Part shown: positions 1 to 64,000 of the stretch, one piece after another | How positions within the stretch are numbered: the stretch's first letter is position 1 | Layout of the letters: every line of letters starts with the position of its first letter | NCBI GenBank assembly: GCA_001179505.1 | Contig: CDMY01000091.1 | Span: 62,001-126,000 of the forward strand | Source: Vitrella brassicaformis CCMP3155 | Lineage: Eukaryota > Protista > Chromerida | Direction: 5' to 3' | DNA: 64,000 nucleotides | The notes under the pieces: model-generated | What the model was told of the DNA's origin: nothing | What the model saw: only the letters and a program-made list of their open reading frames with translations | Database searches by the model: none | Made by a program: the position numbers and the translations under genes

Positions 1-141
1 TATCACCGCAACACAAAAGTGGAACTTGTCACCAATCCACCCACTGGCTCTTCTCGCTGAACGGCCAGCCCCCGGGGCGACCCTTCCGCCCGAGCACAGA
101 CGCGCGTCACTCACTGACCGACGGCCAGCCGACGCCCACAT

Positions 142-1280
142 CTACGGCACTCTGAACTCGTGACGCTCTCTTTGGGGGGCGCTCGGGCAGCAGCAGCACA
201 ACGACGCCAGCGTCTGCCAGATCGATGGTTTCTCTCTCTCGGGCGGGGCCCCATCGGTCTGCAGCGAATGGCAGGAGGCCGCAGGACAGCAAAGAGATAA
301 GGAAGCAGGTAAGAGACACGTTGTCTGTCTGTCTGTCTGTCTCACCATGTCTCGCCATTGTCACGGTGGCTGCTTCGTTGGCAGTGTGGTCATCCTCCTC
401 GTGGGTGCCTTCGCTGATGGCCTCCCAGGCCCTCAGCGGGTCGTTCTTGTACGCCTTGTGAGCCCGGATTGGTTTGAATGACTTTCCGATGAGGGCCGCC
501 TCCATCTTGAAAGCCTTCTCGTCAACGCGGCTGAAAGGCACCGCCTGCATTGCAAACCGACACAGCAGCAGACAGCAGATGAGGCCGATCTTCATTTGCC
601 GTCCACTGCATGCCCCCTGGCCATGGCTCTCCTTCCCGTCGGCATGCATCTCACCTTCCTCCTCAACTCGTCTCTGACAATGCTGTGGCGCACTCTCTCT
701 CTTTCCCCTCGCAACTCCTGGCGGCGCTTTTCTCGTCAACTCGGTTGAAGGGCATCGCCTGGATTGAAAACCGACACAGCAGCAGGCGGCAGAGACAGTA
801 TATCTTGATTGAAGTGCATGCTATGCTCCCTGGCCTGGCTTCTCATCCTCTCGGATCCGTCACCTTCATCCTGAGCTCGTCTCTGATGATGCTGTGATGC
901 CAGGTCGCATGCGTCCCATCTGTCGTGGCTCTGAGGAGGCCAAGTTGTCGCTCATTCTCTCTTGTTGCCACGGATCGAGCCGTTTCCCTGTTCTTCCCAG
1001 CTCTCCCGTCTCGTCAATGGGTCGCCATTGCAATGCGCCCACCCCCCTCGTCGAAGCGTCTGCGGCGGGACGCCACGTCTCTAACGTCTTGTCCACTCGG
1101 CTGGCGCCTTGGAGGGGCACTCCTCTGCTCATGATGAGACTCGCCTGCAATGAGCGAAAGACAGACAATGAGACGCATCGAGATCTCACAAGAATCAGCT
1201 CACAATAGCAAAGCCTTGCTGTCTTCTGGCGTCGCGCCGGGATGGCAAGTCGGTTCCTCTCGCTTGGCGCCTTTCATGAC
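142..1280 (-). pseudogene. Cys-cluster-tail family member D (degenerate, tandemly repeated exons); 5' end unresolved
   Basis: Last exon 142-258 follows a ctgcag acceptor and reads TDGAPPEREKPSIWQTLASLCCCCPSAPQRERHEFRVP*. Upstream repeated exons are AVPFSRVDEK (from 544), AMPFNRVDEK..HSIVRDELRRK (655-758; 104 nt, frameshift in a GA run) and ..HSIIRDELRMK (~863). Confidence 0.55.
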
Positions 1281-1419
1281 CTGTCGTCTGCCCCGCGCAG
1301 GCAGCACGGATAGAGATCAGATCGACTTGTGCTTACAGGAGATCACGATGTGTCTCTCTAAGCCGACGACGGGCATCAGGCTGCACGCGAGCAACGTGGA
1401 ATGGGTGCTAGGGGCCAGG

Positions 1420-1444
1420 CAGATATAAAATGTACACAGCGATG
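1420..1444 (-). promoter_or_regulatory. Conserved 25-nt 3' element, copy 1 (sense CATCG.TG..TACATTTTATATCTG)
   Basis: cagatataaaatgtacacagcgatg; near-identical copies at 4374-4398 and, inverted, at 48619-48643. Each lies downstream of a family stop codon. Regulatory function is inferred. Confidence 0.5.
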
Positions 1445-1826
1445 AGTGAGGCCTGCTAACACACAAATCGAGGTAGGATGTGCACATCAAGCGACTCAGT
1501 GAGAAGTTGCCAGCTTTTGCCTCTTACCTTCCCCCTTCTCCGAGGCCTCTGGCCAGGAGCTTCCTGTCTTTTCCCTCTTCTCTTCCAGGGCTTGCTGCTC
1601 TGCATCAATCGAGAGTCTCTCTCTCCAGCACTTGGGTCTTCTCCCCGCCTCTCCTCGCTGAATGGATGTCTTGTGCGTTGCCCCCACTGGTCGGCTGTGC
1701 GGTGCGCCACCAAGGCGGTCGGGACCGCACGCCTGCAGGGATGACAACCACCCGCAGTCTGCTGAGAGGTGCGCAGCATCAGAATATAAGTGGTCTGTTT
1801 ACCTCCGCAGCGACACGCAACATCAT

Positions 1827-3987
1827 TCAAAGAGGAGAGGTGGCGGAGCCCTCACCCCCACCCCCACGCACAATTATCTCATTCTCATGGAGTGGGGAGG
1901 CCGGGCAGCAACAGCAAAAGAAGGCCGCGATGGCCTCCCACAGAGTCGGCTTCTTCCTCGCCTGTAGCACACAAAGAGACACATCCACGGGTGGGTGAAG
2001 AGCCAAAGCATTGCTTTCCCTACCGCCGCCTCGGCTCTGGCCTCGGCCTCCTGGCCTTTTTCTCCGCTGCCGCCAAGGCCCGCCTATCCAGACGTACAGG
2101 CGCAGAGGCATTCGCACAAGGTACGGCACTCCTGTCTGTCCCCCACTCACTTCTTCCCCCAATATTGGCCTTCAATGGCGTCCAGTGTGGCATCCTTGCC
2201 GGCACTGCCGCCGTCCTTCTAAGCAATGGTCGCCTTGAGGTCAGCAATGGTCTCTTCCAGGGCCTGCATGGCAGACAGACAGAGAGAGATGGCTGATCGA
2301 TGTGATATGTTCAGTCAGTGGCGCTTACCCGGTAGACGGGCTCCGGCGTTTCGGGGACCACCCTCATGGCCACACTGATGCCAGCCTGTCACCGCAAGAA
2401 CGTTACATAGATGGTTGCACAGAAGCGGTGGTGTCTCTCCGCTGTGTGATGCTCACTGTCTTTGGCTTGGGTTGTCCGGGCGGGGCAAGGTCCTCCCTCG
2501 CAGCGCCACGCGACAGAGGTCTGATGGCGGCAGCGGCAGCACTGGGGATCTAGACGTGGCGGACCGTCCACACCACATACACGCACACACAGACCCAGTG
2601 CAGACTTGATATGGATGTGTCTCCCTCCATCAGACTGAGTGCTTTACCCCTGCCGACATCCTGCTGGATGCCCGAGACTCATGGCGGCTACGGACGACGA
2701 ACAAGGCAGTGCGCCTCAGCTGGCGTCTCCTCGTTGTCCTCCTGCCCCCTGCCGCCGCCACTCCTGACGAACTCGACCTGCCGCTCTGGATCCTGGCATG
2801 GCTGCTGCTGCTGGTGCCGGGGGCTGCAGCTCGTCGTCATCGTCTAATGCGATGGGCACGTCTCGGTTGTCCTGCTGTTGCTTCTTGGCCGCATTGTAAG
2901 CCTCCTCGTCCCCAAACACCACAATGGAGTCCTGAATGGAGCAGAATAAGCGCACAAAAGTCGCTGGTCGCGTGATGTGCGGTGTGTCATATGTGAGAGC
3001 GCACCTTGTTCACCCTTTCTGCGGTGTCCCTCACAGTCATTACGCGGTGGTTGCGGTTGTTGGCCATGATGGAGTCGCCGTCGGCCCAATATCCGTCTCG
3101 CAGCGGCTTGAAGGTGAGCAGGTGTAAAATAGTCTCTTGGAAAGGAGCCACCGCGACGTCCTCACGCAACATGATACCCATCACCGCCCCCGCCCTCTCC
3201 TCATTCATGTCCGTCAGTAGACCGATCTTCGAATCCAGGGCATTGTCGTCACCCTTCACCTTCACACACACACACACATACATACACACACACACACACA
3301 CAACGAAGGAGCCATACAGATATCACCATATCGCTCTCCCTCCCCTTGCTCACCCCCGCGAGTGAGATGGTAGGTCTCGACCCTTTCGCCCTCCTCTCGC
3401 CCTCTCTCACGCCCGGCTCCTTGTTGTCTCTCTGTTTGTTGCTGGTGAACCGGCCGACGTCTCCCAGGCACAATCTGTGCCAGTCCTCCTCCCGAAGCAC
3501 CCCAGCGGCCGTGAAGGCGTCGCTGGTGGTCCTCTTGAAATGCGCCTTCTCCTGCGGCAAGGCAGGGTACTGAAGCGCCATGTTGCAGGCATGAATGCCA
3601 CAGTCCTGAGCGTAGGACCCATCTTTCGGGTCCAACCTCTGGTCGCTGAACTTGAGCGACGCTAGTGGAAGACCGTTCACCCCAAAGTAGAGCCGCTGGC
3701 CGAGGCTGTCCTTCCCCCCTCCTCCTCCCACCAGCAGTCCGCCGTATTGTTGTGCCGGCTTGTCTCATAGAGCTGCTGCAACGACATGGGAGGGCCTGTA
3801 GCACACATCCACACACGCGCGCAACACGCATACACGACACACCAATGGACAGCGTCATTCATTCGTAAGGGTGCCGGTTGTCCCTCTCCTTACCATGTTG
3901 TGCAAGTGCTCCCGCTGCAGCCGCGGCAGTGGGGTGGTGACGCTGGCATAACAGTTTACGGCATTTCGGACGGGGTGGTGGTGACAT
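1827..3987 (-). pseudogene. Family member A: Josephin-like papain-fold domain + coiled coil + Cys-cluster tail, multiply disrupted
   Basis: Spliced reading MSPPPRPKC..CWWEEEG/KDSLGQRLYF..YAQDCGIHACNMALQ..ILHLLTFKPLRDGYWADGDS..ALEETIADLKATIA*..ARKKPTLWEAIAAFFCCCCPASPLHENEIIVRGG. Frameshift in a G run at ~3714-3719, in-frame TAG at ~2220 and further phase breaks. Confidence 0.6.
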
Positions 3988-4373
3988 GAGAGCTGCATTG
4001 TACAGACCAAGGGCAACGACATATAGGTAGATTGCCGTGTGGGCGCGGCACAGCGTCTACCAACCGTACTGTCTTGTGTGTATGTGGACGGGTCACAGTA
4101 GAGCAAGACTGACCGAGCAATGCAAACGTCAGCAACAATAGGGTCTGTAAAGCAGCACACCCAGAAAGACAGGATACATGATGGCTTACTCTCGCACCCG
4201 GCTGACCTGGCAGGGAATGTGCCACTCGCCGAAAAGGATACACCGGCCATATCGATGACTGCAGAAGAAGACAGCACACACAACAGCACACTCCTTACCA
4301 GACGAGTATAGTCATGACGTGCATCTTACCAGACTAGCACCAGGCAGCATGTGAGTAGAGCGAAAAGGTCGGA

Positions 4374-4398
4374 CAGATATAAAATGTAGACAACGATG
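4374..4398 (-). promoter_or_regulatory. Conserved 25-nt 3' element, copy 2
   Basis: cagatataaaatgtagacaacgatg, ~216 nt downstream of the member B stop. Confidence 0.5.
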
Positions 4399-4613
4399 GA
4401 TGAGGGCTGCACACACACACAGGAACAAAGCCGCGTGGGGAAACGATTAATTGAGGACTCGGCGACTCTTTGTTCTTACCATTTTTCCTTACCTTTCCCT
4501 CAGGCGGTCGGGCCGTCCTGAGTCCAGCCGATGATCGGCCAGCCCCCAGGCGACCCTCCCACCCGAGCACCACACGGCAGGGCCAACTTTGGGTGCGCAA
4601 CGACACACACAGA

Positions 4614-5991
4614 TCACTTAGTGGGGAGAGGGGATGAAGCCCTCAGCCCCCCCCCACCCCCACGCACAACTATCTCATCTTCCTGAACTGGGGTGGACGG
4701 CCACCAGCAGCAGCATGCACTCATGACATTCCTGTACAGGCTGGCAAAAAAGCCTGGCTTCGACTGCTATGATGGCAAGACACACACACAGAGAGAGAGA
4801 GGGAGAGAAGGAGGAAGGGAGGGAGGGAAGGAGGGAGGGACGGAGGGAGGGAGGGCACGACGGTCAACTCATCTAAGGCACCTCTTCAAAGGACTTGTGT
4901 GAAAGCTTACCGTGTTGGTTTGGGCGGCCTTGTTGAGGGTAGGTCGCTGCGGCTCCTACAAGGCAATAGCAACAGACACCAGGTGCGAGTGACCGCAGGC
5001 AGCTCGCCAGGGGCTCAAGATGTGGCGGGAGGGGTTAGTCAAGATTATGTCCTACCTTCTCAGCCTGGGTGGCCTTGTCGTTCTTCTCCTTGGTGTCGGC
5101 CTGCTTTTTTCTGATGGTGGGCAAAGGAAATAGGCAGGTGTGGGTGTGTGTGCATGATGTCTCATGCATGTGCGTCAGTGTACTTGTTGGCCAGGTGCTG
5201 CTCCAATTTCTGATCGGGCAGGAAACAGGGATTGAGGGAGACATGGGACTCATGAATCGGGCCTCACCTTGTGGATGCCGTCTATTCGTGTGGTGACCTC
5301 CTTCAGACCGCCTGCCATGCTCATCTGCAAAGTGAACAAGATTCGATGAGTCCCCCATTTAATTATGGTGATGTCTCCCTGTCTGTCTCTCTCCTCGATA
5401 CCCACCCTCCGGCCGCTTCCTACGGGGGTTGGCATCCTCCTTCTGGCCCCTGCAGAAGGACGCCTGAAGACGACGGCACTGCTCGCAGCAGCAGCAGCAG
5501 CAGCAGCAGCAACGGGCCCCCCAACCTGCCGGACAGTCGGCACGCAGACGCGCAAGACTCAGGGTAATACACATCCACACATGAGTCTCTTTCCTCGTTA
5601 CCTTGGTGGTCACCATGTCCGTGTCAAACACTGCCTCGTCCACATGCAGCCAGCCCGTGGCGCCGCCAGCAGCGGCAGCGGCAGCAGGCTCCTCGAAAAC
5701 CGTCTGCATCACACACACGAGACTCAGCAAGGACCCAGGAGAACAGAACTGGCTCTCTCCCGCACTGGCAACATGGTCGCCTGTGTCAGCGTCTCCCTTG
5801 CAGTGTTGAACGTGCCACCGCTCTCCCTCTCCCCTCGGGCCCTCCCCTCCCACCGACGTCCCAGGCTCTGGTTGACGCGGCCGCACGCTTCGATGCACGC
5901 TCGGATCTGCTGGGGGACGTCGGCGGCGTGCGGTTGGGGTACCCCCATTCCACTTCCACTCGGCCGGCTCGCTGCTCACACACAGACACAC
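4614..5991 (-). CDS. Family member B: short coiled-coil protein with Cys-cluster tail (5' exons uncertain)
   Basis: In-phase exons MSMAGGLKEVTTRIDGIHK|KLEQHLANK|KKQADTKEKNDKATQAEK|EPQRPTLNKAAQTNT|QSKPGFFASLYRNVMSACCCWWPSTPVQEDEIVVRGG. Upstream exon TVFEEPAAA..DMVTTK is not confidently phased. Confidence 0.55.
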
Positions 5992-6070
5992 AAGACAGAC
6001 ACAGAGGGACAGTGAGAGAGACAGACAGTCGGCGCAGCCTTCTCCCTCCAGTATCCCTCAGAGTCTCTCG

Positions 6071-7142
6071 TCACTTGAAGCCTTGCCTTTCCTTTGGTCG
6101 GTAGGCGGGGCCCTGCATCCTGATCAGATCTGCACTGAACGTGCTCATCTGCAAAGAGAACAAGGTTAGGTGGGTCCCCCCACTTAGTTACGGCAGTGTT
6201 TCTCTATCTTTCTCCTCAGTACTCATCCTCGTGGCGCGCCCTGACGGTGTGTGGTCCTCTTTCTTGGCTATGGTGGTGGTGGGGCGAGCAAAATCTCGCC
6301 GGGGCAAAAAGATCTCAAGGAACGCCACCATTGGATCTCCCTTACCTGTTGGCGCACTTGCCGGTTGCGGGAAAGGCCCTCCTGGAAGCGGTGCCGGAGG
6401 GGCTGGAAGCGGTGCCGAAGGGTGAAAGCGGTGCGACGCTTCTAGCTCCTCTGCTTCCAGCCGCCCCGCTGCTAGATGACCTGCGGCAACAGCGAGAAAT
6501 GTTGTACGAAATCCGCCTGAAGCACGACCCGATCCTCTCTTGCACATTGCTGTCCATCACTCTCGAAAGGACGAACGTGACGATTTCGCTGTAACCGATG
6601 CCGATGTACTTCTTTGCAGAGCTTCCCCATGAGTCAAAAGTTGACCACCCGTTGTGCGCGTCGAAGATCCAGAAGAGAACTCCACTGACTCCTCCGATCA
6701 AACAGATCTCTTCTCTCCCTCACGCTCGTCAGCTGCAGCCTGCGACCGCGCTGATCCAGACAACCAACTCTTTGAGGAGTCTCCTCAAGCCGAACCACTG
6801 TATTAGCAGGAAAATGAACCAGCCAATCATGAATGTGCTTCGAATAGGATCCTTCTCCCCCTCCTTCGGTAACGAAGGACCAGAACAGCTTTGCGGGGAG
6901 CCGCGCGGCTGCCTGGACCGCATATGCAGCACACACACATACTGGGGGTTTCACATGTATCATTGATACAGTGTTTCATCCCTCACCAGTGTGCCTTTGG
7001 GTCGATGTTCGTCTTCCAATGCGGCCTTGGTGTCCGGGCGGTTGAAGGCAGCCGCCGTCTCTAGGGCATCCAAGAGCAACATCTTCTCTCCCCTGTGAAC
7101 GACAGACAGCAATCCATGTGCATCCTTCAAGTTCTTCCTCAT
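6071..7142 (-). pseudogene. Membrane-protein pseudogene sharing an intron/exon junction with member B
   Basis: MRKNLKDAHG..RDETL|QPRGSP..STFMIGWFIFLLIQWFGL..AGCS*RA*GREEICLIGGVSGVLFWIF. Two in-frame TGA (6729-6731, 6720-6722) join ORFs 6729-6938 and 6342-6701 in one frame. Segment 6140-6240 resembles 5330-5400. Confidence 0.55.
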
Positions 7143-7353
7143 TAAGTCTTGCAGCCGAAGGAGGCAAAAGGACGTAGGAAGGGAACGAAGGAGGGGCAGG
7201 AAGGAGGGGCAGAGGTGTAGGAGTAGTGAAGCAGTCAGGGAAAAGCGTCAGTGGTTTTGGTTCGGGAAAAAAGGGGAGAGGAGGGCTCTGTCCCAAATTC
7301 TCGACACTTTTTGGAGATGGGGGCCCCCACGTCTCGAAGTCTCGCCGAAAGCA

Positions 7354-8895
7354 ATGATGCTTATCGTGCTTGCTGCCCTCGCATTCATCGCCTCGCAGGG
7401 CGCAGCTACAACGATAGCTGCGCACAACCACAGCGAGGAGGTCAGCGAGGCGTTGGCAATGCCTCCTGTCCCGACGACTCTTCTGGGTACAAAGAGACGA
7501 CCGGTGGTACCAATTGATGCATTCGCAATGGCCTTCGTTACATGAATGCTGTCTTCAGCTTGCCATGCACCGTACCATCCCCTGCCTGAGCCTATCTATG
7601 ACGTACTGCCAGACCTGGAATACACCAAGTATCTGCCGGTCACAGTGAAAGCCAGAGCCGGACGACTCTCTCTAAATGCGGACTTCAGCGACCGCCGAGC
7701 AGTCTCCGATTGGTTGGTCCTTTGTGGGTCGTCCTGCAGTCTCCAGGCTTTTTGTGTCTGCTCGTGTTTTACTTTAATTTCAGGTGGTCGCGCTATGACA
7801 GACTTGTCGCATTCATCGACTACGGGCGAGCTCCTCGCAAGCTTGAGAAGTACATGGGAGACAAGGAGATGGTCCAGTTCGAGCTCCCTGATCACAATAC
7901 CGTCGACGAGAGCAAGGACTTCGGGATTCGTTGGGGAGACCTCATGCACTTCCCGATGCCCCACTTCTGGCAGCTTGACTTGACATCTCAAGAGCAGGTG
8001 AGACACGAGTGACTGTCATGTGTGGTGTGGTGTCTCCATCATTTGTCTTCGAGGACATTCCTGGTCTCAGATGGATTCAGCGCACAAGAACTTGCGGCTT
8101 CCCTACAAACACTTCGAGCGCGTGGTGCTTGTCTTATGCCCGTACTCAGGTAGGGGGCCAAAAGGCACACCGAGACTGTTTGTTTGATGCGTGTGATCTG
8201 CCTCAGTTTTTCTGTACGCTCCCGAGTTGCTTGGAGAAGTACCAGAGTATATTCCTGGAATGCCAGACCCAGAATTGCTGCGAGCACTGAAAGTTACCGA
8301 CAAGCAAGCTGCTGAGTGGCAATCCAAGCTGAAGGCTGTCTCATCATTTTGGTCCAACCTCCGATCTCTCATCGCTCCGGGTGGCAGGGTCGTCATCAAT
8401 AGCCTGCCTGTAAGCAGTATAGACCGAGACACGACGTATTCACTGCTGTGAGCAATCGGTCGTGTTCGTTTTCAGTATACGGCATTTGGAGGCAAAGCGT
8501 GCTACTGTGGTGACCCCTCCAATCACCTTTACGCATACCTCGGCAGCAACGCTCCATACAGGAGCTGCAAGCATCACAATCGCCTCGACACGGACATCTG
8601 CTGGGGGAACGACGCGCTGCGCGAGCCCTTTGACCACGCCATCGCCCTCTTCGAAGCAGAGGGATTCGAGCTCGTCGGGCCTCAGTTCGATCAGGGTATG
8701 TAGACATACGTGTTCATCTGACTTGTGATTATGCATTTTCCCGCTGTGGCGTGATCAGGGGAGTTGGGCATCGCCCTTAAGCGAGTTGAGAGCCAGACGG
8801 CATTCAATGAGACTGCCAGCAACACCGATCGGCGTAAAAGGAAGCGCGCCCCATCAAGCGAAGAAGACCTTTCGAAGCAGAGGAAGCTGCACTAG
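7354..8895 (+). CDS. Secreted protein, paralogue 1, possible divergent class I SAM-methyltransferase fold, basic C-terminal NLS-like tail
   Basis: Signal peptide MMLIVLAALAFIASQGAA; phased multi-exon model; HFERVVLVLCP and NLRSLIAPGGRVVINSLP motifs; ends RRKRKRAPSSEEDLSKQRKLH*. The gene is well supported; the fold call is weaker. Confidence 0.8.
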
Positions 8896-9864
8896 CAAGG
8901 TAGATACGTAACTGGCATTCTACGCGCCCCTTTTTCGTTTCCGTTGTGCCCACAACAGCGACGCGATTTCTTTTGTCACACTAAGAGACACGACGCGTGA
9001 CACTGGATTCAAGCTAAATAGAGCTCGCATAGACCAGACACCGAACAATAGCAACAGGCCACCCCACATTTGGCTCTTTTCCGCTGAGGCCAGGATTGGG
9101 CTAAGAGACACGCAGATCATGCACACGATGTGTTGTACACAAACAAAAGCGAAATCGCGACACACATAAAACTCCACTGCGCTGCTTCCACCCATCCAAA
9201 ATAGCCATTAAACATTCGTGGACATGTGGGAGAGACACGTAGCCAGCCAGATTGACTTTATAGCTAATTGCATTACACTTACCCAAAGGCGAAGGCGTGT
9301 GCTTCATGTGTGGTTCTGTGTGCATGTCTCGTCTGTCCGGCTGCCTATCTGTCTGTCTCTAGTCTGTCTGTCATGCTGTCTGTCTGTCTGTCTGTCTGTC
9401 TTTTATCAATCGAGAGTATTTGGACAGGTAGCTAGACAGACAAGCGATGCATGAATGTGTGCAGACATGGAGTGCCGCAAGAGGAAAGAAGAAAGAAAGA
9501 ACAAGAGGTGGGATGGAGAGAGACGCCAGCCGGCCAGGCGACTACAGCCGACACACATGTCCCCCGCCCCTACTCGTGTGTGTCCGTGTATGTGCGTACA
9601 CACGTGTTTCATGCTTCGTGTGTTGATGGGGATGGAATGTTGGAAATACATTAACTCATAGCGCAACGCCAGGCAGAGTCAATCGACCAACCTCTCAATC
9701 ACGCGACAAGCATACCAGCACCATCATCAGCGCCGCCCGCCACGCACACACACGTGGGGATCCCTATCAACACGCTGACAAATTGCCCCTTCGGGGGGCT
9801 TGCTGGGGGCCCCCAGTCTCAGCAGGTGCTGAGACGTGTCACCAATTGGTCTTGGCCGAAAGCA

Positions 9865-11542
9865 ATGATGCTTATCGTGCTCGTTGCCCTCGCATTCATC
9901 TCCTCGCAGGGCGCAGCTACAACGATAGCTGCGCGCAACCACAGCGAGGAGGTCAGCGAGGCAGAGAGCGACGCCGTTTGCCACCTGCTTCAACCCCATT
10001 TGCAAGGCAAGGATCCTGTCCCGACGACTCTTCTGGGTACTAAGGGACGACCAATCGATGCATTTGCAATGGCCTTCGCGCTGTATGTTGCTATCTTCAG
10101 CTTGCCATGCACCGTACCATCCCCTGCCTGAGCCTATCTATGACGTCAATCCAGCCCTGGAGAAGTACCCCCTTGATTTCCTACCTCCAAGCCTCAGGAC
10201 TGAGTTTGAAAACCAGGCGGACGGATGGTCGGTGACGTTTGCCGTCCTCACTGTGTATCACGGTGCCAACTCTGTGCTCATGTGCTGTCTCCACTGAAAA
10301 TCAGGATGATGAGTCTTGACGAGAAAGTTGCTTTCATTGACATCGCTACTGGACCAGACGATGTCATGCCCCGCAAGCTGAAGGAATACATGAAAGACAA
10401 GCCAGCGGTCCAGTATGAGCTGCCAGACCACACCACTGTCGAACGCGACGAAAGAGACGAATACGACGACAGAAACGGAAAATGGCTGTGGCGATACACT
10501 GCTAGCTATTATCCTATGCCCCATTTCTGGCAGGTTGACTTGGTATCTCACCGGCAGGTGAGAGAGGTATCTCACCGGCAGGTGAGAGAGACGTGTGTTT
10601 CCCACGGACATCGTTCCCACAATACACGCATGTCTCTCCCCAGGTGAAAGCAGCCCACAACAATCTGGGGCTTCCCGCGAACCACTTCACAAGAGTCATT
10701 CTCGTCCATTGTCCAACCGGCAGTAAGACAATGACCTACAAACGGAGGTGGTCTGATGAGTACATGCTGTCTGCTGTAGTCTTCCTGTACGCTCCCGACT
10801 TGCCTGGAGAAGTAGAGAACTACGAGTACAGACCTGATCGACCAGATCCGGAACTGCTGCGAGCGGTAATTGAGCAACAGAGAGCAATAAAGGGACAGCC
10901 ACACAGCATTGTTTGAGCCTCCTTGACAGCTCAAAGTCAGCTACGAGGATGCTGCCAAGTGGGGATCAAAACTGAGGCCTATTCGGTTATTCTGGAACAA
11001 CCTCCGATCTCTCATCGCTCCGGGTGGCAAGGTCGTCATCGATAGCCTGCCTGTGAGCAATACAGATGGAGACACGACGTATTCGCTGCTGTGAGCAATC
11101 CGGTCTGTCTGTTCTCCAGGGCTCTGTGTTTGCAGGCAAGGCGTGCGATTGCAGTGACCCCTCCACTAACCCCTACGCACGCTTCGGCAGCAACGCTCCA
11201 CACAGGAGCTGCAAGCGTCATGAGCGCCTTCACACGGACATCTGCTGGGGAAACGACGCGCTGCGTGAGCCCTTTGACCGTGCCATCGGAGTGTTTGAAT
11301 CGATGGACTTCGATCTCGTCGGCCCTCAGTTCGACCAAGGTATGTTGTACATATACACCATATCTAACAGACAAACTGCTTTGGTCCCCTTGGCATATTC
11401 AGGAGAGCTTGGCATCGTCCTTCAGCCGATCCAGAGAAAGACGGCCGTCCAGCAGGTCGAGGAGAAGTCGCCCAAGCGGGCTGAGAAGCGCGCCGCCTCA
11501 AGCGAGAGCGAAGTCTCGAAGCAGAGGAAGCTTGAGCACTAG
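9865..11542 (+). CDS. Secreted protein, paralogue 2 (tandem duplicate of 7354-8895)
   Basis: MMLIVLVALAFISSQGAA.., HFTRVILVHCP, NLRSLIAPGGKVVIDSLP, DICWGNDALREPFD, ends KRAEKRAASSESEVSKQRKLEH*. Exon-by-exon similarity to paralogue 1. Confidence 0.8.
10543..10590 (+). repeat. Perfect 24-bp tandem duplication spanning a 5' splice site
   Basis: gtatctcaccggcaggtgagagag x2 (10543-10566, 10567-10590). Confidence 0.95.
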
Positions 11543-12252
11543 CCACAATCCGATTCGTCAACAAAGCATTCCAGCAAAGCCATGTTCGAGCCAGCCCGCC
11601 AGCCTCCCTCTTCCTTTGTGTCTTCTATGCGCACAGTGGGCGAGTGAGGAAGAGGCTCAACAGATGGATGACTGAAGAGAAGACCTTGTACGACTGAGAG
11701 ACACGACACATGACCCTTCTGAATGCAACAATACTACTGACCAAACAAAGAGTACCCGTCAAAGTTAGCACACCTGCCCGTATTGCAGTGATATCCTGGA
11801 CAGCAAGGGCGACACAGGAGGACACGATGAGAGACACAGTCACAAGGTGTCTCTCTCAGTGAGGCGGACCGATATGGATGTATGGTTCTGACCGTCATTT
11901 GTTCGCTGCTGCCTAGCCGCCTTGATGGATAAGCGCATGCTGGGGCAGATACACACATCATTGAATGGCACGGCGTTGTTTCAAGCGACAAGAGCTTTTT
12001 GACATGCGATTCTGTGCTCTTCGTTTGTATGCGTACTCAGCACCCCAATCAGTGCAATGAGGGTCACATAATGCGTATTCAAACGCCCACAGCGTCGCAT
12101 CTCCCCCCCTCTCCCTCTCTCACTCTCACACACACATAATATCGACAAAGTGTCACCTCTGCACAACGAATTAGCCACGGAACCTATCAGCTCTTTTGGA
12201 CAAGTCCCTCACCCACTCACAACTGACCCCCTGATCCACCAGCCAGTGAAAC

Positions 12253-14022
12253 TCAGTCGATGTCCAATGACTCGAAATCTCCATCCTCGTCGATGTATCC
12301 CAGCTGCTCCCACTGGAACGGGCTGTCGCCAGCACCGAAATGGGTGTTGAAGCCCTTGTTGATGGCCCCCTCCTGTATGCCGTGCTGCGCCGCCTCGTCG
12401 AGCCGAGCCCTGTGGACCACCTCACAGAGCCCCAGAAGCCTGTGGCCGCCATGCTGCCCTCCATTGATAGCAAAGCACAGCGGGGGCACCGTCACGCCGC
12501 CCAGATTGGCCATCCCGCCCACAACCTCCCTACTGCTGATCGCGTACATCGCCGCGTCGACGAAGTGCGCCGCCGCTGCCGTCACGCGACGGGCGAGTGT
12601 GCTGTTGCGGAATGGTAGTGAATGACTGATGGTCGTCAGAGCAGCGTCCCAGTCGAAGCACATGGCGGCGATCTTCCAGCCGATGGCCTCTGCCTCGTGT
12701 GGGCCGTAGCCAGGGGGGGCGGGGAGGGGGGGCGGATTGGCAGGAGGGGTGCCAGTGTGAGGGGGCTCCATCAGGTGGGGCAGGAGTGTGGGGAGGGACT
12801 TCATGAGGAACGCCGCGAGGCTGCGTTGAGGCCGCAGCGCCGCATTCACCGCCGCCATCGCCGCAGTAGGCACCTCGTTGAGCACCGCCGCATACTGCGG
12901 TAGCACCAGCTGACGATGAACATGCATGCGGCCCTCCATGCGGCCGATATCCGCCCCGGCCCTCAGCAAGCTGCGGATCGTCGCCTCTTGAGTGGAAATC
13001 CGTGCCGAAAAGTACTCCTTGGTTTCTTCACGGTCCCTGACCTCTTGCGGCAGGTCGTTGTCTTGCGAGTCCTCAATCGCCGCGTTGAGCTGTCCCGCGG
13101 CCACAGCGAGTGGGGGACCATCGCCGCGGCCGCCCTCTCTGTCGATGGTCCCTGGTGGCAAGTGGCGGCTCAGGTAGTCCACGACACACGGAGAGCCTTC
13201 CAATGCCGCATCCTGCAAGGGCGTCCACCAATTCTGGGGCTCTAGCGTCAAGCTGGCCCCATGCTGCACCAGCAGGTCCAGGTATGAATCGATAAACGCC
13301 TGGGAATAGTGCCCACACTCAAGGCGGGCTGCCAAGTGGATCGGATTGAGGCCGAGGACGTCTTGTTCGGTTGCAACTGTGGCGTCGTGCTGGATGAGAA
13401 GGCGGTAGATGGACATCAGCCGCTGCTCATACTCGCGGGACACCTGATGCCCGAGATGTGCGAATGTCATGGGCGTGGGCAGAGGCATGACGTAAGGGGG
13501 CCAATATCCATCAGGATCGCGGCCTTTCACCGCAGCGTTGCGCGCCAAGAGGATCGTCACAGCCGCCTCATTGCCTGCACGGATTGCCATCTCGATGGGC
13601 CTTGTATACAGAGACCATCTTGTGACCGTCGCATCAACATCAGCACCGCCGTCGATGAGAGCCTCCATGACGGCCGTCTGCAGCTCAGCAGATGACCACA
13701 ACGGCAGGGCGACAGGGCGAACGCGGTCACGATGGTTGCTGTCTTTGCGGTCTCGCGCCCAGACGGTCGGCATCGTGTCATCGCTCAGGTTGTCAAAGGT
13801 AAGCGACAGCAGCCGATACGCCAGGCCGATGGTGCCGCTGCCTCGAGCCCGCAGCCACAGCGCAGCGTTCGGATCAGCGCCACGCTGCTGTATCAGCTGC
13901 GTCACTTGCTGCTGGTGGGTGAAGGTGCGGCGGACGACACCCTGAACGAGCTGTTTTGTCGCATCGCTGTTGTCGGGAAAGGGCTCGATGCAGATGTCCT
14001 CGAGCCTCAGAGATGGAGCCAT
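12253..14022 (-). CDS. Intronless ankyrin-repeat protein (Vitrella-type expanded family), 589 aa
   Basis: Single 589-aa ORF with ANK motifs (RGADPNA, ALIDGGADVDA, RPIEMAIRAGNEAAV, NPIHLAA, TPLQDAALEG, LLRAGADI). Confidence 0.9.
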   Translation of the reverse strand: MAPSLRLEDICIEPFPDNSDATKQLVQGVVRRTFTHQQQVTQLIQQRGADPNAALWLRARGSGTIGLAYRLLSLTFDNLSDDTMPTVWARDRKDSNHRDRVRPVALPLWSSAELQTAVMEALIDGGADVDATVTRWSLYTRPIEMAIRAGNEAAVTILLARNAAVKGRDPDGYWPPYVMPLPTPMTFAHLGHQVSREYEQRLMSIYRLLIQHDATVATEQDVLGLNPIHLAARLECGHYSQAFIDSYLDLLVQHGASLTLEPQNWWTPLQDAALEGSPCVVDYLSRHLPPGTIDREGGRGDGPPLAVAAGQLNAAIEDSQDNDLPQEVRDREETKEYFSARISTQEATIRSLLRAGADIGRMEGRMHVHRQLVLPQYAAVLNEVPTAAMAAVNAALRPQRSLAAFLMKSLPTLLPHLMEPPHTGTPPANPPPLPAPPGYGPHEAEAIGWKIAAMCFDWDAALTTISHSLPFRNSTLARRVTAAAAHFVDAAMYAISSREVVGGMANLGGVTVPPLCFAINGGQHGGHRLLGLCEVVHRARLDEAAQHGIQEGAINKGFNTHFGAGDSPFQWEQLGYIDEDGDFESLDID

Positions 14023-14187
14023 CCCTCACTCACGGCCGCCGTGGCTCTCTGGGACCACACTGTCACACCAGCAGCACAAACACAAACAGCAGAATCACAT
14101 GTCTAAAATCAAGGCAGCGTCGCGTGTGCGTCCTCCTTTATCTCAATGCGCACCTTCTGATGTGTGCGATGTGTTGTGTCTGTCTGT

Positions 14188-15417
14188 GGGACGGAGATCT
14201 GCCTGAAGAGAGGGACACGACAGCGGCAAAACTTCTGCGTGCTTCTCTCGCAGATCTCCCGGTCGAAATGATGCGCTTCGTCGTGTTTCAGGAGTTTCCG
14301 CATGTGTGAGGGCATCAGGCGCACTCAGCAGAAGCTGTCGGCACCATAGCTGCGAATAGATCTGCAGGTGATGACGACAGGCACACGATGCGACGCTCGC
14401 TGATGAGTTTGGACTGTGCTTGGCGTGCAGCAGGCATGGTGGAGAGCACAGATCTGCTGTCTGTCAAGGTGAGAGAAAGAGATGAGACCATGATGCGTAT
14501 GGATCCAATGCACGGGGCTTCCCGGGCTTTTCGCGTGTGCAGTGGATCTTCCCTCCCACTGCTGCGAAGCTCCTTCGACTCGGTATGGCCACACATGTGT
14601 GTGATGAGGGGCGGGTGGATGGATGGGAGGGCTGGCGTGGTTGTGTAGCCATCCGCACGTTGGGTGAGCTCGAGGATGCGCTCAAGACACAGCCCGACCT
14701 GCTCAATCACTCCGAAAAGGCCAGCACATGGCAGGAAGGGGAAAGACCATTCATGTCTAGGCATCTGTCTTTCTGCCTGCCTGCCTGCCTGCCTGTGTGT
14801 GTGTGTTCAGATATGGCTGAAGTATCACCCCACCACTACCACCACCACCACCACGAGCATCCAATGCGCTGTCCTTCTGCAGCACTTCCGATTGGTCAGC
14901 GGCGTTATCGAGGCCATGTTCCCCGGTGTATATGAGGTGGTGTGTGCGGGCTCCTACCGTCGGATGAAGGACACCTGCGGGGACGTGGACATTCTCGTCA
15001 CACCCAAGGCAAGGCGAGCAAACACAGCTTGGTCGCGTGATGTGATTTGTTGTTGATGTATACGTGTGTGTGTGTGTGTGTGCAGGACGATCGTGAGATC
15101 GGCAGTGAGGTGGAGAAGCTCGTCAATCGGTGCGTCAGAGAGAGAGCGATATATGACGGCATGTGTGTGTGTGTGTGTGTGTGTGGTGTGTCGACAGGCT
15201 GCAATCTGATGGGTATTTGGTGGACGTCATCGGACAGACGAAAGCCAATAGGGACGGCACGGTAGGTGCCCGCCCGCCCGCATCTTTGTGAGGCTGTGTG
15301 TGTGGCGCTGTGTGTGTGTGTGTGTGCAGCTAGTCAGCCCGCACGCCGTCTACGGCATCGGTCGTCTGCCGGGCTATCCCACACACCGACGCGTCGACAT
15401 CATTGTGAGCCCCCAAT

Positions 15418-15449
<32 letters not shown>

Positions 15450-15836
15450 TGCATCAGTCAATGGGCTCCTGTGTGTGGTGGTCAGTTCCAGGGTCGCAGC
15501 GAGAGGGTGCATGGCCTGCAGTACTTCACAGGTCGGCACACACACACACGGGGAGAGCACCGCATCCGTCTGGACTCACCGCATGACGGACGTGTGTGAA
15601 TTCCCTCTGTGCTGTGCTGTGCTGTGCTGTGCTGTGCAGGCTCGGCTGACTTCAATGACACCCTCCGCATCTACGCCAGACGACACGTGAGAAACGTCCC
15701 GCAGATGGATGCGATGCCGTCTCTGTCTGTGCCCCTCATGTGTGTCTTCATCAGGGCTACAATTTGATGGATCAGGGGCTAGCGCGTGTGCTGGAGGACG
15801 GACAGGCCAGCACCTCCCCCCCAGCCCTCACAGACA

Positions 15837-15867
<31 letters not shown>

Positions 15868-16517
15868 GGGTGACGTGACACTGTCTCCCATTACGTAATG
15901 CAGGCTGTGTGCTGCTGGGTATGGTGTGCAGGAAGTGGCCGTCGACCCGCCGTGTGTGACCGAGGAGGACATCTTCACCCGACTCGGGCTGCCCTACCGG
16001 TGAGCTGTGTGGTGGCCAACTCTCTCTCGTGTGTGCCCATACCAACCAACCAATTGGCGGCAGTTCCCCTGCTGACCGTGAAGCTGACGACACCTGGCTG
16101 GCCATCTGCCGACTCACCAAAGGTGCCAACGCCAGCCACCACACGACAGACACGCACAAGACACACCTACATGCCTGTTTGTCTGCCTGCCTGCAGGCGA
16201 TCTCGATGCCGAGTGGCAGCCGGGGGGCGTGGGTGCTGCTGGTGGTGGCGGTGGCGGTGGTGGTGGTGTGTGGGATAACGTCTTCACGCAGACGTACACG
16301 CCGGGGCGTCGGGCGCACATCCGAGCGTGGCGCAAGATGACTGTGGACGAGAAGCTGAGGCGGATTGAGGAGTACGTCGAGAACAAGGGCGACGAGGGAG
16401 CGGCCAACGACGCCTCCGGTGAGCGTAAAATGGGTTGTGGGCGGTTGTGGGTGAGGCGTGGATATGGCCGGTTGCGTATGTGTGTGTGTGTGTGCAGATG
16501 TGTCGACTGATGGGTGA
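14188..16517 (+). CDS. DNA polymerase family X (pol beta/lambda-like), divergent; 5' end unresolved
   Basis: Exons give TAAKLLRLAIRTLGELED, IWLKYH, CAGSYRRMKDTCGDVDILV, HRRVDII, LQYFTGSADFNDTLRIYARRHGYNL, TEEDIFTRLGLPYRSPADRE. All three catalytic Asp are present. Confidence 0.88.
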
Positions 16518-16935
16518 CTGACGTCTAGAGATGTAGCTACGTGCCTATCGCACAGATGCGGCTCGTGGGTGGGGGCGAGGGGGGGTCTGCCTGCTTGTGT
16601 AGATATGTAATAGACAGACATCGTCTGTTCTTTTGGGGGACGGGGCGTGTGCATACTTACATATTTTGCGGTCAAATCACTCAACCAGCAATTGTTTGCA
16701 TGGTCCAATAACACATGCAAACACGCACTGACGCCCCCACACCCATATGTTCAGTCACACCACACCTCGACAAGACACACCACACCGGGTGGGGCGCGTC
16801 AGGCATCCATCCACACACCCATACACACACACATACACACACATGTCAATCAGCCATCAACCATCGACGCACACGTCACACCGCCCCCCCCCCTCCCTCC
16901 CCTCCGCCTCAGTAGCTACCTCCGGTGCAATCCAA

Positions 16936-17077
16936 TCACCTGACTCGCACACTCACTGTGTGTCGATCTGCATCATTCTATCCTCATCCTGGTGCTGCTG
17001 CTGTCCGTCGGGTGTGCGCGAGCGGATCTGCTCGCGGCACTGCAAAGCCTCCTGCAGGGCGGCCAACACACCCTGCA

Positions 17078-17112
<35 letters not shown>

Positions 17113-19311
17113 GGGTCCTCCTTGGTGTGTGCGTGTGGCTTTCTTTGTACGTTTTTGGTTGGCTGCTCGGGGGCGAACGAGTAACGGGGCGGCATCTCTT
17201 CGTCACCACCACTCATGGCGTTGCTACCTGCATCCATTCATCCATCCATCCATCCGTCCATCCATGGAACATAGGATCTTCATTGTGTCTTGTGTTGTGT
17301 TGTGTTGTGTTGTGTGCTCACTATTCTGCGCCGGCGCCATTATGGCCACTACGGAGAAGCATGACCCATCGCTGTCCCAGCTAAGCTCTGTGTCGTGTCC
17401 ATAACATCCACCCATGGGCACCTCTTGCTCTCCTCACCCACCCACACACCTGTGTGTGGCTGCTGCTGCTGGTGGTGGTGGTGGTTGTGTGTGTGGTCTT
17501 CCTGGTCGACCTCGTGCAGCAGCTTGAGGAAATACGACGCCACCGAGGCCATCTCACCCCTGCAGCACACATCACACCACACCCACAGGCGCATATATGG
17601 GTGGGTGATCTGATCTCTTTGGGCGAAGTTCGTTCGTCCTCACTCTGTCAGTGTCAGTGGCTTGAGCGATGGCGCTGTGCACACACACGGACACACAGAG
17701 TCGCGTCCTTGCCCCTGGGAAGGAAGGTCTTTCGCGTATCGATCTGTCGTGTGTGTGTGTGTGTGTGTGTCTACCCTGGTCCTTGCCAATGCGGTCACAG
17801 GCGGAACCTTCACACACACACACACACACACAGACACAGGCCGGGAGGGTGTGTGAGTGGAGAAGCCAATATAATATGCGGCACTTGTACGTGTCGATTT
17901 GCGAGGCCTCTTTGGCTTGGTGGACGCGCCCTTCTGCCACACACACACACTCGTAGACATCACAGCACCACATAGCTATAAGTAGCGTATGGACCTTTTA
18001 CCTGCTGTGCCTTCGGTTTGGAACCGCTCTTCTGCTTCTGCTTCTTCTTGGCGATGCCGCTCTTGCGCGCCACCGAACGCTCCCCACTGCACACACCCAC
18101 GCATTGAGGCATGCAGTGTGGGTGTGGTGGTTTGTATGCGTGTGTGTGTGTGTGTGTGGCTACGTGAGCGTGGGTGGTTTGGCACAGTGTTCAGGCGGCG
18201 AGGGTGCTGGTGGCGGTGGCTCGCTGTCCGCTATCCGCTCACGCGCATCCTGCACTTCACCCTCGTAATCCAACTACACACACACACACACACATGGATG
18301 GATGGATGGATGGATGGACGAGTGTGTGTGCCTTTAGTATGGCCGCCTGTTCCCTCAGCTGCGCCGCGTTCCTCTCCAATATGCCCCTGCACACACAACA
18401 CACGTGGGAGTGGGCCATGAGTGCAGCGCGTCTGTGATACGTACCCAGGAAGTGCTATGAGTGTCCGCTGCATCCTGCTGCGGAAGTTGCTGCGAGCCGC
18501 CTCTAATGCCACACGAACTATCGACGGCGAACACAGCTGACACACACAGACAGACACGTACGTGACACACACAAAGAGAGAGAATCCCACGAGAGTGTGC
18601 GTGTAGTCACGCTTACCTCGGCCATCTCTACGAGCTTCCGAATGGGCGCGTCGCGCGTCGTCACACCCACTATAGCCGAGACCCTGCCAGCCAGCGCCAG
18701 CCAGCCAGCCGCCACACAGGAAGGAGGAACATACAAGGATGTTTTCTGTCCCAGCTCGTGTGTGTCTGTGAGTGAGCGTGGCGTGCCTTTCTCTTGCGCC
18801 TGGGTGTGCCTGGAAGTAGTCTAGCAGCGATTGCTTGAGCGACGCCCGGCCACACTCGCCCAGCGGAGGGACCACCTGCCCTCACAGGCAACACACGCGC
18901 ATCCATCCATCCATCCATCCATGTGGCGTCGCGTACCAGTTCGCCATTCTGTCTGAACACGTTGCGCACGGCATCATCATCATTATCATCATCCTGCTGC
19001 TGCTGCTCAACACACAGCACACAGCCAGCAACTCACAGCCCAACACATGGAGGGGTGCGAAGGTACTCACTGCAGCCATAATGAAGGGCGACTGTGGTGG
19101 TGGTCTTAATTAGCCTTCGCCACGGGCAGACGCTCCCTTCAGCACCTGCAGGGGACACAACCACCACACGCCGGAAAAAGACCGCTCCAACACGCCGGCT
19201 CTCTATCCATCTGCTCACTGTTGACCCTCCCTCTCTGTCCTGCCAATGCCCCACACACGCAGAATCTGAGATCTCACCGCTCACCGGTGCGTGAAGGATT
19301 TCCTCACTCAT
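16936..19311 (-). CDS. Hypothetical multi-exon protein, low-complexity/basic segments
   Basis: Chain of GT/GC-AG exons (RVSAIVGVTTRDAPIRKLVEMAE|LCSPSIVRVALEAARSNF..|GILERNAAQLREQ|LDYEGEV..|..KKKQKQKSGSKPKAQQ..). A few junctions are not resolved; no family recognised. Confidence 0.6.
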
Positions 19312-19498
19312 CCATCGGGGTTTCCGTCATCCTTGCGCAGTTCAGGGGCACACCACACTGCCCAAGACGCCACGATGCAGCGGAAAAGCCGAACGAACGC
19401 CTCCTCCTCTCTCTGGTCGACAAAAAGCTCGCATTCGTTGCCGAAGGAGAAGGGACGACACGACCGGCGTTGTGTGAGTGTTCGAGTGAGGGAGAGGG

Positions 19499-20269
19499 AT
19501 GTCTTACGCCTACAATCTGTCAAGCGGCCCGCTGGGTCAGCCCCTGATAGATGCGGGTGACCGCCTGGCTGGCAAACAGCCACCCTATCAACAGCCACAT
19601 CAGTACCAGCAGCAATATCAGTACCAACAGTATCAGCAGCAGCAGCTGCAGCAGCAGCCACCCCTCCCCCCGCCATCCGCCCCTGCCTCCCTCTCGGCAC
19701 AGTCCCAGACGCCCGTGACGTCACCTCGTGTGCCGCCGTATGGTGGCGGTGGCGGTGATGATGTGGTGTGTGTGTCGCCGGACGACAGCCGGCTGATTCA
19801 GGAGAACATCCAGGCGCTCCAACGGAAGACCGCCGAGATATCAAAACTGGTCAGTGTGTGTGTGAGGGAGAGAGAGAGATGAGCTCACACACAGAGGAGG
19901 GAGGGGTGGATGTGTGTGTGGTTTTTGTGGTTGTGTGTGTGGTTTGGTTCAGTGCTCGCGAGCTGTGGCGCGGCATGAGCGCCCGGGGTTCCAGGCCAAC
20001 CTGTAAGAAGACCAGACCTCTCTCCCACACACCGAGGGCAACAGACGAGTGTGTTGTGTGCGGTGCCTTGCGCGTGTGTGTGTGTCAGGCATTCCCTGCT
20101 GACCAGTGCCCAGCAGGTGGCCGTGGAGACGCAGACACTGCTGCGGAAATTCGCCGTCATATCGGGCGGCTCCCTCGCTGACAAAGTGAGTAGACCATTG
20201 ACACTCACCGTTTGTGTGTCCCCATTGGTTTGCGTCTGTGCCTGTGCCTGTGCCTGTCTGTGCGTGTGT

Positions 20270-20303
<34 letters not shown>

Positions 20304-21905
20304 CACCCCATCAGACTCAGCGCAAGTTGGTGTACGCCAAGTTGAATGACAACTTTCACAAGGCGCTCAAAGCCCTTGAGAACGTCGCACAGACACATGT
20401 GCTCAGAGGTGAGGGCCAGAGGGAGGGAGGGAGGGAGGGAGGGAGGGGAGTGAGATGACTGACTGACCTCACCCATCCTTCGATCCATGTGTGTGTGTGT
20501 GTCAGAGCACCTGACCCTGCAGGAGGCGGCTCACGGCGTCCCGCAGGCAGCCCCCGGGCCCTCAGGGCTGTCCCCCCCGCCATCCACATCGACCAACCCC
20601 TTCGACAGCGGCGGCAGCCAGTCCACATGGAGCGGCTCGACCATCGTCGACGGCAGTGGCCCATACCAGGTCAGTCCTCTCGGTCTTTCTGCCATGGCCA
20701 TCCATTCACCTGTGGCTGTGGCTGTGTGTGTGTGTGTGTGTGTCAGGCCGGCGTCGCTGGTGCTGCTGTTGGTGGTGGTGGTGGTGGGTCGTATCAGCCG
20801 TCGTCCTACCCCTTCCCCCCCTCGGTGTTCTACACCGCCCCTGCTGGCTCCGCCGCTGCTGCTGTCGGTGGTGTGGCCGGCGCGCCGCCATCGCTCGACC
20901 GGCGGCCGTCCTTCTCGGAGAGCGAAGAGGACGAAACCCTCGAGTGAGTGACGGGGCAGATCTGTGCACACACAACACATGGGAGGAGGCGCATGTGTGT
21001 GTGTGTGGTGTGGTGTGTGGTGTAGGAGTAGGGGCTTTTTGCGTTATGGGAGCGCCAAGAACGTCGAGGAGGAGATTGTGCGGGAGAGACAGGTGGGCGC
21101 TGTGTGGCACGGGGAGAGAGAGAGGGAGAGAGGGAGGGAGGGAGGGAGGGAAGGAGGGCGTGTTGACGCGAATGTCCGTGTGTATGTGTGTGTATGTGTA
21201 TATATGTGTGTGTGTGTGTGTCTCAGGCGGGCATCCAGCAGATCGAGAAGGACATTCAAGGTCGGTCACTTGGCCGGAAGGCACCTGTAGCACTGCACAC
21301 ACATGGGCGGCTGGGTGGATCTGATCTGACTTGGTTTGGTTCCTGCAGGTATCCACTCGCTCTACCAGCAGCTGTCGCACCATGTCAACGTTCAGGGTGA
21401 CACCATTGGTACACACACACACATACACACACCCACACACCGAACACACACACAAGTCGATGCCCACACAGGCTCTCTCTCTCTGTGTGTGTGCGCGTGT
21501 GTGCGTGCGGTGGTGTGCAGACAACATCGAGGCTCAGATGCGCGCAGTGGCCGACCGCACGGCCGATGCAGTGGAGCAGGTCGACAACGCAAGACGGCTG
21601 CAGAGAAGAAACACACGAAAACGGTCAGAATTCTCCCCCCCAGCCATTACCCTACCCGCCACACACACGGATGTATGTGTGGGGATCAAAACACCACTCT
21701 CTCTCTCTCTCTCTCTCTCTGCGTGTGTGTGTGCAGGTTTGTGTTGTTTCTGGTGGTCCTTTTGCTGCTGGTGGTGCTCTTCATCATGCTGGACTGGCAG
21801 CTGCACCTCACCGCGCCGTTCACACCACACCGCCATTACGCAATCTCGCCGGCATCAGGAGCGTTGTCCACCAGGGGGGAGCCAGAGGAGCCGGCACCGA
21901 CCTGA
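19499..21905 (+). CDS. Syntaxin (Qa-SNARE, STX7/STX12/Pep12-like)
   Basis: Habc-like helices (IQENIQALQRKTAEISKL, QRKLVYAKLNDNFHKAL), SNARE motif (EEIVRERQAGIQQIEKDIQGIHSLYQQLSHHVNVQGDTIDNIEAQM), C-terminal TM (FVLFLVVLLLLVVLFIML). Confidence 0.92.
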
Positions 21906-22674
21906 CGTGGTGGGTGGAATGGGTGGACGGACGATGGCTGCGTGCTGCGCACTCGTCCATCCATCCATCCATCCATGTGTGTGTATGTGCATTTGAGAGA
22001 GAGAGAGATCTGAGCAGTTTTTCTGTAACCGCGTAACAAAGGGAATTGGCTGACCGACCGACCGACAGCAGCATCATCCTGATGCTGGGTGGCTGGCTGG
22101 CTGTGTGTGTGTGTGCCGATCGGGCGAGTGAGAGTGTGGGGGCCATCTGTAGTGTACACCAACCCGTCACATCCATCTATCCATCGCCTGATGAATGAAT
22201 TGACACATGTGTGTGACGGACGTATGTGTGTCGTGGGCGCGGTGCGTGCATGGGCGTGAGAGAGAGAGTGGGTGGGGCACCCTGGCGGATGCATGGCATC
22301 CACGAGAGAGACCCACCATCAGACAGACAGACAGACCGATCCTCGCTTGAGGTGAACCAACGCACAATGTCATGAACCGCGGAGGGAGTCTGAACGCACC
22401 GAGTCTCTCTGTCTTCATCCCAATCAATCAATCGGCATCCATCCATCCATGCAATGGGGGCGCTGTCGATGTCCAGACAGCCATTCGGTGTGGTCTTCCG
22501 CTGGATCCTCCTGCCGATGCAACGTTGTCAACCCTGGCAGTGGCCCCCCTCGCCGCATGTTACAATCGCCGCAAGGACCTCCGTGAGACTCACGAACGAG
22601 CTCGCACCCGTCTCGAGGCTCGTGGTGGGCCTTTTTCCAATTGCCTTTTTCACGGCACTCCACACACAAAAAGC

Positions 22675-23885
22675 ATGTACCTCCTCATATTGGCACTGCT
22701 CCTCGCCGGCCAAGCCGTGCAGCATGCATCGGGCAGCCTCGTCAAATCCACTCAGCCTCAGCCCGACCCGAAGGAGGTCGGTGATAAAGAGAATATATTC
22801 CTCTTGATATCCATGCGAATGCAACATCTGTGCTGAATGCAGTTACTCTCTTTCTACCGGGGCAAGAGCAAAATCTCGAGGGGGTGAGACAGACACAGCG
22901 CACTTGGAATTTTGTCGTCACGCGGTTTTGTCTCATGCTCTTGTCGGATGCAGTGGAGGGGGATATTCGTCCATAGATGACATCTTCACATGGGACTACG
23001 GCACACTCAACAGGTTGCATGCCCAGAAAACCACTGCAAACTGTGTTCTCTTTCATTGTTTGCGACTGTGCATCATCCACTGACATTACCTCAGCCATGC
23101 TGCGTACCACCAGTGGCTGTTCCCGACATTCACCCGCTCGGAATACCACCCAGAGATACCCACACTCACCGAGGATGTTGCACGAACGTTTCGCGAGGAC
23201 GAAAAGGTCAGTGAACAGGGGCACGACTACGGGGGTTTTCAGCTCATTTCTTGGCTTGCAGGTGGCCGAGAAGTTTTTCAAGGTGTTCAGCTTCTGGATT
23301 CGATTCATCGGGATGAACGGGGGTGAACTTGAGCCTGGTTCTCACGAGGCGGTGGGTCGTGACGAGGAAGAGTGGGCGATCAGTGACGAAGTCTTCAGTT
23401 GGGACGATCGGTACGCTTGTGATCGGAAGAGGACCATGCAAAGACCAACGTCGACCGTCGGCTTCTTTCCCGCCTTGGCTGTCTGTCTGCAGGTACTACA
23501 ACGCCTTCATCCTATACAGCCATAATCGGCTGCGTATCTCTCGCGTCATCGAGTCGCTCTCTGTCCTCGGTAAGCGAATATCAGTGCATGGATGAGGAAT
23601 ATGGACAGCCTCGCGATTTGGCTGAGCACATGTTTTTCTAACTCTTTGACTGCAGGTCTCCGCGACTATGCGGCCGACCTGGTCGGTCACCTGGAGAACG
23701 AGATTCTGTGGAACATTTCTCCTCACAGAATGTACGCTGTTCACGGCCTGGGCCCTTCATGCATCGCTCGTGCAAGTACCAACGAGTACAAAAACGATCC
23801 AGTGGTCAAAGCCTTAGGCTACTGGCAAGACAAACTGGCCGAGACCAAGAAATATGCCCGACACGTCTCTGTCCTTTTGCGTTAG
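22675..23885 (+). CDS. Signal peptide + OGFr (opioid growth factor receptor-like conserved) domain protein
   Basis: MYLLILALLLAGQAVQHASG; phased exons LLSFYRG.., IFTWDYGTLN, HAAYHQWLFP, HNRLRISRVIESLSVLGLRDYA, KALGYW, resembling OGFr motifs (FY, W..Y..LE..H.YIQWLFP, HN.LRITRILKSL). Confidence 0.8.
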
Positions 23886-24989
23886 TGAAGGATGGCAAGA
23901 CACAGAGAGGCGACAGTGAGGCAAGTGAGTGATCGTGGGGAGCGCGCCTCTATATCTCTTCCGTACGTGGCCTTGTCGCTTTTTTTTTCATCTGTCTGAC
24001 TGTCTGTAACTGTCTGTCTGACTGTGTGCATGCACGTTTGCCAGTCAGTGCTGCGCTCTCAATAGGCGTGTTAGATCGCCGCATCACTGATATGGTCGGA
24101 TGTGTGGTGTTGAGAGCTTTGCCTCATCATCCTAAGCACCCCTCCCCTCCTCTTCTCCTTCCGTCTGACTGTCTGAATGGACGGACGATTGCCTGATTGA
24201 CATGCACGGTGGATGAACGATAGACGGAAGACACACAGACGAAGTGATATATATGGATGCATATATACACACGTCTCAGCCACGACCACACGGCCAGCCA
24301 TCCGCTGGCTGCACGCACATCTGATGCGGCGCTTGTTGTGCCAGATACTTGACTTAGAAAACAACGACGATTGGCGTACTCACTTGTCACTGTCGAGGGC
24401 CCCATTGAGCGGTCACAACAAAAATTGAGCGGTTCTGTACAATTCCCGCTTATGCATAATTGTGCTGCCGAAACACGCTGAAGGCTTCACGGCCAGACGA
24501 AGAGACGAATCATTTACTTCCTGACACTTGAGACAGAGGGATTTTTGAGAGAATGTCTTGGAGTCGCTGCAGAGCTTGACGCAATGTCTGGGTGTGCGGT
24601 GTGCGGTGATACGCACGCAGAGAGGGCCTTCATTGCTGGAGCAATGAATCAATCGGCATGAATGGTCCTATGGTACACACCAACACACACACCACCCAAC
24701 AGACAGACGGGCACTGGCAGACAGACCACCGTAAAAAAGTCCTCTTCATCACAGGCAGACAGCTGCACACAGCGGCTACTAGTTTGTGTCCAAATGCAGG
24801 CACGACATTTATATATGCAGGTCATGGCTGAATGGATGGATGGACTCAGTCGCCCGCCTCGCTGTCCGCCGATTCGATGTGGCCGAGTAAGCCACCTGTA
24901 GTGAGAGAGAGAGACAGACAAACACGGACAGAAGAAGACATCCAGCCAGTCGTGTGTGTGTGTGTGTTAGCCACTCACTCACTCACTCA

Positions 24990-26337
24990 CTTCTGAATCG
25001 GTTGTTGTGAGGCCCACCGACGTGGACCCGCCTGACAGACAGACAGACAGACAGACGAATCAGTGAAGTTCCGGATGTGTGTGTGTGTGTGGGGGGGGGG
25101 GGGGGNNNNNNNNNNNNNNNNNNNNNNNNNNNNNNNNNNNNNNNNNNNNNNNNNNNNNNNNNNNNNNNNNNNNNNNNNNNNNNNNNNNNNNNNNNNNNNN
25201 NNNNNNNNNNNNNNNNNNNNNNNNNNNNNNNNNNNNNNNNNNNNNNNNNNNNNNNNNNNNNNNNNNNNNNNNNNNNNNNNNNNNNNNNNNNNNNNNNNNN
25301 NNNNNNNNNNNNNNNNNNNNNNNNNNNNNNNNNNNNNNNNNNNNNNNNNNNNNNNNNNNNNNNNNNNNNNNNNNNNNNNNNNNNNNNNNNNNNNNNNNNN
25401 NNNNNGGGGGAGGGGGGGCAGGGCACCTCTCGCCCTCCTGGCCGCCAGCGGGGGCGGTGGGCAGACCCTGCAGATCAGATCGTATGCGGGCAGGGCACCA
25501 CACACGCCACACCACACACACATACGTCATTCATTCGTCGCATGATGGACGTCTGTCTGTTCACATTGACTGACGGGGATGTGGAGGGGTTCGTCTGTGC
25601 CTCCTTTGTTCCTGCCAAAGAGCGACCGACCGGGGCCCGACTTCATCTGGATCAAAGCACCTGCACACACACACACACAGGCGTCGTATCCACTGATGGC
25701 CATCAGCACATGAAGGCACACGTGACGCACTCATGTGTGTGTATACCTGTGTCCGCCCACAGCTCCTTGAGCAGGTTTCTGCCTTTCAGGTGAGTGCACA
25801 GCGTCTTGGTCGCCAGACACACCTAAAGCCACACCATAGATGAGACGGAGGGGTGATGTGTGTGTGTGTGTGTGTTTGAGTACCTCGTGCAGGTCTTCAG
25901 TCCTTTCCATGAGGGCGGAGCACCTGTCCTTGTTCTCCAACAGATGATCTGACGGAGAGGAGGGACACAGAGAGATCCCTCACACACAGAGAGAGAGAAG
26001 CAGACAGGCACCCTTCCCTCACTCACCAGTGCAGCACGTGTTGAGCGTCTCTAGAGACTCTCGCCAGGTCGTGTGGCACTGCAGAAGCACTCACGCACAC
26101 ACACACTCTCACACACAGACGCACCCACTTGGTACCTTGGAGATGGCCTTCCCGCACTCATACATCAGCAGCTCCCGCAGATCTGACGGCTGCACGTCAA
26201 CAGCCATTGGCATCACTACACAGCCCAATACCATTGACACGTTCACACAGCCACACAGCCACACCATTCTGCTGCCCAGTTCGCTGATCTCCTCATCGGT
26301 CGTAATGCCCACATCCCGCTTCACTGCCTCCTGCAGT

Positions 26338-26368
<31 letters not shown>

Positions 26369-26607
26369 CGGCCGGGCCCCTTCCTGATGCATCTGCGGGG
26401 CTGTCTGCATCTCTGTCCGTGAGAGTGTGTGAGTGTGCGTACCACTTTCCTCCTGACGTCGTTGCACGATGCCATGATCTGGTCGCACGAGGTGATGTGC
26501 TTCGAGAGCTCCGACGACTCCGTGGCGACGTCCTCACCACCACCACCACCACCGGCCCGGGCATCTGCAGGCCGGTTCTGCTGCTTCTCTACAAAGATCA
26601 CACTCAT
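24990..26607 (-). CDS. Hypothetical protein (helical), crosses an assembly gap; 3' end uncertain
   Basis: MSVIFVEKQQNRP..SELSKHITSCDQIMASCNDVRRKV|EAVKRDVG..|VMPMAVDVQPSDLRELLMYECGKAISK|CHTTWRESLE..|..TLCTHLKGRNLLKELWADT in phase. Confidence 0.6.
25106..25405. other. Assembly gap (300 N), poly-G flanked
   Basis: Run of N. Confidence 1.
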
Positions 26608-26791
26608 TGTCTGCCCCATGAAAACACACAGGCAATGAATAAGACCGATGCAGACGGCATTGCCTCGTGTGCATCAGCTCACCTGCTTCAAAAGCGCGGC
26701 AAAAGCGCCCGTCGTTTCTTCTGGTGGCGAGATAAGCTTGCAGAAGGAAGTGTAGCTCGCACGAGAGGCAGGAGGGGAAAGGGCTGCCAAG

Positions 26792-28246
26792 ATGGTGAGA
26801 GGCAGATCAGACACGTGGGGATGCATGGGCGTGGCCGCATCTCTCACTTTCTTTTGTCTGTGTGTTGATCGTGGTTGTGTTGTGTGTGGCTTCGGGTCTA
26901 CGCAGGCGAAGGCCAAGAAGACGCGCAAGTTCGCTGCCGTCAAGCGGATGATCAATCCCAAGGACGACAGAATGTATGAGCACGGCACAGACACAGAGAT
27001 GCGTGTGATTCTCTCCCTCTCTCTGTGTGTGGTGTGTGTGTGTCAGCAAGAAGAACCAGGAGAAAGCGAAGGAGCAGCTGACGCAGCAGAAGAAGGGCAA
27101 CAACGATGTCAAGGACATGTGCGCGTTGACAGACACTCTCAGCACACCTTTACACACACGTGCATCATACGATGTGTGTCCGTTGTGTGTCGTTCGTTTG
27201 CAGCCCTTTGGCGTCATCCAGCCTGTTCTTCAACTACAACACGGCGCTTGGTGCGGACACACAGCCACCACACACACACACACACCACACGTGGACGAGT
27301 CAGCGCACCTCTGGCGTGGTGTATGCGTGTGCGTGTGTGTAGGTCCGCCGTACCAGGTGTTGGTGGACACCAACTTCATCAACTTCAGCATACAGGTGAG
27401 GTGCGGTGCACAGACAGACAGACAGATGGACGACGGTGTGGATGTGGGCTGCGTGCGTGCGTGTGTGCAGCACAAGATGGACATCATCAAGGGAATGGTC
27501 GACTGCCTCTACGGCAAATGTATGTGGGTACCCACACACACTCAGAGAGAGAGAGATGGACACACACATGAAGCGTGTGTGTTGTCCATTGATGGGTGCA
27601 GGCATCCCCTGCGTCACCGACTGCGTCATCGGCGAGCTTGAGAAGATGGGCCACCGATACAGGCTGGCACTCAGGCTGGCAAAGGTATACATACGCACAC
27701 CATACACACAACGGCCCCAAGGTTCTATGTGTGTGTTTTCACAGGATGTGCGCTTCAAGCGCCTGACCTGCACGCACAAGGGCACTTATGCGGACGACTG
27801 CATCGTCCAGAGGTGCACTGAGGTGAGCAAGGGAGGGAGGGGGGGAGGGAGGGAGGAAGGGAAATGGGCAAACACACGAGGGCGTGTATGTGTGTGTGTG
27901 TGCGTGTCGCTGCGCTGCGTGCAGCACAAGTGCTACATTGTGGCGACCAACGATCGGGATCTCAAGAGAAGGATACGCAAGATACCTGGTACGGTAGGCA
28001 GGAACACATCTATGTGTGGGTGTTAGTATGGCGTGTGTGTGTGTGGTGGTGTGCACCGCAGGTGTGCCCCTAATGTATGTGACGAACCACAAGTATGCCA
28101 TCGAGAGGATGCCCGACGCAATCACAGGTACACACACACACACACTCACGAACAACACATCTGTGTGTGTGTGTGTGTGTGTGTCAGCTGTGCCGGCCTC
28201 GAAGGTGGTCCCCGCGCTCAAGCCCAAGAAGAAGGGCAGAAAGTGA
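26792..28246 (+). CDS. FCF1: rRNA-processing PIN-domain protein Fcf1/Utp24
   Basis: M|AKAKKTRKFAAVKRMINPKDDR, PPYQVLVDTNFINFSI, IPCVTDCVIGELEKMG, HKGTYADDCIV, YIVATNDRDLKRRIRKIPGVPLMYV. Confidence 0.97.
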
Positions 28247-28461
28247 TCCTTCCTTTATCAGATTGATCAATGCTGTGCATCCATCAGCTGTGTATAGGAT
28301 AGCCAGACGGACAGACAGTGACGTCAGATTTGTCATGCAATAGACACACATGCGTCTCTCATCTTCAGAACACATTAATGTGCTCTCGTTAATATATAAC
28401 GAATCGAGTCGATAACACGCGCTCACACACAGCACAGCCCACCCCACCCACCCCACATATA

Positions 28462-30382
28462 TCAGATCAATGGCGGCACCTCCGCATCCGCATCACCACC
28501 ATCATCCGCCCCAGCCGCACCAGCGCTAATCCGCCTCTTCTCCCTCTCCTTGAGCAGCATCCCCTCACCCCCCTCACTGTCTCCCACTTTCTTGACCACA
28601 TGCAGAGATACCGCACCACCTCGGACACTGCCATTGTTCAGAGGCTGCTGCTGCTGCTGTTGGTCACTCTTGGCTGCTGCTGGGGTGGTCGTGGTTGCAG
28701 CTTTGTGTCTCGGTGGTGGGTGTTCCAGGGGCATCGTCACGCGGAGGGCGCCCGTGGTGGCTGAGCGCTGAACCTGCAGTGAGAACAGTTGTTTATGTGC
28801 GGATGGATGGATGGATGAGTGTGGGTCGCTTGCCTTGGCAGCAGACGGCTTGACCTCTGCAGGCAGCCGAAATTGGGTCACCTTGCCTGTGCGGTGAGAG
28901 ACACAGGGAGACACTGTCTGCTGCAGCTGCCCTCTCTCCCTCCCCCTCTCCCTCTCCCTCTGTGTGTGTGCAGTGTACCCTTGACAACACATCTCATATA
29001 GTCGGGGTGCACATCCACGTCAATTAGGGATGTGTCCAGATACCTGCACACACAGTGTGCCACGACACGCTCAAAGATGAATCGACTCCCACACACACAA
29101 AAGTAGCCGCCTGCCAGTTAGTTCATGGCTCCTCATGGCACACTGACTTGGGAACGAACACTTCGATGGCGATCTGTCCGGGGTCGGTGAAGTCGTCAAT
29201 TGTGAAGTGGTACCGGCCTTCATTGCACTGCCTGACCAGGCCCTGGCTCGTGTAGACCGACGCAGGAACACGCTGACACACACATACACAGACACACACA
29301 GATGGACAGTCAGGGGTCTGGGCATCTCTCACCTCACCTCTGTTTTCTCCTGTTTGTTTCTGCCCTCCTTCTCCTCTCTCTCCTGCGCCAGCTCACGGTA
29401 CATCTCGGTGCGCGACTCGCGCGTGTAGGCCCCCTCGCCCCCACCCTCACTGCACCCAGCTGCAGCACACAAGGGAATTGGGGAACGTGTCAAAAGTGCC
29501 CGAGTCGGTCACTCTCACTTACATAGTTCTTTCTTCCTCCGCTCTTCTTTGGTGTGCTCAATGTAGCGATGGAGATCGGCCTCTAAGGCGGGCAGCACCC
29601 TCTGGGCCTGGCAGGCCATGTGGTCGATGAACGAACGACAAAACGAACGCATCATCCATTCATCAAAACTTCGCCGAGATCACCTGAATTCTCTCCGAGT
29701 GTGTGATCTCCTTGCCGTCGAGCGCACGGAGGTTCGGCAGAGAAGCAGCCACATACTGGCGATACCCAGACCAGCTAGCTCCACACACAGACAGACACAT
29801 GCCATTGGATGCCCCTCCCTCCTGCCCGTGTGTCGCATGTGCTGCTCACTCTGTGCAGGGGTTGCCGAGAAGGTATAGCTCCTCGAGCATCGTGTTGGCC
29901 TGCAGGCTGGCCACCGACGCCGCCAAAGCATCCGCCTCGATGAAGTTCACCGTCAGGTCCAGCTTCCTGCGTGTCAGTCAAATCAACGAACGCCAGACGG
30001 ACGGACGGCAGAATCCACTGGTTTGTTCATTTCTTCTTACTTGAGTGATTCGCATCCTTCCAGGTTCTCGATGATTGTGATGTTGTTGAGAGCGAGGTTG
30101 AGGTACTCCAGCTCCTTGAGCTTCCGCACATTCTCTATCCTCCCTGATCCACACATCCACACCAAAAGGAAGAGGCGTCCATCCAATGGCATCAGTCAGT
30201 CAGTGTACCCACCGACCAATGATGTTGTTCTGAAGGTAGAGGATCTTGAGGTGTCGGCACAGCTGCTCCAGGTTCTCTATCTTCTCGATCTCGAACTGGT
30301 GCAGCGACACCTCCTCTAGGTCAGCAAGGATGCCGTCATTGTGCTCAGCACGGCGGCGAACCAACGACTCGTCGATGCGCAT
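28462..30382 (-). CDS. DNAAF11: Dynein axonemal assembly factor 11 (LRRC6/tilB)
   Basis: [68 protein letters not shown], and a CS-like domain ([49 protein letters not shown]). Confidence 0.95.
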
Positions 30383-30462
30383 CTCTTTCCGGCCGTTGAA
30401 ATGTGTGGGCCTGATGTGGGGGCGTCTTCCCCCCACCGTCTCCCTAAGAAAGTTTCTCCGCG

Positions 30463-31318
30463 ATGGCTTCTTCTGCCTGTCGGCTGTTGTAGGTGGCTGT
30501 GGCTCTGTTGCTCTCCCCTTTGGCTCATGCAGCCCCTCTGTCCGCGAGCACCACAGCCAACCTCACCGACAGACGCCATGGAGTGCAGGTGAATCAGATG
30601 CATGCATCGCGTCAGACTCTCCTTGTTGCTTTCAGGTGGTGCGGCTTCACGAGCACACCGACACCGACACCGATCAGCAGCCTTTCGCCGACGGCGTGAA
30701 CTCGTGCGCTACTTCGAATGTGCTGTGCCAGGATCCTGAGCACGTCTGCTACAGACTCATCTACAGGAAGGGGCGCAAGTGAGTACCACGGTGTGTCCGT
30801 GTCTCTCTCTCTCTCTCTGTCTCTGTCACTTTCTGTATCGGTGTGGATCCGGATGGATGGGCAGGCACGACAAAGGCATCGCAAAGTACCTTAATCGGGG
30901 CAAACAGCTCTCTGGCAAGCTCGGCGGGCTGTTTGCCCCGATTAAGGAGTTCACCTTCGGCGTGTGTGTGAAGAACACCGACAAGGACCTCGACAACTGG
31001 TGCCCCGAGGCCATCCGCAGCTCCCACTTCCCACCCGAAATGAAAGGCATGGAGGGCAGACTTCAGAAGCGGGTGTGCGAAGTTACTGAAATCGCAGGAT
31101 GTTTCACCGGCCGATGCGAGATTCAGGTGCCGCGAGACGAACAGGTGACTTCTAAGAGGCAGAAGCACGCAGACACGAGAGCAGATGTTTGTCGTGTGTT
31201 GTGTGTGCAGTGGGGTACCTTGTTCCTCTACAATCAGGTCTACAAGCGGCTCGTGGACGTGTGGGGCTGGTCGGAGATGAAGAACACCTGCAAGCCGGAA
31301 AAGTGCAAGCTGGCATAG
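30463..31318 (+). pseudogene. Secreted Cys-rich protein with premature stop in the signal peptide
   Basis: ATG at 30463 gives [24 protein letters not shown] (TAG at 30490-30492). The remaining three exons splice in phase to ..KPEKCKLA* with several Cys. Confidence 0.65.
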
Positions 31319-31641
31319 GCTATAAGGTTCAGTATTGCCTACAGCCTACAAGTGCACAGTGGATGGGGAGACGGCACACAAGAAAGACAAGGGAGGGATG
31401 CGATAGTTGAAGCGATGGATGGATGGATGGATGGACGCATGTGCTTTCGGTCGCTGCCAAGAGAGTCCGCACGCACACACGCGTTGATCTTAAGACAGAC
31501 ATCAATCAATCGGTCTGTCTGTCTATCGGCCTGTACACACACGAAACTACCGCCCGTATCTATGCACACCGCACACACGCCACCATCATACCTCCGCCAC
31601 TACTCACACCCGCCCCCGCCCCCGCCCCCCCTTCCATCACA

Positions 31642-33463
31642 TCACGTGTGTGGCGGCCGATGGTGGTGCGCAGCAAATGGCGGCATCATGACCACAGGCG
31701 GATGCACACCGGGGCGCAGAAACATGCTCCCATGGTGATGGTGAGGGGGCGGTGGGCGGACGGGCAACGGGGGCGGGGGCGGTCTCGCAGGCGCCATGTT
31801 GACCTCTCGTCTAGTCGACGCGTCAGGGTGCACTTCGCCGCAGCCACACGCATCAGGGGGTGGGGCGTAGGCAAACATGGTGGGCGGCTGGGGGGGCGTG
31901 GGCAGGTGCGGCACGCCCAGCTCGGGGAACGACGCCCAGCACACGCCGCCGCGACGACTCAGACGGCGGCACTCGGCCAGCACGGGGGGCGACGAATGCA
32001 ACACCCAGCGGAAAAATCCCTGGGGCACACATCCATCCATCCATCAAGTCCGCAGATGGTGTGCCTTTCGGCTCACCTGCAGCCGCGGGTATTTGGTCTC
32101 CATCAGGTGGGTGCCGAATATGACACAGTCGTCCCAGAGGATGCCGAACATGAAGATGTCACTCAGGGACGGCTGCCGCGACGATGAGCCCGCATACCCG
32201 ATGCACCGGTCCTGGTCGTGCTCGTCGCACTCCGGGCCCAGCAGGAGGGCACTGGCACGGTCGTAGTGGTGCACACGACACACCTGAAGGCAAGGCATCC
32301 GCGGACAGACAGAGGAGGGAATCAATGGGCACCGCTGGTTGGCGATGGTGTGATGGTGTGATGGTGGTTTCTGTTTCTACGTGCCTTTGCGTATCGGTTC
32401 TTGTCGGCAGCTTTGCCTGATTTCCCCGATGCGGCCGATGCGGCTGCTGCTGCCGCAGCTGCTGCAGCTGCTAGTGCATCTCGCCACGCAGAGAAGGCCT
32501 CCAACTGCACACCAGACACCAACACAGGTGCGTCTTGGGACCTCGGTATCATGTGTTTCTGAGGTTGCCGACTGTCTGACCACTGTGTCAGTCCGCCAGT
32601 CGAGCTGCGAGTCATTGCCATAGTCGCCCACACGACGGGCCAGGTACCGTGCAGTCGGCACCAAACCGAAGAACGGCACACCCTGCAAAAACCAACCCAC
32701 ACAACACATCCACACATCTATAGAGAGCCCGTCTGTGTGCACGCCACGCGGAGGGAGGCTGTGTGACGAATCAATCGCTCACGTACGTCGAGTACGATCA
32801 TGGGCAGCTTAACAGGCTGCCCATCAGGGGCGGTGAGGCCACGGCCACCAGCACGTTTGGCAGGGTGGGTGTCGTCTTCTGACTCGTGTGGGTGGATGGT
32901 GGTGTGGAAGGGGATACTGTGATGCAGCAGATACAGCGACAGGTACCTGCAGAGATGAAGGATGAAGGGAGAGGGCACGATGACGTGAAGTGGTGCAGCC
33001 TCGCTGTGGTGCTGATGTGGTGTGTATGCTCTTACCCGCCACTGCCCAAAACGCCCCCCTGCACACACACACACACACACACGCACACACACATGCGAAA
33101 AGAGAAAAACACATAGCATGCCATAATCTGCTCATCAGTCCTTCCATCACCCCACCTGCATCTCCAGTCGCTTCAGCTCCACGTGTCCAATGCGCCTCTG
33201 CTTCGCCGCATACACCTGCACCACGCACACACACACACACACACACGGACGCACACACCGTCTCATGTGCCAGCCAGCAGAGTGTCGCCTACTGTGTGTT
33301 TGGCAGGTTCGATGAATGGGACGGCTTCACACATGCAAGTGGGCGATGAGGAGAGGGCTCCCGGTGGCGGCGGACCGCTCGCGGCCCTCGATGCGGACCC
33401 GGCGGTAGCAGCAACACTTGACGCGTCATTCGCGGACGCGGGAGGCCCTGGACCGGCATACAT
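31642..33463 (-). CDS. Glutathione S-transferase-fold protein with Pro/His-rich tail
   Basis: GST-N-like YLSLYLLHHSIPF..KLPMIVLDGVPFFGLVPTARYLARRVGDYG; GST-C-like PSLSDIFMFGILWD..YPRLQGFFRWV; tail PPPPPLPVRPPPPHHHH. Confidence 0.78.
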
Positions 33464-34108
33464 CTTCTCTAGGCGGCGGCGGCAGATCTGATTCTACTCA
33501 AGGCCTCGTCGGGCGACACTTCGCCTTCCGTTTCGCCTGCAGCAGCGGTTTCAGGGAGCACCCTACGTGGCCTGACCCTGTCGGTCTGTCCAACATGAAA
33601 CAGGCACCCTAACATGCAACCCGGACACGAAACACGCAGCACGCAGAGGGCAGATGCAGCAGACAGGAGGATATGCAATGCGCTGCGAACGACGGCCACA
33701 TACAAGCAGGCACACAGCGTCGCACACACGCCACCCCACAGCAGCAGCTTGAAGGCGGTGTGCGTGCGTGCGTCAGGCACCATGACTCCATACGTAGGTA
33801 CCGCCCATCCCCAGGTGGCCAGCCAGTGCAGATCGCCCAGTCACACACAAACACGCCCTGATAACAACCACGCACGGAGTGCTGGAGGTTTCCGTTTCGC
33901 CTCACATGCGAGCTCAAACTTGAAGGAACGACGAACGCAGATCTCGGGGAAATAAGGGACAGGTGTGCCTAACAAGAGCAGCACCGACAAGAATCTGCTT
34001 CACATCTGCCCAGCGCCTCTTCCTCTCTTTCTTCCTCTGTCTGTCTGGTGTCTGTTGTGTCTGTCTGTTGTGTGCAGTGTGTGTGAGCGAGGGTGTCAGT
34101 CAGTGATT

Positions 34109-36015
34109 ATGCAGAAGCTGTTCAAGGCCATCGAGAAGGGCGACGTAGACGCCCTCCAGACGCAGCTCGCCACCAGCCCAAACCTGCTCGCCAAGAACAA
34201 AAAACAGTACACCCCACTCATTGTCGCGGTGCAATCAGGTCAGTCAGCTCACCAGCGCACTCGACGCAAGAGAGCCTTCCATGGTTGGATGCATATGGAT
34301 GCAGGCGATTTGTCGGTTCTCGAGGCTATGCGCGACAGCAAGCTGCAGCTGGGGGTCAATGAGAGGGACGGCGACCAGGGGTGGACGCCGCTCATCCACG
34401 CCATTGCGTCTGTCGGGGGCGATCTGGAGCTCATTCGGTTCCTCGTCGAGGAGCTGAAAGCTGACATAAAGGTGAGGCGAGGTGAGGCGAGACCAGTCAT
34501 GAATGATTGTGGTTGTCCATGTGCATGTGTGGCGATGGTGTGTGTGTGTGGGTTCAGTGTGTTGATCGTGATGAGGGTCTCAGTCCGCTGCATTGGGCGT
34601 CGCGGCTCAACCAGACCAACGTCATCGAGTACCTCCTCAGCAGGGGGGGAAAGGCGTACATCGACACGCAGGTGTGTGATGTGTTGGTGTACTGGGTGGC
34701 CACTGCACGGGCAATCTGTCTGTTTCTGTGTCTGTGTGTGTGTGTGTGTGTGATTGGTTCAATGATTTGTGTGTGTGCAGTCAAGCGACGATCCCCTCTC
34801 CCTGACTCCCCTTCACTGCGCCATCCGCAAGAACCAGGAGGAGGCCTGTGTGCTGCTCATCGAGAGAGGGGCGAACGTTAATACCAAGGCAAGAAAGCAA
34901 TGAAGGGCTGGCTGGCGGATGCATCGATCCACGGACGTGCCTCTGTTGTGTGTGTGTGTGTGTGAAAGCAGGACAGTGACGGCAACACGTCGTTGCACGC
35001 GGCTCTGAAGCAGCACCTGTTGAATGTCGCCGCCCTCGTCGCCGAGCAGCCGGCATCCCAGCAGACCGCCACCACACAAGATGGACAAAACCGTTAGCCC
35101 CCCCTCCCCCCATCACACACGCACACATACGAGACACCTTCTCCATGTGTGTGTGTGTGTGTGTGTGATGCAGTTGACGGCGAGACGGCTCTGCACATCG
35201 CTGTGTCTTTGGGTTTGGACACGGTGGCATCTTTGCTGGTCAAGCGGGGCTGGTCGGAGACCGCCAAGAATGCCAAGGGCGAGACGCCAAACGACCTCAG
35301 AGAGAAGCGACACGCGAAACAGGCCGCAGAAATCGAAGCTAAGCAGCAGGTGAGAAGGGGAGGGAACACACACACACACACACACACGCACCCAAGGGCA
35401 GGCAGCCCTTCATCCACTCACGACAGCAGTCACTGTGAGTGATGTCTAACAGGCGCGGGAGGCCAAAGAGGTGCGGAAGCGCCGCGGTGTGGAGGAGGAG
35501 ATGGACCACAGCGAGGTGACGGCCTGGCTGCGCAAGTACAACCTGCCCGACCTCGTGCCCGTCTTCTTCTCAAAGGGCTACCGCTACACCGACGAGGCCT
35601 TCTACGAGATTGACGACCACAGACTCAAGAAGATGGGGCTCTCCATCCAACAGAGCAGGTCAGTCAGTCAGTCAGTGCCCCAAACACACACACACACACA
35701 CACACACACGGTCAGACAGAAAGAGTCATTCGTGATGCATGCGACCACTTGCTCGTCTGTCTGTCTGTCGGTTTGTGTGTGGCTCGGCTATGCACATCCA
35801 TCAGGGCATTTTTCGACGCCATAGCCGAGGAGGAGGCCGAGAGGATTCGCGAGCAGGAACGGGCTGAGGAGGAGATCAAGCAGGAGGCCCAGAAGGCCAA
35901 CCGCATGCAGACATACATCGTGGTGGCCGTCATCGTCGCCCTCTTCGTCCTCATCTATATCGCCCTCATGTTCTTCGTCAAGTACAAATCACGTGGCACC
36001 AGCAGGATCCTCTGA
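34109..36015 (+). CDS. Ankyrin repeat + SAM-like domain + C-terminal TM (tail-anchored) protein
   Basis: About six ANK repeats (YTPLIVAV, WTPLIHAI, SPLHWAS, TPLHCAI, TSLHAAL, TALHIAV), then VTAWLRKYNLPDLVPVFFSKGY..LKKMGL (SAM-like), a coiled coil, and YIVVAVIVALFVLIYIALMFFV. Confidence 0.9.
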
Positions 36016-36559
36016 GTGATGCATTGTAGGGCGACTGAGTGAGTCGTCTGGGGGGTCTCTGTACCTGCACGTCTAGGTCAGTTTGTTTATTGACATCCAT
36101 CCAGCCATGAGTCATGCAGTCGAGTGAGTGCACGCCGTCGGACGATTAGATGACTGAGTGTTCGTACGACTGCTTTCCGTGAACAAACGAGCGTCATAGC
36201 GCATAGATCTCGGAGTGCATGCAATCGGAGTGCATGCAATAGATCTGGGAGCTGTGGGGGAGTCAATTGGGGGCGTCTCGTGGCGTCTCAAGTCCTCCAC
36301 CTCGCGCGGGCATCCCCGCCTGAGTTTCGCAGCCATGCAGCCTGCTGCGTGCGTCAAGCCCTTCTTTGTCATCTGTTTGAGTGTTGCGGTGTCCATGCTG
36401 CCCCTTCAAGCAGCCGGAAGACTGGCGGGCAGAGACAACTCCACGGCCCTACTGGCCCTGCTGACGTCTTCCTGGAACTGCTGTAAGGTTGCCTCCTTCT
36501 AGTCTGTGGCTGGCTTCACTCATCAATCACTCTGTGTCGCGTGTCCTGCAGTTGAGAAT

Positions 36560-37112
36560 ATGCAATGCTCCTTCCCGGGACACGAGGAGGTACTGGTTGA
36601 GGAAGAGGAGGCAAAGCGCGCCACCATGACGGGACCCTACAGCAAGAGACAGTCCAGAATCACCTACGAACTCCCCGCGGCGCCTCCCTCACAGAAACCC
36701 CCACAATGCCGAACGGGCTTTCAGGTCTTGACTGAACAATGGGGCCACAAGACGCATCACGTGTGGACGTCTCACGTGTGCCCAGTGCATGAGCAAGGCC
36801 GGCTTCGAGGAAACTTTCGGAGGCTTTCTCCCTTCTGGGTATCCGGGTTCCAACCTGGCCGCAGATGCCTACCTCGAGGTTCGCTTCGCGAGGGACGAGA
36901 GCAAAGAACGCTTTCTCGCAATGTTTGCCGCACAGGGACGTCAGCCCTGCACGCACAAGGGGATGGAGGGTGCCATCGGCATGTTCAAGAAGTACGAGGA
37001 ACTGGAGGTCAAGATCAAGAGAAAGCGAGAGAAAGGCAAAGACACAGCCGAATACGAGAAAAAGCTCGAGGCCGTTCGCACAGAGCTTTACGACAAAGTC
37101 AAAACAAAGTGA
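36560..37112 (+). CDS. Small hypothetical protein (two exons; may have further 5' exons)
   Basis: MQCSFPGHEEVL..CRTGFQ|CMSKAGFEETFGGFLP..KKLEAVRTELYDKVKTK*; phase-0 GT-AG intron. Confidence 0.5.
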
Positions 37113-37500
37113 GCCTGAGTGCCCGCCGAATGATAGACTGACACGTGTTTGATCACTTGCATCTGTCTTGTCAGGTTCTTTGACTTGGGGTGTGTCTGCT
37201 GCAAGGCGATGACTAGGGCCAAGCCAACCGAGACAGCAGCTGCCCCCTCCACGACATCTCCGTCGAAGGCGTCGTCCTTCAAGGTAAGATCTTTCGCCAC
37301 CGACGAGCCGTGAGGCCTGCGGGCAATTGTCGGCAATGTCCTGCAGCCTCCCGCCAAAAAACAGTCCCGCATGGACCCTTCGTTCGAATTCATACTCGAC
37401 AATATTCCGGGGCTCGGCTCGAATGCGAAGAAGCTCATCAAAAATCTCTAATTCCGGCGCCTCGTGCGGCACGAGGCAATGTTTCCCCCAGACAGAGACA
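37088..37500 (-). pseudogene. Possible FkbM-type methyltransferase relic
   Basis: SGGNIAS..RN*RFLMSFFAFEPSPG..N resembles FkbM DxGANIG..AFEP..N motifs; in-frame TAG at ~37448. Weak. Confidence 0.3.
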
Positions 37501-38744
37501 GAGGGATACAGAGAGAGCGTCTCTCTTCTGACAAATAGATGCCTTGTTGTGTGGTTGGCGTGGGTTTTGCGAGACACGCGGAGAGACACGTCGATGGGGC
37601 GAAGAAGCGAATGAGCGAATGAACCAACCAACCAACTAACGAATGAACGTCGATGGCCGGGCATGGCAAAGGCACTGACTAAAGAAACACTCACACCAAC
37701 ACACAGATTTCCACCAACCCGTGCAATCCTTCCTCCCTCTTTTCTCACCTCTGTGCGTGGCTCTTTCCCGTCGTGATGGGGCCATGTTGTTGACCAAATA
37801 AACCGTCTCATTGGCCTGCGTGCATTCATCCTTGTGTGCCCACCGAGACAGTCTCTTACTCGGCGTTCTTAGAGAGACCGGCAACATCGCCATGAGCCGA
37901 GGCGATCGCCGCACCCTCCTCTGAGCTGCATGTTGTGTGGGCGGCCAACACCTGCCAACCCAGCTAAGTGAGGGCAGTCCTTAGAGCTGAGACATGGCAC
38001 GGTCACGCTAACCAATTCCTCATGTCTCCAGCAGAGACTCACACACGGCACAGGACGGGACGGGACGTATTGTTCGTGCATGCCTGTCAACGTCGTGTGT
38101 GTTGGTTTTTTTTCTTTTCAGGAACCGTGACTGTACCCGTCCACGCACGTACAACAGTACACGCACAGAGCAGACGATTCATACTGTGAGTCTGTCAGTC
38201 AATCCACTTGACCCACGCCACTCCGACCCCACCCCGGCCACCCCCACCACACACCATGCTTCATGCATCCATCCATCCATCCATCAACCAAGATATCTGT
38301 CTCCTGGCAACCCTGCCGGGTGCGTCTGTTGCTGTGGCCAGCCAGACTGCTGCAGACAGGACGGCTGTCTCTGTACACACGAGATACGAGATGACATTCA
38401 CCAAGCAGTCACATCTCGAGGCAACTACAAAGCATTTCAGCTGCCCTCGAGCCACTCACAGCACTTCCACACAGATGTTTGTATGCACCTGAGGCCTTCA
38501 GACGAGCCGGCCAAAGCGGTGCATTTATGAACAAAAATATGGATATGCACACACACACACAAAAAAAATGTATATGCGTTGCAGGCACCGGCGACACAGA
38601 GACGCGTACATTACACGTCGTGTGTGCGCGCACAGCAGATCGAGTGTGTTTCCGTCAACCACAAAAAATAAATGCTGCCTCACTCGCAGCACGAAAAATA
38701 AATCGACAGATACCCAACACGAAAAATAAATGCACGCGCGTCGA

Positions 38745-41700
38745 CTACGACGCAGCGGAAGAGTGCTGGCAGGCAGCCATGGCGGCCACGGCGTCATAAA
38801 CGGCCTCGGCCGACACGGACAATCCCACACTGTCCTTCTCGTCACTGCTCAGCCGATGCCAATCGACACGCATGAGATGATGGCAGGGGGGCGTCAGAGC
38901 GGCCGTGTGGGAGTCGCTCTGCAAATGCGATTGGGTCGAGCTGACGGGCGACACCGAGCCGGTCATAGGCAAATCATCTGCTGCATGGCCACATGGCGTC
39001 TCGACCACTGTGGGCGCCAGACTCGCGAAGATTTCCGGAATGGCCTCCTGCATCCAACGAACACATGAGCACATACACTCGCATATACACTGGCATACAA
39101 ATCTCTGGCTGACCGGTGGGCTGCCTTTCTCGATGAGTGTTCGTTTGGCCTTGCGGAACGCCTCATAGAGCCCCCGCCACCCGCCGGTGTGCTGCTGGTC
39201 TGTCGACGCCTCGGTGTCGGCCTTCTCCAAATCACTGCCGTCGGCCATCCCGCTGAGGGCCGCCTGGTGAATCTGCTCTCTGCTGACGAGCTCGTCCACC
39301 ACATAGCACAAGTTGGCCTGGAGGTCGTGTAATGTGATGCCCTCAGACACCTCAACGCTGACATAATAATACCCAGGCAGGCAGGCAGCGCTGACATGAT
39401 GGACAGAGGAGAGGACAGAAGATGAGAGAGCGGTCTCAATGGCCATACATGTGTGTGTGGTGCGGACCTGTCCGCTGGTTGTGTTTCGATGTGGGAGGCC
39501 CCCAGCTTGCCGGACTCCAGTCGTGTTGACACTGAACGCATCACCATCATCACGTGTGTGTGTGTGTGGTCGATATCATGATTCTTAAGTAGCAAGCTGA
39601 CCTTTGTCGGAGTGCTGGTTGCGAAGTATATTGGAGAGGTCGCTCGTCCGCATGTGCCGCCAACCCTGGACACACAGGTCGGCCGATCATACGCACGGAG
39701 GGGTTCTCTTTCCTTTGCCTTACGGTGGCTTCGCGGTCGTCGGGTCTCGGCAGATGGACGACCACGTAGCCCTGTCGACGGCTTTGCATCTCCACTCGCC
39801 TTTGCCGCAGGCTCTGCACCAGGAACGCATGGCTCCACAGAAACTCATGGCTGAACAAACCACCAGACACACAGACACGCCAAGAGAGCGTCATTCGCTA
39901 TGCATTCCTGTGCGAGTGTGCTTACAAGTCGCCGGGCACGTGAGTGAGTTTGAGTCTCTCGACAGCGTCCTGCACGGACGCTGACGTCAGCTGCATGGCC
40001 GTCACCACACGATGGACCGGACGGCCGACAGACGGATGGCACCCCACTGATACAGCAGCGGCAGCAGCAGGGGTATGGCCCTCGGTAGAGAGGGCCGCGC
40101 TGGACCAGTCATAGAAGACCTTCGGCGAGATGCGCCGTTTCTCCTCCTCTCTGCGGATGAGCCACGACATAAGGCAGCCCGTCACACAACCAGACATCAA
40201 ACGAGCTGCAAACGATATGAGACAACACACGCAGACAGATGGAAGAATGATGATAATCCTGTGCTCTTCCGCTGCCCACCGAAAGCCTTTTTGCGGTCGG
40301 TGAGTGCCGTGTATCGGTAGCCCACTTGCAGCAGACCATACCGACATATCTGCGCCGCCAGCATGATATAATGCACCAAGTTTGCGACAATGGCAACCAG
40401 CACGAGGCCGATCGTCAGCTCCAGAGAGGTCCCCTCGGGCAGCATAACGACAAAGTGCATCACGAACAGCGACATGAGCCACACCAGCAGACCCCGCAGC
40501 TCGGTCCGATTGAGAATGTCCATGCTGCCTCCATCGAATGGCCAAACAGCGAATTGCAGCGCCAGACACACAGCGGCTACCACCGTCCAGCCCAGCAGCT
40601 GTTGGCGGGGCTGAGCCGTTGCTTGCTGTGCGATCAACAACACCAATACACGTCTCATCGCAAGCACAGCGTCCCAATAGTAGAAGTTTTTGCGATACCC
40701 GACATATAGGAAGCCGACCCTTCGGCGCGTGCGATAGTTCTGCAGGCCCTCTCTGTGCCGCCACAGAAATGCCACGCCACACACCACTGGGGAGAATGTC
40801 CACAGCAATAGACCAGTCACGGCAATCCACAGAAACGGGGCGTGCTCGGCCGATCGACAGATGACATGAGAGTCGAGGTCCATTCTCGGCCGCATGTCAT
40901 CCATCGGGTTAGTGGGCAGCAGGCTGACACTTTTTTCTGCAGCGATAGGCGTGACACCGTCCACATATGGGTAAGGCCGGCAGCGCAGGAGGGCCAGCAT
41001 GCTCTTGGTGACGGTGGGGTGGATGAAGGTAAGGATGACGACCATCATCGTGCCCCGGTTGTCGAGCCACTGCCGCCATCGGCCGCTCTTGCGGGGCTCC
41101 GCTGGGGAAGGCTGGCAAGAGGGCGGCGTCACTGGCTCGGTTCGTGAGTTCTCTTGGAAGGTGACCGATCGCTGGCGAGGGTCCTGTGCGGCGGTTTCGT
41201 CTTCTTTGCCGTTGGTCACAGATGGCGGCACCGAGAGGGCTCGGAGGTGGGTGTCGGCGGCCAATGAGGTCGATCCGTCGCTGTCAACGCGCCTTCTTGC
41301 CCTGAATGCATTACGCACTCGGTCAAACCCGCCTGCTGCAGCCACGACACGGGCCAGAAACGGCCACCGTGCATCGCTTTTCAGAGTACTTGTGTGTGGT
41401 TACCAATGAGAGGCACAATGGCAAGCCAGACGATTGGCAACCCCAGCCACATTGCGTGGCGATAGAGCACGCACTTGTCGCCCACATATGGCCTCAGCAG
41501 ACACTCCCATATCTGGTAGCTTTGCGGACGCCGCCACTCCATGCGAAGAAGGGGCCGACCAGTGAGGATATCTCGTCGCCCCAGAGGGACTCGTCGAACA
41601 CGAGGAAGGCCAAACCGCACACCTGCACTCACGTACGGCAACAAGATACACGCGATGGAATGTGGGTGCATATGTCGGTCTGTCTTTCCTCTTACTGCGG

Positions 41701-43902
41701 TGATGTGTGAGAGTCCGATTTTGATCAGCTGCGAGGGCACCTCAGCACGCAGAGATGTCCCCGCCCTGAACAGAAACACGGGCAGCACGGAGGTCGACAC
41801 ACACAGGAGACGCAAAGGTCGATTGACGGCCTCGCGTGAGAGGTACACGGCTGCATGCTGACCGTTCCGCGAGTGCTGTCAGGATGAAGATGGCAATCAG
41901 AGTGGCCACGATGAGTAGCAGGTTGATGAGAACAATCACCCACAGCGGGGCACATGGGGCGCACGGCTGCTGGGGCGTGTGACGCGAGAAACCCGTCTTG
42001 CACCGGTTGCATACGAATCCCTCATGCCCCTCCTGACAAAACGACAAGGCAGACGAGCATAAGACTGGCAACTGTCAGAGTGATGTAATGGGCTCCTACC
42101 GAGCATATGTTAAGTCCATTCATCCTGTTGGTGCCTTTGCAGGCGGAGGGCAATGGACAGCGCATAACGACGGGAAGCAGAGTCAGGCCAGAACCATACC
42201 TGAATAGAGCACACCCCGTCTGCTGGATCTTACTCAATTGCGGCACTCGCTGTTCACCCTTACGTCGTCACTTCTCGTGTGCCGTTCTTGTACGAGTCGT
42301 TAGATTGCAGCTGGACAGTGAGCTGGAAGAAGCCCGGCAGCACACTCGCATTGTAGTTGACGGGAACAGAGCAGTTCAACCCAGGCAAACAATCCCGGCA
42401 GGTCCATGTGACGCGACTCCCACCAGCACCGCCCTTTTCGGAATTGTGTACGCCGACAGATCCAGCCGTGCACGGCGCACACGGTTCGTCGTCGCGCTTC
42501 TCATAAGCAAGGGGACAAAAACATTTTGTTGAGCCCTCATCGGACACTGTAAGCACATACTCATAGACCAACAGACCAGCAGTGAAAGTCGCAAGAGTGA
42601 TCGTCTTGTGCCTGTCATGTCTCTCACCTGCATCATCGGGACAGTCCTTGCATGTTTTGGTGCCGATTTGTCTGTTGGAGAACTTGTTGGGTGGGCACTT
42701 GGCGCACATCATGCCGACGCCCTCGTAGCCGCCCACACACCGACATAGCTTCTCAGAGTTAAAGGTGTCGTCTACCTGTGCGTTGCGTCAGACAGACACA
42801 ACACGCATACGTACCCGGATGCACACTAATGGGTGGATCTGTATGGGGATGACTGACCTCAATCTGGTGGAAAATGGAGCAGAACTCGGTGCATTCGTAC
42901 TCGCCCTCCTCGCCTTCTATGCCACGCACCAAGTAACCTACACGTATATCACATTCACCACACAAACAGTATGTATGCCAAGGAAGTGAATTGGTTCGTG
43001 CACTTGCCTTGTGGATCGGGCACCAGGGGCTTCGAAGTGCTCATCCGGCTGAAGTTCTTCCGCAAATCCTGGTCAGAGGTACCACACGCAGAGCACACAG
43101 AGGAACGGTATGAGTGCATTGCGGGAAGAGGAAGGAAAATGGTGTGTGGATCGCTCACTAACTGACCTCGATATCCGTGTCGGTGACCGCGGCAAACCTC
43201 AGGTCGGGGTTCTCGGTGAAGCGGGCGTATTCGACATCGAACACGTCCCACTCGCCGTAGCCGGTAGCAATCGTCACGAGGGAGTTGTTGTGGAAATCGG
43301 CGTGGTTGAGCTTTTCCAGCCTCACGCCCCCCGTGTCGATGGCCGTGATGCTGTTGTCCCTCATGTGCACTGACGCCAAGCTGGGAAAACCCCACAATGT
43401 TTGCAGCATCGCGTTCGACAACTGCATGGAGGAACAAACCCACACAGACGGGAGAGTGCCCACTCATCAGCGTTTGTTCGGCAGGAGTGGGAGGGGGGGG
43501 TTACCGATAGCCCCTGGTCAAGCGTGCGAATGTCGAAGCGCTGCACTTCCTGGGGGTTCAACGCGACAAAGGACTCGCAACGCATCGCGCCGTAGAGGCC
43601 GCAATTCGCCGCAGTCAGCACCATCAAGCTGACAGGAACACACACAGGCAGAAGGTCGATTTCAGTCGTGGAAACCGACACATGCAAGGGAAGATTGCAT
43701 ACAAGCAACATACTTCTTTCTGCCACTTGAGCGGCATTAGGAAGTCGGTGACGTCGACATTGATGGGGTTGTTCGAGACGTCCAGGTCGGTCAGCGAGCC
43801 CCAGTCGGGCGGGGCGACACGCGGATCCAGCAGCTGCCGCATCACGTTCGAGTCTGTTAGAATCACGCACATGACCATGCATCACCACCTGCCCGCCTCT
43901 GC

Positions 43903-43935
<33 letters not shown>

Positions 43936-46300
43936 TGTATGTGTCTGTGTGTGTCGGGAGCTCACTGAGTTGCCCCAATTGGCAGAATCCATCCGGGGTG
44001 CGGCCCCAAATGGGCCAGCCTGTCCGGTTGATACGATTGTTGGCGAGGTAGAGCGTCTCCAGGCTGGGCATCGACCGAAAGCCCTCCGGCAGCGCCGTCA
44101 GCCGGTTGTCGCGCAAGTCCAGGTAACGCAACCTGTTTATCAAGACACACAAAGACCATCCATCTATCCCTCATGTCTGTCTATCTGTCTGTCTGTCTGT
44201 CTGTTCATTGGCCTGGTGGCTTACGATCGTGGGATGGATCCATTGCCGGAGAATCCCGTTATAAGGTTGCTGTGGAGATCGGCGTACTCAAGGTTGGGGA
44301 AGACGGACAGGTCGGGCGATAACTCGAAAAGGTTGGAGTGGACGTCCAGCCGACGGATGCTCTCGTAAACTGGCCCACTGAGGTTACGGCCCACCAAACC
44401 CACCAGCCTGACACACCAGCCATCCATCCATCCATCCACAGTATGTCGGCGGGTGGCGCTCCGCACCTACCGGTTGTTGGATCCATCGAATCTGGTGAGG
44501 TTCTCAAAGCTCTCAAAGCCGAAGGGCAGATGGCCACCAAACTGACACACAGCCACCAACAGCACAGACACAAGCATTTGCCAAGTGCCCTTCCCCTTTG
44601 TGTGCCTTTCTTGCTCACCGAGTTGTTGGACACCCGCAGCGCCTCGAGCGACGTGAGGTTGCTCAGCGGCTCCAGAGTGCCGGAGAAGTTGTTGTTGCGC
44701 AAGTCGAGATACTTGACTGACCTCCAGCCACTCAACGTGTCCGGCAGCGTACCGGAAAGCTGCATACACAAACAACAATTGTGGACAGGGAGAGTGCGTC
44801 ATTGTGTGTGTGTGTGTGTGTGTACCTGGTTGTAAGCGACCGTGAGTTGTTGCAGCTTGCTGAGCTGCCCCAGCTCCGGTGGCATCGGCCCGCTGAAGCC
44901 CGGCCACTGCCTCTCCAGACTCAGAAACGTCAGGTTGGCCGCATTGCCCAGGGAAGCCGGCACTGGACCGGAAAACTGATGACAGAGAGAGAAACAGGCA
45001 GTTGTTGACATACACAGGCATTCTCAAATACCCATCTGCGCTTATGCTGGTTGTGCTCTGCCTTACCCTGTTGAACGACACATCCAGCTGTCGCAGGCTG
45101 TCCATCCTGGTCCCCAGTCCGTCCGGCAGCGGCCCACTGAACCGATTGTTGGTCAGAAGCAGCACCCGCAGCCGCCTCAGCTGCACCAGCGACCCGGGCA
45201 GCTCACCACTCAGCTCGTTATTGGCCAGCGTCAGCTCGTCCAAGCGGGAGAGGGTGCCCAGGTCGCCAGGCAGATGGCCCGAGAGGCCGGTGCCATCGGG
45301 CTTCAGTCGGGTGAGGTTGCGGCAAGACGTTACACTGGCGGGGAAGGGTCCGTCCATCTCCTTGTTGTCCCATATCTCCAGGACGCGTAGCCTCCTGAGA
45401 TTTCCGATGTCTTCAGGGATAGACCCTGAGAAGCTCGTCGATGTTAGTGTGAGGGCCTCGAGGCGTGGTAGACTGGTGATGGAGGGTGGGATGGAACCGT
45501 TGAGGGCATGCATCTCCTGCTGAATGTACAGGCCCTTGAGATACGACAGCTCGCCGATAGTGGTGGGAAGCGGCCCTGCCAAGGGGCCCTGGTATGGACA
45601 AACAGCACAGACACAAACATGTGGGTGGATGAAGGAGCTGATGTGCGTATGAGATGCAGCTCACCGCTCCCAACAGGACGAGGGCGCGTAAAGAGGTCAC
45701 TTTGGAAAGCTCATCGGAAAGCGTCCCCTGCATGGGCACCTGGTAGGACCAGAGGCACATCACGTGCCGCAGCCGATAGAAAGCATCCGAAAAGACGAGA
45801 GGCCTCCCCCGTCGCTGCTGCAAGATCCCCGGTACATTCGATATCTCTCTGTCGCCGGGAAACCCCGTCAGAACGATCAGGTAGCCCTCTCGCGGGCCGC
45901 CGTCCGCCAGCGCCTCGCTCAGCCGCACACAGGTGATGAAGGGGACGATGCAAAGCTTGTCCTCGAAGATGGATCTCGTCTCGTTGGGAGCCAACCCGGC
46001 CTCGTGAGACCACTCAAACAATGCGGCCGCATCCTCTCGGCACGAATCGCAGCTGACAAGCTCTTCCATCTCGGTGTAGGGGAGGATGTTGTCGCCTCGC
46101 TGCACTGCATCATCGGTCACCACATCGGCCGGGCGGAAGACGAGAGAGAGCTGCAGAAGCTTCAGCCGCCTGGGATCACGCCAGCCTGGAGGGAGGTCAG
46201 GGGATGGATCCGTCTCATTGGCGGCCTGGAGGATCCGCTGCAGGGGCGATGACGCCGCCACCGACGATAAGACGGTCAAAAAGAGGACAGATGGCAACAT
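38745..46300 (-). CDS. Large receptor-like protein: signal peptide, ~20 plant-RLK-type LRRs, Cys-rich (GCC2/GCC3, TNFR-like) repeats, multi-pass TM block, cytoplasmic tail (CRMP-like)
   Basis: MLPSVLFLTVLSSVAASS; many LxxLxLxxNxLSGxLP repeats (42900-45700); CxxCP/CxxC repeats (41900-42760); TM block with RVGFLYVGYRKNFYYWDAVLAMRR (40200-41340). Exons continue in phase to a stop at 38745; not every junction was checked. Confidence 0.85.
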
Positions 46301-46979
46301 CACGATCACGTCGGCGCAGCGAGATCAGCAAATGTCATCGTCAAAACCTCCGCCTGAGCCGCGAAGGAGAGCCAGGCCTCCTCGCCCTGCCCTCCTCGTG
46401 CACCGCAAGCCCGCTCTATTGGTTAACAGATGCGCACGGAAACAAGAGAGAGATGCAGGTGTTGGCGATGTGTTGGCGGTGTGTTGGTGCGCCGTGCGCT
46501 CACGCTTTGCAGGTGAGAGAGGAGTGGAGGCTGCTTCGTTGCCGAGTGGAGCCGCTCTGCATCAGACATCATGTGACAAACATCAAACAGACACAGCCCT
46601 TTGCTTTCAAACGTTGTTTTCTTTGTTTGTTTCTCTTGCATCTCGTCTGCCCTCTCTGCCTGTCTTTCGGCTGTCTGCTTGCCTTCCTCAGTTTGTCTGT
46701 TTGCTCACCTGTTTGGTTGATGGTGGGTGTCGCTCAAATGAGAAGGGATCAGTTATCAGCACATCACGAGATCCTTCTCTCAGTGACAAGATCGCGTGGT
46801 CAGCCGCTTCGTCTTGATCTTGCGGATTTCCGGCAGATGCGTCTTGTGAGGTCTATCTGCATCCTGTTCCTCACAAAGTTTCATGAGTCGAGAATAGGAG
46901 ACGAAATCCCGCAAACCCTACATTCTTTCGGTTATAGCACACTTCTCACTGCCAGGTGTTCATCGCCACTTGGCTGGGA

Positions 46980-48288
46980 ATGAGGGCCATCTCCATCTGC
47001 GGGCATCGTCCGAGAGGGAGCAACTCGCCGATTTATGGACAGGTGCAGACCCGCCCGTTGGTGTCCTTCATCCAGCCCACGACCTATGCAAACCCACCAG
47101 CGGACTGGGGGCAGGAGGTCGGGATTCTCCGTGACGTGGGAGCCTACTTGGACGTGCTGCGCAGCACCAGCCACACCCACACGGAGCGGCCGGCAGGGGG
47201 AGGGAGGGTGTCTGACGTGGAGTGGAATAAGCGCCACCTCCAGCTGCGGGCATCATTCGATCGGGCGGAGCAGCTCAGCGAGCGCTTCACCCAGCAGCAG
47301 AGGGACGAGTTGAAGGTAATCCGTGGGGCGATGGAGGTACGTCTGTGGCAGGAAGGGCTCACACAAGCAGGAGAAGAAGAAAAGCACGGCGGTTGGTTGC
47401 ATGTGTGTTCGTGTAGGTCCGTTTGAATGCGCTCATGACAGCTCCCCGCCAGCACCAGCCCTGTGTCGCACCACCAGCTCCTGCCGCTGGCCCATCGACA
47501 CGTCAGCCATCCTCACCACACACGCATCAGCACCTGCATGGATGGATGGATGGATGTCTTTGAATGCAGGTGGCCGGCCCGTCAACCCCCCGCCCACCTG
47601 GTACGAGACCACCAATGGTACGCAACTCACGCGCTGCGCACAACACACGCCTCCCATTCGCGTGTGTCGTGCAGAGCCTGCCTCTGAGCAGGTGATCCGC
47701 GTGCTGGCCCATGGCAGGAGGGCAATGCTCGACCGCAGAGCAGACAGAGGGGAGCGCCATGAGCTGTTCGTGGAGTCTCTGCAGCGTGAGATGAGGGATG
47801 CACTGGGCCGGCTGGAAGAGCACAAGTCATCAGGAAAATGCAGGCCGACACCGAGGAGAAAAATGACCAGGCGACACAGACTCAGAAGGTAGGCACATGG
47901 ATAATCTTAACTCTCGCCTCCCCCCACACCTTGAGTGCGGTGCCGTGCCGTAATCCGTCTATCTGCGTGGTGTCTCTTGTTGTGCGCTTGTAACCGCTTC
48001 AGAAATCTGCCGCCGACATGGCCATACAAACCGACGCGGTAAGCACTTTCACACACAAATCCTCCGGCGAGGTGCCTTGGATGAGTTGACTGTCGTGTCT
48101 TGCTCCCTCCCTCCTTCTTTCTCTCTCTCTGTGTGTGTGTGTGTGTGTGTGTCTTGCCATCATAGCAGTCAAAGCCAGGGTTTTTTGCCAAGTTGTACAT
48201 GAGTTTCATGAGTGCGTGCTGCTGGCGCTGCCCGTCCACCCCACTTCAGGAAGATGAGATAGTTGTGCGTGGGGGTGGGCGGGGCTGA
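46980..48288 (+). pseudogene. Family member C (inverted, distant copy) with a frameshifting intron remnant
   Basis: Terminal exons KMQADTEEKNDQATQTQK|KSAADMAIQTDA|QSKPGFFAKLYMSFMSACCWRCPSTPLQEDEIVVRGGGRG* align with member B. The junction at ~47826-47833 has only gtcatcag between exons. Confidence 0.6.
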
Positions 48289-48618
48289 GGGCTTAGGGCT
48301 TCACCCCCTATCCCCACTGAGTGATGTGTGTGTGTCGCTGCGCACTGAAAGTCGGCCTTGCCGTATGGTGCTCGGTCGGAAGGGTCGCCCCGGGTGCTGG
48401 CCGGTGCACCACGCCCCGCCGACGAGTAGGGGCAATGCGACACAAGACATCAATTCAGTGAGGAGAGGCGAGGGAAGGCCCAAGTGATGAAGAGAGAGAC
48501 ACTCGATTGATGCAGAGCAGCGAGCCAAGCGTACGTACGTCTGTGGAAGAGAGAACAGAGACGGATGAAGTCACTGATGTGAAAGATACAAAGAGAGTGT
48601 GCATAGCAGTGAGCCTTT

Positions 48619-48643
48619 CATCGTTGCCTACATTTTATATCTG
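48619..48643 (+). promoter_or_regulatory. Conserved 25-nt 3' element, copy 3
   Basis: catcgttgcctacattttatatctg, ~330 nt downstream of the member C stop. Confidence 0.5.
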
Positions 48644-49038
48644 CTTGTTCTCTGGTGACGGCACCCCTGCATACTGAAAGATGTCAGACACTGGCATATG
48701 CATGTTTCTTGACTGTTTCTTGTTGATAGACGTTGTCAAATTTGCTTGATAACGACCACGATCAGTGTCTGCAATCGAACGCAACACCCTCGTCAGGTAG
48801 CAAAGTCGTAGAAAAGACAATGACCCAGACTCATCAGGGAAGACGACGGACAAAACAGGGCAGGCGTCAAGTCACATGCTTAACCCCTACCACGACTTAA
48901 ACGGGGCTTCTGTCTCCCAGCAGAGACACAAAAAACAGCAATCGTCGATGTCTCCATCTCTATAGAGAATGTCTGCTCACACATGCCAGACATCCAGCAA
49001 TTGACAGACCCCTCCCGCCCTGTCGAGGGTGTTTCACT

Positions 49039-51097
49039 CTATCTCGGGGGAAAGGTATACAGGCTGCATCCAGTTTGCGCGGGCGGCAGAACCGCATACA
49101 CGATCGGAGGGACGAACGCCTCGCCTTCTCTGCAGAGGCGGCAAGTGAGCGGGCAGATATCCCCCACTGTGGTCTCCGAGGGCACGGTTGGCGGGAGGCC
49201 CGGGATGCCAGGGGTGTCGGCAAATCTGGTCAGGAGATCTGCGAGTGTGATGGTGCAGTCCTGCTCAGTCATGAAGTACAGGAAAGAGCAGTCGATCCTC
49301 AAATCTCGTCCCACTTCTTCGACAGCCTTGAGGTCCTCACACACGCCTGACACGAGGCCTCTGTACTCGTCAGGCAGCTCACACTCGATACCTGTGGGGG
49401 CCGGTGAAATCTCGCCAGGAGCTGGAAAAACGAAGAAAGAACACATGCAGGCATGTTCTTGGGGGACGTGGCAGGCCCCCTGCCTTGCCAACTGGCTCAC
49501 CCACCTTGTCTGATGCCGATTGGAGGGCCGACTTGGGATGGGACGAGCTCAAAAGCCTCCGCCTCCGCAGCGGGCACGCAGCTCGGCACTTGTGGGACGC
49601 CGCCGACGACTGTGAGTCCTGCGCCTCCGTCATGCAAGCGGCCGCCACTGAGACATGTCAGTGTGATCTGCTCGATGGTCGAGTAGCCCAGGAACCGCAG
49701 CGAGGAGTCTGGGCATTTTATGGTGTAGGTCTCGCCGGTCTTGATGAAGCGGCTGACGGGAGTGACACCTCTTCGTACCGACGTTGGAATGTCCGGCGCC
49801 TCGCAGTCACCCTGGCAGTCGCCGTCGTCAAAGTTGCACGACGCCACGTTGCACGGCGCTTCACAGTTGAGGTTCCTCCGCTCCCACAACTCGCAGCCCG
49901 GCGCGCACTCTGAACGAGCCAATGAGGCACATGTTGGTCATGTGTAAGCACGCCATGCGAACGAACCTTCACACAAGCCGCAGCTCGCTCGGCACCCGTC
50001 CCTCACGCGCGCCTCTGGCGGGACGTCGTCGGGGAAGGGCTGATTGAGGCGTTGTGCCAGATCGAAGAAGAACTCGTCGCATGTTGCCGCGAAGAGGATA
50101 AACCTGCAATCGAAGCCGCCGGACAGGCGGGCAATGTTCGGATCGTCCTCGCAGGTTGCGCCAGCTGGACGGAAGCGACAGATATGTAAGGCACCGTATG
50201 ATGTATGCAGACTTGATGGGCCCGGCCCGATTCAACTTGCTCTAATGACTGACGTACGGCATTTGAATTGGTTGCAGACTCTTCGCTCTTTGAGACTTGA
50301 GGGGCAGGGCCGGCCACCCGTGGCTGGCACCTACATATGTTAACACATACACACACGGGCGGTTTGCAAGGAGAGAAGCCAGCCAACTCGAGTCGCCAGC
50401 TCGCTTTGCCTCTTCCTTCCCCCCCTCTTTAGATTGCCCGTCCGTCCTTTGTTTGACCTACCTGTACTTGTCGCGTCCGTATCTGCTGCCCATAAGTGCC
50501 ACTCTCGAAGCAGCTGGCCGAGCATTCACTCCACTCCGTCCAAGCAGACACCACGCAATCGCCACGAGCTGAAACGAGAGAGAGAAGAGAAACCAACACG
50601 TACTTATCTTCTTGGGGGACGTGGCAGGCCCCCTCCCTTGCCAACTGGCTCACCCACCTTGTCTGATGCCAATTGGAGGGCCGACTTGAGATGAGGCGAG
50701 CTCGTTCTGCTCGCATGCCGCCGCCTCCTGGGGCCTTCCGCATGGGCTTGTGTTGCAAGCAACTGTTTCATCGAGTGGTGGGCACGCAAAGTCACCAGCA
50801 CATGGAGGTGTCTGATGAAGAAGAATGTCAGTTAATAGCAGATAAAACGTCAAGAGAGGGAATTTGATAACATGGTGCTACCGTTGCGGTCCGCGCTCTG
50901 GTCTTGATGCCCCCTCCACAGGATTTGGTGCAGGAGGTCCAGTCGCTCCAGGCGGACACGACACAATCCGAGATAGAGCAATCGCTCGCTGAGGGCGCGA
51001 CCGGAGGAAGGGGGATGAAGTCGCCTTCATTGCCTTGGGCGCTCGAAAGGGCCACGATGGACAAGAATATCGCTGCGCGACGAAGAATGCGCTGCAT
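49039..51097 (-). CDS. Secreted adhesin-like protein: 2x thrombospondin type-1 + LNR (Notch-like) + further Cys-rich modules
   Basis: Signal peptide MQRILRRAAIFLSIVALSSAQG; DCVVSAWSDWTSCTKSCGGGIKTRAR; DCVVSAWTEWSECSASC..QIRTR; CAPGCELWERRNLNCEAPCNVASCNFDDGDC. No TM seen. Confidence 0.88.
49456..49550. repeat. ~95-bp intragenic duplication (second copy 50609-50703) covering an exon end and intron start
   Basis: Both copies encode ..SQVGPPIGIRQG followed by the same donor and intron start (gtgggtgagccagttggcaagg..). Confidence 0.92.
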
Positions 51098-51738
51098 TTT
51101 GGGGCCACCGCCGAGGCGCAGGGAGAGGGATTTGAGGGGCTGATGGCCCAACCAACAACGGTCCTTCTGTGCCTTTTGCTCTTCTCTGTGAGAAGCCCCA
51201 CTCAAAGGGAGGGAGGGAACTAAAGGAAATATTTCGGTCGAATTATTGTAGATCGACGATCGGTGGTCGGTTCTTTGCCAGGTCGGTTGCAGAACGTGGC
51301 TTAGAGAGTCGATGAAGGAACAGCGTCTCGAGGGATTCATTCATTCATTCAACCTTGTTCATGTTTGTCGCATGATTGAGGGTTGGTCGATGTTGACGCA
51401 GTTCATGAGTTACATTCATTGATTGATTGATTCATTCATTCATTCACAGTGAGAGTGCGAGTGCACCTTCCAGGAAGGGTCGGTCAGCCAATGCATAGAG
51501 AGAACATTCACTCTAGCCACACACCGAAGGTACTGCCTGCAGGCAAGTCCGGTGGCCCATCCAACGAAGTGTCGGAACGTTGTGCACACACATTACCCGA
51601 GAGCATTGTCTGCCGTTAGTACATATGCAGCGACGAACACACTTGCTCATCTCATCCATCTGGTCAGGTGTGCGCAACATCGCACAAAAGCCTAGACGAC
51701 GCCATCTACACGCTTCTGCCTCACCACAGATGGCTGCC

Positions 51739-54700
51739 TCATTGATCCCCATCACACCCCCACAAAGCGACACACTCAGCCACCGCTCTCCCTTTCCCTT
51801 CGCCGTCGTCATGCTCTATCGGCAGCAGCATCGGCATGGTCGCCATATCCGTCTCGCGAGCCCTTCGCCCTCCCTCCGGTCCTCCCTGCAGCCATCGCCT
51901 CTGCAGCATCTCTGGCGGGAGCTTGATGCTGATCTCACGAGGGTCCAAGGCGGACTGCGAAGGCATCTCCCTACTCTGCAGCATGGAATGATACCGGCCG
52001 ACGATGGTCTTGACGTCGGGCAGCATGTCGACTCTCGTCGTGGGGGGTCCGAGGGGTGGCGATGGCGGGGGGAGGGGATAGTCGCTCGGCGATGCAGAGA
52101 GTGTCTCCACCTGGCTCGGACGGTTGCTGGCGCTGGGGGACGACCGACGGCTCAGAAGGGCGAGAGGTGGCGAGGGGTGGGCGGTTGACGAGCTGCTGGT
52201 GGTCGTGGTGGTCGTGGTGGACAGTCTCGTGGCGTGCCGCTTGGACGACGGCAGCGCTTCTGTAGTGCGATGGGAGGCCCTCGCCTTGCCGTTGAAGAGG
52301 AGAGGGGGCAGCGACAAACTCAGCGCTTGAACGAGAGGAATCTCGTGCCCACAATCACCACTGTCACCACATGCGTCCTCCCTCCTGACAGCCGCAGACG
52401 CGCCGAAGACTCTCGGCTGATGGTGCTGCTGGTCGTTGTCCTTTGCTGTGGCTGTGAGGACGCTCGCCGGGTGGAACGGGGGAGGGGAAGGGGGGCCGGC
52501 GGCAGACTCGTCACCGTCACAGACAGAGAGACATTTGGCCCGGGGGAGTGGATGGGGCAGGGCTGGCAGCACCGGCAAGGAAGGAAACGCCTGCCAGTGC
52601 TCGTGACTCAAGGTGGCCGACCAGTGGTACCTGAAAACCAAATAAAGGAGGAGCTGAACCGCTCTTTGATTTCTGCGTCTGTGCTGTTTTCACCCTTTAA
52701 GGGCTCCCACGATTGCGCTGCGCCACTCCGACGCGCCAGACACCTTGTCTAACGGCTCCTGCATGCAACACATCAGAGCCGCAGTAACGTGCATCACGTG
52801 TGTCTGCATTCCCATCGATGTTCTTACGTGATTGCCCCTCAGTGTCGGTCCCGCCAGCTGTGGATACTCGTACTTAAGCTGCGCCTGGTAGAAATGTTCC
52901 AGCCCCCTCACTGCCCTCGACGCATCCGTGCCCTCCGCCCCAGTCCACATGAGAGCGCGACGCTCCCTCGCGGCGTCGTCTGGCGGGTCGCCAGTCGGCA
53001 TTGGGCTTGGGGCGTCCTCCAAGATGGAGAAGGGCGGGATGAGCTCGATGGATGGGTGTGCGGGCGGGGTCGGGAGGAGGGGGGCTGGGCCTGGCTATGC
53101 AAAGAACGGCACATGAGAGGGGTCATGGGGAAAAAGGCCTGCCTGTGATGCCCACCTGGCTTGACGATGTGTCTGAAGGGGTCTTGTCTGAATGAGACAT
53201 CACCCGGCTGTTGCGTGGTGGTGCCACCGCCGCCACTGTCAGATGCCACCTGGTGCTGGAATGGCACGATGTGGCAGACGTCGCTCATGCGCTCCTGGAG
53301 GAAGACCGCCAGCTTGGTGAAGCCCAGAGACTGAAAATGGAGGTTCTCGCCGTGCTTCAACCGATACAGCTCACGCACCTGCGACAGACACACGCCTGCA
53401 GTGCAGGCAGGATACAGGAGACAAAAAGCAAGCGGCCAATGGGCAATGGTGTCCATCTATCTGCATGCCGACTTGCCTCTCGGATGCGTCTCCAGCATCT
53501 CCGCGAGTTTCCTCTTGATCTGCGCCACACGCAAGGCCTCCCCACTCATGCCGGGATGCAGCATGAGGCTGCCACCCACACACGCATCGTCGCTCTCCGC
53601 TCTGAACGGCGGCGTGACGCTGGGCTGCGGTGGATGGTTGCTGCTCTTGAGGAGCTCGGTCTGGAAACGCTGATTGGCGCGGGCCCACAGAGCTCTGGTG
53701 AGTGGGCTGCAGGCCACCAGGGGCTTGATGCAGTTGTTGTCGTAACTGAGACAGGAAGAAAAGACCGTGCTTACATGCAAGAGAGGTGGTGGTCCATGTG
53801 AATGTGTTGAGTTGCCCACCCTGCCAGGTTGAGGTCGAGGGTGAGCTGGATCAGCTGACACAGCCGCCCTAACGTCAAGCCACGCAATAATGGAGGACCT
53901 GAGCAACACATCAACATGTGGAAGCCAGCCTTTTTCCCTGCTCCGGGTGTGTTGTATTGCCTGATCGTTTGATCTCGCTGGCCATGAGGAATCGCCCGCC
54001 CCCAAAGCCGCCCAGTGCCCCCATGCCGATCCCCGCACCTGACATAGACACACATCGCCAGCCCACTCGCCCACCCCGCATCCTACCGTCTTGTGTCTCA
54101 CTCACCGAGAGTGCCCTGCCCTCTGGCGATCTGGTTGGCGGCCACGCGCATCTTGTCTAGGATGTACAGCAGCAGCACGCCAAAGTACCCACAGCTATAG
54201 TCATATGGAATGACCGATCCGCTCGGATCGATAAACCCCTCAAAGCCCTCGGGCGTTTGCTGCAGATAGATGTGCGCATCCCTCCCGTGCGAACCCCCCC
54301 CACCCCCTCCCGCTCCCCCACTGCCAGACGCCCTTGTGTTGGGCGAGGAATCATCGCCGTGGCTGCTGCTGCTGCTGCTGCCGACCTGCGACACCTGGAA
54401 GACATCTGGCGTCTGGCTGCACAGATCCAAGAAGTGCTGATGCAGGTACCCGCAGCAACACACACTGGTGGTGGTGCGCTGCCCGCCCTCCTCAGCCCCC
54501 CGGCCCCCCTTGTCCGACCGATGATGCCGCATGCGCTCCAGCCGCCTCCTGACCTCGCTGCTCAGCGGGCGGATCTGCTGTGCATACAGCTCACGCACAA
54601 GGGACTGGAGGATGCTGATGTGGTCCTGGCGCGAGAAGCCGCACGAGCAGTAGGACGCCCGAAACACAGTCGCGTTGGTGAATACAGTGGCATGGGGTGC

Positions 54701-55189
54701 GGCTCCTTCCTTGGGCTTGAAAGGGGGAGGGGGCGGCCACTGAGTAGTGCGGCCATGTCCATGGCTGTGCGTGCGGCCCCGTCCTTTGCTGTTGAATGTG
54801 GTGTGCCGTGGAGGGGGCAGCGGGCCGCGGTGGCCATTCGTCACGCCGGGGCTGCCGGAGTGATCTCTCCTCTCCCATCCATTCGGGCCGTCGTCTCGGC
54901 CGGCAGCAGGCACCATGAACGGTGGTGCATTCTCGTGCTGCCGCTCACTGTAGGGGAAGAAGTGGTATGGCGGCGCATCTAATGGACTCAGATCGCCCTC
55001 GTCCGTCCAGAAGGGGACCGTTGGCTGCTGCTGCTGCTGACGTCCTGAGCTGAAGCCGTCATAGCTTGAATGAGGGCTGTCGGCGGCCTGCGATGGATAA
55101 AAATGAGCAGAATCGATGAAGGGATCGGAATAAGCCGAGTAGGCATCCCCATAGAACGGTGGCGCATGCCAAGAGCCGCTCTGCATCAT
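51739..55189 (-). CDS. OST-HTH-associated (OHA) + LOTUS/OST-HTH domain protein
   Basis: ILQSLVRELYAQQIRP..EVRRRL, GFEGFIDP, GGRFLMASEIKR..LRGLTLGRLCQLIQL..LSYDNNCIKP (OHA-like); VRELYRLKHGENLHFQSLGFTKLAVFLQERMSDVC (LOTUS: Y..hG..L.f..LGF.KL..FL); long low-complexity ends. Confidence 0.82.
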
Positions 55190-55368
55190 CAGCCAGCCGT
55201 CACCGCCAAGTTACACCATAACAGTCGCTCCAAAACACCATCTTGTGTCGCATTATTTGGCTATAGAGGCATCCCACATGCCGTCGGAATACGCCGCTGG
55301 CCAACCGAATCCCCGTGTTTACATATGCATCGTGCGAGCTTGCAGCAAAGGCTTTGGTGAAAGTCAGA

Positions 55369-56488
55369 ATGTTGCCTCGGCCTCCAGATGATGAGGATGA
55401 ATGGGATCCGACCAAGACGGAGACGAAAGGCAGCGCTCAGGGCACCAAGGGAGGCGTGATGCGGGTGGACCTGGCGTCAGGCAACATTCGCTTGCAGCCG
55501 CACTTCAACCCCTGGCAACGTAGGCACGAAAACGAGATGCCCAGACAGACAGACAGGCGAATCGTTCGTTCTCGGCTGGCCTTCTTGTGGTTTGTTGCTG
55601 CTTCCATCAGCTTCTGAGGAGGCGCCGATACAGGGAGGAGTGAGGGATGATACCAGAGAGGCAGCACGGCATGCGTCATGTGTGTGGTGTGATGGATGGC
55701 CTGCTGCAGGATGAGCTCTATGACCCTGATGCCGATGACGAAGACGCCACTTGGGTCCAGACACACCTACGTAAGCACAGGAAGCACCCGCACCAACAAT
55801 CGTGATGGATGCCCTCACTCGGCCACGTTTTCTTCTTTCCTTTCACTCAGGTCATGGCATCCCCCGCACGTCCGACGAGCCACCGCCTGACGATGAGCCG
55901 CCAGATGCTAACCAAGAAGCGCAAGAAGAAGAGGCCGAGAGGCAGGACAATGCCATGGCGGAAGATGAGAATGGTGACCGTGACGAGACGATGGCGTCAG
56001 TGTTCGAGGAGCATCGCGAGAGGCTGCCATGGAAGCTGGCGCAGAAGGCGCGGAGGGAGGCGGCGTCCGCGTCGGATGGAGTGCTCAACTGCATGGGATG
56101 CTTCACGCCTCTGTGCTACCAGTCGCAGCGGTGATCCATACACACACAACGACGGCAACACACACACACACACACACACACATGAATTCAATGAGTGTGG
56201 AGATCTCCCCCTCCCTTGCTGTGTCTTGTGTTGTGTTGGTGCAGGCACGAGAAATATGCCCATCAGTATCGCGCCATCGAGGCCGTTCACTGCCGCATCG
56301 ACCCCTCCCACATTCTCAACCCTGCATCTCTCACACTCAAGCCACGTGCCCCGCCCGGCCACCCCGACAGCGGGCAGGAGGACGACCCGGTGAGTCCTGT
56401 GTTCTGCGCCGAGTGTGGGACGCTGGTCGGTGCGCACGATGACGAGGGCATCTACCATTTTTTCCAAGTCATCGCCAGCGATGGATGA
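55369..56488 (+). CDS. EAPP: E2F-associated phosphoprotein-like (Eapp_C zinc-binding domain)
   Basis: DELYDPDADDEDATWV, SDGVLNCMGCFTPLCYQSQRHEKYAHQYRA, PVFCAECGTLVGAHDDEGIYHFFQVIAS. Confidence 0.92.
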
Positions 56489-56779
56489 CGGATGATATAT
56501 ATGGTTGGCGGCGTCAGCGTCGTCTGCCTGCTGGTGGGGCCTGTATGTGTAATGGGTGGGTGGGTGTATTCTTGTCTGTCTGTCTGTGGTGTCACTCTTG
56601 AGTGTAGGCATGTGAAGGACAAGTCAGTCACTGTCTGTCTGTGTGTGTGTGTCGATCCATGTGGATATTTATTGCATGTGTGTGTCAACAAGTACCATCC
56701 ATTCATCTGGAATACTACAAAGGGTCGGTCCTGTCCTCCCATCACACGCGAAATACCACTCGTCACATCCATCATTCCA

Positions 56780-59700
56780 TCATTCGTCCCTCAGTGCCGT
56801 CTCACACATCGATGAAGACAAGGCAGAGGCGTGGTTGTCCTCTAGCGACCGCCGGATGGCCTCCTCAATCTGCTCCTGCTCTGTCTGGGGCACAGCAGGG
56901 GGATGCTCACGATGATGATGATGGGGTGGGGTCGGAGCCACCCACCCAGCAGGTGGGGGTGGCACCTGGCGGGGGCTCGGTGGGAACCAGTCGTCAACGT
57001 ACTCATCGCCCTCCCCTTCCCCTTGCTCATCCTCTTGCCGTGGCTGCATATCGGGGCGGCCATTGGCTGCCCTCTCTCCCCCCTCCCAGTCATCGAACCA
57101 GCCGTCTGTCGTGGCGCTGAGCGGCTCCTCGTCACTTGTGAGAGGCCCACGAGAGAAGGCCGATAGCTCTGAGCCGATAGCGGCCCTGACAAAGGCCAGC
57201 TGCTCCCGCATCAGCCGTGCCTCACGAGAGCCAACGTGCGGACCCATCGACACACACGGGGAGGGGGCGAAGAAGGCGGGCGAGAAGGCTTGTGCTGGCT
57301 GAGCTGTTGGCTGCACTGCCGGCTGGTGGCTGATGCCGCGCCGCTTGGCGTAGTCGGTGTACCTGTTCTTGAGGCGGATGAGCTCCTCGGGGAAGACCAT
57401 CCATGGGAAAGACAGAAAGTCGCGAACAGGCGTCTCGGAGTCGTCATCGAGGCCCATTCCCCTGGACACAGGCAGGATCAGGATGCCGATCGTCTGTCTG
57501 CCTGTGTGTGCTGTGCGCATGAGTGGCTTACAGCTGGGCCAGGACAGATAAGTCTTGCCGCGTGACGACGTAGGCGGCTGATGCTCGCGCGAGGCGAAGG
57601 TCCACAACAGTGTCGTCACCTGCATTGGCTGAGGTGACTGGAGCGGCCAGCTGCTGCTGCATGGACTCGCGCAGGATGGTCAGCTCCACTGACAGCTGAC
57701 AATGGAATACACGGATAGACGAGTGTGTGTGCTGTGTGCCTGTCCGTGTGTCGACTTCACTGCTGACCTTGGTGGCAGCATCCCGTTCTCTGGCGGTGGG
57801 CTCCTCTTGCCACAGAGCGACGCACCCCATACACGCCTGCAAACCAGCGCATCATCGCACGTGCGAACCGGCCGGGAAGGTCGGATGGTGCGTCAGTCAC
57901 CTCAGCTTCTTTCGCCACGCCATACTTCCGCATCAAACACGACAGCTGCGGGCGGCACAAACACGCACGCTGCACTTGGATGGATGATGTCGGGTCCCTC
58001 TCCTCTGCTCTGCATGCACCTGGTGGTTCCACATGTCGCGGTGCCTTCTCATGTCGTCCTGGTGCCTCTCATAGTCGCGATGCACCAGCTGCCAGTCCAC
58101 AGCAGGGGGCAGCGGCTTGTCCCTCGGCCACACCCAGGCAGCGTCGCCGTCATTGTCAGTCTCGGGCTCATCCTCCGGGCCGATGGTGCTGACGCCGCTG
58201 CTTCCAACGGCGGCCCCCTCGCTGTCGCCATTGTAGGTGGTCTCCTCCGGTGTGTCTACACCACCATACACACACACACACAAGGATGGCGGGTTTTCTG
58301 TGTGTATGGGTCTATCTCTCACCGGTCTGTTGGCTCATGCTTACAATGGCACCAACGGTCTCCGCTTCCACTGCCGATGTTGTTGCCACGGCCTTCTCGC
58401 CAACACCCTCCCCCTTGATGTGCCCGTACGACGGCACCAGAGTGCGGCGAGCAGCCGCCAGCCGCGCCAAGGGGCGGCGGATGAAGAAGTCGATCGGGTG
58501 ACCAGTGGTGCTGGTGCTGGTGCAGCTGAGTGTGGGGCTGGAGAGGCACGCGAGCGTGGCGGCGTGGGTGCTGACCTCCATCTCGTAGGTCACCGAGGGA
58601 CGGGTGAGGGAATCGCCAAGAGGGCTGCACGAGCACAGAGAGACCACAGACAGACAGACGACAGACATGAAGGGGGTCTGTGTCAGCGGCTTTCTATCTC
58701 TTTCTGCGTACTTTTCGCCTCCGATGGGACGTTCCTCGATCCACACGATCTCTCCGGTGAGATGGTGCGTCTGGGCCCAGAAGCTATATAGACGGGCAAC
58801 GAGCTCATCCTGCACACACATGACATGGGGAGTCGTTTCCTGCACCACATTGGTCTCCGTGTGGATGCATCGGGCCGTAGAGGACCATGTCAGCGGTGCA
58901 GTTGAGGACCTCCACTCTGCGCGGCTTGCGGAAAAACTGCTCCAGGTGGCCAGCGCCCTCTCCTAAACACACAACACATCCATTCACGAAATGAGAGCTT
59001 TTCGTGTGTGGCGGGGCGGGGCGGGGCTTGCTCACGGAATCCTGGTGCGCTGATTTCTGCTGCAGGGCTGAGTGTGTTCTTGTTGGCCTCAAAGGCAGCA
59101 CGGAAGCCCTCGGCATCACCCACCGTCTGCAGAACCACACACACACACACACACCCGTGCCCATACAGACGGACAATTTCTGTGAGCTGGGCTGACCAGG
59201 AAGATGATGTCGATGGGCGAGCAGCACGTGTGTGTGTCTGGTGGGCGGATGAGCACGTCCACGTAGCTGCTGTTGCTCTCCTTGAGCATGGCCATCAGGC
59301 TGCCGAAGGCCGCCACGAAGCTCCTGCTGTGGTTGTGCAGCTGAGGGTTCTCACAGGGGGTCAGCTCAGCCGCTGCAGAGCACACACATGAAACACAGAG
59401 ATAGGAAGAAGCCGATGGCCGACTGTGTGTGTGGTCTCACCGATGTTGGTCACTCTGAGGATTCTGTCCGTCTTGGGCTCTGGCATTGGGAAGGCCTTAT
59501 CGGCTGCTGTCGAGCGCCCCTCCACACACCTGCGGTATGCCGTAATCCAGGGATCCTCCTCTGCACACACACACACACACACAAGGAGAGAGAGAGAGAA
59601 GGCAACCACACTCATCCATATGTGTGGATTGTCCAGGACTCACCCCAGCTGACGGCAACGGCGATCTGCTGCCCGCGGTAAGTGAGAAATACCTCCGGCC

Positions 59701-61974
59701 TGGGCCGTCCGCTTTCCTGGCACTTGACCTCGAGCACCCGCATCACCTCCCTCGTGAGTGCGGCTGAGGCGAGTGTGATGGCTGCCGTGTACCAGCTGCA
59801 GCTGTGCGATGAGGGCGGACACACCTCTGTCAACAGCTGACATGACACAGACATCAAACAACACATACAAAGGGACTCTCCCCCCCCCTTCTCTCTCTCT
59901 CTGTGTGTGTGTACCCATGCGGCCGAAACGACAGGCCCGTTCGCTGGAGGACGTCTGACGATGGCCCTGAGTGCTGTGTCCATCTCGCCCTGCAGCAGGT
60001 TGACCCCCAGACCACTGAAGGGCACCGTCACGACCAGCGTGTTGCAGTGAAGCAGATCGTCTGCACCGCCGACACACACACGACACCAGCTGGTGTGTAT
60101 GTGTATGTTGGTGTGTGGGTGTGGGTGTGGGTGTGGCTGTGGGTGCATGCCTACGTGGCAGTGATTGTGCGGCAGTGTATTTCGGGTCGACGTCGATGAC
60201 CAGCGGCTGGCACGGGGGAGAGGGGCCGCTTCGGTTGCCGTCAGAAAACACCACCTGCACTCGGAACTGCATCCAGCCCCAGTGGATGGGCACCGACACA
60301 CTGGCCTTCGGTGCGGGGCTGTGGGTGTCCGCCGCCCACTCATCGCTCGGACCACACGCACTACACACAGCACAACACAACACAACACAACACACGACCA
60401 TTGATCCAGTGCACTGTCTGTCTGTCTGTCTGTCGTACTCATTGCTGGTGCAGCACGTGATTCGGTGGCCGTAGACGTGTCTGGCCATCCTCGGGGGGAT
60501 GGACCAGTGCACGGCGATGGACCGCTGCCCGTCCTTGACGCCACGGGGGCTCGCTTGCACATTGAAGGGGGTGTCGCAGTCACCACCTGCACCCACCGTC
60601 AGGCAGACACGAGTCGTGCAAAGGCTCGGCTCCGCGGTCTTTGCTATGTCTGTTTGTTCGGTGCATACCTCCTGCTGCTGCTGCTCGTGTGTGTGTGTCG
60701 TCGAGTGAGTCGTCGAGCGCTTTGACGGCTCGCGTGACGACGCCGATGGGCGAGTCCGACATGAACACCCTGCCTCTCTGTAATTGCAGAAAGACATGCC
60801 GGCAGGCAGGCAGGCAGGCAGGCAGACATACGCATATACCTGTTTGTGGTGCTCTTTGGCCATGAAGTCCGGGATTATCTCAGGCCGCAGCGTCTCGGGC
60901 AGACGCACCGGCACGCCCGTCTTGGGAAAGTCCACCTGAGAATGAATGGAGTGTCGTGTGTGGTCTGTGTGGTCTCATATCTGCCTGCCACTGACCGCTT
61001 GGCTGTGCAGCTCAGCCAGCCTCATGCAGTGGGGGTGCAGGGCCTACAGAGGCACACACACACACACACACATGATACCGAATACTGAAGGCTTGTGTGT
61101 GGCTGTGTGTGTGGGTGACCTTTCTGTGTGCGTAGATCTCCGTCTGGTGCGGCATCGCCAGACACGCGCGGGCAAACACTGAGTAAGTTGCAAAGAGGAT
61201 ACACACAGATGCGACAGCCCCACACAGTCCCATCTGCTCACCGCCGAGATTGTAGTGGAGGAAGTGCCGCACAATGTAGCTCTGCAGACACATTGACACA
61301 CACACAGCACACACAGAGAGAGAGAGGAGAGGAAGCCCCGCCCTCCCCAGCCACGCACCCACCTTCTGTGCGCGTCTTCTGCCGTCCCTCGTGTCCATAT
61401 TCCCTTCAAAAGGCACCGCTGCCGGCTGCCCAACGCTCCGATCAGGCACGTAGCACTCGGCTGCTGGCGGGTTGGGCGTCGTCGGGATCAGCCGGCCGTC
61501 CCACAGTATGTGGAACTGGTCGCCGTCTAAGTCACCACCTGCACATCCACCTGTGTGTGTTGTGCTGTGTAGGGGGCTGCCTGTGGGGCGTACCAGAGAG
61601 TTGGTTCGGTATTGGTCGGTCGCCACGGACAGGGAAGACGATGACATTGACGAATGGCCTCAATTGTGGGTGGTCGACGGCAGTGAGCACCCGGAGGTCG
61701 CCCGCATGCAGACAGGGGTTGCGCGCAACCACCACTGGGCCTGTGTGTGTGTTTGCGACATACACATACACATCATTATCATTACCAGGGGTGGGTGGGG
61801 GGTGGCTGGACGTGTTGTTGGGAATGATACCTGTGATGACTTGCCGCCTCGTGTCGTCAGGTCTTTGGATCTGGATGAACACCTGGTCGGCTTCGAGCAC
61901 ACCGACCTCGTCAGACACGCCGAAGAGATACGCGCCTTCCTGCACACACACAACACACACACACACACACACAA

Positions 61975-62014
<40 letters not shown>

Positions 62015-64000
62015 AACCGCCGCTCTCTCTCTCTCTCTGTGTGTGTTTGTGTGTGTGTATGTGTACGTGGATGTAGAGGTGTGTCTTGATGCGGACGTCC
62101 TTGTGCATGTAGCGCAAAGCAGCGCGGATGCATGACCGCAGAAAGGGGTCATCCGACGGGCAGAAACCCATCTGCAGGGCCTACACATCACACACACACA
62201 TACGACGACCATGCATCACCACATGCCTCTCTCTCTCTCTCTGTGTGTTTGTATGTGTGTGTGTGAGGGTACCTGAACAATGGTCTTGCGAAAGGAGTGC
62301 TGTGTGCCGATCCTCTGGATGAGCCGCAGCGCCGCCCCCTTGTGTCTGAGGGCGTTCAGCCCGTCGCGCAGGTTGTCCTTCAGAATGGCGACAAACATCT
62401 ACACACCACACACACACACACACACATAACCACACGAACGCTACTAAAGGTGGGTCGCTGTGTGCCTGGTGCGGTATGCCGCGAGTGTCGAGCATCATGA
62501 TGATCTCGCGGTTGAGGTTCTCGGGCAGGAAGCGGCTGACACACCCACACACACGCACACACACCCACACACACAGAGAGAGAGAGAGAGAGATACACGC
62601 GCGTGTNNNNNNNNNNNNNNNNNNNNNNNNNNNNNNNNNNNNNNNNNNNNNNNNNNNNNNNNNNNNNNNNNNNNNNNNNNNNNNNNNNNNNNNNNNNNNN
62701 NNNNNNNNNNNNNNNNNNNNNNNNNNNNNNNNNNNNNNNNNNNNNNNNNNNNNNNNNNNNNNNNNNNNNNNNNNNNNNNNNNNNNNNNNNNNNNNNNNNN
62801 NNNNNNNNNNNNNNNNNNNNNNNNNNNNNNNNNNNNNNNNNNNNNNNNNNNNNNNNNNNNNNNNNNNNNNNNNNNNNNNNNNNNNNNNNNNNNNNNNNNN
62901 NNNNNNCCCCCCCCCCCCCCCCAACACACACACTCACAAGTCCATCTGCCGTGCAGTGCAGCGGATTCTGCGCACCTGAATTGCGCACGGTTTGTCGGCC
63001 AGGTGTTCGGCCTCCCATATCTCACTCATCAGCGACGGGTGTATCACGCCACAGCCATCTGCAGACACACACACAGAGACGACTGCTCTCCCTCTCTCTC
63101 TGTCTGTGTGTGTGTGTGTGTGTGTTTGTGTGTGTGTCGAGAGACTGACCAGTAAACTCGTAAGTGCCTTTCTGTGGGAAATCGGGGTCGATCGGTCGTG
63201 TGACGTCGGCTTCAACGAGCACCTGACAGACAGACACCACATGTGTGTGTGTATCTGAGGGTCTGTGTGTGTCTGTGTGAGGGTGTGCTTGCCTGTTCCA
63301 TCGGGACATGGATGCCGCTGCGTGTCGACGAGAAGGGCAGGCCCTGCGCCTTGACGTACTTCCCTGCACATACACACACACACCTCACACAGATCGCACA
63401 GACACACACACACACGCACGCACCGGGCGTGTCAATGCCGCTGAAGTCGCCCAGGAACCTCTCGACATCTTCCAATGACAACCGGCCTGCATGGCAGGCA
63501 GACAGACAGACACACAGCCGCCTGTGTGTGGAGGGGTGGGTGTGAGTGGATGTGGCTTACTGCTGCTGGCGAAGAACCAGGAGGCATTGGTCCGCAGCTG
63601 TGAGGAGCTGCAGCCGAGGAACCTGTAAGTGTGCTGCAGGCCGGGGACGCGGATACCTGCACAGACACACACGTTTTCTCTCTCTCCCTCTCTTTCTCTG
63701 TGCGCGTGTGTGTGTGTGTCCGTGTCTGTACCGGCCTCCAGCACGTGTCTGAGCCTCTTCTGCGCGAAGATCATCCACTGCGGGTCGTCGCCATAGATCG
63801 AGCCGAGATCCTCATCTGCACCATCCACACACACACACACACACGAGCATATCTGTCTGCCACATGTAGATCTCTGTGTGTGTGTTTGTGTGCGCAGGTA
63901 CCGACGAAGCTGACGCGCATGAACTGGTCTGTGTGTGTGCAGAAGTGCCTGAGCACCCTGTTGCTCTGCTCGATGTACTCGCCGCCCACTACCACCTTCA
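56780..64000 (-). CDS. Cellular (QDE-1/RDR-type) RNA-dependent RNA polymerase with long C-terminal extension; 5' part outside window
   Basis: SNRVLRHF..FMRVSF, FLGCSSSQLR, FLGDFSGI..GKYVKAQGLPFSST, DGCGVI, LNREIIMML, LFGVSDEVGVL..QVF, VVVARNPCLHAGDLR, NVIVFPVRGDRPIPNQLSGGDLDGDQF (catalytic DLDGD ~61519-61533), LAELHSQAVDFPKTG, PDFM. Downstream exons stay in phase to the stop at 56780. Confidence 0.95.
62607..62906. other. Assembly gap (300 N) inside the RdRP gene
   Basis: Run of N; probably hides one or more RdRP exons between PCAIQ and SRFLPENLNRE. Confidence 1.

What the first reader, a model, noticed from the sequence alone, without database searches (positions are those of the whole stretch)
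56780..60780. RNA-dependent RNA polymerase fused to FN3-like, RRM-like and ubiquitin-interacting modules
Seen: after the RdRP core (..VDFPKTG..PDFMAKEHHKQ|RGRVFMSDSPIGVVTRAV) I could follow a consistent phase through each junction to the stop at 56780; one donor near 58890 is weak. The extension contains an FN3-like module (TPFNVQASP..SIAVHWSIP..YGHRITC..MQFRVQVVFSDGNRSGPSPP, ~60140-60580) and an RRM-like stretch (DRILRVTNI..FVAAFG..YVDVLI, ~59170-59480). It also has an unassigned helical region and a terminal UIM-like motif (EQEQIEEAIRRSLED, ~56838-56882). Knowledge: characterised cellular RdRPs (QDE-1, plant RDRs, nematode RRF/EGO) end in helical neck/head domains, and I know of none with FN3 or UIM. 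Inference: an RNA-silencing amplifier recruited through ubiquitin (ubiquitinated chromatin, stalled ribosomes or viral complexes), i.e. a possibly undescribed ubiquitin-guided RNAi branch in a lineage whose parasitic relatives largely lost RNAi.
Basis: partly seen in the sequence, partly recalled or inferred. Interest (0 to 1): 0.82.

Follow-up and report, generated by a model that had tools for sequence, protein, structure and literature searches.

The report
Vitrella RdRP with FN3/RRM-like insertion
This is an expressed gene of the alga Vitrella brassicaformis for an RNA-silencing-type RNA-dependent RNA polymerase that carries an unusual ~590-residue insertion (an FN3-like domain plus RRM-like domains) between its catalytic core and its ordinary C-terminal head domain; the proposed ubiquitin-binding motif at the end is only an unverified string match.

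Summary
Spliced transcript contigs from two studies and a public 1189-aa protein (P0001) give one ORF on the minus strand, from the DLDGD catalytic exon (61538) to the stop at 56780, through 20 GT-AG introns. The organism is Vitrella brassicaformis CCMP3155. The locus is already in GenBank/UniProt as CEL92609.1 / A0A0G4E9M8, named 'RNA-dependent RNA polymerase'; that model is cut short at its 5' end by an assembly gap.

The 'extension' is mainly an internal insertion of about 590 aa.

- **FN3:** supported at fold level on an AlphaFold model (Z 10.7 to solved FN3 domains), but below threshold in Pfam.
- **UIM:** the string fits the consensus, but it has no HMM support, is absent from the paralogs, and arises by chance in 1-3% of shuffles.

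Three Vitrella paralogs share the insertion. This scan had already noted it on other DNA of this genome. No relatives were found outside Vitrella, but those searches were weak. It is a new variant of a known enzyme; the ubiquitin-guided RNAi idea is unsupported.

The parts
61939..64000 (-). Upstream exons of the same gene, encoding the first ~340 profile positions of the RdRP domain. They are interrupted by an assembly gap of N at roughly 62.6-62.9 kb. The gene runs off the window at 64000.
   Evidence: PF05183 profile 8-46 matches 63771-63995. tblastn of paralog P0071 residues 563-902 maps to 63998-62064. The annotated protein P0151 starts just below the gap.
60724..61939 (-). RdRP catalytic core exons (second double-psi beta-barrel, DLDGD metal loop at 61519-61533, AVDFPKTG, end of PF05183). 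Exons: 61831-61939, 61594-61740, 61363-61538, 61242-61281, 61120-61178, 60996-61043, 60840-60935 and the start of 60669-60777.
   Evidence: PF05183 matches P0001 8-254 at E 2.4e-65 and the exon 61595-61939 at E 7e-27. Joints come; splice sites.
60162..60581 (-). FN3-like beta-sandwich (P0001 275-388), split over exons 60439-60586 and 60155-60360.
   Evidence: AF2 model residues 8-121 match solved FN3 domains at Z 10.7-9.4, rmsd 2.1-3.9 A over 87-105 residues; 45 of the top 50 rows fall in this range and nearly all are FN3-type domains. Foldseek finds FN3 of titin, myomesin, growth-hormone receptor and EphA2 at prob 1.00, E 2e-3 to 9e-3. Pfam fn3 scores only 12-14 bits against a cut-off of 25. 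The Trp of ..HWSIP.. is invariant in the 4 paralogs.
59535..60155 (-). [quoted passage not shown]
   Evidence: AF2 pLDDT is about 80-89 and the secondary-structure order is as stated. The best solved match is the PID-3/TOFU-6 RRM, 7ocx_C, at Z 9.4. There is no Pfam RRM hit, and the RNP1/RNP2 consensus is absent.
59064..59474 (-). Probably a ferredoxin-like alpha/beta domain, but the type is not settled.
   Evidence: The block is conserved in the 4 paralogs. The AF2 model has low confidence (pLDDT 50-60 here, 38.8 overall) with order beta-alpha-beta-beta-alpha. VIA matches ACT domains at Z 8.4-8.1 and RRM/UHM domains at Z 7.0-5.5. Atlas feature neighbours are all of the RRM clan, but at scores 0.80-0.84, which is a lead only.
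58453..58954 (-). Module M3 (P0001 636-748): a further block conserved among the paralogs; fold unknown.
   Evidence: Seen in the paralog alignment. The AF2 model is unusable here. hhalign finds no similarity to M1 or M2.
58098..58452 (-). Variable acidic/Thr-Ser-rich linker (P0001 749-844).
   Evidence: Poorly aligned and of variable length among the paralogs.
57320..58097 (-). Canonical RdRP C-terminal neck-3/head region (P0001 845-1010).
   Evidence: BLAST of P0001 840-1015 hits the C-termini of 13 ordinary RdRPs from animals, algae and others at E 4e-11 to 3e-4, and the paralogs at E 2e-24 and 4e-17.
56783..57319 (-). Disordered Pro/Glu-rich tail (P0001 1011-1189). It holds four acidic-flanked Trp residues and the UIM-like string at 56837-56881. 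The stop codon is 56780-56782.
   Evidence: Composition. UIM regex hit. No Pfam hit. Trp motifs.

Best explanation
The locus is one expressed gene of Vitrella brassicaformis for a cell-encoded, QDE-1/RDR-type RNA-dependent RNA polymerase. It is one of four paralogs in this genome.

The catalytic core looks intact: DLDGD and AVDFPKTG are both present. This family differs from described RdRPs by an insertion of about 590 aa (about 710-720 aa in two paralogs). The insertion sits after the end of the Pfam core, that is after the bridge-helix/trigger-loop segment, and before the canonical neck-3/head region. It consists of an FN3-like beta-sandwich, a well-modelled RRM-like domain with degenerate RNP motifs, and two more conserved blocks. 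One of those blocks is probably also ferredoxin-like. After the head comes a non-conserved, disordered acidic/proline tail.

Inferred mechanism, not shown: the enzyme makes complementary RNA as other RdRPs do. The inserted FN3/RRM-like array projects from the neck/head side as a built-in docking platform. I think it more likely binds protein partners than RNA, because FN3 domains are usually protein-binding, the RNP aromatic residues are missing, and the nearest solved RRM is a protein-binding one. The platform would couple the polymerase to other silencing factors or to its templates. The UIM-like string in the tail is at most a paralog-specific short linear motif.
For: - **One transcript, one ORF:**
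- **Organism and public accession:**
- **RdRP membership:** PF05183 at E 2.4e-65, with DLDGD and AVDFPKTG present.
- **Insertion rather than extension:** the distance from DLDGD to the equivalent head position is 761 aa here and 882-890 aa in paralogs P0071 and P0136. In 13 ordinary RdRPs it is 156-232 aa, median 171.
- **Conservation:** the insertion blocks are conserved in four paralogs.
- **FN3 fold:** Z up to 10.7.
- **RRM-like M1:** pLDDT 80-89, Z 9.4 to the PID-3/TOFU-6 RRM.
- **Reference domain order in RDR2** (DPBB2, bridge helix, trigger loop, neck 3, head): PMC8713982.
Against: - The structure model rests on a 4-sequence alignment and has mean pLDDT 69.9, with only 62-80 in the FN3 part.
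- Pfam fn3 is below threshold, and there are no RRM hits.
- The second model (M2/M3) is unusable at pLDDT 38.8.
- No experiment or structure places the insertion relative to the cleft, so 'docking platform' and 'protein rather than RNA' are inferences.
- The N-terminal part of the gene lies outside the window and across an assembly gap, so the full architecture is not seen.
Confidence: 0.8

Rival explanations
1. The C-terminal UIM binds ubiquitin and recruits the RdRP to ubiquitinated chromatin, ribosomes or viral complexes, giving a ubiquitin-guided branch of RNAi amplification.
For: The string EQEQIEEAIRRSLED fits the acidic-Phi-x-x-A-x-x-x-S-x-x-acidic consensus, which I recalled from memory. 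It lies in a disordered acidic tail 18 residues from the C-terminus. It is the only such match in 155 RdRP-related proteins, 107,709 residues in all. There is a very weak phmmer hit to the Vps27 tandem-UIM structure 1q0v, E 8.3.
Against: Pfam gives no UIM hit even at E<=10, on the tail or on a 40-50 aa piece of it. The three paralogs lack the motif. The regex arises in 1.1% of tail shuffles and 2.9% of whole-protein shuffles. That is not rare for a reader scanning many windows. No orthologue is available to test conservation, and nothing links the gene to ubiquitin.
Confidence: 0.07
2. The inserted RRM-like/ferredoxin-like modules bind RNA and extend the template or product path. This would be analogous to the N-terminal RRM of plant RDR2, rather than a protein-docking role.
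For: M1 has the RRM topology. M2 is compatible with RRM/UHM folds. The RDR2 RRM binds single-stranded RNA and helps define the template path, and the tip of its head faces the cleft (PMC8713982).
Against: The RNP1/RNP2 aromatic consensus is missing in M1: beta-1 is TLVVTVP and beta-3 is WYTAAITL. The best solved match is a protein-binding RRM. For M2 the best matches are ACT domains. No RRM HMM gives a hit.
Confidence: 0.25
3. The functional element of the tail is a set of acidic-flanked Trp (GW-like) motifs that acts as an Argonaute hook, not a UIM.
For: The 179-aa tail holds four Trp residues in the contexts DGWF, DDWE, DDWF and AGWV. The Trp of the DDWE context aligns with a Trp in an acidic context in P0071 and P0136. 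An earlier unchecked note of this scan, s1-201807, raised WG/GW motifs in another RdRP of this genome.
Against: There are only 2 strict GW/WG dipeptides. The tails of the paralogs are Trp-poor, at 0.6-0.8%. The alignment in the tail is unreliable.
Confidence: 0.1
4. The architecture is an artefact: two adjacent genes, or a chimeric assembly, read as one.
For: Contigs cannot by themselves prove a single molecule. The same contigs also run 500-740 nt past the stop, probably into the convergent EAPP-like gene.
Against: The ORF of 1092 aa has no stop across 20 spliced junctions. Contigs from two studies have the same structure. The canonical RdRP head region lies downstream of the insertion, so core and head must belong to one protein. 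Three paralogs have the same collinear order.
Confidence: 0.02

Closest known systems
Plant RDRs, e.g. Arabidopsis RDR2 (cryo-EM structure, PMC8713982), and Neurospora QDE-1
   Same: Both have the PF05183 two-barrel core, the DLDGD metal loop, the AVDF.KTG segment, and a C-terminal neck-3/head region that is detectable by BLAST. One Vitrella paralog (P0136) also has an N-terminal RRM_1, as plant RDRs do.
   Different: About 590-720 extra residues lie between the end of the core and neck-3/head, where ordinary RdRPs have a few tens of residues. The DLDGD-to-head distance is 761-890 aa here against 156-232 aa elsewhere. There are also long disordered tails.
Vitrella brassicaformis paralogs CEM03318.1 (2625 aa), CEL96798.1 (2754 aa) and CEL96779.1 (1669 aa)
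   Same: They have the same order of core, FN3-like, M1, M2, M3 and linker, followed by the head in the two longer ones. Identity in the insertion is 21-31%, and profile hits are E 1e-97 to 1e-133.
   Different: They lack the UIM-like string. Two have much longer tails of 600-725 aa. The annotated 1669-aa model ends before the head.
FN3 domains of titin, myomesin, Ihog, Sidekick-2 and cytokine receptors
   Same: The predicted model has the same seven-strand beta-sandwich, with Z 9.4-10.7 and rmsd 2.1-3.9 A. The strand-B Trp is conserved.
   Different: Sequence similarity is below the Pfam cut-off. Here the domain lies inside an RNA polymerase.
PID-3/TOFU-6 RRM domains of the C. elegans PETISCO complex (7ocx) and U2AF-homology motifs
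   Same: [quoted passage not shown]
   Different: There is no detectable sequence relationship, and the function here is untested.
Ubiquitin-interacting motifs of Rpn10/S5a, Vps27, Hrs and epsins
   Same: The 15-residue string fits the consensus spacing and lies in an acidic disordered region.
   Different: It is a single copy, has no HMM support, is not conserved in the paralogs, and has only modest statistical weight.

Membership tests
Eukaryotic cell-encoded RdRP (PF05183; QDE-1/RDR/EGO-1 type) | Match to PF05183 above the gathering score | tested here: met
   P0001 8-254 matches profile positions 340-582 at 221.8 bits against a cut-off of 23.8. The start of the profile matches 63771-63995.
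Eukaryotic cell-encoded RdRP (PF05183; QDE-1/RDR/EGO-1 type) | Catalytic D-x-D-G-D loop and the conserved AVDF.KTG segment | tested here: met
   DLDGD is at P0001 99-103 (window 61519-61533) and AVDFPKTG at 204-211.
Eukaryotic cell-encoded RdRP (PF05183; QDE-1/RDR/EGO-1 type) | C-terminal neck/head region homologous to other RdRPs | tested here: met
   P0001 840-1015 hits 13 ordinary RdRPs at E 4e-11 to 3e-4.
Eukaryotic cell-encoded RdRP (PF05183; QDE-1/RDR/EGO-1 type) | RNA-templated RNA synthesis | not testable with these tools
   This needs recombinant enzyme.
Fibronectin type III (PF00041) | Profile match above the gathering score | tested here: not met
   Scores are 13.9 and 12.1 bits (E 0.065 and 0.23) against a cut-off of 25, and only the first half of the profile is covered.
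Fibronectin type III (PF00041) | Seven-strand beta-sandwich that superposes on solved FN3 domains | tested here: met
   On a predicted model with pLDDT 62-80 in this part: Z 10.7-9.4, with 45 of the top 50 rows in this range and nearly all FN3-type domains. Foldseek gives prob 1.00.
RRM (Pfam clan of PF00076) | Profile match to an RRM family | tested here: not met
   No RRM-family hit at E<=10 on the exons, on read-through pieces or on P0001 segments.
RRM (Pfam clan of PF00076) | [quoted passage not shown] | tested here: met
Met for M1 (P0001 391-512): pLDDT 80-89, and Z 9.4 to 7ocx_C.
RRM (Pfam clan of PF00076) | RNP1 and RNP2 consensus with exposed aromatic residues on beta-3 and beta-1 | tested here: not met
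   Beta-1 is TLVVTVP and beta-3 is WYTAAITL. The paralogs are equally degenerate. The consensus used is the one quoted in PMC8713982.
Ubiquitin-interacting motif (PF02809) | Consensus acidic run, Phi-x-x-Ala-x-x-x-Ser-x-x-acidic | tested here: met
   A regex match at P0001 1157-1171. The consensus was recalled from memory.
Ubiquitin-interacting motif (PF02809) | Profile match | tested here: inconclusive
   No hit at E<=10. HMMER's filters can drop very short, weak matches.
Ubiquitin-interacting motif (PF02809) | Conservation in relatives | tested here: not met
   The motif is absent from the three paralogs. No orthologue is available.
Ubiquitin-interacting motif (PF02809) | Ubiquitin binding | not testable with these tools
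   This needs a pull-down or NMR experiment.

The most novel reading that the evidence does not exclude
The FN3/RRM-like insertion together with the terminal UIM-like helix makes this paralog a ubiquitin-recruited RNA-silencing amplifier. That would be an undescribed link between ubiquitin signalling and RdRP targeting in a free-living relative of apicomplexans.
Probability: 0.05. Interest if true: 0.8.

Novelty: new variant of a known kind. Interest (0 to 1): 0.4.

Why it matters
Cell-encoded RdRPs are usually described as a compact core plus a helical neck/head. How they are targeted to templates and partners is known only case by case, for example RDR2 with Pol IV, RRF-3 with GTSF-1, and the fission-yeast RDRC complex. 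A family in which folded FN3 and RRM-like domains are built into the polymerase between the trigger-loop region and the head would be a natural experiment in cis-encoded targeting. It occurs in the photosynthetic sister lineage of apicomplexans, where RNAi has hardly been studied. In the present data it is a structural curiosity without functional evidence. The sequences are public, but I found no paper that describes the insertion.

Tried and rejected
- **Pfam on single exons and in-frame read-through pieces.** Nothing beyond a sub-threshold fn3 hit.
- **Brute-force enumeration of splice chains.** Two attempts timed out and one was under-constrained, giving 1540 solutions. The problem was solved by combining contig record lengths with GT-AG sites.
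- **The search for homologous proteins, three times** (P0001 region 260-835, alignment A1, P0153 region 1028-1580). Only the query's own cluster came back. In some searches the length window admitted known paralogs that were still missed; one search's window excluded all full-length proteins. These blanks therefore say nothing about distant relatives.
- **Scan of metagenome contigs with A1.** 270 pattern matches, none confirmed.
- **Profile searches of A1 and A2 against PDB sequences.** Nothing significant.
- **hhalign between FN3, M1, M2 and M3.** No similarity, so the RRM-like modules are not detectable tandem repeats.
- **Fold search in the ESM Atlas.** Only generic FN3 proteins.
- **The 50-aa tail against PDB sequences.** Hits were driven by His-tags matching the HHHH run.
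- **Precomputed Pfam tag PF26253.1 on P0001**. It could not be resolved with the local Pfam copy.


Full report
**What is there**

The region is GC-rich (about 60%), with short introns rich in CA/TG repeats. The look-up of sequencing runs listed three runs that hold about 99% of the sampled words of 56700-61700, which fits genomic DNA. Five runs hold about 51-57%, as expected for spliced RNA.

I laid four of the about-55% runs on 56450-62400. In three of them (X1, X2, X7) the contigs skip 60-90-nt stretches bounded by CT..AC, which is GT..AG on the minus strand. One contig of run X1 (4642 nt) and one of run X7 (4397 nt), from different studies, cover the whole path. They run from the exon with the DLDGD motif to beyond the stop codon.

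I combined the listed joints, the contig record coordinates and the GT-AG sites. This gave 21 exons from 61536/61538 down to 56780. Every intron is GT-AG and 60-94 nt long. The ORF has 1092 codons and no stop.

A search of 1.84 billion representative proteins with the core exon 61595-61939 returned P0001 (1189 aa, 100% identical). Its last 1092 residues equal my model exactly.

**Identity**

P0001 clusters with CEL92609.1 / UniProt A0A0G4E9M8, an 'RNA-dependent RNA polymerase' of Vitrella brassicaformis CCMP3155, 1268 aa. That annotated model begins just below an assembly gap of Ns.

Exons homologous to the first part of the RdRP domain lie further up, between 62064 and 63998. The real gene is therefore longer and runs off the window.

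PF05183 matches P0001 8-254 at E 2.4e-65. DLDGD and AVDFPKTG are both present.

**Insertion, not extension**

I ran BLAST of everything after the core against the other 149 RdRP representatives. This gave two kinds of hit.
- P0001 ~835-1000 matches the C-terminal ~150 residues of many ordinary RdRPs from animals, algae and others.
- P0001 282-664 matches only three other Vitrella proteins: CEM03318.1, CEL96798.1 and CEL96779.1.

The distance from DLDGD to the same head position is 156-232 aa (median 171) in 13 ordinary RdRPs. It is 761 aa here and 882-890 aa in two paralogs.

In RDR2 the domain order after the second barrel is bridge helix, trigger loop, neck helix 3, head (PMC8713982). The Vitrella proteins thus carry an insertion of about 590-720 aa between the trigger-loop end of the core and neck-3/head.

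Aligning the four paralogs shows conserved blocks in this order:
- an FN3-like block (P0001 ~275-390);
- M1 (393-508);
- M2 (527-630);
- M3 (636-748);
- a variable linker;
- the head (845-1010);
- non-conserved tails.

**Domain calls**

Pfam gives only a sub-threshold fn3 hit (12-14 bits against a cut-off of 25). It gives no RRM or UIM hit.

*First model.* An AlphaFold2 model of P0001 268-512 with the four-sequence alignment has mean pLDDT 69.9.
- Residues 8-121 are a beta-sandwich. It superposes on solved FN3 domains at Z 10.7-9.4, and these make up nearly all of the top 45 rows. Foldseek reports FN3 domains of titin, myomesin, growth-hormone receptor and EphA2 at prob 1.00, with E only 2e-3 to 9e-3.
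[quoted passage not shown] They match the PID-3/TOFU-6 RRM at Z 9.4. The RNP motifs of this domain are degenerate.

*Second model.* The model of P0001 500-760 has pLDDT 38.8 and is not usable. They match ACT domains at Z 8.4 and RRM/UHM domains at Z 7.0-5.5 about equally. Protein-language-model neighbours are all of the RRM clan, but at lead-only scores of 0.80-0.84.

In sum, FN3 is supported at fold level.

**The UIM**

The string at 56837-56881 fits the consensus spacing. It is unique among 155 RdRP-related proteins.

Against it:
- it has no profile support;
- it is missing in the paralogs;
- it arises in 1.1% of tail shuffles and 2.9% of whole-protein shuffles;
- the only PDB echo is a Vps27 UIM hit at E 8.3.

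It remains a hypothesis.

**Distribution and literature**

Among the 150 best RdRP representatives, only the Vitrella proteins carry the insertion.

Word-based protein searches and a metagenome scan found nothing else. The two region searches also missed in-range paralogs, so their blanks are uninformative.

I found no paper on Vitrella or chromerid RdRPs in the held library.

Earlier unchecked notes of this scan describe the same kind of insertion in RdRPs on other pieces of this genome. They also mention Dicer and PIWI-type Argonaute loci. My paralog alignment agrees with the former; I did not test the latter.

**Verdict**

This is a real, expressed and probably active RdRP. It has a lineage-restricted FN3/RRM-like insertion and a disordered tail. 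It is a new variant of a known enzyme family whose sequences are already public. The ubiquitin-guided RNAi idea is unsupported; I put it at about 5-7%.

Noticed in passing
window 55802-56488 (+): A convergent neighbour gene with an E2F-associated phosphoprotein C-terminal domain (PF10238, E 1.9e-15). It ends about 290 nt from the RdRP stop codon. This probably explains why the transcript contigs run 500-740 nt beyond 56450.
   Followed up: partly
window 54101-55189 (-): A 363-aa ORF with a DUF7602 match (PF24549, E 1.1e-7) and low-complexity Gly/Ser/Pro stretches. This is the next gene downstream on the minus strand.
   Followed up: no
window about 62600-62900: An assembly gap (run of N) lies inside the RdRP gene. 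The public gene model CEL92609.1 starts just below it and so lacks the N-terminal half of the RdRP domain, which is encoded at 62064-63998 and beyond the window.
   Followed up: partly
window 61741-61830 (-): An in-frame 90-nt GT-AG intron inside the core exon. It is stop-free, so a naive ORF reading adds 30 spurious residues to the polymerase core. Both database protein models (P0001 and P0151) lack these residues.
   Followed up: yes
window 56940-57100 (-), P0001 1084-1136: Four Trp residues in acidic or Gly contexts (DGWF, DDWE, DDWF, AGWV) lie in the disordered tail. The Trp of the DDWE context aligns with a Trp in an acidic context in two paralogs. This could be a GW-like (Argonaute-hook) or other short linear motif.
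   Followed up: partly
window 56635-56652, 58262-58282, 60414-60434: Short low-complexity repeats of CA/TG and CAGA type attract many unrelated contigs. They cause high depth, spurious long 'joints' such as 56652 to 60414, and loose ends in the read lay-out. This is an artefact, not biology.
   Followed up: partly
P0136 (CEL96798.1), residues 43-98: One Vitrella RdRP paralog has an N-terminal RRM_1 (PF00076, 20.9 bits, just above the cut-off), as plant RDRs do. Whether the gene in this window has one cannot be seen, because its 5' end lies outside the window.
   Followed up: no
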